A stretch of DNA of 64,000 nt from assembly GCF_009914755.1 (NCBI RefSeq), contig NC_060931.1; one strand, 5' to 3'. Below the pieces are notes generated by a model. That model saw only the letters and a list, made by a program, of their open reading frames with translations. It was not told the DNA's origin and did no database searches. The stretch comes from the human T2T-CHM13v2.0 reference genome, Homo sapiens. A program made the position numbers and the translations under genes. Positions 1-64,000 of the stretch are shown one piece after another (position 1 is the first letter of the stretch; every line of letters starts with the position of its first letter).

Positions 1-597
<597 letters not shown>

Positions 598-1839
598 AGA
601 GGAAAGTTTCAACTTAGACATGAAGAGGTCATCACATCAGTCCTGGATGATGATGAAATTGAGGGTGGGGCAAAGTTCCTTATGTGGAATTTAGGTAAAG
701 GTGACAGCAGGAACACTAACCAAGACATTTGGAGGCAGGGTTGGGCATGGTCCAACATGATAGTGGGAATCAGGCTAAAGAAAACACGAGAAACGACATC
801 AGTGTCCATCTTTCATAGCTGCTAATGGAGTAGCTCTTGGTTTCTTCAGGGTCTGTTTTGGATGGTTCCCTTTTGTGAGGGCCAAGCAGCCCATGGTGGA
901 AGCGGGAAGGCCGGGAGTGGTTTGAGGAAAACAACCTGTAAGCGTGGACCTTGCTATATGGATGAAGAAGGGGTTGGCTCCCTAGGTGCCTGGTTCCTCG
1001 TGGATTCAGAGCAGCCTGTCCGGTTACACTCTTTAACTTCAGGATCTCATGGCCTGTGGAAGAAGCAGTGCTTTTGTTTTTGTTGTTTGTTTACTTGCTC
1101 TTTGTCTACCCTAAGCGAACATTTTAGGGAGTTATAATGTCTGTTTCCCCTAAATGTCACTGCTCTGTACATTTTTGTTGCAATATTTTTGTTACAAAGT
1201 TGCACATTGCAATTTTTTTTTGTCTTTTCATTTGCTCTCATGGGCTTCCTTACTTAGAGAACATTTTCTTCTACTTCAAGTATTTGTGTTTTTCTGTTTA
1301 TGTCTTTAGTTTTAAAAGTACCTGCAGCTGACATAGCAGCGCTTTCACTGGCGCCTGATTTTCCTTTGTACTATTGTCATTTCCAGCCATGCCTCTGGTA
1401 TTACTGTTGGTGGGAGTTTTTGTTTGGTTGGGTTTTTGTTTTGTTTTGGTATGTTACTGTTGTTTTGTTTTTTTACTTTTTAATTAACTTGTAGTAGAAT
1501 ACTTAATAGTTCTTGGTTGGCAGACAGTTAAGAAACTGAACTGTTTACCATCTTCTAGGCTTATGGCATAACCTTGTACAAGAGAACCTAATTTTTACAG
1601 TGGTGCTTTACTGATGCCAGTTTGCTTTGTCCTGATCTTTTGGGGACAATACCATTTTTAAGATTATTTTATGCTGTAGAAATAAGTAACTTAAAAGCAG
1701 TATCTCTGTGCAGTTTTCTTATGTATCTACATTGCTTATATGGTTTCTCTGCCATAAGTCTGTTTACTGAGATGATTTTATATGTGCATTGGGCTCCTTA
1801 GAATTCCTTAGGAAATTGTATTAGCCTCCATGAAGATCA

Positions 1840-2168
<329 letters not shown>

Positions 2169-2266
2169 GCTTAGGAAAAATTGCTGTTCAGTGCTACATT
2201 TAGTTCTTCTTGCCTTGTTTTATAGGTGAGGGAATATAATTACTTGAACTCTTTATTTGAAAATAA

Positions 2267-2671
<405 letters not shown>

Positions 2672-3117
2672 TAATAATAGATTTTTAAGATCCTTGGATT
2701 AAAAAAAGAATCTTGCAGTTCTTTGGTTGGAAGAGACTTTAGTTGTCCTGTTATGATACATGTGGTACTTGTTATTTTCCTTGTGAAAATTATAACCTGA
2801 TGAGAAAAATTACGCAACTGAAAGCAGTCCAGAACAAAGGTGAAGAAGTATCCATTAACATGGGCAAATGAATCAGTCAGCTATTTCACTGCCGTTGGTT
2901 CTCTGAGCATTAACCCACAGGCCTGAGGTTTTCATTGTTGAACCCTTTTTAAAAACTCAGTACTATCCATACATCTTCTTGTATTTGAATATCCGTTAAC
3001 TGTACGCATAGTGGTCCTACTTGGTGGTTTGGAAAACAGTGATTCTGTATTTGGTGGATGGTTTAAAGTATACTGAAGTGTCTAACATATTTATTCTTCT
3101 TTTTTAGGAAATTGACA

Positions 3118-3146
3118 ATGGCCCTTCAGCTATGCTAGGTCTATAA
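3118..3146 (+). promoter_or_regulatory. Two short uORFs in the GALNT11 leader
   Basis: ATG GCC CTT CAG CTA TGC TAG (3118-3138) and ATG CTA GGT CTA TAA (3132-3146). Confidence 0.6.
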
Positions 3147-3440
3147 TGGGAAGTGTCACAGTTCGGTATTTCTGTTATGGGTGCCTTTTTACATCTGCGA
3201 CCTGGACAGTTTTGCTTTTTGTTTATTTCAACTTCAGTGAAGTGACTCAGCCACTTAAGAATGTGCCCGTCAAGGGGTCTGGGCCCCACGGACCATCTCC
3301 AAAAAAATTCTATCCCCGTTTCACTCGAGGCCCAAGTCGAGTGCTCGAGCCACAGTTCAAAGCAAACAAAATTGACGATGTGATAGACAGTCGTGTTGAA
3401 GATCCAGAAGAAGGCCACTTGAAATTCTCTTCTGAATTAG
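3146..3440 (+). CDS. GALNT11: GALNT11 first coding exon (exon 2; exon begins 3108): cytoplasmic tail, TM anchor, stem
   Basis: [28 protein letters not shown]... type II anchor; acceptor ttttttag|G at 3107/3108; donor TAG|gtaagt at 3440/3441; 295 coding nt. Confidence 0.97.
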
Positions 3441-4779
3441 GTAAGTATATGATGTTTACCAGCATCCATATCAATGTATTTAATCACTGGAAGTTTGATT
3501 AATTAGTTAATTAGGAGATCAGAAATGCTGCATCATTTTTTCCCCACTGATTTATTTTGTTTGTGAACTACCTGAAGTTCTGTGGTTTCTGCAGACTCAG
3601 TGGGGAGTTATATTCTAATTTATCCAGTTCTGACTTCAGTATCTTATGAGAAAACAAACAAGGTCCAGGGAAGAAAAATTAAAAGGCTAGAAAGAAAATG
3701 GAACCTATGGGAGAAGGGGTTTGTTTTTTGTTTGTTTTTTTAAGAGATGGGGTCTCACCATATTGCCCAGGCTGTCCCCGAATTCTTGGGCTCAAGCTGC
3801 CCTCCCACCTCAACCTTGAGAGTAGCTGGGACTATAGGCATGCACCACTGTGCCCAGCCCTGGAAGAAGGTTTTAATTGCTAGAATTGTTAATAAGGGAA
3901 AGAAATGGTTGAAAGTTTCCTTGACTGTATTTAACTTATTTTTAAGGGTACATTTAATTAATACAGAACATAAAGTACTGAGTTTAAAAATAAGCTGGGG
4001 TTATTTATATCTAATATGATTTTCACTTAACAAGAATTACTAAGGTGCTAGAAAAAATATATGTATATATAATATAGTTTATGAAATCTTAGTTATAAAA
4101 TAGCCCTTTTTTCCTCCTAAAAAATTATATTCTCTTCAACTTGGATGCAAGACTCTATTGTCTATGCCTTTGAATACTGCAATTTTAGAGTGTTGATTTT
4201 GACATTTTATTTTAAGGGATAAGTGAGCAATTTTTGTTATCATTAAAACTTAAAGAACTTGGATCTTGTCACAAAAACATCAAATAATAGGTAATTTAAG
4301 AGTAAAATACAAGAGATTTTTGAGAGATTGAGAGAGCCTTAGAATGTGAAAGAAATGTTAAAATAGAGTTTTCACTTGGTCATAGTTTCAAAGAAATAAA
4401 ATCAGTTCTTAGGACTTAATGATTTTCTAATATAGGAAGTCAAAAGTATGTAAAATTTTATGAGGAAACAAGCTAATATCTACTTCAGTTTTCATTTAAA
4501 AATATTTTTAAATAGAGACGTGATCTCACCAACTTCAATTTTCATAAAGTACAATTTTCATAAATCTTTTTCAAATAGCCAGTGGACATTTTTAAAGCAT
4601 TAATGGGAAAATGTCTAGCTCTTTTATTTATTTATAGTTACATTGGTAAAGCTTTTATCAAGAAGTAATACTGAGTTTACCATTTTGAATAGACTCTGTA
4701 TTTGCTTTTGAAAGAAGTAGTGAGAGAATTGTAGATATTGAATAACAAACTCCAGCTGCCTAACTGAAAAACTAAATTC

Positions 4780-6930
<2,151 letters not shown>

Positions 6931-7087
6931 TGAAAAACATCCACAATTTCTTACATAAAATAAATTTAATATAGAAGGAATTAGTATAAATAATGTAGTA
7001 GTTAAAAGTATGCAGATTTCTGAGTAGAGAATTACTGAACAAGCAGGGAAAGGAACCTATGAAAAGGTATATTTGAGAAAGATTATT

Positions 7088-9548
<2,461 letters not shown>

Positions 9549-9715
9549 CTAGACTGATAAGAATTTGACTTCAACCTAGAGACAACCTAAGTTTGAGAAA
9601 AGAGATATTAGATTATAATAGGATAAAGTCAGCATTTTCTTAAGATCATAATATCGTTAACAGTAACATGATACTTTCTAGATTTAATTCGCTGACTAAC
9701 TTCACTCTTTTGCAG

Positions 9716-9839
9716 GTATGATTTTTAATGAACGCGATCAAGAGTTGAGAGACTTGGGCTATCAGAAACATGCTTTTAATATGCTTATCAGTGACCGCTT
9801 GGGCTACCACAGAGATGTGCCAGACACAAGGAATGCAGC
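9716..9839 (+). CDS. GALNT11: GALNT11 exon 3
   Basis: (G)[40 protein letters not shown]; branch point GACTAAC 9694-9700; tgcag| acceptor, |gtatgt donor; phases match neighbouring exons. Confidence 0.96.
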
Positions 9840-10554
9840 GTATGTGCCTTATCGGATTTGCAAATACATTTTAACAACACGATGCTTTTAGTGTCAGTGT
9901 AAGAGGTCACGAGGACGGGGTTCATATTTCCCAATGCAGCGTCTTTATTCAGCATACTAGGAAACTTGAGACAGATTTCCACTTGTATTATATGTGAAGC
10001 CACATGGTCTGAGATGTACCAACAGAGTCCTGGAGCTTGCTGTGTCTCCTTTAACATTTCAGATCACCTGGGGAAGCAGAGTAGGGTGCTAATTAAATAA
10101 CCTGAGTATAAGTTTGTTCTAAATGTTTATTGATTGGATTCATGGCAAATAGGAATTAACATCAGTGAAGAATTTTACTCTCATTTCACTTTTCTCTTTC
10201 ATTGTTTTTTTTCCATCAAAGGCTTTTCGTGCATGTGGTCAGTCATTCCACAGACAGACATTTGTTGAGCACCTTCTGTTTGCTACACGCCGTCTTGAGC
10301 CCTGGAAGAAACAAACAGATGTAGTAGTTCCTCAGTTCTCAGGGCTAGAGTCTAGCAGGGGAGGCAAATAAGTCAACAAGTCCTTACATGAGTAAGGGCT
10401 GTGACAGGGTTTGGGGAAATGGGGGCATAGTACTGGAGTGGTCCCTGCAGAGAGGTGACAAGGCTGGAGGGAGGCAGGGCTCAGATGCTGGAGGGCTGTG
10501 TGTGCCCTGGGAAAGAATTCAGGGTTCTCAATGTGTTCTCTAAGTTCATGGCTT

Positions 10555-11913
<1,359 letters not shown>

Positions 11914-12029
11914 AGGCAGGGGGTGGGGGAAGAGGGTGAACAAGGGGACAGTAAATCTGTAGGTGAATAATAATCTAAACCATTCGAGCCTTTTAAAATG
12001 TCAGAATTTCCTCATCTTTATCTTTACAG

Positions 12030-12196
12030 ATGTAAAGAAAAGTTCTACCCACCTGACCTGCCAGCTGCTAGTGTTGTTATCTGTTTCTATAATGAAGCGT
12101 TTTCTGCCTTGCTTCGGACAGTGCACAGTGTCATAGACCGCACGCCAGCACACCTGCTTCATGAGATCATCCTTGTGGATGATGATAGTGACTTTG
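12030..12196 (+). CDS. GALNT11: GALNT11 exon 4 (GT-A catalytic domain start)
   Basis: [55 protein letters not shown]; tttacag| and |gtaagg. Confidence 0.97.
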
Positions 12197-14162
12197 GTAA
12201 GGAATGCTGCACCTGGTAACATTGGATCCAGGCTGTCAGTCACTACAGCACTGACAAACACTAACACAGCTGAACTTTCAAGTACGTGGTAGGTGGGGAT
12301 CCTACACGTGCAGTCACAGCTGGGCTGACCACAAATAAGTCTGAAGAAATCCATTATCTTTGTAACCTGCTTATAAACTATGCTACCCAAATTTGGGCCG
12401 TGAAATTTTTTCCGTGGCTTACTTTAAAAAACACACCTCTTTTTATTTGAAATAACTGTAGGTTCACAGGAAGTTACAAAGACGGCCTATGTACCTTTAT
12501 CCAGTTGCTCCATCATAAAATTCCCCTGTCAGAACCAGGAATCCACATTGGTACAGTGTGTGTGGTCCAGGGTCATTCTGTCACACAGGTGGACTCCCAC
12601 AACCCTCACTGCAATGATACAGAACTGTTTCCTCACCCGGAGGGCCCTTGTGCTGCCTCTTTCTAGTCACACCTCCTGCTTTCCTCTACTCTTCCCCAGT
12701 CCCTGAAACCACGACTCTATGATTTTGTTTCCATCTCTGATTTTGTTATTTCAAGAATGTCATATAAATGGAATCACACGGTATGTGACCTTTTGAGATG
12801 GGCTTTTTTCATTTGGCATGATGCCTTGGCTTATGCTTCTCTATTAAGTCTCTTACACTGATCGTCCCCAGATAAAAGTGGATTGCATTCTGATAGCTCC
12901 TCAATGATCTCTGAATGCCAGTATTTTATGATTCACTACATATTCTATATTCTGTACGCCTTTCTTAATTCAACATAGACTCTTGCTAAGAATGGCTTTG
13001 TGTACCCAAACAGGATAGAAGGCTTTTTATTACACTGCTCATTCAGCTCTCAGTGACCTTGCAAGAAAGGCTGGAAGCCCATTTTATAGAGGGAGAAATA
13101 TAAAAAGTAATTTGCTCAGACCCCATAGCTGTTAAGTAGTAGAGTGGAAATGAGACCTCTGGTCTGCATAGCTCCAAGCCTTCTGCTCTTTTCATGACAG
13201 CAGGCTGCAGGAACACAGTGGTACAGGTGTATGCCAGTGACTTTTTCATGCACTCGAGCGTTTATTAAGTACCACTTGTATCAACATCAGAGTTGGTATA
13301 CCAGTATACTTAAATATAGAAGGTAAAGAAATGGAGAGAGTCATGGGAGCAAAATTCTCAAACCTTGGCCAAAAACAAACAAACAAAAAACCTAATAAAT
13401 AAATCTGAGTCTGGACCACGTAGAAGATTGGTTACATACTGATTTCTAGAATTTATGGTTGGTTTTTGTTTTTTTTTAAGTCAACTTGTATTTTGGTTTT
13501 CACTTTGTGGCTATTTTACCTAAAAGGAAAAATTCATAATTTGAGGTGGTTTGTATATTAACTATGGAAAGAATTACTGCTTATTATCTTACACGATCTT
13601 TCAAGTTATTCTGAAATATACAGGTGAATGACATAGAATTCCTTAAAAAATATTTAGCAACCTTGGAAGAAAGATGCTAAATTAATAAAAGGACATATTC
13701 AATGCTGTTCTTGTTATTCTTGGTAGGGGCAATAGAAGTTGTTTCTTAACTATTTTGAAATGGACTAAGACTTAATAAATTCCTTTGTAATAAAAGGCAT
13801 TTATATCTCATTTTCTTTGTTATCAATGTGATTTATATATGGTCAGCTGAACATTTATGCACTCAAAATACTCATTTCAAACATTCTTTGTGCAAAGCAT
13901 TGTGCTCGATGCTATGGAGATACAAATAAGTCTGTAACTAAAGTAAGTATTCCTCTTTGCTAGTATTCCAGCTCTTACCCTTCATTTCTTTTTCTTCCTA
14001 CAGGATAAGCTACAATACTCTTTTAAAGTAAAATATTCTGTAGTATTTGCTTGATAGTTTGTTGTAAATTTTAGCAAGTACTAGATACAACTTTAGAATA
14101 GCTGTAAAGTGTCTTTATATATGTCTCATACAGTTTGAATAATTGTGGGACTTTATTTTCAG

Positions 14163-14288
14163 ATGATTTGAAAGGAGAACTAGATGAATATGTCCAAAAA
14201 TACCTCCCTGGAAAAATTAAAGTCATAAGAAATACAAAGCGTGAGGGGTTGATTCGAGGGAGAATGATTGGCGCGGCCCACGCGACAG
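14163..14288 (+). CDS. GALNT11: GALNT11 exon 5
   Basis: [41 protein letters not shown]; ttttcag| and |gtatca. Confidence 0.96.
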
Positions 14289-16955
14289 GTATCACTTCTC
14301 GTTAGCTTTGCTCTACAGGTGTTGGATGACAAGGGCTCGAGCCTCAGCGCCTGTCCTGATTCTGCAAAGTCTATGAAGAGTAGTGTTTCAAACGGACATT
14401 GCCAGCAGGAGAGATGAGGCTTGTTCTGTTTGGGAAAGACCTGTTCATAACGCCAAGCCTGCCATCCCAAAGCACATAGTGCAGGGGGCTGAACTCTCAA
14501 ATCCTCAGTGTCTATTTTCATAGCAACCCTTCTTTGATACTTACTGCCCCTCAAATATATTTTATATCTTATTCACTTATATAAGCAGAAAAGCCCAGAC
14601 CAAAATGTAACTGAATTTTTATGTTTTTAAATACAAAATTTAAAATGTATGAACCCAAACTGTCGATTGGAACTATGCTTTTAACTCTTAGTGCGGAGTG
14701 CATCCCTCTGGAGCCACACATCATGACTTTAATTGGTTAATGGACGTAAGATTGACTTACAAAACTATAAATGGCATTTTCTTTAAAATTCCCTCTTAAT
14801 CCTTCTGATTCCATCAAGGAGCAAGTCTCCGTTGTTACTAGTATATTTCCATCATACACTGCTCTCCCCCTTTAAAAAGAAATAACCGATCTCAAATTCA
14901 GTCTTCTGCAGAAAATATATCTGGTTAGTCTTCAGTTACGTTATATTGATTCTGTTGTATTTCGTTTTATGGTTACCTATGTGTAATTGGTCTCCCTGAG
15001 TTTCATTTATGACTGTAATTAAAACATTTTTAAATAAATGTAATTAAAACTAATGAATCTGTTTAAAAATGTTAGGCATGTGATATTGCAGGTAGGGCAT
15101 GGACATGGCGAAAAAATTTTGAAAATCATTTGAGAATGATGGAACTTGGTGGGGATATTCCCTAGCAGTGACAGCATCTACTGCAGTCCTTCCTATATTC
15201 CACGCTCTCCTAGATAACCTGCCTCTGGGTTTGTGGTGGTCGGCACTGCTCACCACCACTCCCCCTGTGGAGCCACTGGCTCGTGTGCTGGGCTGAGTTG
15301 GAACTTCACTTTTAGTATCTGTCTTCTCTTATTTCTCTGAAGCCCACAGTGACCTGAAGCAATTAACAAAAAAAAAAGAGAAGCAGCTCCTCTACATCCT
15401 ATCTGCAGTGGATGCAGACTGAATTCAAGGCTTGTGAGACTTTTTTTCTAGGTTTCTAGTCATGTAAAAACTTACTGAATTGGCTGTGTGGAGTTATTTA
15501 AGGCAAAGCAATAAAGTGAAAATCCTGGGGTATTTTCAATATTAAGCCACTCAAAACATTGTACTGTTACAATGCAAGTTTACTGTGAACTGACTTTTTT
15601 TTAGATAGCAATAGCTATTTAGGTTTTTTTCCCTTATGATCTCTTCAGGTCCTCATTGAGATATAGTTTAGGATCTGTCCGAAGCAAGCCAGTTTGCATG
15701 GAAGTCATTGTTTCAGGTTCACTGTGACCAGATGTGGTCTTCCTTTAAATTGGTGTTAATTGGAAAAAGTAACACTTTTAGAATTAAGAAAAGCTCTGAA
15801 TCCATTTTCTCCTCGAAGCAATTGTGATTGGTCTCACCTCACCCCCACTGATGTGCATGTGGAAGGTTCTGCCTTTCTGCATTAAGTGACAGCGGAGAGC
15901 TGCCTACATCCCCCACCCTTCAGGCTGTTTACAGACACTGAGCTGTGGGACTGATTCACGGGCATCATTGAAAACTGTCTGAGATACTGCTTTTATCACT
16001 AGTTGAAGTTGGATAGATAACATTTGGTGCTTTAAGTAGTTCATGTAAAATCTTCATACATTTCACGAGTGCACTTTTAGAAAAACAATAATGTGACCTG
16101 ATGATGTCATTCTGAGTTTCTCAACTGCTCAGAAGAACCGTGGAGCTCTTAAATTTGAAATTATAAAAAAAAAAAAAACCTCAGTTCTGCTCACATTTAT
16201 CAAGAGGAGCTTAAAATGCAGAATAAAATGTCGATGATTTATATGTTGCTAACTAGAAGAAAGGTGTATCCCATTGGCAGGTGAGAGCCACTGAAGCTAA
16301 GAGGGTGGGGGGCAGTAGAAAGGAAAGGTGGGAGATGGAAGAAACAGAAATGAGCAAGAGGCGTCCCCGAGAGCGCCACCAGCTGCGCCTCCCTCTCTCC
16401 GGGGAGAACTGCTGTGTGGCAGCCATCATCCATAGTTACAGTGCATGTCCTAGTCACCAGTGAGAAGGCAGCTGTGTTCTCTGTACTCTGTTTACTGAGG
16501 CAGAGAGATGTCTTCTAAGTGTGTGCCAAACTTCAAAATATTTTGATTAAAATAATTGTAATAAAAATACCTACATACAACTGGCCACCGTCATGGCACC
16601 AAAACATCTTGGAATACTCAATATCTGGGCTTCCAAAGAGTTGAGTTGTTACGGTGAGACTTTGACTCTGTTTACTGAAGAGATTCTGAATTGCCTGTCA
16701 GTTTTTTCAAGAGTCGCGCGTATGATTTGTATGGGTCCCTCAATCACAGCAGGACACTGCACGCAGCATTACTGGCTGAGGGACGTCCTTGTTGACCACC
16801 GGCAGTGAAGTGTAGTGGAGCAGTTAGGCCGTCTGGGGCTGGGAGGGTGGCAGTCGTGTTTCATGCTGTGTCAGCGCGTCATCCCATTGGACGGGTGGTT
16901 GTACCTAAATTGAGTGTTGTGACACTCTCCTGAGCCTCTGTTGTTTCCTCCCCAG

Positions 16956-17205
16956 GAGAAGTCCTTGTGTTCCTGGACAGCCACTGTGAAGTGAATGTGA
17001 TGTGGCTGCAGCCCTTGCTGGCCGCCATCCGTGAGGACCGGCACACCGTGGTGTGCCCAGTGATTGACATCATCAGCGCCGACACGCTGGCCTACAGCTC
17101 GTCCCCTGTCGTCCGCGGAGGGTTCAACTGGGGACTGCACTTCAAATGGGATCTTGTCCCCCTTTCTGAGCTAGGACGAGCGGAGGGAGCCACTGCACCA
17201 ATAAA
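16956..17205 (+). CDS. GALNT11: GALNT11 exon 6 (DxH Mn-binding motif)
   Basis: [21 protein letters not shown]...VVCPVIDII...[12 protein letters not shown]; ccccag| and |gtaaga. Confidence 0.97.
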
Positions 17206-18828
17206 GTAAGATCGCTCCTTTGTTTGACAAATTCCTACCAGTGCTTCCTTAAAAGAGAACAAAATGATATTAAAGATAATTCCTCCTTCTTTGTAAGGAG
17301 CAAAAGTGTTAGACTTAATTTGTACGTTAAAAATTCTTGAGTACGTATTGAATTTTATGCAGTCTGCCAAGTCCTAAGGAAAGATTTATGAGTAAGACAG
17401 TATGTGTGCCCTCAAGGACTTAGAGCCTGTGAGAAGAGCAGACAGACCAGGCCACCATTGCAGAGGAAGCCCTGGGAGGGCCCCGTGTGGTGGTTGCTGT
17501 TTGGTATGTCAAACACTGCGGTGTATTTATAGTTCACTAACTTACCTTCAGTTCTTTGGTAGCCGGAGTGATGTTGTGAAAAACATTAATACGTAAGCCT
17601 TTTCTTTCATTAGGATTTTGAAGATGGATTCCTGCTAGTATAATTACTAAGTCATAGTATAGGAATTATTTTACGTTCTTATCTGTGTTTCATCTTCTGT
17701 AATATAAAGCTGCTCTTATTTTTGTTTTCTTTAAAAATTTCTTACGTAGATTGAATTCAAAGAGGTGTACCTGTATTTTAACTTTTTAAAGAATACATTT
17801 GTTCTTGATTTGCCAGAGTGTAATCAAAATTGGTACTTTCTCCAAACAATGCCAGGATCTCAGAAGGTTCACGTTTCAGTTATTCCTCCCCCAATTTATT
17901 TGTTATTGTTATTATGTTGTTATCGTTGCTTATTTGTTGTTATATACAACAATATTGTATATTGTTATATAATTTAAACCCCAGAAGCCATTTCTTACGT
18001 AGCAGTATTCACACAGGCTTGCCCAAGTATCTCCGCTTTATGTTACCCTGTTCTTTCTGCAGCTGTAGGCTCTATCCGGGATTGCTCCCACACTCTTAGT
18101 CGTTCTTTTAGTTGGACATCCTAGTGATCAGTCCTCTGTTTTTCCGAAAATGTCCTTATGTTTCACCATTGTTTTGAAGAACATGTTTACTCAGTATCCA
18201 GTTCTAGGTTGGCAATAGCAGACATATATGTTCTTTCAGCCTTTGAAGGCATCATTCAAGAACCTTCTGGCATTCACCGTTTCAGACAGGAAGTCAGCGT
18301 TGTTAGTCTTACTTTGCTTCCCTTAAGATAATCTCTTTTTCATTGGCTGCTTACATTTTTTTTGGTCTTGTTTTTAAAAAGTGTCTTTTGGATATGTATA
18401 AACATGGTTACTTTTTTGAAGTAACTAATTTGCTGCCGAATTCTGCCTTGTCTTTTTTGTTGAATATACTGAGCAGTTAAAGTCTTTGCTTGATAATTCC
18501 ATATTTGAAACCCCTTCATATCTGTTTCTGGTGTATGTTGTTTCTCTCATTTTGTTTTCATGTGATTTTATCTTCCCATTTGCCTGGTTATTTATTTGTT
18601 GCTTATTTATTTTTGCTTAGTGCCAGACATGATATATGAAAAATTATAGAAATACATTCATACCTGGGATGATGTTTTTTCCCTGCAGAGATAATTTTGC
18701 TTCTCTTGTGCAGGCAGCTTGGGCCACTAGAATCCACAATCCCCTCTATCCAGTTTTAGGAAGTGAGCGGACTGGAAGCTAGCTCGAGTCCCTGAGAGGA
18801 CTAGTCTGTGGCTTTTCTCACTCCAGCA

Positions 18829-19049
18829 CAGGGCTTCTCAGCCTTGGCACTACTGACATTTTGGGCCAGATAATTCTTTGTTGTAGGGGCCCTCTTGTGC
18901 ATTTTAGGATAGGTAGCAGAATCCCAGACCTCAACCCAGATTCTAGGAGCACCCTGCCACACAAACACATCAAGATGTGACAGCTAAAAATGCTCCCAAC
19001 ATTATGAAATGTCTGTTGGGGACACAGTCATCCCAGTTGAGAGCCACTG
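18829..19049 (+). mobile_element. MER20 (hAT-Charlie)
   Basis: cagggcttctcagccttggcactactgacattttgggccagataattctttgttgt...ccagttgagagccactg. Confidence 0.85.
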
Positions 19050-19445
19050 GTCTAACTTGTGTGAGTCCAACTCCCAACGTGTGATGTTTGTCAGGTCTCT
19101 CCTTGGTGGACCTTAGAGCCCAGTTTTGATCCCCAAGGCTCTGTGAGATTGTCAGAAGGAATGACCATATCAGGTGGCTTTCCATCAGAAATGGTTATAA
19201 TAGGAAAAGAACTTTCGAGACTTAGAAAAGTAGCCTTCGTATGCCAGATACTAGCATATTATTAGCAATCTAGAAAATTCAGTTGTATGGCCTGGCTCAT
19301 TCTCTGATACTGGATAAAATGATTCATAATCATTAATTCAATTTTTATTAGTTATGTTCCAAAATGACACTGAGTATTTTAAACAAAAGTAGTAGGTAAG
19401 ATAACTGACTATAAGGAATGAGTACAGTAATTTTCCTTTTTCTAG

Positions 19446-19563
19446 GTCACCAACAATGGCTGGAGGTTTGTTTGCCATGAACAGACAGTATTTCCATGAA
19501 CTTGGACAGTATGATAGTGGCATGGATATCTGGGGAGGAGAAAATTTGGAAATATCATTTCGG
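19446..19563 (+). CDS. GALNT11: GALNT11 exon 7 (Gal/GalNAc-T motif)
   Basis: [39 protein letters not shown]; tttctag| and |gtaatt. Confidence 0.97.
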
Positions 19564-20256
19564 GTAATTTAATTTTTGCATGCTCAATTAATAACTGTGT
19601 AGTGGAATATGATTTTCATCCATGATCTCATATTTTCTTTATATTCTCCTTGATTATTTTTTTTTCGAGATAGGGTCTTTCTCTGCTGCCCAGGTTGGAG
19701 TGCAGTGGCGTGGTCATGGCTCACTGCAGCCTTGACCTCCTGAGCTCAAGCGATCCTCTTGCCTCAGCCTCCTGATTAGCTGGGACTACAGGCATGTGCC
19801 TGTAATTTTTCTATTTTTTGTAGAGATGGGCGTCTCACTATGTTGCCCAGGCTGGTGTCGAACTCTTGGGCTCAAGTGATCCTCCTGCCTCGGCCTCCCA
19901 GAGTGCTCCATGACTATCTTTATTGACAAATTGTCCTTAATGAATGCTACTTTGTCAGAATCTGTGATATGGATAATATCTGTTCGAAATGTCAAGAGTA
20001 TACATGTTGATCCATTGGCTAGGAAAACAACAACAAAATGAAAAAGCATGTAAGAAGCCATGTATTTATTGGTATTTATTTTTTTGAGACAGGGTCTTGC
20101 TCCGCTGCCCAGGTTGGAGTAGAGTGGGATGAATACAGTGGCTCACTGCAGCCTTGAACTCCTGGGCTCAAGCGATCCTCCCACCTCTCAGCCTCCTAAG
20201 TAGCTGGGAGTACAGGCGCATGCCGCCACACCTGGCTAATTTTCTACTTTTTGTAG

Positions 20257-20367
<111 letters not shown>

Positions 20368-20701
20368 TAGTCTGTTTTTATGGATTTAGAGGTACAAGTG
20401 CATAGTGTGTGGTGGTAAAGTCTGGCTTTTAGTGCACTCATCACCAGAGTAATGCACATTGTACCCAACAGGTAGTACTTCATCCCTCACTCCTCTCCCA
20501 TCTTTTAGAGTCTCCAGTATCTGTTATTCCACTCTGTGTGTGTGTGTATATATATATATATATTTTTTTAAATTATAAAAGTATTGTTGTAATGAATGGT
20601 TGGATATAAATTTAAAATGTCTTAATGTGCTAATTTAAAGGTTTGTTCTTTTTTTGTTGGTTTATTTTATTGATACTACCAGATACATATAGTCATATAG
20701 T

Positions 20702-20830
20702 CAGGGTGACCAGATTTCCCTGAGGCCTAAGACCATCCTAGTTCATACCTGTTCTCTTGGAAAAATAAATAGCTTCCCATTGTACTTTCAGAAACAGCTC
20801 AGTTTGATGCTGCATTATACCATCACCCCA
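20702..20830 (-). mobile_element. MER94-like (hAT-Blackjack)
   Basis: cagggtgacc...catcacccc termini, about 130 bp. Confidence 0.6.
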
Positions 20831-21292
20831 TGTATAGCTTACCAAGTCCTTTGTGTATACAGGCACCCCTGTCCCGAGGAGGAAATCCACCTCGCATTAT
20901 CTGTCTTCTCCAATTGCTAAGGTTTGAAAGGTGACAGCATAGGTGGAGTCTGTGGCTCAGAGGACCATGGTGTAGACAGTCTTTGGGAAAGGCAGAAAGA
21001 GGGCGGGAGAGCTGAGACTTCTCCTTCCAAGCAAATATCCCAGTATTTCTCCCAACCATCTCCTAGTCCAGTTAGCAGAATCCCTATCAGATAATACCAT
21101 GATACTTGTTCATATGTCCTTCTGTATTTCTGCAAATGTATTGACTACAGTATTTTTAAAAAGCAAGTTTTGGCTGGGTCCATGGTGGCTCACGCCTATA
21201 ATCCCAGCACTTTGGGAGGCCAAGGTGGGCTGATCCTGAGGTCAGGAGTTCAAGACCAGCCTGGCCAACATGGTGAAACCCCGTCTCTACTA

Positions 21293-21496
<204 letters not shown>

Positions 21497-22160
21497 TTAG
21501 AATGTTAGGGTTAAAGGCGTAATAGATTTTATTATGCTTCTTATTTAATAGATTTTATTATTAAAAGTTCAGTCTCTTTTTAGATAAGGCAATCTAATCC
21601 CACAAAAACGAACTTAACTCCAAAGTAATTCAGATAGTCAAGGACAGAATTTAGACCAGAGCTAAGGTCTTTTGAATCTTAATCTGGAGTTATTCTATAT
21701 ATTTTATATTAAAAAATCTGTTTTCCAAAAAAGAATATGCATTGTATAAGCAAGTACCTGTGAAACTAAAATGAGAGAACAGGTAATAAGCACTTCTTAA
21801 AAGAAAATAAATAAATAAATAAATAAAAATAAGCACTTCTTGTTCTTAAGTGCCTAAGATCAAGTCTCTTGATCTGTTAAAGCAACAAAGTTGGGTAAGT
21901 GCAATTTCAGACTTATGGTAGTAAATGCTGACTATAGCATTGTTTTAGCATTTAGTTCCTTGTAATGATAAAGACAGACAATTTCTAACAATGTGTACCT
22001 TCTCATTTCCTTCTATTTGAATATTTGTATCTAATAAGATAAATATCTTGCCAAGTTTCATAAACACCTATTGAATAAAGATTAATTTCATTGAAAATTC
22101 ATACATTGGTTTCACAACAACATGAGGCAACTGTTAACACCTGTTTTTGCTTCTGGCCAG

Positions 22161-22313
22161 ATCTGGATGTGTGGCGGTAAGCTCTTCATCATCCCTTGCT
22201 CTAGAGTAGGACACATTTTCCGAAAAAGGCGACCATATGGATCTCCCGAAGGCCAGGACACCATGACACACAACTCTTTGCGGCTGGCACATGTCTGGTT
22301 GGATGAATACAAG
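22161..22313 (+). CDS. GALNT11: GALNT11 exon 8
   Basis: [51 protein letters not shown]; ggccag| and |gtgaga. Confidence 0.97.
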
Positions 22314-23465
22314 GTGAGATGAAATTTCTTGTTTAGAAGGATGAATGATAGGCCGGCAGTGACTGGCCTAGTGATAGCTTTAGTTGCTTACTTTTCACTC
22401 TGGCATATTTCTCTTGGTTAACCTTCACCTTAGGGCCAACTCTTTCTAGTTTCCCCCCACCCCCTTCACCTAGTACTTCACTTCTTTCTGGTTCTAATCT
22501 GACTCTTTTAATTTTGTAAGTGTCTACTCCATAAGAAGTAATGCGGCTAATGTTGGAAGAAATTCCATCTTCAGTTTCTTTATTCCGTCTGGTCTCTCTA
22601 TTGTGACGCCTGCAAAAGTTGGCTTTCTTTTTTTTTTTTTGAGACAGGGTCTTGCTTTGTCACCCAGGCAGGAGTGCAGTGGTGTGATCACGGCTCACTG
22701 CAGCCTCAGTCTCCTGGGCTCAAGTGATCCTACTGCTTCAGCCTCCCAAGTAGCTGGGACTATAGGCATGTGCTACCATGCCTGGATAATTTTTTTTAAA
22801 AAGTGTTTTTTTTTTTGTTTGTTTGTTTTTTTAGAGATGGGATCTCACTGTGTTGCCCAGGCTGGTCTTGAGCTCTTGGGCTCAAAAGATCCTCCTGCCT
22901 TGGCCTCCCGAAGTGCTGGGACTACGTGTGTGAGCCACTGTGCCAGGCCTGGCCTTTTCTTTTACTCATTGGACTTCGTGGTGACCCAATCCCGTTTCTT
23001 CCCCTGTTAGAGGGCACATTTAGAATTACTTCCCACTTTCTCTTCTGCCTTAGGTCACTTTATATATTTTCTTTGTAATGATTTATTGAAGTATAATCCA
23101 AAAATTGATTTTGGAATATTTTATCACTGCAAAAAGAAGTCCATAGCCTTCGATCATCTCCCCAAAGTCTCCCTCTCTGCCTCAGCCCTAGACAGCCAAT
23201 AAGCAACCATTAATCTACTCCTTGTCTCTACTTAATTTGCCTTTTCTGGATATTTCCTACAAATGGAATCATAAACTATGTGGTCTTTTCTGTCTGGCTT
23301 CTTCAGTTGAGCATGGCGTTTTCAGGTTCATCCGTGCCGTTCCATGTATGGGTCTGCATTCCTTTTTATTGCCAAATAATATTCCATTGTATGAACAGAC
23401 CACATTTTACTTTATCCACCAGCTGATCAACATTTAGGTTGTTTCCACTTTTTTTTTTTTTTTGA

Positions 23466-23785
<320 letters not shown>

Positions 23786-24021
23786 TTTTGGGGGATAAAA
23801 GATGAATAAGGAAGTGCACAGTAATTTTTCACACCGTGAGGGAAATGTCAACAGAGACATGTAGCTTGTGCTGGAATGACAGGGACACAGTGGTGCACTG
23901 TGTTTGGGGGCAGTAGGGACTCCACAGTGCTTCTCCTACAGCACTGTTTATCTCCCCTCTCCCTCCTTGACCAGACTTTGAGGTCTAATTCCATGCTCAT
24001 CTCTGAATCATCACTGGCTAC

Positions 24022-25878
<1,857 letters not shown>

Positions 25879-26042
25879 ATCTCATATATACGCCTGTTTC
25901 ATTGATTCTCAGATACAGTTTAAGGTACATGTTATTATCATTGTTAGTAATGGACTTAATCGTGTAAAAAATCTCTATATAGTTGTATCATCATTTTTAA
26001 CAAAAAATTCGATTTTCTTATTTTTACTTTTTTTAAATTCAG

Positions 26043-26261
26043 GAGCAGTATTTTTCCTTAAGACCTGACCTGAAGACGAAAAGCTATGGCAATATCAGTG
26101 AGCGTGTGGAACTGAGAAAGAAGTTGGGCTGTAAATCATTTAAATGGTATTTGGATAATGTATACCCAGAGATGCAGATATCTGGGTCCCACGCCAAACC
26201 CCAACAACCCATTTTTGTCAATAGAGGGCCAAAACGACCCAAAGTCCTTCAACGTGGAAGG
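26043..26261 (+). CDS. GALNT11: GALNT11 exon 9
   Basis: [44 protein letters not shown]...LQRGR; ttcag| and |gtaaga. Confidence 0.97.
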
Positions 26262-27563
26262 GTAAGAAAGCTGTTTTTTCCAAGTGGCTTATGAAAAGCG
26301 TTTGATATGAAAAGTTTTGAGGTGTCCATAAGCTATGACAGGTGACACTGTGGACTTAACAGAGTGTAATGACAGGCTTCAGCTTGCCTTTCATTATATT
26401 CTCTTTATGGGAACTTCTCTACGCAAGTGTAGGACCTCAAGTGTAGATCCTTGCCTTGCCGGCATAGCTGCCTTCTGTGAGGGTAAGTTATGTGACGCTT
26501 TCCAAGAGCGCAGAGGCATATGGGAATACACCCCGGACAGAGGCCATGGAAGTGTCAACTTCGTGTGTCAGAGGCCAGGCCAACAAGTGGAGAAATGGGG
26601 CAGTGATCTGCTATTTGCTCTTAGCTCTGGGAACCAAATCACAGAGCAGAGGTGGTAGTGAGGGTCAGAGTGGGGACATGGATTTCATGCCTGGTGTTCC
26701 CAGAAGTCATCTGAGCTCAGCAGAAAGCACATTGATCAACCACATTTCCTTAGCTGTCTTTGTGTCTTAAACTCATTACAGTTATATAGTCACAGTTAAA
26801 TTGTAGGGGTCCGGCCATAAAATCATCCCCTTCTCCTGAGTCATCTCTTAGAGTTGGCTTCTAAAAGCTAAGGGCAGGTACTGTCTGTGTTGCCCAGTGT
26901 CCCTTCTTTTATGAAGAAGGCACTTCTCCCAGAGCAGTGTCAACTCTCCCTCAGTGGCTAGGAGGAAGCCTAGAGCTTTCCCCCTTCCTCTTCTCTCTAC
27001 CCTATAATAAGACAAAAACAAACCCAGTATCAGGATGTTTAGTGTCAGGTGTTTTTCTCTAAGTAGGAGAGAGCAGTGTGTGCCCATGTAGTTGATCGCT
27101 TACCATTATTATTTCTTGCTGTTTGTCTCACCCTCGCAGTTCTGTGATAGTTGTCACCGGTGTCTCTCCAGTGTAGCATGCATATTGCATTTCATTGTGT
27201 ACTTTTTTATACATGTTGTTCTTATATCCCTGACTTCATTTGAAGGTTCTTTAGGGCAGGGATGACATTTTAATTTCTTTCATCTGCTGTAGATTAGTAA
27301 ACATGTATATGTAGCTAGAATTCCTAGCTGACACTGTCTGCATGTTAAAACTGCTAATAACTTTTGGAGTTATAACTTTTGTCTATCTTGATGCTCCTGT
27401 GTTCTGAGGCTAGAACTTAGGAATTAAAAATGCATATATTTTTATGAGCCTTGGAATTCGTACCTCCGGAATAACCTTTCACATTTTGCCTGGAACCACC
27501 TCCAGGCTTGGGAGGCGTCTCTGGGATTGTTTCCCACATTCTGAGCTGTGCCTTCTCTTACAG

Positions 27564-27668
27564 CTCTATCACCTCCAGACCAACAAATGCCTGGTGGCCC
27601 AGGGCCGCCCAAGTCAGAAGGGAGGTCTCGTGGTGCTTAAGGCCTGTGACTACAGTGACCCAAATCAG
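27564..27668 (+). CDS. GALNT11: GALNT11 exon 10 (ricin-B lectin alpha)
   Basis: [35 protein letters not shown]; ttacag| and |gtgagt. Confidence 0.96.
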
Positions 27669-27782
27669 GTGAGTGACACCTCGGGGCTCACAGCCAGTGT
27701 CCGCAAGGAGGCTTCCAGTGTAGGGAAGCTGCTGCCAGTCACTCCTGAGGACATCAGTGTCTACTATTCTGGCTTTTCTTAA

Positions 27783-27911
27783 CCCATTTCTGTGTAGTGT
27801 TGCGTTATTGGAACGCTAAGCTTATGGGGGTTATCTATATCCTAGTGCTCAAGGTCACCGCCAGGGTCTGATTTTTCACCGAAAAAAACTGCAACCTCCA
27901 GCATAAATGGG
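27783..27911 (+). mobile_element. MER85 (non-autonomous piggyBac/PGBD3 element)
   Basis: TTAA|CCCATTTCTG...CATAAATGGG|TTAA; internal GTTGCGTTATTGGAACGCTAAGC matches the recalled MER85 consensus. Confidence 0.9.
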
Positions 27912-28477
27912 TTAAAAGGAAGAGAGTGGCCTTAGATGACACCTCAGTCAGCTACTTTCGTCTCCTTTGTATGTTTTTCCTATCTCTGCTCGTCGTCATA
28001 GAGCATTTTAGTTGTTTACACCATTATTTGTACTTTCTAATATTATGCGGAATAAATTGTGACTTACGAGCCATAGGAATTTGTTAGAAATGGCCAAGGG
28101 AAGCACTACAGAATTTCAGTTGATTCCATTCACCTAATTTCATTTCAGCTTATGTATGTCTCCTAAATAATATTAAAACGGGCCTAAAAATCAGCAAATA
28201 ACTTCAGTTTAGAACGGTAATTTCAAACTCGTTTATGTCTGATAAAATAGCATAATGGAACAGCAGTCTAATCTCATAAATTGTAGTGTCTCATTTCTAT
28301 TTTAGTGGTGGGTTGGTGTCACTCAGAAAGGAAAAAAAAAGCCACTTGGGCTTTTGGGTAAATAATGTGTGCTGTGATGTGTGCTGTGAGATGTCATCCA
28401 GCGCTCCACCAGAAGAGGTCACGCCCACTGTCTCAGGTGATACGTGTGTTGAAAATGTAGTTTAAAAGGGATTTCTG

Positions 28478-28770
<293 letters not shown>

Positions 28771-29717
28771 AAGGGATTTCTGTGCATCTTCTGGGTAGAA
28801 GAGGTGGCAGTGTTGTGGAAGTATTAAAATCGCGGTGACGCAGTTTCAGTGGTGTAGGTCACAGTGAGATGAGAGCTGAAATTTGTTCCAGAAAATATAA
28901 GTTGGGGTGATGGAGTTATCCTATTCTAAGGCTAACTTAGTTATGCTTATTGCTTAGTTATGCTTATATGCATAGTTGTGCTAATTCTGTAGCCACTAGT
29001 CACATTTCAAGTGTACAATAGCTGCATGTGGCCAGTAGCTCCCTTATTGGACACAGGCTATGAGACAATAACAGTGTTGCAGAAAATTCTCTCACAGCTC
29101 CCTATGACTCTGATTCAGGGTCTTCATATTAGTGAACACTGCACACATCCATTTGGGTTCTATGAGTTGAAGCAATGAGTAAATAGAACAGAAGAGAATA
29201 GGTTCCTTTTGAGCATAGTGATGGCGCATGTTGGAGAGTGAGTTGTTCACTGCACTTGCCATGTCACCCAGTTGTGTTCCTGAAGATAATCTGTGATTCA
29301 GCCTGTGCACTTCCTGACTGCCCCGATGAGGCATCGACGAAAATGGCAGCCGTGTGCCCTTCTGTCTCCAGAGGGTCAGCCAGAGGCTGTCGGGCTCCTC
29401 TGTCACCTACACAGTCCAGGAATTAAGAGAGTTATGTAATTGTTAAACCCTAAAATTGGAAAAGAGTTAATTCAGTCAAATTCAATGAACAAAATTCAGC
29501 CACTGCTTAGGTTTCTTCCCAGAATAGCACCTCACTTTCTCCTGCCTTAGCTATCTGAAGTGGAATGAACCAAGTTGAAATCTGCTTCCCTGTAAGTCTA
29601 GTGCATTGGTCTGTTTCTGCTTTGAGACCTTACAGAATCAATATGTGGAAGAATATGCAAAGTGTTGTTCAGTCTTAAAATTCGTTATCTAAATTTTATT
29701 TTATTTTTCTTCTCTAG

Positions 29718-29855
29718 ATCTGGATCTATAATGAAGAGCATGAATTGGTTTTAAATAGTCTCCTTTGTCTAGATATGTCAGAGACTCGCTCATCAGACCC
29801 GCCACGGCTCATGAAATGCCACGGGTCAGGAGGATCCCAGCAGTGGACCTTTGGG
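29718..29855 (+). CDS. GALNT11: GALNT11 exon 11 (ricin-B lectin beta)
   Basis: [46 protein letters not shown] with CLD and QxW motifs; ctctag| and |gtgagg. Confidence 0.96.
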
Positions 29856-29970
29856 GTGAGGAGTGCTCGGTGATGTTGGGAGAATGCGCAGAGGCCCACA
29901 AGGTTGAGTGAGGGAGTGTGGCAGATGAACTCATTTTCTACCTTGGGGGTGGTCTTCTCAGTCTGCAGTA

Positions 29971-30333
29971 CAGTGGTCCCCCCAGAAACCACAGGTAGTA
30001 CAAACCCTGTATATACTGTATTTCTTTCTAGAGATACACCTGTGATAAATTTATCAATTAGGCACAGTAAGAGGTTCACAACAATAACTGAAATGAAACG
30101 GAACAGTTAGAACAGCATACTGTGGTTGCGCAGTGGCTCCCGCCTGTAATCCCAGCACTGAGAAGGCGGAGGTGGGCGGATCGCCGTAGCCCAACAGCCT
30201 GTTTGTTTTCTCTATAAAAACAAATCAGTATACTATAATACAAATTGTGATTGCGGTCAGAAAATATCTTATTGTATTGTGCTGCAGATAACAAACAGCA
30301 GAAAACTAACCTTTGGCTAAGAGGGGACTATTG
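29971..30333. mobile_element. MER44/Tigger7-type element with a small Alu-monomer insert
   Basis: TA|CAGTGGTCCCC...GGGGACTATTG|TA termini; internal tcaattaggcacagtaagag; Alu-left-arm-like piece at about 30125-30200. Confidence 0.75.
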
Positions 30334-30432
30334 TATCCCTTAATCTGAATTCTTAAGTGCTCCATCTCTCCTCTGGATTTCCATGTTTTGCCAGTAATTG
30401 GCAGTATTTTTTTGTTGCTACCTTTTTTTCAG

Positions 30433-30564
30433 AAAAACAATCGGCTATACCAGGTGTCGGTTGGACAGTGCCTGAGAGCAGTGGATCCCCTGGGTCAGAA
30501 GGGCTCTGTCGCCATGGCGATCTGCGATGGCTCCTCTTCACAGCAGTGGCATTTGGAAGGTTAA
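30433..30564 (+). CDS. GALNT11: GALNT11 exon 12 coding part (lectin gamma, stop)
   Basis: [43 protein letters not shown] ending TAA; summed CDS 1827 nt. Confidence 0.97.
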
Positions 30565-30748
30565 GGTGGATGCTGTGGCGGGAACGTTGCTTCATCAGGC
30601 GTTGCCTCCGGTGTGGAGTTTGGGGCTTTAGGAAAGCCTGGGTTGGGTGGAGCAGAACCATCTTGGAGAAGATGACAGTTCCCTGTCCTCCCGGAGATGC
30701 CTGGGTGTGTTAGCAGAGGTGACACGTGTCTGACAGAGACGGGAGCTC

Positions 30749-30797
30749 TGAGTGTCCACGGGTGAAGAAGTGAGTGTCCACGGGTGAAGAAGTGAGT
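30749..30797. repeat. 22-bp tandem duplication in the GALNT11 3'UTR
   Basis: TGAGTGTCCACGGGTGAAGAAG x2 plus TGAGT. Confidence 0.95.
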
Positions 30798-31206
30798 ATG
30801 TTTCACCTGGACATTAAGGTGATGTTTGAGCTGCTGTTAAGGAATTTCTTGCTTATAGAGGCAAACCACAGTATCATTTTAACTCTAGAATTGGGCTTGT
30901 ACAGAAGGATAAAACCCAGGAAAATGGATATTTCTATTCAGATTTATTTATGCCTCTTTTTAATCCCCTTTAATGATGCAGTGGTTTTTATCTGATCAGG
31001 AACTTGTCATGATTTCCTTTCTTAGACTTCATAGGAGATAGTGCTTTAAAAAAAAAAAAAACTTCTATTATTTGTTTAGTATGTTGTAAGTAGATCATTT
31101 TAAAAAACTGAATCTATATTATGTTTAACTTCAGAAGGCATCATTTATAAGACAGTATGGCAGTTAATTATAAAATTATTTTGATGAATTATGATACAAT
31201 CTACAT

Positions 31207-31212
31207 AATAAA
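31207..31212 (+). terminator. GALNT11 poly(A) signal AATAAA
   Basis: AATAAA followed by a T/GT-rich downstream element (ttttgtcttgtattgggg). Confidence 0.8.
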
Positions 31213-32835
31213 GAATCCTTTTGATTATTTAGGATATTTTGTCTTGTATTGGGGCCTCTGGTCTGAGGTGTGTTGCATGCTCTTGGATTCAGGTGATGAC
31301 CCAGTAGGCTCGGTAGAGTCCTCTGCCTCTCAAGACGCGTCCCAGTTTCTTAGCTTGAGCTGTGTGACCTTAGATACTGGACATCAAAGTTGCCTGTGCA
31401 GCACCCAGGGAGAGCTGCTCAACCGGCAGTTGGATATAGAGGTCAGACTCTTGGAAGACGTAGCTCAATTAGAGAATACATTTGGGAATCACCTGCATAT
31501 ACTAAAAATTCTGAAATATAAAGTGAAGTTTCCTCCCAAACCACATCTTAAGAGGAGAGATGGTCTCATATTGCAGGGGATGCACTCAGATATTTTATCT
31601 GAACCACAAAACAGTTTGCCACATCCTAAATATTTTATCTGTCATTTGACTTCAAAGGCCAGGATGGTACATATGGAAAACAAGAGCAGCAAGATGGCAG
31701 ATTGAAATCCAACAGTGTCAATAATCACATTAAGTGTAATGAATGTAAATGCCACAGTTAAAAGGCAGATTAGATAAAAATGCAAGATCCAACTATATGC
31801 TGCCTGTAAGAAACTCACTTTATGAATACATTAAAATTAGAAGGATGGGAAGATAGATATATGAAAGACATCTGAATAGATAGACAAAGTAGATTTCAGC
31901 ACAGAGAATATTACTACAGATGATATAGAGGGTCATTTCATGAATAAAAGGTTCAACTTATCAAGAAGAAATAATCCCAAAGTTCTGTTAAAATTGCAAG
32001 AAGTACACGCATCCACAATTGTAGTAAGAGATTTCAACACACCTCTCAATAATTGATAGAACAAGTAGACAGAAAAACAACCATCTTGGCCTAATTGACA
32101 CTACCCAGCAACACAATACTTGGAACATTTACCAAGATAGACCATATTCTGGGATATTGAGCAAGGTGTGATATACGTATAGAAATTCAAGTCATGCAAA
32201 GTAGAATAGAAATCAATAACAGACACTTGGAAAAATCTCCAAATATTATAAAAAACTAGCACACTTCCCAATACCTTATGGGTCAGAGAAAAAAATCAAA
32301 AGGCTATTTTGAACTGACCAAAAATGAAAATACAACAGTGTGTGGCATGCAGCTGAAGCAGTACTTGGAAGTTTTATAGCATTAAGCACCTATATTAGAA
32401 AAGGATACAAGTCTCAATGACTTTAGCTTCCATCTTAACAGAAAAAGAGCAAGTTAGACAAAGAGGCAGAAATGAAATATTAAATACCAGAACAGAAATG
32501 AATGAAACAAAACAGAGAAAATAAAGCTAAAAGCTGATTTGAGAGATCAATAAAATTGATAAACCTCTAGCCAAAAAAAAACAAAAAACAAACAAAAAAA
32601 AAAACCACCCTGAAATTACCAACATCAGGAATGAGTTGCAAGCGCACTAGAGTCTACAGATACTAAAAAGCATGCTGAACAGCAGGAGCTCTGATTCACT
32701 GCTGGTGGGAGTGCAAAGTGGTACAGCCACTCTGGCAAGTTTCTTCCTAAACATACTCTTAACCTATGATCCAGCAGTTGTGCTCCTTGGTGTTTACCCA
32801 AAGGAGCTGAAAACCACACGAAGCCTGCACATGGA

Positions 32836-33034
32836 TTTTACAGCAGCTTTATTCATGACTGTCGAAACCTGGAAGCAAGATATCCTTCAGTACAGGAATG
32901 TTTTATAGCAGCTTTATTCATGATTGCTGAAACCTGGAAGCAAGCAAGATGTCCTTTAGTACAGGAATGTTTTATAGCGGCTTCATTCAGGACTGCCGAA
33001 ACCCGGAAGCAAGATGTCCTTTAGTGCATGAATG
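32836..33034. repeat. Triplicated 65-69-bp L1 segment
   Basis: ttttaYagcRgcttYattca...aaaccYggaagcaagatRtccttYagt x3. Confidence 0.9.
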
Positions 33035-33245
33035 GATGAACTATAGTACATTCAGACGATGGAACATTCAGTGCTGAGAAGAATTAAGCCATAAGCCTTG
33101 AAAAGTCATGGAGGGATGTTAAGAATATATTACTCAGTGAAAGAAGCCAATCTGAAAAAGCTACATATTGTACGATTCCAATTATATGGCATTCTGGAAA
33201 AGGCAAAGACAAAAAGATCACTGCTTGCTAGGGGTTATGGGAGAG

Positions 33246-33704
33246 TGTGATGGTTGATTTTATGTCAACTTGACTGAGCTAAAGAATGCCCAGGTAGCTG
33301 TAAGACATGATTTCTGCGAGTGTCTGTGAGGGTGGTTCCAGAAGAGATTAGTGTTTGAATCAGCAGACTCAGGAAAGAAGATCCTCTCTCACGAATGTGG
33401 GTGGGCACCACTCAATCCATTGGGAGCCCAAATAGAACAAAAAGGTGAAGGAAGGGTGACTTGCTCTCTCCTTGGAGCTAGATGTCAGCGTTCTGGCTCT
33501 CAGGCCTTTGGACTCAGACCAGGACCTGCATCATTGGCTCCCCTGGGCCTCAGGCCTTCAGCCTTGGGCTGGAACAACATCACTGCCTTTCCTGGGCTTC
33601 CACCTTGCAGGCAGTAAATCATAGAGTATCTCAGTCCCTCATAATCTTTCTGTATTTCTATACATCCTATTGGTTCTGTTTTTCTGGAGAACCCAGCTAA
33701 CACA
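33246..33704 (+). mobile_element. MLT2 (ERVL) solo LTR inside an L1 3' end
   Basis: TGTGATGGTTGATTTTATGTCAACTTGACTG...TTCTGGAGAACCCAGCTAACACA; 5-bp flanks GAGAG/GGGAG. Confidence 0.85.
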
Positions 33705-36171
33705 GGGAGGGAGGGATGAGCAGGTAGAGCACAGACGATTTTTATATCCTACATGAATATAGAAAAATTTCCTTACAAAAATTAGCAAATCAAATCCAGC
33801 AACATATAAAAAGGGTGATACATTATGAACAATTTGGTTTTTGCCCAGGAATGCAAAGATGGTTTAACATTAGAGATTTGATTACGATAATTTACAGTGT
33901 TTGTTAGTAATACAGGGGGAAAGGCATACGCAACCTTGCAGGAAAAAAATGTAGAAAAAAAATTGACAGAATTCAACACCCACTTATGATAAAAACTCAG
34001 CAAACTAGGAATGGAAAGAAAATTCCTCAACTTCATACAGTGCATCTATGGAGGTACTATAGCTAGCCTCATACAGTGTGAAAGATGATAGGCAACAAGG
34101 CAAAGACACCTGTTCTCACCTCTCCTAGCCAGCGCAATACAGCAAGAAAAAGAAAGCCATGTACATTAGGAAGGAATAAGTAAAAGTGTATTTATTTGCA
34201 GACTATGATCAAGTAATGCAGAAAATCATAGGACGTCTTCAAAACTACTATTTATCAGGACCACAAAAAAATCAATATAAAAATGAATACTTCATATTGG
34301 CAACAAACAGCTCAAAACTGAAGTTCATGGTATTGTGATTGCAGTTTACAATAGTATCCAAAATATAAGAATTTAGGGTACATATGACAAAATATGTGTA
34401 AGAGTTGTATGATGAAAAGTAGAAAACATTGCTGAGAAAAATTAAGATTAAATAGAGAATTATACTACATTCCTGATTGGAAGGCTCAGTGTTAATAAGA
34501 TGTTAATTCTCCACAATTTGATCTATGGATTTAATGCTACTTTTAATCAAAATCCCAGTACGCTTTTTGTGGAAACTGATAATTTAATTTTAAAATTGAT
34601 ATGGAAATGCATAGGACTAAGAGTGGCCAAAATAATTTGAAAGAAATAAAGTTGGAGGATTTACACTAATTCGACTTACTATGCTGTGGACTTACGGATA
34701 ATGAATTGATTGGTGGAAGAGAAATAGACCCACACATATATGGCCAATTGATTTGCAGCAAAGGAGCCAATACAATGCAGTGGGGAGGGGAAAATTACTA
34801 TAACACATGGTGCTGCAAGAATCTGATATCCCTGTGGACAGAAATTACCTGTGACACCCCTGCCACTACCTTATACCACAAATAAACATTATTTTAAGAT
34901 CTAAACATAAAAACTAAAATTACAAAGCTTTTAGAAGAAAATGTAGGAGAATATCTTCATGACTTTAGGGTAGGCAAAGATTCCCTAAGCACTCATTAAA
35001 GAGCCAGCCATTGGCCAGGCCTGGTGGATCATGCCTGCAATCCCAGTACTTTGGGAGGCCAAGGCAGGAGGATCGCTTGAAGCCAGAAGTTTCCAGACCA
35101 GCCTGGTCAACATAGTGAGAACCCGTCTCTATTTGAAAAAGATAAAGGCCAGGCACAGGTGGCTCATGCCTGTAATCCCAACACTTTGGGAGGCCAGTGT
35201 GGGAGGATTGCTTGAGCTCAGGAGTTAGAGACCAGCCTGGGCAACATAGTGAGATCCTGTCTTTAATAAAACTTTTTTTTTTTAAAAGAACTAGCCATAA
35301 AATATTAACAAATTGAACTTCAGAATTAAACTTCTGTTTATCAAGACACCATTGAGAAAATGAAAAAAGCCACAACTGTATTCAAGGGTTTGTGTTTAAA
35401 ATTCAGTACTAAAAAGACAACCCAATTTTCAAAATGGACAAAATATTTGGATATGTCACCAAAGTATAAATAGCTCAATATATGAAAAGGTGTTCAGTAT
35501 CATGGTCATCAAAGAAATGCAAATTAAAACGACATTCAGATGCCACTTTACATCCATTAAAATGGCTGAAATAAAACAGACCCACATGGGGGCTTCTCAG
35601 GAAATTGCAGGAAAGGTTGCAACACAGCTTTCAGATTTTGCCTAGTCAACATCCACATAAAATTAAAGCAACTAGAGAGGCAAACCCAAAACCCATGGAT
35701 GGTATTTTCAAAGTAGGTAGGTGGCAAGGTAGCTGCAAATTCTCTAAAGCAGGTAGGAGGAGCTGGATGCCTGAGACCTGTGTGGCAGAAAGCCAGGCAA
35801 GCTCCAGGCAGACGGTGTGTTGAGGAGCGGAGGACATGGAAAGGCAATGGTGGCCGCAGGAAACCGAGGAATCAGTGCAGCAAACACTGCGGGGGCGTCT
35901 GCCTCTCCAGCACTAGGCAGCGGCAGGGGTCCCTGGGGGAGGGAGGGCTTAGGGGATGAAGACTTCTAGTTCCTTTGAACTGATGAAACTGCCAGGGAGT
36001 GGAATCAAAATTGAGCAAGACAGGGATAATAGAGAAACAGTAGTAAGTGAATAAGAATAAAGAAAAAGGACACAGCTTGGAGAAGTAGAGGGAAGTGAAG
36101 CCAAGCATTGGCAGAAGGAGTGACCATAGCTTTAGCAGTGCAGGAAAACAGAAGAGGGAGCTCTGCGAGGC

Positions 36172-36426
36172 TGGGAAAGCCGTCTGAGCCAGGCTGCCCG
36201 TGTGGGAAAGCCGTCTGGGCCACGCTCCCCGGTGTGGGAAAGCCGTCTGGACCAGGCTCCCCAGCGTGGGAAAGCCGTCTGGGCCACGCTCCCCGGTGTG
36301 GGAAAGCCGTCTGGACCATGCTCCCCTGCGTGGGAAAGCCGTCTGAGCCAGGCTGCCCCACGTGGGAAAGCCATCTGGACCATGCTCCCCTGCGTGGGAA
36401 AGCCGTCTGGGCCACGCTCCTCCATG
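36172..36426. repeat. Minisatellite, 8 x 32-bp units (TGGGAAAGCCGTCTGRRCCABGCTSCCCNNYG)
   Basis: Units start at 36172, 36203, 36235, 36267, 36299, 36331, 36363, 36395 (first unit is 31 bp). Confidence 0.95.
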
Positions 36427-37399
36427 TTGAGAAACTCAGTTCCCACCAGATGAGCAACAGAAGACGATCAAGGCCAAGTCCCATACAAAGTATAAGAAGA
36501 AAAAGAGAGCTAAATGGCATTTGTATAATGAAAGCACTCCAGAAGGAGATGCTCACAGAACCGACCCAAACTGTAACATACTGATTCAAAAATGAGCTTA
36601 AGTTATGAGGAGAGTGACATGAGAGGACCAAATACAGCAAATCTGAAAACTCAGAATGTGGTGGCAGAACTCAAGAAGTGTGAGAAATTAAGAATAGATA
36701 AGGAGGAACACGGGGGCAAAGACATAATAAGGCCTTTAAAAAAGTAGAATTTGACAAGAAGGAAACATTTTAAACAAAAAACACAAGTTCTGCTTCTGGC
36801 CAAGAAGGAGTAACAGGATCTGGGCTTGTCCTCCTGGAGTAAAAAACTAGAGACTAGAAAGAAAAACATGCAGAACCTCTTCAGCCAGTGGCTCCCAGGG
36901 AGTGGCGGGACAGTAAAGCCCCAGAAACGGGTGAGCCCAAGACTCTCCCCACCTAGGACAGTTTTCTGACTTTGGCATAGGGAGGGGAACTTAAAAAGAG
37001 GCCCATCATCCTGCAGGTCGAGATGGACACCAGAGTCCAGGGAGGCTAAGGTGGCTGGAATTCGCATCGGAGGATGAAGGAGAGGAAGGAGCTAAACAGA
37101 GAGAAGGGCCAGAACCTGCCCAGGGGCGCCTGGAGTCTAGCCGTGTTGCAGTCGGCCCGTGGAAACTTACTCCTGAGGCTGGGAGGCTCTAAACTGAACA
37201 GCTCCCAAAGATCAGGTGGGGCTGGAAATCACTGAAGCTGCCACCAGCCAAGTAACAGGCCCCACTGAGTATTCGGGGCGCCCAGGGCATTCCCCGAAGG
37301 GCCATGCCTTAGGAGTGGGGCTGGACTCGGCCAAGGGTAAAGACGCTGTCAGACTCGTCGGAAAAGTGCTTCAAGAACAAGCTTCCAAAGGTGGAAACC

Positions 37400-37675
37400 A
37401 GCCGGGCGCGGTGGCTCACGCCTGGATTCCCAGCACTTTGGGAGGCCGAGGCAGGCAGATCGCCTCCAGAGCAGCCTGGCCAACATGGGGAAAACCCGTC
37501 TCTACTAAAAATAGAAAAACTTAGCCGGGCGCGGTAGCACACGCCTGCGGTCCCAGCTGCTCGGGAGGCTGAGGCGGGAGAATCGCTCGAACCCGGGAGG
37601 CGGAGCTTGCAGCGAGCCGAGACCGCGCCAGTGCACTCCGGCCTGGGCGACAGAGCGAGACTCCGTCTAAAAAAT
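37400..37675 (+). mobile_element. Alu with left-arm deletion and excess CpG
   Basis: gccgggcgcggtggctcacgcc...ctccgtctaaaaaa. Confidence 0.9.
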
Positions 37676-38480
37676 ATATATAACCGTCACCGGGAGAAAA
37701 AGGTGATTTAAACAGGCCTAGAGAGTTCGATCGGGAGCGGGGAGCGGGGAGCGGGTCCCAGAGAGCCCTGGGCAGCCCCACCGCCGCTGTGGCCTAGTTG
37801 CCACCACAGCCCGGGAGGAGCCCAGGCACCGTCACCCCCGCCGTTTGGGGAACAAATGGTTCAGGGTAAGCAACAGATACGGTTTCATCAACAGGAACGT
37901 CACCAAGGAAGATGTGTGTTCATCAGACTGCCGTGAAGGAGAACCCCGGGGAGGACCCTGGCGGCGGGGGAGCTGCGGAGGCCGCGGAGTCCGATGTTGA
38001 GGGAGAAAAGGGCGAGGCGGCGGCAAGTGTTCCAGGGCCTGGTGGGGCCCAGGTCAAGGCAGTAAACCTGCGGCCACCGTAACCACTGCAGACGCGGGAC
38101 CTCCCCGCCGTCACCGGCAGAATCACCAGAATCCTCCGTGGGGAACGGAAGGAGGGATGAGACAGCGCTGCCGCGGGCCAGGCCCCACCACGCGGGCCCC
38201 ACCGCAGAGTCCCACTTTCCTCCATGGAGGCCGCAGTTCTCCAGCCTCCGGGGCGGCCGGGAGCAGCGATGCGGGGGTGACAGCGCGGGGAGCGGGGACA
38301 CCAGCGGGGCAGCGAGTGTACCGGGGACGCAGACCACGATTCCGCAGGACCCACCTCACCCAAGACGGCCTGGAGAGGACAGCGAGGAAGAGGATAAAGA
38401 CAATCCGGGAGATGAGACCCAAGGTCACCAGCCACCTCAGCACCGGGGCCGCCGCAACTTCGATTACCGACGCGGTCGCA
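37400..38480. other. CpG-rich island-like segment (Alu plus YBX1 retrocopy)
   Basis: Visibly high GC and CpG density compared with the flanks; not computed. Confidence 0.7.
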
Positions 38481-38960
38481 CAGAAAACCCTAAACCACAA
38501 GATGGCAAAGACACAGAAGCAGCTGATCCACCAGCTGAGAATTCCTCGCTCCAGGCTGGGCAAATGCGGCTGCTACCTCTACCATCACCCCGTTTAGTCA
38601 TCAAACAAGAACTAGGAAATTCCAGCGATAAGAAATGAACGAAAATTGGAGCTGAAGACCCTAAGTGCTTGCTTTTCGTCCACTGACCAGATAACTAGAA
38701 CTAGCTGCATTATCTGTGGGGCATGGGGTTTCCAATTATTTTTACCTAAAGACGTCTCTTTTTGGTAATAACAAAGTGTTTTTTTAAAAAGCCTGGTTTT
38801 TCTCAATACGCCTTTAAAGGTTTTAAAATTATTTCATATCTGCTCAAGTTGAGATTTTTAAGAACTTCATTTTTAATTTGTCATAAAAGTTTACAACTTG
38901 ATTTTTTCAAAAAAGTAACAAACTGCAAGCACCTGTTAATAAAAGTCTTAAATAAAAACG
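37722..38960 (+). pseudogene. YBX1P4: Processed YBX1 pseudogene (N-terminal coding part deleted, frameshifted)
   Basis: YBX1-like 5'UTR; cold-shock domain remnant (KWF.V.N.YGFINRN.TKEDV); C-terminal [49 protein letters not shown]; 3'UTR with AATAAA 38938; intronless; TSD AACAGGCCTAG at 37711-37721 and 38961-38971. Pseudogene number is from recall. Confidence 0.93.
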
Positions 38961-41900
38961 AACAGGCCTAGCAATGAAAGGATGGAATCAGCACACGCCG
39001 GTGTTGAAAACGGCTTTGACACATAGGCTCAATGTGCTAAAAAAAAAAAAAAAAAAGAAAAAGAAAAAGAAAAATTACAGGAAAACTTGAAGATAATGAG
39101 GATTGAAACTGTCAAATCAGAACTGGTCAAGGTTACTAAAAATAAGGCAAATCTGAGAAACTACCAGATTACTAGTGTCCCAGAAGAGGCTAAGAGGACG
39201 TGAGGACCAAGCACCACGTGGTGCCTGAGCCGCGTCCTGGAACAGAAAAAGGACATCATTGGAAAACCCGGTAAAACCTAAGTAGCCTGCAGGTTAGTTA
39301 ACAGCAACGGACCAATGTTCATTCCTTAGTTTTGACAAATGCACCACAGTTAACATCAGGCAAACGGGATGAGGAGTGTATGGGAACTCTCTGTATTATT
39401 TCTGCCACTTTCCTAAAAGTAATCCCAAAGTGCTCCCAAATACTATATCATTAATATGAATATAAAGTAATTCACTTTAGAGATCTGAAAATGTTCTCCA
39501 TAAAATTGACAAGAAAAAATTGTAAACTCCCTAAACATCTTTCAGTTTCCTTTTTGTCCTCCTTCCCCGTTTTTTCTTTATAAATATGGATGTTTTAATC
39601 AAATAACATTATTTTTTACATAGTATATTAACTTACGCTATCAAGAGTATGTGTTTCCAAAAATCCTTCCTTCCTGTCTGAGTGGGGGTCCGCAGGGAAA
39701 TGAGAAGGCGCGCATCTCTGGCTTCTTGAAGAGCTGTGAGGGAAGGGACTATGACGGTGTTGGCAGCCTCAGGGGCACGGCCACCTCTGAGCCCGAAGGG
39801 TGAGAAGCAGCGTCCGGAGCCGTAGGCCTAGACACAGGCAGCCGCTCCACCACCAGACAGCAGGAGCAGAAACACCCAGGTCCCTTGTCCTGCCTCCCGG
39901 CCTCCCCCCACAGCTCCCACTGGCTGAAATGAAGCAAGAGCCAGGAGACCAGAAGGGTCAGCCCTCTGGACCCAGCAGAGCAGGGGGGATTGCGGGGAGG
40001 GAGGTGACCACCTGGCACTCTGCATTCTGCCCGTCCTCCCTCCCTTTTGTGCTGGAGAAATAGTTGCAAGCTAAAGTTCCCACCTTCAGGTGAAAGGAAA
40101 GCTTAGAAATGAAAGTGAGAAATGCTCTGATAGACTCACGTACCAAGAAAACACAGAACGGGGCTGCGCACTCCCACAGCGGGCAAGAGGGCGGGAGAAC
40201 TTCCTGGAGCAGGCCAGGCGGCCTTGGGATGGACGAGGTCCCGGCGGAACGCACAGCAGTTAGGAAGCATCGAGGCAGGCGCATGCATTTCAAGGTCAGG
40301 GAATAGCAGGTCGTTCTGTTCTGAAAGCGAAGCGTCTTCCTGGCTGGGGCTGCTGGATTGAAGCCCTGAGCCGGGCAGGCTGCAGAGCGTGAGGATGGCG
40401 CGGGGCTCTGGTGTGGGCGCCTGGGAGCGGGTAGCTGCCATTCCGAGTGAGGAGATATTGGTGGAATGGTTCTGGGGAAGAGAAAAAGGATGAAGTCTCT
40501 GCAGTGGAGCTTCTGCGGGCCGAGTGGGCAGGCTGCAGGGTCGTGCCAGGGGTCTAGAGCTCAGAAGAGAGGCGTCTGGAACGCTGTTCCCACCATGTTG
40601 GGTTACGTTGTAGGTTTGGCCGAAGTCAGCGTGGCGAGAGCAGAGGATGAGAAGAGTTGAGAAAAGTGTGGGGGGTGCTAGTATTTAAAACGTACACACA
40701 AAGTTGAGGCTGTGGAGTTGGCAGCAGTGGGAATAGCAGGGCTGGAGTGAGGGAGGGGTAGTGGGAGGAGGAGGGGTCACCTATGAGTGGGGCCTCCGCT
40801 GAGAAGTCATACACCTCGTGTGCTCCGCCTGCATCGACTTGTTCTTCAGGAAGCAAAGTTTCGTAAGGTTGCCATCAAGGAAGAAGGAATACTTTTAACA
40901 TTTCTGTGGTTAGGATAAAAACTAGGTTAAAAGAATTTCTGGGACCCAGGAGTAGTGTCTTCAAAAACGAGAACCCTTGCAGGAACAGAGCATCAGAAAC
41001 TGCACAGGGAGCCGCAAGCAGGCCTGCTCTAGGCAACGAGGGCGCTGGCCCCGGGACGGATGCTGGAGCATCCTCAGGACAAAGTGGATGGAGAGTCTGT
41101 AGTACCAGCTGGGACACGTCACAGGCAAAACCCTGGCACCAGAGACAGGGTCCCACTGAGATCTCGGCCCCTGAAGGGCTCGATGGACCCACCATGGGGT
41201 CTGAGGACACAGGAGCAAGCAGGGCCGGGATGCAAGATTCCCAGAGACCTGGAGTAAGGCTGTGGCTGACGGGGGATGAGCAGACAGCTGACCCTCCTAG
41301 CAAGTAGAACATGGCTTCCATTTTAGAAGGTCCTGAACGCTTGAAGGAGCCTCCAGGAACTACACATAAAGCTGTGCTGTCAACGGCACGGCAGGAAGAA
41401 AACGAGACTTCAGAGTGGCGCTGGGCACTGAGCTGGAGCACGGAGCACATTGTGCAAACGGGCACCGTCGGTCTACTCACCTCCCCACGAGAAGAACCTT
41501 GCTTTGCTGATATTTACCCAATTTCTTTAGATATTTGGGAAAGGATTCTTCAACTCTGCCAGAAGGTGATGGGAGCGGGAGTCCTCCCAGGCATAGCTGG
41601 AAACCTGATGGAAGTGCTGAGGCCGCCTTATCTAGGAACACATTTAAGTCTAGTAAGCACAGTTAAAAACATCATGATTCTGCCTCTTGGAACCTTAAGT
41701 CTCTCTCGTTACATGGTCGTAACTGAAATATTTAAATTTTTAATGTTTTAAATGTAGCACTTCTCATTTCAAAGCTTCTGCCAGTGTATGTGACAATGCG
41801 CCCCAGGGAACAGGCCACCGGGGGCTTTACTGCATTGCTGTGAAGCTGAGGGAGTGCTGGTGACTCTGCTGTTGAGACTGTCCTTTCCTATTACAATAGG

Positions 41901-42146
41901 GCAGGATGGCCCTAGGCTCAGGGCCAAAAGATAAAGTCAGACTCTGTGCCTTTTTTCTTTCCATGGTGTTCACAGCAAACAACCCATTCTTTGGAATTTG
42001 TCTACATTGTTCCTGGGCATTTGAAGTGGGACAGTTGTGGTGTTTCTGTCCGAGCCTAATAAAAAATGCACTAGTATCATAGAAGCCATGAATTACTGCA
42101 TAGCTATGGTTTCCTGGAAGAGCTGGCTTCCGTTATTATTCTTTTA

Positions 42147-42390
<244 letters not shown>

Positions 42391-43814
42391 AGGCTGTTTT
42401 TCAGATTACTATTAAATACATACCTTAATGATGAAAAAAGAATGGGGTAGAGACCTTAGAGGGAAAAGATTAAAGCAGCAATGTGGGAAGAAAGCCAGGA
42501 AAGGGTTCTGCTCCACAAGCAGGGGCTGGAGAGAATTTCAGAGACAGCGGCTGCCACCGCCACCAGAGACAGGAAACCCTAATGGCCAGATGATCATCTA
42601 CCGCATCGGACACCACATCAGACTAAGTGTGTTTGTTTCTGTTTGGTGACTAGGACAGAGGGCAGTGCAGCCTCCACGTGACATGGGGCCAAAGGAGGAT
42701 AGGAGAAGCTGAGGAGAGACTTGAGACAAGGCGGTTTTGAAATGGGAAATGTTTGAGCCATCTACATGCAAAACACCTCAGCTGCTGCCAGCTCCCTCCA
42801 TGTCACGACCATCCGCCTAGCCCAGGGCACCCCTTGCTCCTCCTGGGACTCGTACGGAGCCCACTCAGCCTCAGTGTACACACGCTGGTGCCCACAGGCG
42901 GGCCACCTCTTCTGGGCAGCGTGTCACCTCTATGCACAGTGGGAACTCAGCACCGTCCGGCAGCAGCTTCCTGCTGACCCACGCGAGCTAAACCTGCGCC
43001 ACTCACCCTTGCTTTTCTCTCATCTCACCTCCTGCCACTCTGTCCCAGCCACACCTGCCTTTCAGTTACTGGCAGCATCAGCCTCTTTCAGATCTCAAGG
43101 CTCCTGTATGAGTTGTCCCCTCTGCCAGGCAAGCCTCTGCCACGCTCCCAGCTCCTCTTCATCCTTCAGGTCTTGCTTAAATGCTGCCTCCTTAGAATGC
43201 CCCCACGGGACTCCCAGCCCACCTCCCATCTAAAAAAGTCACCTGTTTTTGTCCGTGCCCCTCACTAGAAGGCAAGCTCCATGGTGGACTAGGAATGCTG
43301 GCTATTTTAGTGTTAGCGAAGTCCCAGTTAAAAATCTGTCCTAGAAACTAAAGGGGATTCTGAGCAGTTTTTTTCTTAACCCCTTTATATTTAATACGTT
43401 AAATAATTCAATAAGATAGAAAGAAAGTCTACCACATAGAATAAAGTCTGAAAAGCTGCCTCAAAAAAAAAAAAAAACAAAAAAAAAACAGCAACATAAC
43501 CAAGACTAAATTTACCAATTAAACAAAAACAGGCTTTGAACAAGGCACCAAGGATATTCTAAATTTGGTAAACACCCTAAAAAGATACAGAAGTTCCCTT
43601 CTTTATTCAGTCGAAGGGAAGGAAAAAGTATCATAATTAGAATGAATTATGAATTTACATCTAAACTTATTTGAAAATCTAAGAAAACCAAGTTGATCGC
43701 ATCAACACTCTAATTGTGAAAGATCTATCAGATGGTCAGTGAACTTCAGACAATCCTCAATTTAAGAGCTCAAATTTGAATATGAGGAGTTAACACAGAA
43801 GCTCTAGGCAGCTC

Positions 43815-45721
43815 TTATAGATGTAAAATATTTTATTTGTAAATGGTGATCTTCTAAATCTGTGTCCACAAATTCCAAAACCCATAACACTCTGTATACT
43901 TCAAAAAATTCAATTTTTGCCAACATTAGATACTATTATACAGAACAGAAAACAACAAAAACCCGGTAGGACAAATACTGGTAGGATGTCAGGATATTGT
44001 ACAAGAGAAGAAAAATATTCAGGAAACAAATTTCATACAGCTATTTATCAAGAGAAAAATATATACAATTGATTTATTCTGTAAGATAAAAATACATCAT
44101 GCCATATACAAGTTCAGAACTGCATCACTGAATATACCAACAGTTTACAGTCCACTTGAATTGTGCACACAAAACTTCATTTTATACTTAGCCTGTGAAG
44201 TGTCAGTACCAGAATTTTAAGTACAAAATAAAAAGCTAACCTGGTTCAAAATGCTGATTAAGTTTCTACAAGCAAACACAAAACAGTGTTTTTTTTATTA
44301 AAGAAATGTAAACAAACAGTTCATACAAACACATTTTAAAATTACATCTTCCAAAAACCCTATTGCCAGAGTCCTGCAGCTGTAAGCATAATCACATCTC
44401 CTTTTTTTTTTTAACTTTTTCAAATTTTTGTGTTAAATAGAAGGCTAAAGGGTTAGATTTAAGTTTCTGCTACATGATCCTATTACGTTTACATGATTCT
44501 CTGTGGCTGAAACAAAGTTCTAATCAAAACTACTTTTGCTGAAGAAAAAATTCAGCCTCCATTTGGGTGTATTTTTAAGCAGTTATTCACAGTTATCACA
44601 AATTGTAAGCACAAAAAAACCTGACTGAAGAAGTAGGGATGCAACAATATAATATGAAAAAATTAGTTTAAATTACCAAAACAGCTATAAAAGTTGTAGT
44701 CGTAGCATACGCCCCGCTCTGTCAGAAGTAAGGTGTATAAAACCATTGAGTACTAATAGACTGCGGTTTCCAAAAAACCCCCAACACTCTAGGTTGAAAT
44801 TTTGGTTATTACATAATTATAATGGCATATTTTATAACACAAAATTATATTGTAACATCCCTATGAACATTTTATAAGCCCCCGAGCTGCTGCAGAGCCT
44901 GGTAGCATTTGGTCAATAACTATTTTTATACTGTATTTTTTCTCAAAATATTTACATATCTGTACAAAGTAACAGGGTTTGTTAGTTCTGCAGGTAACAG
45001 CAGCAGCTTGGCTTTCTTCTAACTTTATTTAAAAATAGCTTCATTCACTTATTCAATAATAAATACAAAAGTTTCTCTTATTTTACAGAAATCAAAAACT
45101 ACAATAAACTGACTCATGGAATCAAGTATTTAAATGTATTTAGTGCAAGTTATTATCCCTTAGCTCTATCCCTAAGGAAGTCATTTCAGTACATTCCTTG
45201 TTCAGTGGTGTCTACTTTATTTAAAAACATTTTGAAGTTAGAGGGCCTGCCCCTTTTTAATAAGGCCGTGGCCAGCACTCTCTGTCCCCCTCGCTGGTGA
45301 TTTCAGTCTTACATTCATAGGAAGGCCCCTGCCCGGGGCAGGGCAGCCATCGGCTCTTTGCCCCAGTAAAAGTTTCTCCTTAGTGAGACTAGAAAACCAA
45401 AACAATGAAACCCACCCACAAGGGAAAAACAAAACAAAAAACAAACAAAAAAAAAAGAAAAGGAAAAGAAAAAAAAGCAAAAGTGCTGGACCATTCTGTG
45501 ATTCCGTTTAACCTCGGCCACTTCAGGAACGCTGCTTCTGTCAGCTTCCTCCTGGCGCTGCTTTAACCTAAAGGACTGAGGAAATCAGAACTCCCAGAAG
45601 CTTTTTCAAAAAGTCATAAAACAGAAAACAAAAATCTCTTTCTGTCTGCAAAATTCCAATGGTGTGTTGAATCGCCTCTTCCTAGGGACAAGCCGCCCGC
45701 TGAGCTAGCAAGGAATGCATT
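43815..45721 (-). other. KMT2C: KMT2C 3'UTR (about 1.9 kb, end approximate)
   Basis: AT-rich stretch with no recognisable repeats, from stop codon to distal AATAAA. Confidence 0.8.
43832..43837 (-). terminator. KMT2C distal poly(A) signal AATAAA
   Basis: tttatt on + strand; further internal AATAAA hexamers near 44073, 44294, 45024 and 45216. Confidence 0.7.
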
Positions 45722-45814
45722 TCAGTTCATCCACTTCCGGCAGTTCACAGCTCCACAGTGACACGGAATCTTGTGCTGGTCATCTTCAAAGTCAAACTTA
45801 TAGTCATAGCAGAG
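45722..45814 (-). CDS. KMT2C: KMT2C last exon coding part: SET end, post-SET, stop
   Basis: LCYDYKFDFEDDQHKIPCHCGAVNCRKWMN* ending TGA. Confidence 0.97.
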   Translation of the reverse strand, partial: LCYDYKFDFEDDQHKIPCHCGAVNCRKWMN

Positions 45815-47685
45815 CTGCCCACGGCAAAGACACAGGGTAAGAAAGGACAGCAAGGAAGGCAATAGCGTTTCTGCCTCCATCTCCCTTGCATTTTAAAACC
45901 AGCAAACGAAACAGACGTAAATTAAGGAAGACCTGATTTATTGAGGTTCCATGGGACCCTGGGGGAACCCTGAAAAGAGGCATTGTGCTTGCACAGAGGA
46001 AATGAGGGAGGCAGTATTTTTAAACAGCGAGATCTGAGAACGGGAGCCTGACCAGAGAAAGCTGTATTTCTGTGACTTCTCATAATGCTGTCCCTGCAAG
46101 TGGATGGAGGGGACTGGAAGGGCAACTGCTTTCCTAGCCCTCTCCCTAAAACCCAGAAGCCTTTCACCTCCCCTGATTTACTGAATGGGGCATGCAATTC
46201 TGGGTGAGATGAACTGCCAGCTAACTCTGTTTTCCCTCCTTCATTTTTCCTCACTCAAGACTGAAAGGATGTCTTTCTATTTAGAGGTCACCAAATTAAC
46301 ATCTCAGACCAATCAAGGTAGGTGGGAGTCTGCGTGAGTCCCACGGTACAAGCCTCAGTGCGCGGCCCTGCAACCCCCACCACCCCAGAGAGAGCCGATG
46401 CTGCAAAATGAAGGGGAGGCCCAGGAATTTCTAGGTCTCTTCTGAGTGAAATGATTCTAGACGCTAGCTGGAAAGACCTTCTACACAGAAAGGAAGGAAA
46501 CCAGTGTTTATTGAGCAGCTGTTCTTGGCAATGATTCCACTGCTTTCTTTCAGGTATCTGCTGAGTCCTTCCAAGAGCCTGGTAAGGAAGTCATTTTCTC
46601 TATCTTGCAGAAGATAAAATAGGGGCTCATATTAAACTATTTACTCAAGAATACTCAAGTAGGAAGGAGGCAGGTGGCCCTGGGCTGAGTCTCTTCTGAC
46701 CACCATGGTAGCCATTGGTTACTGGCACTGTGCCAGGGCTCCCACACACTGTCTTATTTACACGTTACTTTGAGATGTATAACGGGCCTTGGGTCTAGTC
46801 GGATCCTTATTCTTGACTAAGAAAGGAGATTCCACAAAGACCCAAAATACAGATAGAATCCCACGAATCCCATGGCTATGTTCACGAAGGGAGAGGAGCA
46901 CCAACAAAGTCAAGTCACTCAGGTGCCTCACTCCCCAAATGCGGGACGTTTCCTACAGAAACCAAGCCTGCTGCTCAGTGACAGCTTTCCAGGAAATGCC
47001 AATTCCAGAACCAAGGTACCTGAATCACAGTGGGAAAGACCAAGGTGGGAAGCAAATGCAGCAATTAAGGCCAAAAATAATCCCAATGGGTGAGCCGCCG
47101 GACCAGAGTCACCTCTGAGAGCACGGAGACAAACAGCAAGCTTGGCACTCGGCATTTTGAAGACAACAACCCACACCTGAACTGCTGAAGAATGTGGCGA
47201 TGTGGGCACTTGGTTAAGCACACACTGATCGCCAGCGTGAGCACACAATCCTCAGCAGCACGGCGGCCCAGATTTGCCGCCCACAGCCCAACAGTGCCAT
47301 CTCAGGAGCCACGGCCCCCTTGGAGAAGGACGGGGATGCTCTTCAGAGGGGACACTGCCAAACTGTGTCCAGGTTAAGGGGATAAAGAAGGATCCTATGG
47401 CACACAGAAATGATACCACCTGGGTGCCATGGGGATGCTGAACCCGTGGCACAGAAGGGAAGGGAGAGGTGACAGCAAATGCTCACAGAGCTGCCATGTG
47501 GAGGAAGGTGAACTGGAGTGCCTGAAGGGTGAGATACTGCAGGGTGGGAACATCTGGCCTATTATGGACAGAGTTTTTATCACAACAAAGAATTGGGAAA
47601 CAAGTGAGTAAGTGACCTGTGTGAGGAGGGAACTATTCGCCCAGGATCTGAACAACATGGCAGATGCAATCTCTCACACTCTTAC

Positions 47686-47794
47686 CTCTTCTCCTTTCTG
47701 GATTCTCCGACTGGAGCTGATGATAATTTTGTGTCCTCTCTCAAAAGTCACCACTTCAGCCACACAATTAGGTGCACACGAATGGTTGATATAC
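47686..47794 (-). CDS. KMT2C: KMT2C exon (58): SET (NHSC motif)
   Basis: YINHSCAPNCVAEVVTFERGHKIIISSSRRIQKGEE; 109 nt. Confidence 0.97.
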
Positions 47795-48075
47795 CTGCAA
47801 GCCACCATGTCAGAAAACTGTATTGTAAAACAGCTAGAAGCAGCTTTAAAAACTTCCCATTTATTGATAAAGCAGTTTTTGCTAATTAAATTTCTATTTG
47901 CCCATTGTTAGAAGCACAAATATAACATTTAAATAAAAATTCTCAACTCATTTGCTCTGAATGTTTAGTCACCGCCAGGCTGCCGTGAGAGCCTTTCCCT
48001 TGGCTTCAGTGTTCTCTCCACCAGCACTGGCCCCACAAGCAAAAGCACTCCCCGTCAGGTTCCTCGCTGTCTCAC

Positions 48076-48149
48076 CTTGCGGGCCCTCCTGTGAGCGTCG
48101 CGTCAATCACATGGTCGTTATCCATGCGGAACATGTACACACCACGGTT
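48076..48149 (-). CDS. KMT2C: KMT2C exon (57): SET
   Basis: NRGVYMFRMDNDHVIDATLTGGPA(R); 74 nt. Confidence 0.97.
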
Positions 48150-48564
48150 CTGAGGGAAAAGTCAGTCAGTAAGTCATCAATGTCGACCTGAAACTCCCCT
48201 CTGTGTTCCTATCCACACCAGGAGGACTCAGTCGAAACTGAACGGAACGGCAGCCTGATCATCCTTACTGTGGATATTCTATTAGGCACAGATGACATTT
48301 ACATGGCACGAATGGAAAGCATGGAATCAGTAGGTTGTGTGTGAAGCCAGGCTCATTAATTTACAGTTGTCTATCAAAGTAAACTGTAACACCAATTGAA
48401 AGAGATACAACTGATAAAAATACACTAATATACAGATATGGCTTTTGTTTAAAGCTGAATGCAGCATGACAGATTTCATTCTGCCTTCCAGGGTGTCTGG
48501 CTGGCACGGAGAAAGGGAGAGGATGATGGTGCTGTGTATACAATCTCGGGGACCAGACACCTAC

Positions 48565-48681
48565 CTGAGACTCATAAAGCTTCTCTTTCCTGTTGGCTAC
48601 TTCGTTTCGAATGATAGTCCCGATGTACTCAATGACCATGGTGTGTTTCTCAATGTCTCGAGCAGCATACAGGCCCAGCCC
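48565..48681 (-). CDS. KMT2C: KMT2C exon (56): SET
   Basis: GLGLYAARDIEKHTMVIEYIGTIIRNEVANRKEKLYESQ; 117 nt. Confidence 0.97.
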
Positions 48682-49807
48682 CTAAAAAAAAGTGTGTACA
48701 TACTTCCAATTTATGTGACAACAAGTCTTTTTTCTGTTTTTCATACAAAGGTTTCACCCTCGGGTCTTATTAGAAGCCATACTTAAGTTTCACTTGAACT
48801 CAAATCATTTTTGAATATGCTATTTTCTGAAATTTTAAAAATTGGACATTTTTACTACTTAAAACTATGCCATCACTAGCTTATTCCTACATCTTTTTTA
48901 GCACTAAATTCTTAGAGTCTATGTATAAAGTAGTACTGTGGCTTGGCTGTCTTATGTATTAGGCTATCTAACCTTCCAGATGAGATAGCTGAGTTCCCAC
49001 CAACTAAATAAGCTTATTGACTTGTGGTGTTTATTTTACCCCAATACTATTTCAAAAAAGACATAATAAATTCAATAACATAGAAATCAGGCTAACTATA
49101 ACCAATCACTGATACTGTAAACAGGGTTCAGACTTGGCTCTGAGTTTCCCAGCAGCCAGGGCAAAGAGCAGACACAGGAAACGTCACTCTGCTGTAAATA
49201 TCAGGAATGTTGGAAACAAATGAAGCTCTTGGGGAAGGTAAATTTTTCACTAATACAAAATTCTGAGGCTGGGAAAGAAGTTTGAACGGGCTGAAATGGA
49301 AGCAGCTCTCACTGCGCAGCTTGTACTCCCGTGCTGGTGGCCTGCCAGGTGCACTATTCAGGTTGGTAGCACAACTTGTAGAGAAACATACTAACAAAAT
49401 ATGGGTCTTTGCCATAAATAGTTGTATTTTCTTGTCCCAATTTTGGGTTTTTGCACTTAATTCTGACTAGAAGGCAACTGAATGCAAAAGTACTAGACTA
49501 GATGCAACTGAATCAGAAGTACTAGACTAGAATGCAATTCTAGAATTGAACTGAATTCTAGAATGCAGAAATCAACTGCATTCTAGTCGGAATTACTAGG
49601 AGGACCATGTGCTGCCCCAGCTGCATCCTCATGAAGCACATCCGGGAGCACATGGTGGGAAGGGCCATGTGAGAGACTTTAGTATGTGAACTGATTTATC
49701 CTCTGAACAAGCATCTTTGATTATCTGTTCTACTCCAGATACAACTCACAAGTGAATGAACCAGAACACACAAAAAGTATGTATGGAGATCAATAGAGTG
49801 TGGTTTA

Positions 49808-50925
<1,118 letters not shown>

Positions 50926-52318
50926 AAAATCAGTTAAAAATGAGTGGGTTACTTCTAAATGGCCCTTCAACAACTGGTTATCCAATGGAAGAAAGCGAAA
51001 TTGTATTTTAAAAATGTTATGCAAGAAAACCTCTAGAATCCGTATATAATCTAGGGTCTTGACCAAGACTAGATGCAACAGAAAATTATGTATGTTTGTT
51101 TATATAAACAGTAACTTTTACAAGAAAAAAGATGTCACACTTGCTGGTAGGCAAAGGATATTTTGTAGGGGAAAATTCTGAATAGTGTAAACTGCTAAAA
51201 ATTGAAAAATGGACAAAGGATATGAATACGCAATTCCTATGAAAGCAAATCCAAATGGCGGACATGAAAAGCTGCCTATTCAATTAAGGTAACATCAGTC
51301 TATATTTATCAGACCAACTAAACAAAAAAATAGTAACACCAGCTACAAATGGGAAACAAGAAAACAGTCTCACATGCTGCAGGAAGAAGTGTGCAGTAAG
51401 AGACTTTTTAGAAAACTGGCAATATCTATTTAAATGAAAAGTACACACGCTTTTACACAGAAACCTCACGTTTGGGAATATACCCCATAGGAGTGAAACT
51501 ATTAATTCATTGTGATATTTGTACAAGATATAGCAACACTGTTTGTTATGAGAAAAATTATAAATCAAATACACACTCATCAGTAATGCAATGGTTTAAC
51601 TGCAGTTCATCAACACTATGGAACATCAGGTAACCATTCAAAAGAATGAAATGAAGCTACGTCAGTTGATCGAGAGGGACCTCTGATTATTACAGAGAAA
51701 AGGAAGACGGAGAAAAATAAATATAACATGATTCCATTTTTATATATGTACATAAAAGTGTATATAGTTCTAAGATATTAGCACAGAAAAACAGGATACA
51801 TATTAGATCATCCACGGGATCCCCAGGGAGGTGGACAGATGGGAGGGTGGCAGGATGAAATAAGTAAAGAGACAGAAACCAGAGCTCTCAAAAATGCTTC
51901 AGGTTAAAGGTGACAGGTTGAACACAGTTAAGATACCCACTAAAATCACAGTAAAAGCACACTCCTCGAGAACACGAATGGGTATAAGAGTGAATGGACT
52001 ATTTAAAATGAAAAGTAATTGACTTAGCAGGGGAAAGCTAGAACTGGAAGGAGTAGAGGCAAAGCACTAATTCACCCACAGAATCCGAGAGAGGCTCAAC
52101 AGAGAGGGGCAACAGCAGAGAAAACACAGATACTCCACTCATAATGTAAAAACAAAATATCAAACAAGATCAAGAGCAGAAAGGGCTCGTAGCTAATCTC
52201 TAAAAATAGACAAGAAAGATTAGCAGATAAAGTAGAGGAAGTCTCAGAAAGAACAGAGAGACAAGGAAACAAAGAACAGAAGGGGAGAAAGGATATAAGA
52301 CAGAAATTACTCTCTGAC

Positions 52319-52455
52319 ATGCATGAGAATCATCCAGGAGGCCCCACCTCCAGAGCTGGATTCAGTGAGGCTGGGCTGGGGCCCCCGAACCTGCACATCC
52401 TAACAAGCTCCCAGGTGACACTGCTGCTTCTAGTCTCAGGTCCACACTGTGAGAT
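52319..52455. mobile_element. MER5A fragment
   Basis: ggattcagtgaggctgggctggggcccccgaacctgcacatcctaacaagctcccaggtga. Confidence 0.7.
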
Positions 52456-53602
52456 CCTGAATCTCAGGGGTTTTAGTGCAAACACAGAGGAAACAGAGGG
52501 GCAGAACTTGCAAAAGAATGAATACAAAACACATTTCTCAGACGGAAGGTCACGATGCTCCAGGTTGAAAGGGCTCATCAAGGGAGGAAAGCAATCAACA
52601 AAAAGACCTCCACTGAGGTGTAGTTCTGTGAAATGTCCAAATATCAATAAAGAGAAGATCCTACAAACTTCTAGTGAGGAGTAAAAGGGTTCCAACAAAG
52701 GAACAAGAATCTGAATGAGTATAGACAAAGGAACGCTGATCCAGTTTATAGGGTAAAGATACTTTGCTGGCTGCTGAGAGGGAACTGGATGGGAGGAGAC
52801 AGCCAGGCCTGCAGTGGTACAGGCAAGTGATATGTGGCTCAAGATAGGGCTGGTAAACCTAAGAGTGGATCTGAGAGAATTTTTAGGAGAAAACAGAACT
52901 CGATGATGCTTTAGGTTTAATCTGGCAGTACTGAGGCCAATGTACACAAACGGTAACATCACTCAGCAAGGAGCTTGTAGGATGGCGGGGTTTAGGAGCT
53001 GGACAAGTTTGACAAAGTAAGAGCTTTGTAATTCCATTCTGAGACATCCAAGGAGAAAAATGCTGAACAGGCATTTGGATATTTGGGTCTGCAGCTCAGG
53101 AAGTATGGACTATAGGTGTAAACTTAAATGCTTAGCCTATACACGGCCTTACTTGTAAGATAGTCCACAGTCTACCAAAAAACATGCACTGATTTCATGA
53201 AACGGTAGCTTCCAAAAGATAAGGTAACTTCCAAAATTGGTGTACCTTTGGAAAATATTTTCATTTGTATTTCTCTCAAGTGCTTGAAACAGCTCTACTG
53301 AGCACTCCACAAATCCAGTGTGTGCAAATTACAATGCTACCTGCCTCCCAGGAGCTCTCAACAAGATGCAAAGATGTGGATTCCACTGGTCTGCTTTCCC
53401 TTTGGGGAAGCCAATCACCAAGTCCCAAGACTACATATTAAATCCCTAGTGTTACCAAGGGACAGGATTTGATACGATTTTGAAAACACGTTTCTGTCCC
53501 TGCAGCTATGTGAAATCATTTTCACATACTGGACATCAATAGCTTCAGATTGCTAGACTCCACCCTGTCTCTCCACTTCCTGTACACAAAGTATTTCTTC
53601 AC

Positions 53603-53771
53603 CTGAATCCGAGACCGTGCCAGATACACATTGGATTTCCATTCAGTTTTCATCTTCCGGTACTGCGATGACTTGGAGTGAACAAACTGTTTACTATAAG
53701 GTGCGTTCAGTTCTCCAGTGACTGTGCTCTGAAATGACTTTGAGGTGCTGGTGCTGTTTAAGGTGTGAGGC
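53603..53771 (-). CDS. KMT2C: KMT2C exon (55): activation segment and SET-N
   Basis: PHTLNSTSTSKSFQSTVTGELNAPYSKQFVHSKSSQYRKMKTEWKSNVYLARSRIQ; 169 nt. Confidence 0.96.
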
Positions 53772-54042
53772 CTGCAGACAATGGCATATCAACAGGAAAA
53801 AAATACAAGGAAAACTGAAGATACCTCTGAGTAATGCCCAAAACCAGGTTAATTCAGATTCTTACTGACAGAAACATACATGGAAAGCTGCCTAGCAGAG
53901 ACACACGGCGAGTTCTCTTATGTAGTTGGGCACATACACAGCCAGACAGCAGGGTTTGTAAGCAGCAGACAAATCAAGCACAGGAAACCACTAATACGCC
54001 TAGAAACCCTGGGCTGTACTATGTGAAGTTAAAACAAAATAC

Positions 54043-54185
54043 CTTAACACAAACCTCTTGACATGGGCACTCATTTTAGGTTCAGAACGGGCACAACCTG
54101 TGGGGTTAACGGCAAGAGGAAGTTCCATGAGAGGATTTCGGCCGTATCGGAAGGTATAATTTTCACATGCCTCAACCCCAGGAAG
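54043..54185 (-). CDS. KMT2C: KMT2C exon (54): FYRC end and WDR5-interacting (Win) motif
   Basis: LPGVEACENYTFRYGRNPLMELPLAVNPTGCARSEPKMSAHVKRFVL; Win motif CARSE at 54081-54095. Confidence 0.95.
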
Positions 54186-55063
54186 CTGAAAAGAAGCAAA
54201 GCAGACACAAAGTCACCCCATCTGATGGAGACTACAGACAATCTCAAGCTGGTCAAAGGATGGCCCACGACAGAAATAACTCATCAGCGTTTTCCCCGAT
54301 AATAAAATGGTCTTCTAGCTTATGTTAACACTATTGGCCTGCAGGTAGATCTACTTAAATATGAGTATGCAAATTCAGTTTCAAAGCCAAACTTAGGTAA
54401 ACCCTGCCAAATGCTCCTTGAAGAAAAAGATTAGCCCATGCAACAAACACTGGCTGACCAATATACACGCTTGTGTGATTTCAGGGCCTGACTGAAACAC
54501 ACAATACCCACAAACACAGGGCATGTAATGATTCGCATTGAGTTCTTTCCCCTGTATTAATGCCAACTTTTATATCTCTGTCTGGAATTTTACAATTAAA
54601 AACAGTTAAAAAATCATCTATATGGTTTCTTTCTTGATCGTTTCTCACTCCTTTCAATTTGACTCTGATGTGATGAGGTTATCGCTCTCCATGTCCTGGG
54701 AGCATAAAGCATAGGTGTTAACTCAAGCTTTACTCAAAGTCATTTACATGTTAAAGGTCTTTTCTGGAATACATTGCTTGTGAAATTTATTTCTCTGTAG
54801 TCATAAAAGATAAGTATCATTTAGGCAGGGCGATTCCAAAGAAAACAATTAGGCACATTACTCAGTGGCTTTTGGGGTTTCCTCTGCCTGTCCAAAGAAA
54901 ACACACCAATGATATTTTTATTCTTGAAAACAATGCCTTAGAATCATACAATTTTCTAAAACTATTGTGTAGATATGGTTCAGTTAGACTCACTGACAAA
55001 CAGGCTTGTAATCTTTTAAGCAAAGAAATGTCAAGAGAGGACAGAAATCAGTGCTGCTGCGAT

Positions 55064-55082
55064 CTACTGCCCTCTAGTGACT
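55064..55082 (-). promoter_or_regulatory. Candidate CTCF site in a KMT2C intron
   Basis: Minus strand AGTCACTAGAGGGCAGTAG fits the CTCF core CCAC/TAGRGGGCRS. Confidence 0.5.
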
Positions 55083-55488
55083 TCATCCTAGGAAGAGGGC
55101 AGGAGAGTGGCCATAAATACCCAAGTGTCAGGAAATGGGCACACTGACATTCTGAGGTGGGAGAAACTTCAGAAAGGCAAGGGAAGAGGAGAGTGTCCTC
55201 ACCCATCCAGCACACCCAGAAGATGTGACAAGCCTGGTGTCCTTCACCCCTGCTTGCCTCCAGCCTGGAAGAGAACCTGAAGTTGGTTAACTACCTCAAC
55301 TGGGTGAATACCAACACGGCTGAGCTCTCCCGATTAATCACCAATGCCTTATTCCTCTAAGAGAAACGGGTTAATGCACAGGCTCAGTCACTTTCTGAAG
55401 AGTGCCACAAATGTTACAGCATGTGTTCAAGTGGTCACACTGAATCAGGAAAGCAATTCCAATCTCAAAGCCTGACCAAGACACTCAC

Positions 55489-55625
55489 TGATTCCGCTAT
55501 GCGTGCCACTGCAGAGACGGTCAGGCCAAACAGATCCTCTCCTTTTAAATACGCTGGGAAAAGCTGGAGCATTTCAGACTTTTTTCTCACACATGCCACA
55601 GGCTCCAAAATCTTATCCCAGACAC
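55489..55625 (-). CDS. KMT2C: KMT2C exon (53): FYRC
   Basis: VWDKILEPVACVRKKSEMLQLFPAYLKGEDLFGLTVSAVARIAES; 137 nt; |gtgagt. Confidence 0.96.
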
Positions 55626-56275
55626 CTACACAGGGACAAAAACATAATTTTTATAGGAAATAGGATACAGTATAAAAAACAAGAGCAAAATGAAGAATAA
55701 CCACTCACAAGGATTTACTAATTTCCAAATAAATCCTGTTGGGCAATAATCTAATAAATCTGTTTGGTAATAATCTAATGAACCTGTTTATTAAATGGCA
55801 GCAATTTTTTTTAAAGACCTAAATTTTGGGGAAAATAATAGATTAAGGACATTAAAGTGAAAAAACTTAATGTAACTGAAATTCATGCAAACAGTTCATT
55901 TACTTTCATAGTGGCCATATAACATACCAGATTTTAAAATGATTAGTCTAATTGGTAATGTCTATAGCTATGTTCCTTTCCCCTCAGATTTAAATTAAAA
56001 TGTTAAATTGATATTTTCTTTGGAATTATCTTTAGAGTATTTTCAGACTTTTTTTTTTTAAGTGCTAAACTTAAGAAAGCAGCTCCACATACTTTTGTTT
56101 GTGTACTTTCTACATAAGCAAAAGTGACAATCTAGACTTAACCATGGAGGTCCAAACTAAGTGTTTAATTTCCATCTCTAAACTTACGTAATATCTGATG
56201 TTCCTATACATTGTCTTATGACAATGTATACAGTATGATTTAGATGTCATTCCTGCCTTCTAGAAACTGACTTTA

Positions 56276-56678
<403 letters not shown>

Positions 56679-56922
56679 TCATTCTCGGATTTACCTCACC
56701 AACTCGTATGTTCAAAGATATATTGATTATGAAAGTGTTTAGACAACTGTATAGCAAAGAGAGCAAGGTGTGAGAACACAAACATTGGCATTTGTAAATG
56801 AAAAATACACATTATAAAATATAAAACTAACATGAGACAAACATGGAAAATTGACAAAATACATTCATTAGCCTGACATCAGAGTAAGTAGCACTGCACA
56901 GCATGTGAACGGCAGACGTTAC

Positions 56923-58042
56923 CTTTAGGTGAGATGTCACTTAGAACCAGGTCTTCATGGCCTTGTTCCACAATCCTGATGACAAACACTGGGCGCCCAT
57001 CCTTCTCCTCAATGGAGCACAGGTAGCGGCAGCGCCTATTGGCATAGCGAGTGCTCCAGTACAGCCGGCTGGCTTCATAGCCCACAGGGAAGAGTGCTTT
57101 AGGAGAATGGAATGCTTGCATCTGCTGTGGAAGCAGCTGACCAATTGTGTGGAAGATGAGGCTACCCACGCGAAAGGTATGGTCCCGTTCTCCTCGTTGC
57201 ACGATGCTAGCAATCTGTCGCACCTCATCACGCTGAACATAGACCCTCCTGAAGACTGCAAAGTAACTTAATTCTTGCTCATGAATTCCCTTTGGTTTGT
57301 GCATGGGGCAAAGCATAGTTTTGTCCTTAAAAAACATGCATTGTGCTTTAATGGCGCAAGTGAAGTGATAAATGTTGGTGCATCGAAATCTGTGGCATCC
57401 ACTAGTGGCACCCGTCTTGTGACAGAAGACACATTTCATTTGTAGGCCTCTCCTCAGAGCTAGCTCCACATTTATTAAGGCACCAGCCTGAGTCTCATAG
57501 ACCTCCGTGGACCACAGAGCGCAGTTCAAGTGGACCCACAGATCCAAGTCAAGGTTGAGTAGCCTTGCTGGTCCATCTGTCAATCCATCACCTTCTTCAT
57601 GACAAAAGCAACATTTCCGATAGTCTTTGGGCACAGGATCAGGTTTAAGGGAAGTGCCCAATTTCTTTAGAAATTCATCTATTTCATCCTCACAAGGTGG
57701 TTTAAATGTCCCCTTAGGGATTACAATATGAATGCTCCACTTCTTCCATTTCATTCCTCTCCATTTTTTATTGAGCGGCCTGCAATCTTCAAACCCACCA
57801 TGGACAGCTCTTAGCCGAGGCTTCAGCTTGACTGTCACCTTCAGCTCATCTGGCTTGGCCTCGACTTGGGCTGCTTCAAAAGCAGGAGGGAAGGCGATGG
57901 GTGGTGAGGCAGGGGGAGAAGCTTTCTCTGGGAGCTGGGGGAGACAGTGCACATCCAAAGTGGAGATGTTGTTGCTGTACTGATGAAATGCTTTGGAAGG
58001 CGTTTCTCTCATAGGTGATTGTGGCAATGAAGGAATGGATTC
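56923..58042 (-). CDS. KMT2C: KMT2C exon (52): extended PHD finger and FYRN
   Basis: Inside the 406-aa ORF: RKCCFCHEEGDG...WVHLNCALWS...CVFCHKTGA...YHFTCA...LCPMH, then FYRN (GSLIFHTIGQLL...ASRLYWS); 1120 nt. Confidence 0.97.
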
Positions 58043-59226
58043 CTGGGCAACATAAAGAAACCATGACAAAGAAAAATAATTCACAAGCCCGGAAAGCAAT
58101 TCTTGTTAAGACAAGAAGCTGAGCAGTATGACTGAAGAGGATGGGTGACCTGAGGGGCAGAGGGAGAGTCAGCAGTAAGTGCTGGGGGCTCATGCACCGC
58201 AGAAGCTGACCATGCTCTAAGGTGCACAGGGATAGAGAGCGGGTGATGGCAGCTGTGCCGCGTCCTTTCGAGGCCTTTTCCACAAAGCCATAATTCTGGA
58301 GAATATTCTGCTCTTACACTTTCTGGGACAATCCCCTTTCTAACTATATTAAAACCAGAAAAAGAAAAAACACACACACACTCACAATGCTGTCAGAAGA
58401 GCTAATATAATTTGTACAATGGAACAGTGTTTTTTGTTTAACCAAATAAGAACGCTGCAGCATCGTTTCTTGAGAGCTTATCTCCACTCTAAAATTCACA
58501 TCTGTTAATCTCAGCCTTAATCAATTGGTGTAAATGTTACAGAAAGGGAAGGAGCCCCTGTCAACAAATGAATCATACTAACTTTTCTCTGAGGCTTCTC
58601 AGCTCTGATCCGGCTGCTGAAACAGTTGAGCTGAGGGGAAATCTCCAATAGCTTATTTACTTTATGGTACAGAGTATCATAAACTAATAAACACCAACCC
58701 ACAGGCTGCCCTCTTTTCACATGCCCCAATCCTGACAAGGTATCTGAAAAAAGACATGCCTTATACCAAATCAGGCAGGGACTGCACACCAACTTAAACT
58801 ATCTGGTGAAAAAAAAAATCCTTCTTGCATTTAGGCTGATGTATTTTAAGATCTAAATTTATTTGTCATCTAGCCTAGATTTTATTACAGGCATACTACA
58901 AACAACTACCTGTTAAAAATAAGTCTTCAGAATGTTCTTCTGTGAAAGACATACCAGAGCAATAACCTGGATGGAGGAATGACTGGCAGTATTACTGTAC
59001 AGGAAAAGCTTCCTTCAAAACATGATTATAAACATATCATTTGTATCAACCATTAGTTGGACACACTCAAATTACATAAAATCAAGTAAAGCAGACCTCT
59101 TTCACCATACTGTGAGCAAAGTGTTTTCTCTTAAAATGCACAAATAGTCTTAAATTTTATCTTTAAACAGGTTTTCCTATTGGGGTAACATCAATAAAAA
59201 TGATTTTAAAATATTAAGATATTTAC

Positions 59227-59513
59227 GGCCGGGCGCAGTGGCTCACACCTGTAATCCCAGCACTTTGAGAGGCTGAGGTGGGCGGATCACGAGGTCAGGA
59301 GTTTGAGACCAGCCTGGCCAACATGGTGAAACCCCATCTCTACTAAACTACAAAAATTAGCTGGGCGTGGTGGCACGCACCTGTAATCCCAGCTACTCAG
59401 GAGGCTAAGGCAGGAGAATTGCTTGAATTGGGAGGCAGAGTCTGCAGTGAGCCAAGAGGTGCCAATGCCCTTCAGCCTGTGGGACCAGAATGAGACTCCA
59501 TCTCAAAAAAAAA
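59227..59513 (+). mobile_element. AluS
   Basis: Full dimer. Confidence 0.88.
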
Positions 59514-59789
59514 TTAAACTGGTAAAATTAAAGATTTTAATATTAGTGTTCTGTTTACTGAACTTTTAAAACATAACTCTGCCCACTTCTGTCAAATAAC
59601 TAAGTTGAAAGAGTAGCACGACTCAAGGCTCCCTACACCCTCTCCTCCTCTGCCGGGTCAGCACCTGCTTTGGATTCCCCACACAGAGCTCCATGAAGGC
59701 AGGGACACATCTTTATTCACTCCCATATGCCCAGAACACAGAAGTCACTCGTTACACATTGTTATCAGCTGAGATTATCCTAATCTCAC

Positions 59790-59897
59790 CTTGTTTTCTG
59801 AGTTTTTCGCTTGTGCAGTTGATGAATAAAGAATAAAGCAGTTATTACTACAGAAGACAATGTCCTTCTCTACCCTCTTGGTGCTTTCTCGGGAATC
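59790..59897 (-). CDS. KMT2C: KMT2C exon (51)
   Basis: DSRESTKRVEKDIVFCSNNCFILYSSTAQAKNSENK; ttttcag| and |gtgaga; 108 nt. Confidence 0.93.
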
Positions 59898-60331
59898 CTG
59901 AAAAGCAAAGAGAAATGTGTGGGAATCTCAACAAGTCAAAATTTAATAAAAACAGGATCTATACATTATTTTTATGTTATATTCAAAAGTGACAGTGGTT
60001 CTTTATCTTAATAGTAGAAAGGAAACTATGTTCCAATATTTAGCATGTGATAATTTAGCTAGGGAAAAAATACATGTATAAAACCAAACTATGTGGTCCA
60101 CGGTTCACTCTATTTAAAAATACGTAGTCCTCATAATATTCCCTTTAACAGCCTGTTGTAGCTCTTTGGTGTTCAGCCCAAGCACATCTGATATACGCTG
60201 GTGCCATCACCAGGAACATGTGTCCATCACACCACCATAAGTGGTGTCTCTCTCTGATGTTGGAAGAGACACTGCCAAGGACATTTTCGCTGGAGGTAGG
60301 AGGTGGGGTCATAAAAGGAGTAGCAAAGTAC

Positions 60332-60471
60332 CTTGTTCAAAAGGGTCAGATCTTTGAAAGATTTCCGCACACCACTTCCAAGAATAACCACTTTACAATG
60401 ACAACACCACTGTGGTCTGAGTGCTGCGCTTTCTGCAATACCATGACTAGAATCCTTATATCCAGAAAGAC
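60332..60471 (-). CDS. KMT2C: KMT2C exon (50)
   Basis: LSGYKDSSHGIAESAALRPQWCCHCKVVILGSGVRKSFKDLTLLNK; 140 nt. Confidence 0.93.
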
Positions 60472-61594
60472 CTAAAGGCAATCAACTTTTGTTAGTAATT
60501 AAAACTGACTGATGACACAAGGTGGCACATGGTGAAAAATTATGCAGTATCAACTCATTACAACATGGTTCATTAACATTATTCTTTAATTAATAAAAAA
60601 AATTTATCTTCTAAGCAATGGTTACAGAGTCGATTATCTGACACTAGGGCAAAAATAAAGAAACATGCCTATTCTCAAATAGCTGGGAAAGCAATGGCAG
60701 TATAAAAGAAGAATCTAATAAAACTAAGTCACCAAGAGAGATTACTATTCAGTCTAAGTACAAAGTAAGACAGAGAGGGAAACAGATATTACTTTTGCTT
60801 GCAGGTTAAGATGGTAAAAAAACATTTTATGAAAGATACAATGACATATGTATAAGAGTCTTAAATAAGTGTGACTTGCAGAGTCAGAAATGAGGAAAGA
60901 GCCAAGGCCAAGGATAAGAAGGTAAATAAGGACTCAGGAATTAGAAAGCATCATTCAGGTGCAGTGTGAAGGCAAAAAGGAGCAGGGAAAAAGTGACAGA
61001 ACAGCTAGAAGCCAAGAGGAGGAAGCCAGGGCCTGGACTGAGCACGCCTGTAAGATTGCCAGTGAGGCAGGAAGGAAAGCGACATCATGGTCGGTCTAAG
61101 GAAGTTGTTCCATTCTCAGAGATGGGGGGCATGAACACCTCTGTGGGAAGAGAAGGGCCCTATAGAGCTGGTGCAGAGGTAAAACAAGAGGTAGGTGAGG
61201 ATGGAAAGCAGAGGAGAACAGGAAACAGAACCCACGTCAGGTCACCAGCCCCATCTGTACCAGGTGGCCCAGGTGCAGCGGGATGGGGGTTGGGAGACAG
61301 GAAGAACAAAAGCTGCTCAAGGGCAAGCCCGTCACAGGCTTCTTCTGGCAGCCTGCACAGATGGCTGGCACTCACATAGCCCCTGGTGACAGCATGACAG
61401 AATACACAGGCCAAAGCACTAGAGGTCAAAATCACAGCACAGAAAACAGAACACCCACACATGGTAAGTTCACCAAGGACTATACGCCAGCATGTTACCT
61501 GTCCGTTGTTAAAAGATAATCAGTATCTCAAAGAGTAAGCTTAACTTTTGAATCAGGAATGGATTTGGGGTTAACAAAAAGCTCACTAGCTCAC

Positions 61595-61844
61595 CATTGC
61601 TTGTTGGAGGAAATGGTACATTAGGCTGCTTCAGCCGGTAAGAGCTCACTAATCTGGGAGGGTTTGCAGATCCTGGCGGAGGCCCACGGAGAAGTAAATG
61701 CTGTCGATACTCCAAACCCGGGTTGATTCTGTGGCTACTGACCAAACCCATGGATGGGACATCTGGAGCACTGCTAACCTCATAGCTGTTAGGGATTCGG
61801 ACGTGAAGAAGGTCGGAAAATGCAGCCACAACACTGCTAATGTT
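61595..61844 (-). CDS. KMT2C: KMT2C exon (49)
   Basis: NISSVVAAFSDLLHVRIPNSYEV...PNVPFPPTSN; ttttag| and |gtgagc; 250 nt. Confidence 0.94.
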
Positions 61845-62472
61845 CTAAAACCAAATGCAAATGCTGTATTATTCACCCAGAAGGCAACAGTGAACCACTG
61901 AAGAAAAATACACACTTAGGATAAATCCTCTTTGCATGATACATAGATTCTAAGAAAATCCAACAAATTTTATTTAGACTTAAAGAACCTCAGGAAAAAA
62001 ATTAGCTCTAACGAACTAATATCCAAAAAAAGAAATTTATAAACAGAAATCCTCATAAAGGGATTCCAATTAACATTAAATATCTAGTAACACATTAAAC
62101 TATTTTAGATATTGTAACATCTGACAGACCCCGTCAGTTCCTACAGGTGGTCAGAAAGCTTACTTCCAGGGGCTTCCCTCCAGCTCTGACACAACCCGTA
62201 AGAACAGACAAAGGTCTTGCTACTGCTGTATTTTGTTGATAACCAAAATATCACATCATTGGACTTCTAGTTTGGTCTCTACTGAAATGTCTTCACAGAA
62301 TTCAGAGTTAAAAAAATAAAAAATCCTCAGGAAATTACTTATGTTTGATATAAGCAGATGCTACTTGAAGAACATTTCTATTGCTTCTGCAAAACTATTA
62401 CTGTTGATAAAGTTCTTTTTCATTGCTTAATTTTCTTCTCTGTTAACAGTTACAAAGAAGTTTTTTCTGAGA

Positions 62473-62640
62473 TGGACATGATGGCTCACACATGTAGTCC
62501 CAGCTACTGAGGAGGCTAAAGCAGAAGGATTACTTGAGCCCAGTAAGTTTGAGGCTGCAGTGAGCTATGACTGTGCCACTGCACTCCAGCCTGGGCAACA
62601 GAAGGAGACTGTGTCTCTATTAAAAAAAAAAAAAAAAAAA
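62473..62640 (+). mobile_element. Alu right-arm monomer (FRAM/AluJ-like)
   Basis: Single arm with poly(A) tail. Confidence 0.75.
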
Positions 62641-62899
62641 GAGTTCTCTAAAGTATACATCCTTTAATAAGAAAATGTGAGCTCTAATTTCCCTTTTTAC
62701 TTGACGTAGGCTGAGACCAATTCAATGACAAACGATGGCACTCAAAGGCAGCTGAGAGGTCTGCAGTGAGCATCAGCTCTGCTCTCTGACCCTTTATCCT
62801 CAGTGATCCTGTTTGTGTGTGTTTTATGGTAGACACCTGACCCATCTTTGAAAATTGGGGACATACTGTTTAACATTAAGAAGTCATTTAATCTTTTAC

Positions 62900-63036
62900 C
62901 TCAGCAGCTGTAGGATGCAGAGTAATTGCTACAGATATAAGACCTGATCTGGGACCATTTGGGGAAGGACCAAAAGGTGACGCAAAATATAAAGTGCCTG
63001 GCTCAGTTTTGATGTCATTCCTTCTTGATTCTGAAC
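62900..63036 (-). CDS. KMT2C: KMT2C exon (48)
   Basis: SESRRNDIKTEPGTLYFASPFGPSPNGPRSGLISVAITLHPTAAE; 137 nt; preceded by a 120-nt intron; phases fit. Confidence 0.93.
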
Positions 63037-63156
63037 CTTTAAAAAGAGAGAAAAAAAAGAGGAAAATAGTGTTAATGGATTTTCAAAATCAAAATATTTA
63101 CATTAGTAAATTGGCGTAGTGTAAAGGGAAATAATAAGGTTAAGTGTTGTTCTTAC

Positions 63157-63335
63157 TTTTCCCAGCAGTGCTAGGAAGAATTGGAATGATGGGGGACGGC
63201 ACCGGTTCTGGAGGCTCCTCCTTGACCAATGACAGATCTGGATACCTGCTCACTTCTACCCCAACCACACTCTCAGGAGAGGATGAGGGAACAAAACTGT
63301 CAGGAGTATCTCGATCACCACAGTGATCCTGTATC
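63157..63335 (-). CDS. KMT2C: KMT2C exon (47 by recall)
   Basis: IQDHCGDRDTPDSFVPSSSPESVVGVEVSRYPDLSLVKEEPPEPVPSPIIPILPSTAGK; AG/GT boundaries; 179 nt. Confidence 0.94.
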
Positions 63336-64000
63336 CTGAAAAAACATAAACACACACATCAAAGTCTGCAAATCCACCACTGGGGGCTTCCTGTACCAAC
63401 CCTGCTGACATCTGTGAATACAGCTGTAAGGATACTCTGGGCAGCACCTATACGATGAGCAGCAAATGAATCAGCTCAGAGCCACACTGGGAAAAAAATA
63501 CAAGAACAATATTTAGTTACAAAATAATTTAAATGGTATGTTTCCTTTTAACGAAAGCTTCAGCACCAAAGTTTGAAGACCTGCCAAAGAGGAAGATGTT
63601 CTGATTAGCATGTAACATAGAGAGCATGAAAGCACCTTTTCAAAATCCCAGATCGTTGAGCCTAGGGCAGCACTCCTGCAGCTTGAAAAGGAAAGAGCTG
63701 CTGGTTGGATTTAACAATAAAAAAGGAAAACTTTAAAAAGACAAAAAAAAAAGGAAAGAGAAGTCCAACACATATGCAATGGTCACACCTGCATTCACCT
63801 GACTGGGAAAACAGCTGTCCTACTGCTGCTCTTTACACTGGCAAGATGGGAGAAAACTTAGCCATTGACTTGATCGGCCCTTATTTTTCTTAACTGATAA
63901 AGTGAGGTGAGAAAAACAAAAGACTGGTCCCTTCTGTTGAGTTCAAGTTTGAGTCTACCAGGCCAATTGTGAGGTCTCAGACTAAGTTCCACAACCCTGT

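What the first reader, a model, noticed from the sequence alone, without database searches (positions are those of the whole stretch)
37400..38600. Local AT-to-GC, CpG-gaining divergence across an Alu and a YBX1 retrocopy
Seen: by eye against the recalled Alu consensus, the right arm (37521-37668) has about 9 weak-to-strong changes versus about 3 strong-to-weak. Examples: GCGTGG>GCGCGG, TGTAGTC>TGCGGTC, CTACTC>CTGCTC, GCAGG>GCGGG, CTTGA>CTCGA, AGTGA>AGCGA, GATCG>GACCG, CCAGC>CCGGC. About six new CpGs are created and most ancestral CpGs are kept, opposite to the other Alus in the window. Both A>G and T>C occur, which argues against strand-specific RNA editing. Internal control: the 5'/coding part of the adjacent retrocopy is GC-rich, heavily diverged and full of small deletions, while its 3'UTR (38600-38960), part of the same insertion, stays AT-rich and close to YBX1 as I recall it. 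Inference: a GC-biased gene-conversion tract at a past or present recombination hotspot, and/or germline hypomethylation, has built a new orphan CpG island from two retroposed sequences about 1 kb from the minisatellite.
Basis: partly seen in the sequence, partly recalled or inferred. Interest (0 to 1): 0.7.

Follow-up and report, generated by a model that had tools for sequence, protein, structure and literature searches.

The report
GC-driven tract in a YBX1 retrocopy
A dead copy of the YBX1 gene has had about a third of the A/T letters in its middle turned into G/C, making a new CpG island, likely because meiotic DNA repair at a long-used recombination hotspot favoured G/C; the same stretch is also G/C-shifted in other YBX1 copies, which suggests the sequence may attract such hotspots.

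Summary
Against the spliced parent gene, the coding part of YBX1P4 has 102 A/T>G/C changes and 11 G/C>A/T changes. They peak in a ~0.55-kb core (37933-38474, 34% of A/T sites), fall to 10-20% on both shoulders including the Alu (13 vs 7), and vanish in the last 220 nt (1 of 163). All four change types and all codon positions are hit alike, which excludes RNA editing, coding selection and loss of methylation alone. The best reading is GC-biased gene conversion, producing a 1.4-kb CpG island of a known class (BGC islands). (1) The dose, roughly 10-25 times the rate in like-aged copies, is more than one short-lived PRDM9 hotspot should leave. (2) An independent YBX1 retrocopy on chr5 has the same core with matching edges (p=6e-9), weaker copies lean the same way, and the parent gene does not. 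Against: deletions dominate without microhomology, humans are reported to avoid CpG-island hotspots, and the recurrence rests on one strong extra copy. No primate, recombination or methylation data could be tested.

The parts
37250..38628 (.). CpG island by sequence (1379 nt, GC 0.63, CpG obs/exp 0.77, 104 CpG); the longest such stretch in the window
   Evidence: profile
37402..37670 (+). Alu (scores slightly better against an AluS-like than an AluY-like consensus), 13-nt deletion in left arm; upstream shoulder of the tract, 13 W>S vs 7 S>W
37711..37721 (+). left copy of an 11-nt target-site duplication of the retrocopy
   Evidence: sequence
37724..38955 (+). YBX1P4 processed pseudogene, near full-length, intronless, about 215 nt of the GC-rich exon 1 lost; extends 410 nt beyond the annotated end (38544)
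37724..37932 (+). 5'UTR remnant and start of cold-shock-domain sequence: shoulder, 6 of 29 and 6 of 51 A/T sites changed to G/C
37933..38474 (+). core of the tract (parent mRNA 420-1017, exon 4 to mid exon 7): 79 of 234 A/T sites to G/C vs 2 of 233 non-CpG G/C sites to A/T; GC 0.53 to 0.69; CpG 26 to 46
38074..38086 (+). exact match to the degenerate 13-mer of human PRDM9 allele A (motif recalled), absent from the parent core, i.e. created by the substitutions; chance of at least one such match is 0.24, so not significant
38475..38734 (+). downstream shoulder (end of coding sequence, first part of 3'UTR), 10-11% W>S
38735..38955 (+). distal 3'UTR with poly(A) signal: 6 differences in 221 nt, 1 W>S in 163 sites; internal control
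38961..38971 (+). right copy of the target-site duplication
39200..39445 (+). old interspersed repeat piece (looks like an L1M 3' end, name recalled) with its own W>S excess: 25 of 93 A/T sites in 39200-39345 vs 9.3% in 20 other copies (highest 18%)
36172..36420 (.). 32-nt GC-rich minisatellite, 7.8 copies, 1.5 kb from the core; no link shown

Best explanation
The middle of the YBX1P4 retrocopy and the neighbouring Alu carry a strong, focal excess of A/T-to-G/C substitutions that was likely fixed by GC-biased gene conversion at a recombination hotspot which probably stayed in use, or was renewed, for much of the copy's life and whose position was probably set in large part by the spliced YBX1 coding segment itself. 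Shown: insertion of a spliced mRNA with target-site duplication; a core with 34% of A/T sites converted and G/C sites almost untouched; shoulders of 10-20% on both sides; a CpG island as the result; the same core in an independent copy on chr5; none of it in the parent gene. Inferred: meiotic breaks centred on the core, heteroduplex mismatches resolved towards G/C, fixation 10-25 times faster than neutral averaged over the copy's life; a loop in which the CpG/GC-rich intronless segment stays open or unmethylated in the male germ line (or keeps offering GC-rich PRDM9 sites), so that each round of conversion keeps the target alive; the distal 7q setting (7.3 Mb from the chromosome end) raises the dose.
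For: 102 vs 11 (p=1e-20). A>G 53, T>C 31, A>C 22, T>G 16 against 18 S>W of all kinds over mRNA 11-1300. Equal rates at codon positions 1/2/3: 0.29/0.30/0.29. Rate in the core does not depend on neighbouring bases (0.38/0.34/0.35) and the fall outside it is positional (distal UTR: 1 seen, 61 expected). Width fits published tracts (mean 1018, median 788 nt, clustered near telomeres; PMC3744432 passages). Dose: time-averaged B about 10-25 on like-aged baselines vs present human hotspots median 2.7, upper 18, age under 0.7-1.3 Myr (PMC4510005 passages); a rough drive model gives 0.8-10% W>S per motif-dependent hotspot life, i.e. 4-50 lives needed. Recurrence: chr5 copy 58 of 247 in the core vs 20 of 317 outside, p=6e-9; chr2a copy 43 of 239 vs 23 of 307, p=3e-4; separately fitted cores 420-1017 (P4) and 426-929 (chr5); derived alleles shared at chance level (18 vs 17.6); 12 of 13 other copies have a higher W>S/S>W ratio inside than outside (p=0.003); the 11 copies left after removing chr5 and chr2a still differ between the core and the adjoining segment of equal GC (190:193 vs 30:61, p=0.005). 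Parent introns 4 and 5 are 41% and 32% GC, GC3 0.39-0.46. 0 of 20 keratin retrocopies exceed a ratio of 1.8. No sign that gained CpGs decayed (0 double steps vs 26 intact). A retrotransposed CpG island stayed unmethylated in mouse male germ cells whatever its place (PMC4509998 abstract and passages).
Against: No recombination, methylation, polymorphism or primate data were available. Humans are reported to show a deficit of recombination at CpG-island (default) hotspot loci (PMC11161765 section 8). Present human hotspots show an excess of insertions and microhomology (PMC7615360 passages); here 19 deletions vs 2 insertions and microhomology at chance level (3 of 14, expected 2.5). GC-conservative changes are also raised (23 of 716 vs 14 of 1579 in two younger copies, p=1e-4), which conversion alone does not predict. 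One strong extra copy of 13 vs 0 of 20 keratin copies is not significant by itself (p=0.39); in the circular-shift test the chr5 profile ranks 2 of 47. The old repeat at 39200-39345 is also GC-shifted, which points to the place as well as the sequence. The most CpG-rich part (exon 1) is mostly deleted in P4 and the segment 326-420 is low in both P4 and chr5, which a simple 'distance from the island' model does not explain. The copy's age is uncertain, so B ranges 4.5-67 across baselines.
Confidence: 0.55

Rival explanations
1. GC-biased gene conversion set by the place only: successive ordinary PRDM9 hotspots in a recombination-rich distal 7q region happened to fall on this insertion; the chr5 copy is a coincidence and the weak trend in other copies a compositional effect.
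For: 7.27 Mb from the chromosome end, where tracts cluster; separate W>S patch at 39200-39345 (p=2e-6); more CpG-rich patches at 39.6-41.5 kb; 1 of 13 vs 0 of 20 not significant; a new PRDM9-A-like 13-mer in the core.
Against: Matching edges in P4 and chr5; the chr5 copy is interstitial with CpG-poor upstream flank; core differs from an adjoining segment of equal GC in 11 further copies and in the five youngest alone (35:20 vs 3:12, p=0.003); Alu pieces 2.1-2.4 kb upstream and 3.2 kb downstream are ordinary (5:14, 3:15, 9:27).
Confidence: 0.25
2. A local mutational process that writes G/C (error-prone repair or synthesis tied to this sequence or its chromatin), with no fixation bias.
For: Deletions (21 of 805 vs 11 of 4025 in five young copies) and C<>G changes (20 over mRNA 11-1300) are raised too; sharp edges.
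Against: Non-CpG G/C>A/T is not raised (2 of 233 in the core); all four W>S types on both strands rise together; I know of no such mutator (own knowledge); genome-wide, W>S bias is reported to be fixation, not mutation (PMC3157837 abstract and passages).
Confidence: 0.08
3. Selection built a regulatory CpG island (enhancer or promoter between the GALNT11 and KMT2C 3' ends).
For: New orphan islands are linked to enhancer turnover (PMC11170920 passages); YBX1P4 is listed as an eQTL gene in lung (PMC6287114 passages); the distal 3'UTR is little changed.
Against: About 100 separate W>S fixations, spread evenly and mostly not CpG-forming (41 CpG gains over mRNA 11-1300; T>C 10 of 37 before G vs 14 of 76 elsewhere; A>G 13 of 64 after C vs 32 of 172), repeated at an unrelated locus; no conserved reading frame. 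Later co-option is not excluded.
Confidence: 0.05
4. Germline hypomethylation alone kept and accumulated CpGs.
For: Alu CpG decay 4 of 48 vs 38% in neighbours; no decay of gained CpGs; precedent in PPP1R26P1 (PMC3839921 passages).
Against: It lowers S>W at CpG only; it cannot raise A>C, T>G or non-CpG-forming transitions 10-25 fold. Ancestral CpG positions in P4 did decay (9 of 80, like young copies at 9-10%).
Confidence: 0.03
5. Artefact of the reference: the copy came from a GC-richer ancestor or another source gene, was converted by other copies, was RNA-edited before insertion, or is misaligned.
For: P4 keeps the older base at three parent-changed sites (mRNA 629, 935, 1262); 51 of 89 derived alleles occur in some other copy vs 42 expected (p=0.02).
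Against: Only 9 non-CpG sites changed in the parent since the old copies and masking 23 shared sites leaves 81 of 243; no third-position excess; no single donor; four change types; result holds away from gaps.
Confidence: 0.02

Closest known systems
BGC CpG islands (Cohen, Kenigsberg and Tanay 2011; not held; seen only as described in PMC4121359 passages)
   Same: A CpG island whose CpG content comes from strong W>S fixation rather than from protection; many such islands are said to be hypomethylated in sperm.
   Different: Here the ancestral state is given by a parent gene and an Alu consensus, so the island is shown to be built after insertion; recurrence on one mRNA segment is not part of that class as described. 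Whether this locus is in their list could not be checked.
phastBias gBGC tracts, including HAR1-3 and ADCYAP1 (PMC3744432 passages)
   Same: About 1 kb wide, W>S excess, near a chromosome end, overrides codon structure.
   Different: Those are called on the human or chimpanzee branch; this one sums over the copy's whole life (probably tens of Myr) and reaches a third of A/T sites.
PRDM9-independent (default) hotspots at hypomethylated CpG islands (PMC11161765 section 8; PMC13186367 passages)
   Same: Stable position, GC peak, tied to CpG-rich open DNA; newly hypomethylated mouse regions become such hotspots in Prdm9 knock-outs.
   Different: Humans show a deficit at these loci, they are promoter-like and depleted in repeats; here the site is a promoterless coding segment plus an Alu.
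PRDM9-directed hotspots and their erosion (PMC4510005; PMC7615360)
   Same: Focal core with shoulders; raised indel and C<>G changes.
   Different: Life under about 1 Myr and self-erosion give too small a dose; indels there are insertion-biased with microhomology, here deletion-biased without.
Retrocopy-derived CpG islands such as PPP1R26P1 in RB1 (PMC3839921; PMC4122923: 665 retrocopy-associated islands)
   Same: A retrocopy supplies a CpG island at a new site, its fate differing between copies.
   Different: Those keep CpGs inherited from the parent; here CpGs and GC were gained in a segment that is not the parent's island.

Membership tests
processed pseudogene of YBX1 | intronless match to the spliced mRNA | tested here: met
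   collinear across exons 1-8 of the parent rebuilt from the genome
processed pseudogene of YBX1 | target-site duplication and broken frame | tested here: met
   11-nt duplication; 19 deletions, longest YBX1-frame ORF 56 aa
gBGC tract | polarised excess of W>S over S>W | tested here: met
   102 vs 11; Alu 13 vs 7
gBGC tract | all W>S types, both strands, CpG and non-CpG contexts | tested here: met
gBGC tract | accelerated W>S with suppressed S>W, blind to coding function | tested here: met
gBGC tract | hundreds to a few thousand bases wide | tested here: met
   core 0.55 kb, total about 1.3 kb
gBGC tract | GC-conservative changes near the neutral rate | tested here: inconclusive
   3.2% vs 0.9% in two younger copies, similar to old copies; far below W>S; age, multiple hits or hotspot mutagenesis could account for it
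gBGC tract | fixation bias in polymorphism; lineage assignment; overlap with recombination maps | not testable with these tools
   no variant data, primate genomes or maps held
BGC CpG island | meets CpG-island sequence criteria | tested here: met
   1379 nt, GC 0.63, obs/exp 0.77
BGC CpG island | CpG content sustained by GC gain | tested here: met
   core CpG 26 to 46, GC 0.53 to 0.69
BGC CpG island | class assigned from primate deamination rates and methylomes | not testable with these tools
   paper and tracks not held
single PRDM9-directed hotspot | binding motif at the centre | tested here: inconclusive
   one allele-A 13-mer at 38074, off-centre, absent in parent, chance 0.24; ancestral alleles unknown
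single PRDM9-directed hotspot | short life limiting the dose | tested here: not met
   rough model needs 4-50 lives; B of 10-25 averaged over the whole life
single PRDM9-directed hotspot | insertion-biased indels with microhomology | tested here: not met
PRDM9-independent hotspot | germline-hypomethylated CpG island | tested here: inconclusive
   indirect only: low Alu CpG decay, no decay of gained CpGs, but ancestral CpG loss like other young copies
PRDM9-independent hotspot | H3K4me3 without H3K36me3 and DSBs independent of PRDM9 allele | not testable with these tools
   no chromatin or DMC1 data

The most novel reading that the evidence does not exclude
The spliced YBX1 coding segment is a portable, self-renewing recombination target: once pasted into the genome without introns it draws meiotic breaks independently of PRDM9's turnover, GC-biased conversion makes it still more CpG-rich, and retrotransposition thereby seeds long-lived hotspots and new CpG islands in primates, a lineage thought to avoid such hotspots.
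Probability: 0.3. Interest if true: 0.8.

Novelty: new variant of a known kind. Interest (0 to 1): 0.55.

Why it matters
Retrocopies come with a known ancestral sequence and in replicate, so they separate 'sequence' from 'place' in setting where GC-biased conversion acts. If one mRNA segment is hit again and again at unrelated sites while the parent gene is not, then some primate hotspots are specified in cis by a feature that conversion does not erode, which bears on the hotspot paradox, on whether default hotspots worked in simian ancestors, and on how orphan CpG islands arise. It also warns that such pseudogenes look far older than they are (78% identity in the core, 97% in the tail). If the recurrence fails, it is a clear but ordinary example of a gBGC island.

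Tried and rejected
RNA editing, coding selection, misalignment, a shared GC-rich source gene, conversion from a single donor copy and neighbour-base effects were tested and rejected. Microhomology at deletions: no excess. PRDM9-A 13-mer: present but not significant; the window's 9 matches (1.3 expected) are mostly in Alus. G-quadruplex patterns: two in P4, one in the parent's exon 1, uninformative. A 3'UTR tree placed P4 next to the old copies on weak support, not used for dating. Searches for paralogues of 36430-37395 and 39480-43400 gave only short old-repeat pieces and an Alu, so these flanks could not be polarised. A bacterial promoter scan was irrelevant. The keratin control has 20 of a planned 40 copies, taken at even steps down 157 matches. 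Dropped before counts: the chr10 copy (lacks most of the core), duplicate loci of three split copies, four short fragments (L057-L060) and matches with no locus. Paper searches: YBX1P4 (2 papers, eQTL/expression mentions only, one read in passages), YBX1P with methylation (7; one read), and searches found no description of this tract or of repeated gBGC on one retrocopy segment; subscription journals and supplements were not seen, so the locus may be in published tract lists.

Full report
What is there. The window is human chr7:153,264,001-153,328,000. Between the 3' ends of GALNT11 and KMT2C lie an Alu (37402-37670) and, 50 nt on, a near full-length processed copy of YBX1 (37724-38955) bounded by an 11-nt target-site duplication. 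I rebuilt the parent's spliced sequence from its eight exons in the same genome (intact 324-aa frame) and mapped the copy and 14 other YBX1 retrocopies on it; 13 of these cover the segment of interest and were used further.

Check of the observation. Against a consensus of 102 other Alus, this Alu has 13 A/T>G/C (W>S) changes and 7 G/C>A/T (S>W), right arm 9 vs 4; the 25 other Alus of the window pool to 138 vs 662 (p=4e-6), and its W>S share is the highest of all 103, although 22 of the loci were picked as its best matches. In the retrocopy's coding part the count is 102 of 350 A/T sites vs 11 of 366 G/C sites, 80 vs 10 away from gaps. A two-edge fit puts the core at parent mRNA 420-1017, window 37933-38474: 79 of 234 A/T sites changed, 2 of 233 non-CpG G/C sites; identity 78%, GC from 0.53 to 0.69, CpG from 26 to 46. 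Shoulders of 10-20% run through the 5'UTR and Alu and through the first part of the 3'UTR; the last 221 nt have 6 differences and 1 W>S in 163 sites. The result is a 1379-nt CpG island. There are 19 deletions and 2 insertions in the coding part.

What it is not. All four W>S types occur (A>G 53, T>C 31, A>C 22, T>G 16), so not editing. Codon positions are hit equally and no YBX1 frame survives, so not coding selection. Rates in the core do not depend on neighbouring bases, and core rates would predict 61 changes in the distal UTR where 1 is seen. Few sites changed in the parent itself; masking 23 sites shared by four or more copies leaves 81 of 243. Loss of methylation slows CpG decay but cannot raise A>C or T>G (established knowledge); it may protect the product, since the Alu lost 4 of 48 CpG positions against 38% in its neighbours and none of the gained CpGs shows a second-step decay (0 vs 26 intact; 3 vs 7 in the older chr2a copy).

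Mechanism. The pattern is that of GC-biased gene conversion: width and place agree with published tracts (PMC3744432, passages; the site is 7.27 Mb from the chromosome end). The dose is the surprise. The distal UTR suggests an age like the chr7b and chr15 copies (7 and 5 differences) and not the old copies (22-37), though three retained ancestral bases hint at somewhat older. On baselines from like-aged copies the W>S rate is 10-25 fold, i.e. B of 10-25 averaged over the whole life (4.5-67 at the extremes). Present human hotspots have median B 2.7, upper 18, and are under 0.7-1.3 Myr old (PMC4510005, passages). A back-of-envelope model of my own, in which drive against the motif competes with GC bias, gives 0.8-10% W>S per hotspot life, so 4-50 lives would be needed (inference, parameters assumed). 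The target therefore probably was not eroded, or was re-targeted many times.

Recurrence. The chr5 copy has 58 of 247 in mRNA 401-1000 vs 20 of 317 beyond (p=6e-9), with 24 deletions; chr2a 43 of 239 vs 23 of 307 (p=3e-4); chr2b, chr15 and chr1b p=0.01-0.03; the other eight are not significant. The window 401-1000 was first seen in P4's profile. The chr5 core fitted alone is 426-929. P4 and chr5 share derived alleles at chance level. Twelve of 13 copies have a higher W>S/S>W ratio inside than outside; without chr5 and chr2a, 11 copies still differ between the core and the next segment of equal GC (p=0.005), as do the five youngest (p=0.003). The parent shows nothing there: flanking introns 41% and 32% GC. 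Of 20 keratin retrocopies none exceeds a ratio of 1.8, against 22 for P4 and 5.9 for chr5, but 1 of 13 vs 0 of 20 is not significant alone (p=0.39), and the two families were polarised differently (parent vs consensus). I take the recurrence as more likely real than not.

Results against. [quoted passage not shown] Present hotspots favour insertions with microhomology (PMC7615360, passages); here deletions dominate with chance-level microhomology. GC-conservative changes are raised about 3.7 fold over two younger copies. An old repeat piece 250 nt past the copy is also GC-shifted (25 of 93 vs 9.3%), so the place contributes, and the near-intact distal UTR between two shifted stretches is unexplained. 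Exon 1, the parent's real island, is mostly deleted in P4, and mRNA 326-420 is low in P4 and chr5.

Comparison with what is known. It works like, and by the testable features is, a gBGC tract that has made a BGC-type CpG island (Cohen 2011, seen only through PMC4121359 passages); gBGC as a source of orphan islands is in print (PMC11170920, passages), as are retrocopy islands (PMC4122923, PMC3839921, passages) and germline hypomethylation of a newly retrotransposed island (PMC4509998). It fails two tests for a single PRDM9 hotspot and cannot be tested for the default type (PMC13186367, passages). PMC3157837 and bioRxiv 192757 were seen in passages. Ten searches found no account of this tract or of repeated conversion on one retrocopy segment; YBX1P4 appears in 2 papers, the one read only as an eQTL gene. 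Repeat family names other than Alu, and the PRDM9 motif, are recalled.

Verdict. Real, strong, and most likely gBGC (about 0.8 counting both conversion readings). The part that would be new, a sequence-carried and long-lived target, is supported but not shown. Interest 0.55.

Noticed in passing
L044/L055, G000:C5:72898640-72900550: YBX1 retrocopy with the same W>S core (73 vs 22 in the coding part), 24 deletions and a CpG-rich patch in a CpG-poor flank; an AluY-like element sits in its 3'UTR.
   Followed up: yes
L041, G000:C2:132926477-132927621: Older YBX1 copy with a milder core excess and signs of later CpG decay: possibly an extinct episode.
   Followed up: partly
window 38735-38955: Distal 3'UTR with poly(A) signal is almost unchanged between two GC-shifted stretches; could be young, spared or constrained. 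The annotation of YBX1P4 stops at 38544 and misses it.
   Followed up: partly
window 39600-41510 and 42500-43000: Further GC- and CpG-rich patches (40052-40718 meets island criteria) with no paralogue found to polarise them.
   Followed up: partly
window 36172-36420: 32-nt GC-rich minisatellite, 7.8 copies, with a 64-nt higher-order period.
   Followed up: no
window 160-456: AluS-like element keeping 20 CpGs (6 of 48 positions decayed) without W>S excess: looks like protection from methylation, unlike the focal Alu.
   Followed up: no
window 23598-23785 and 30749-30797: Perfect tandem duplications of 95 nt and 22 nt (the latter in the GALNT11 3'UTR).
   Followed up: no
L056, G000:C6:27323622-27324679: YBX1 copy with the opposite bias (30% of non-CpG G/C sites lost to A/T).
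   Followed up: no
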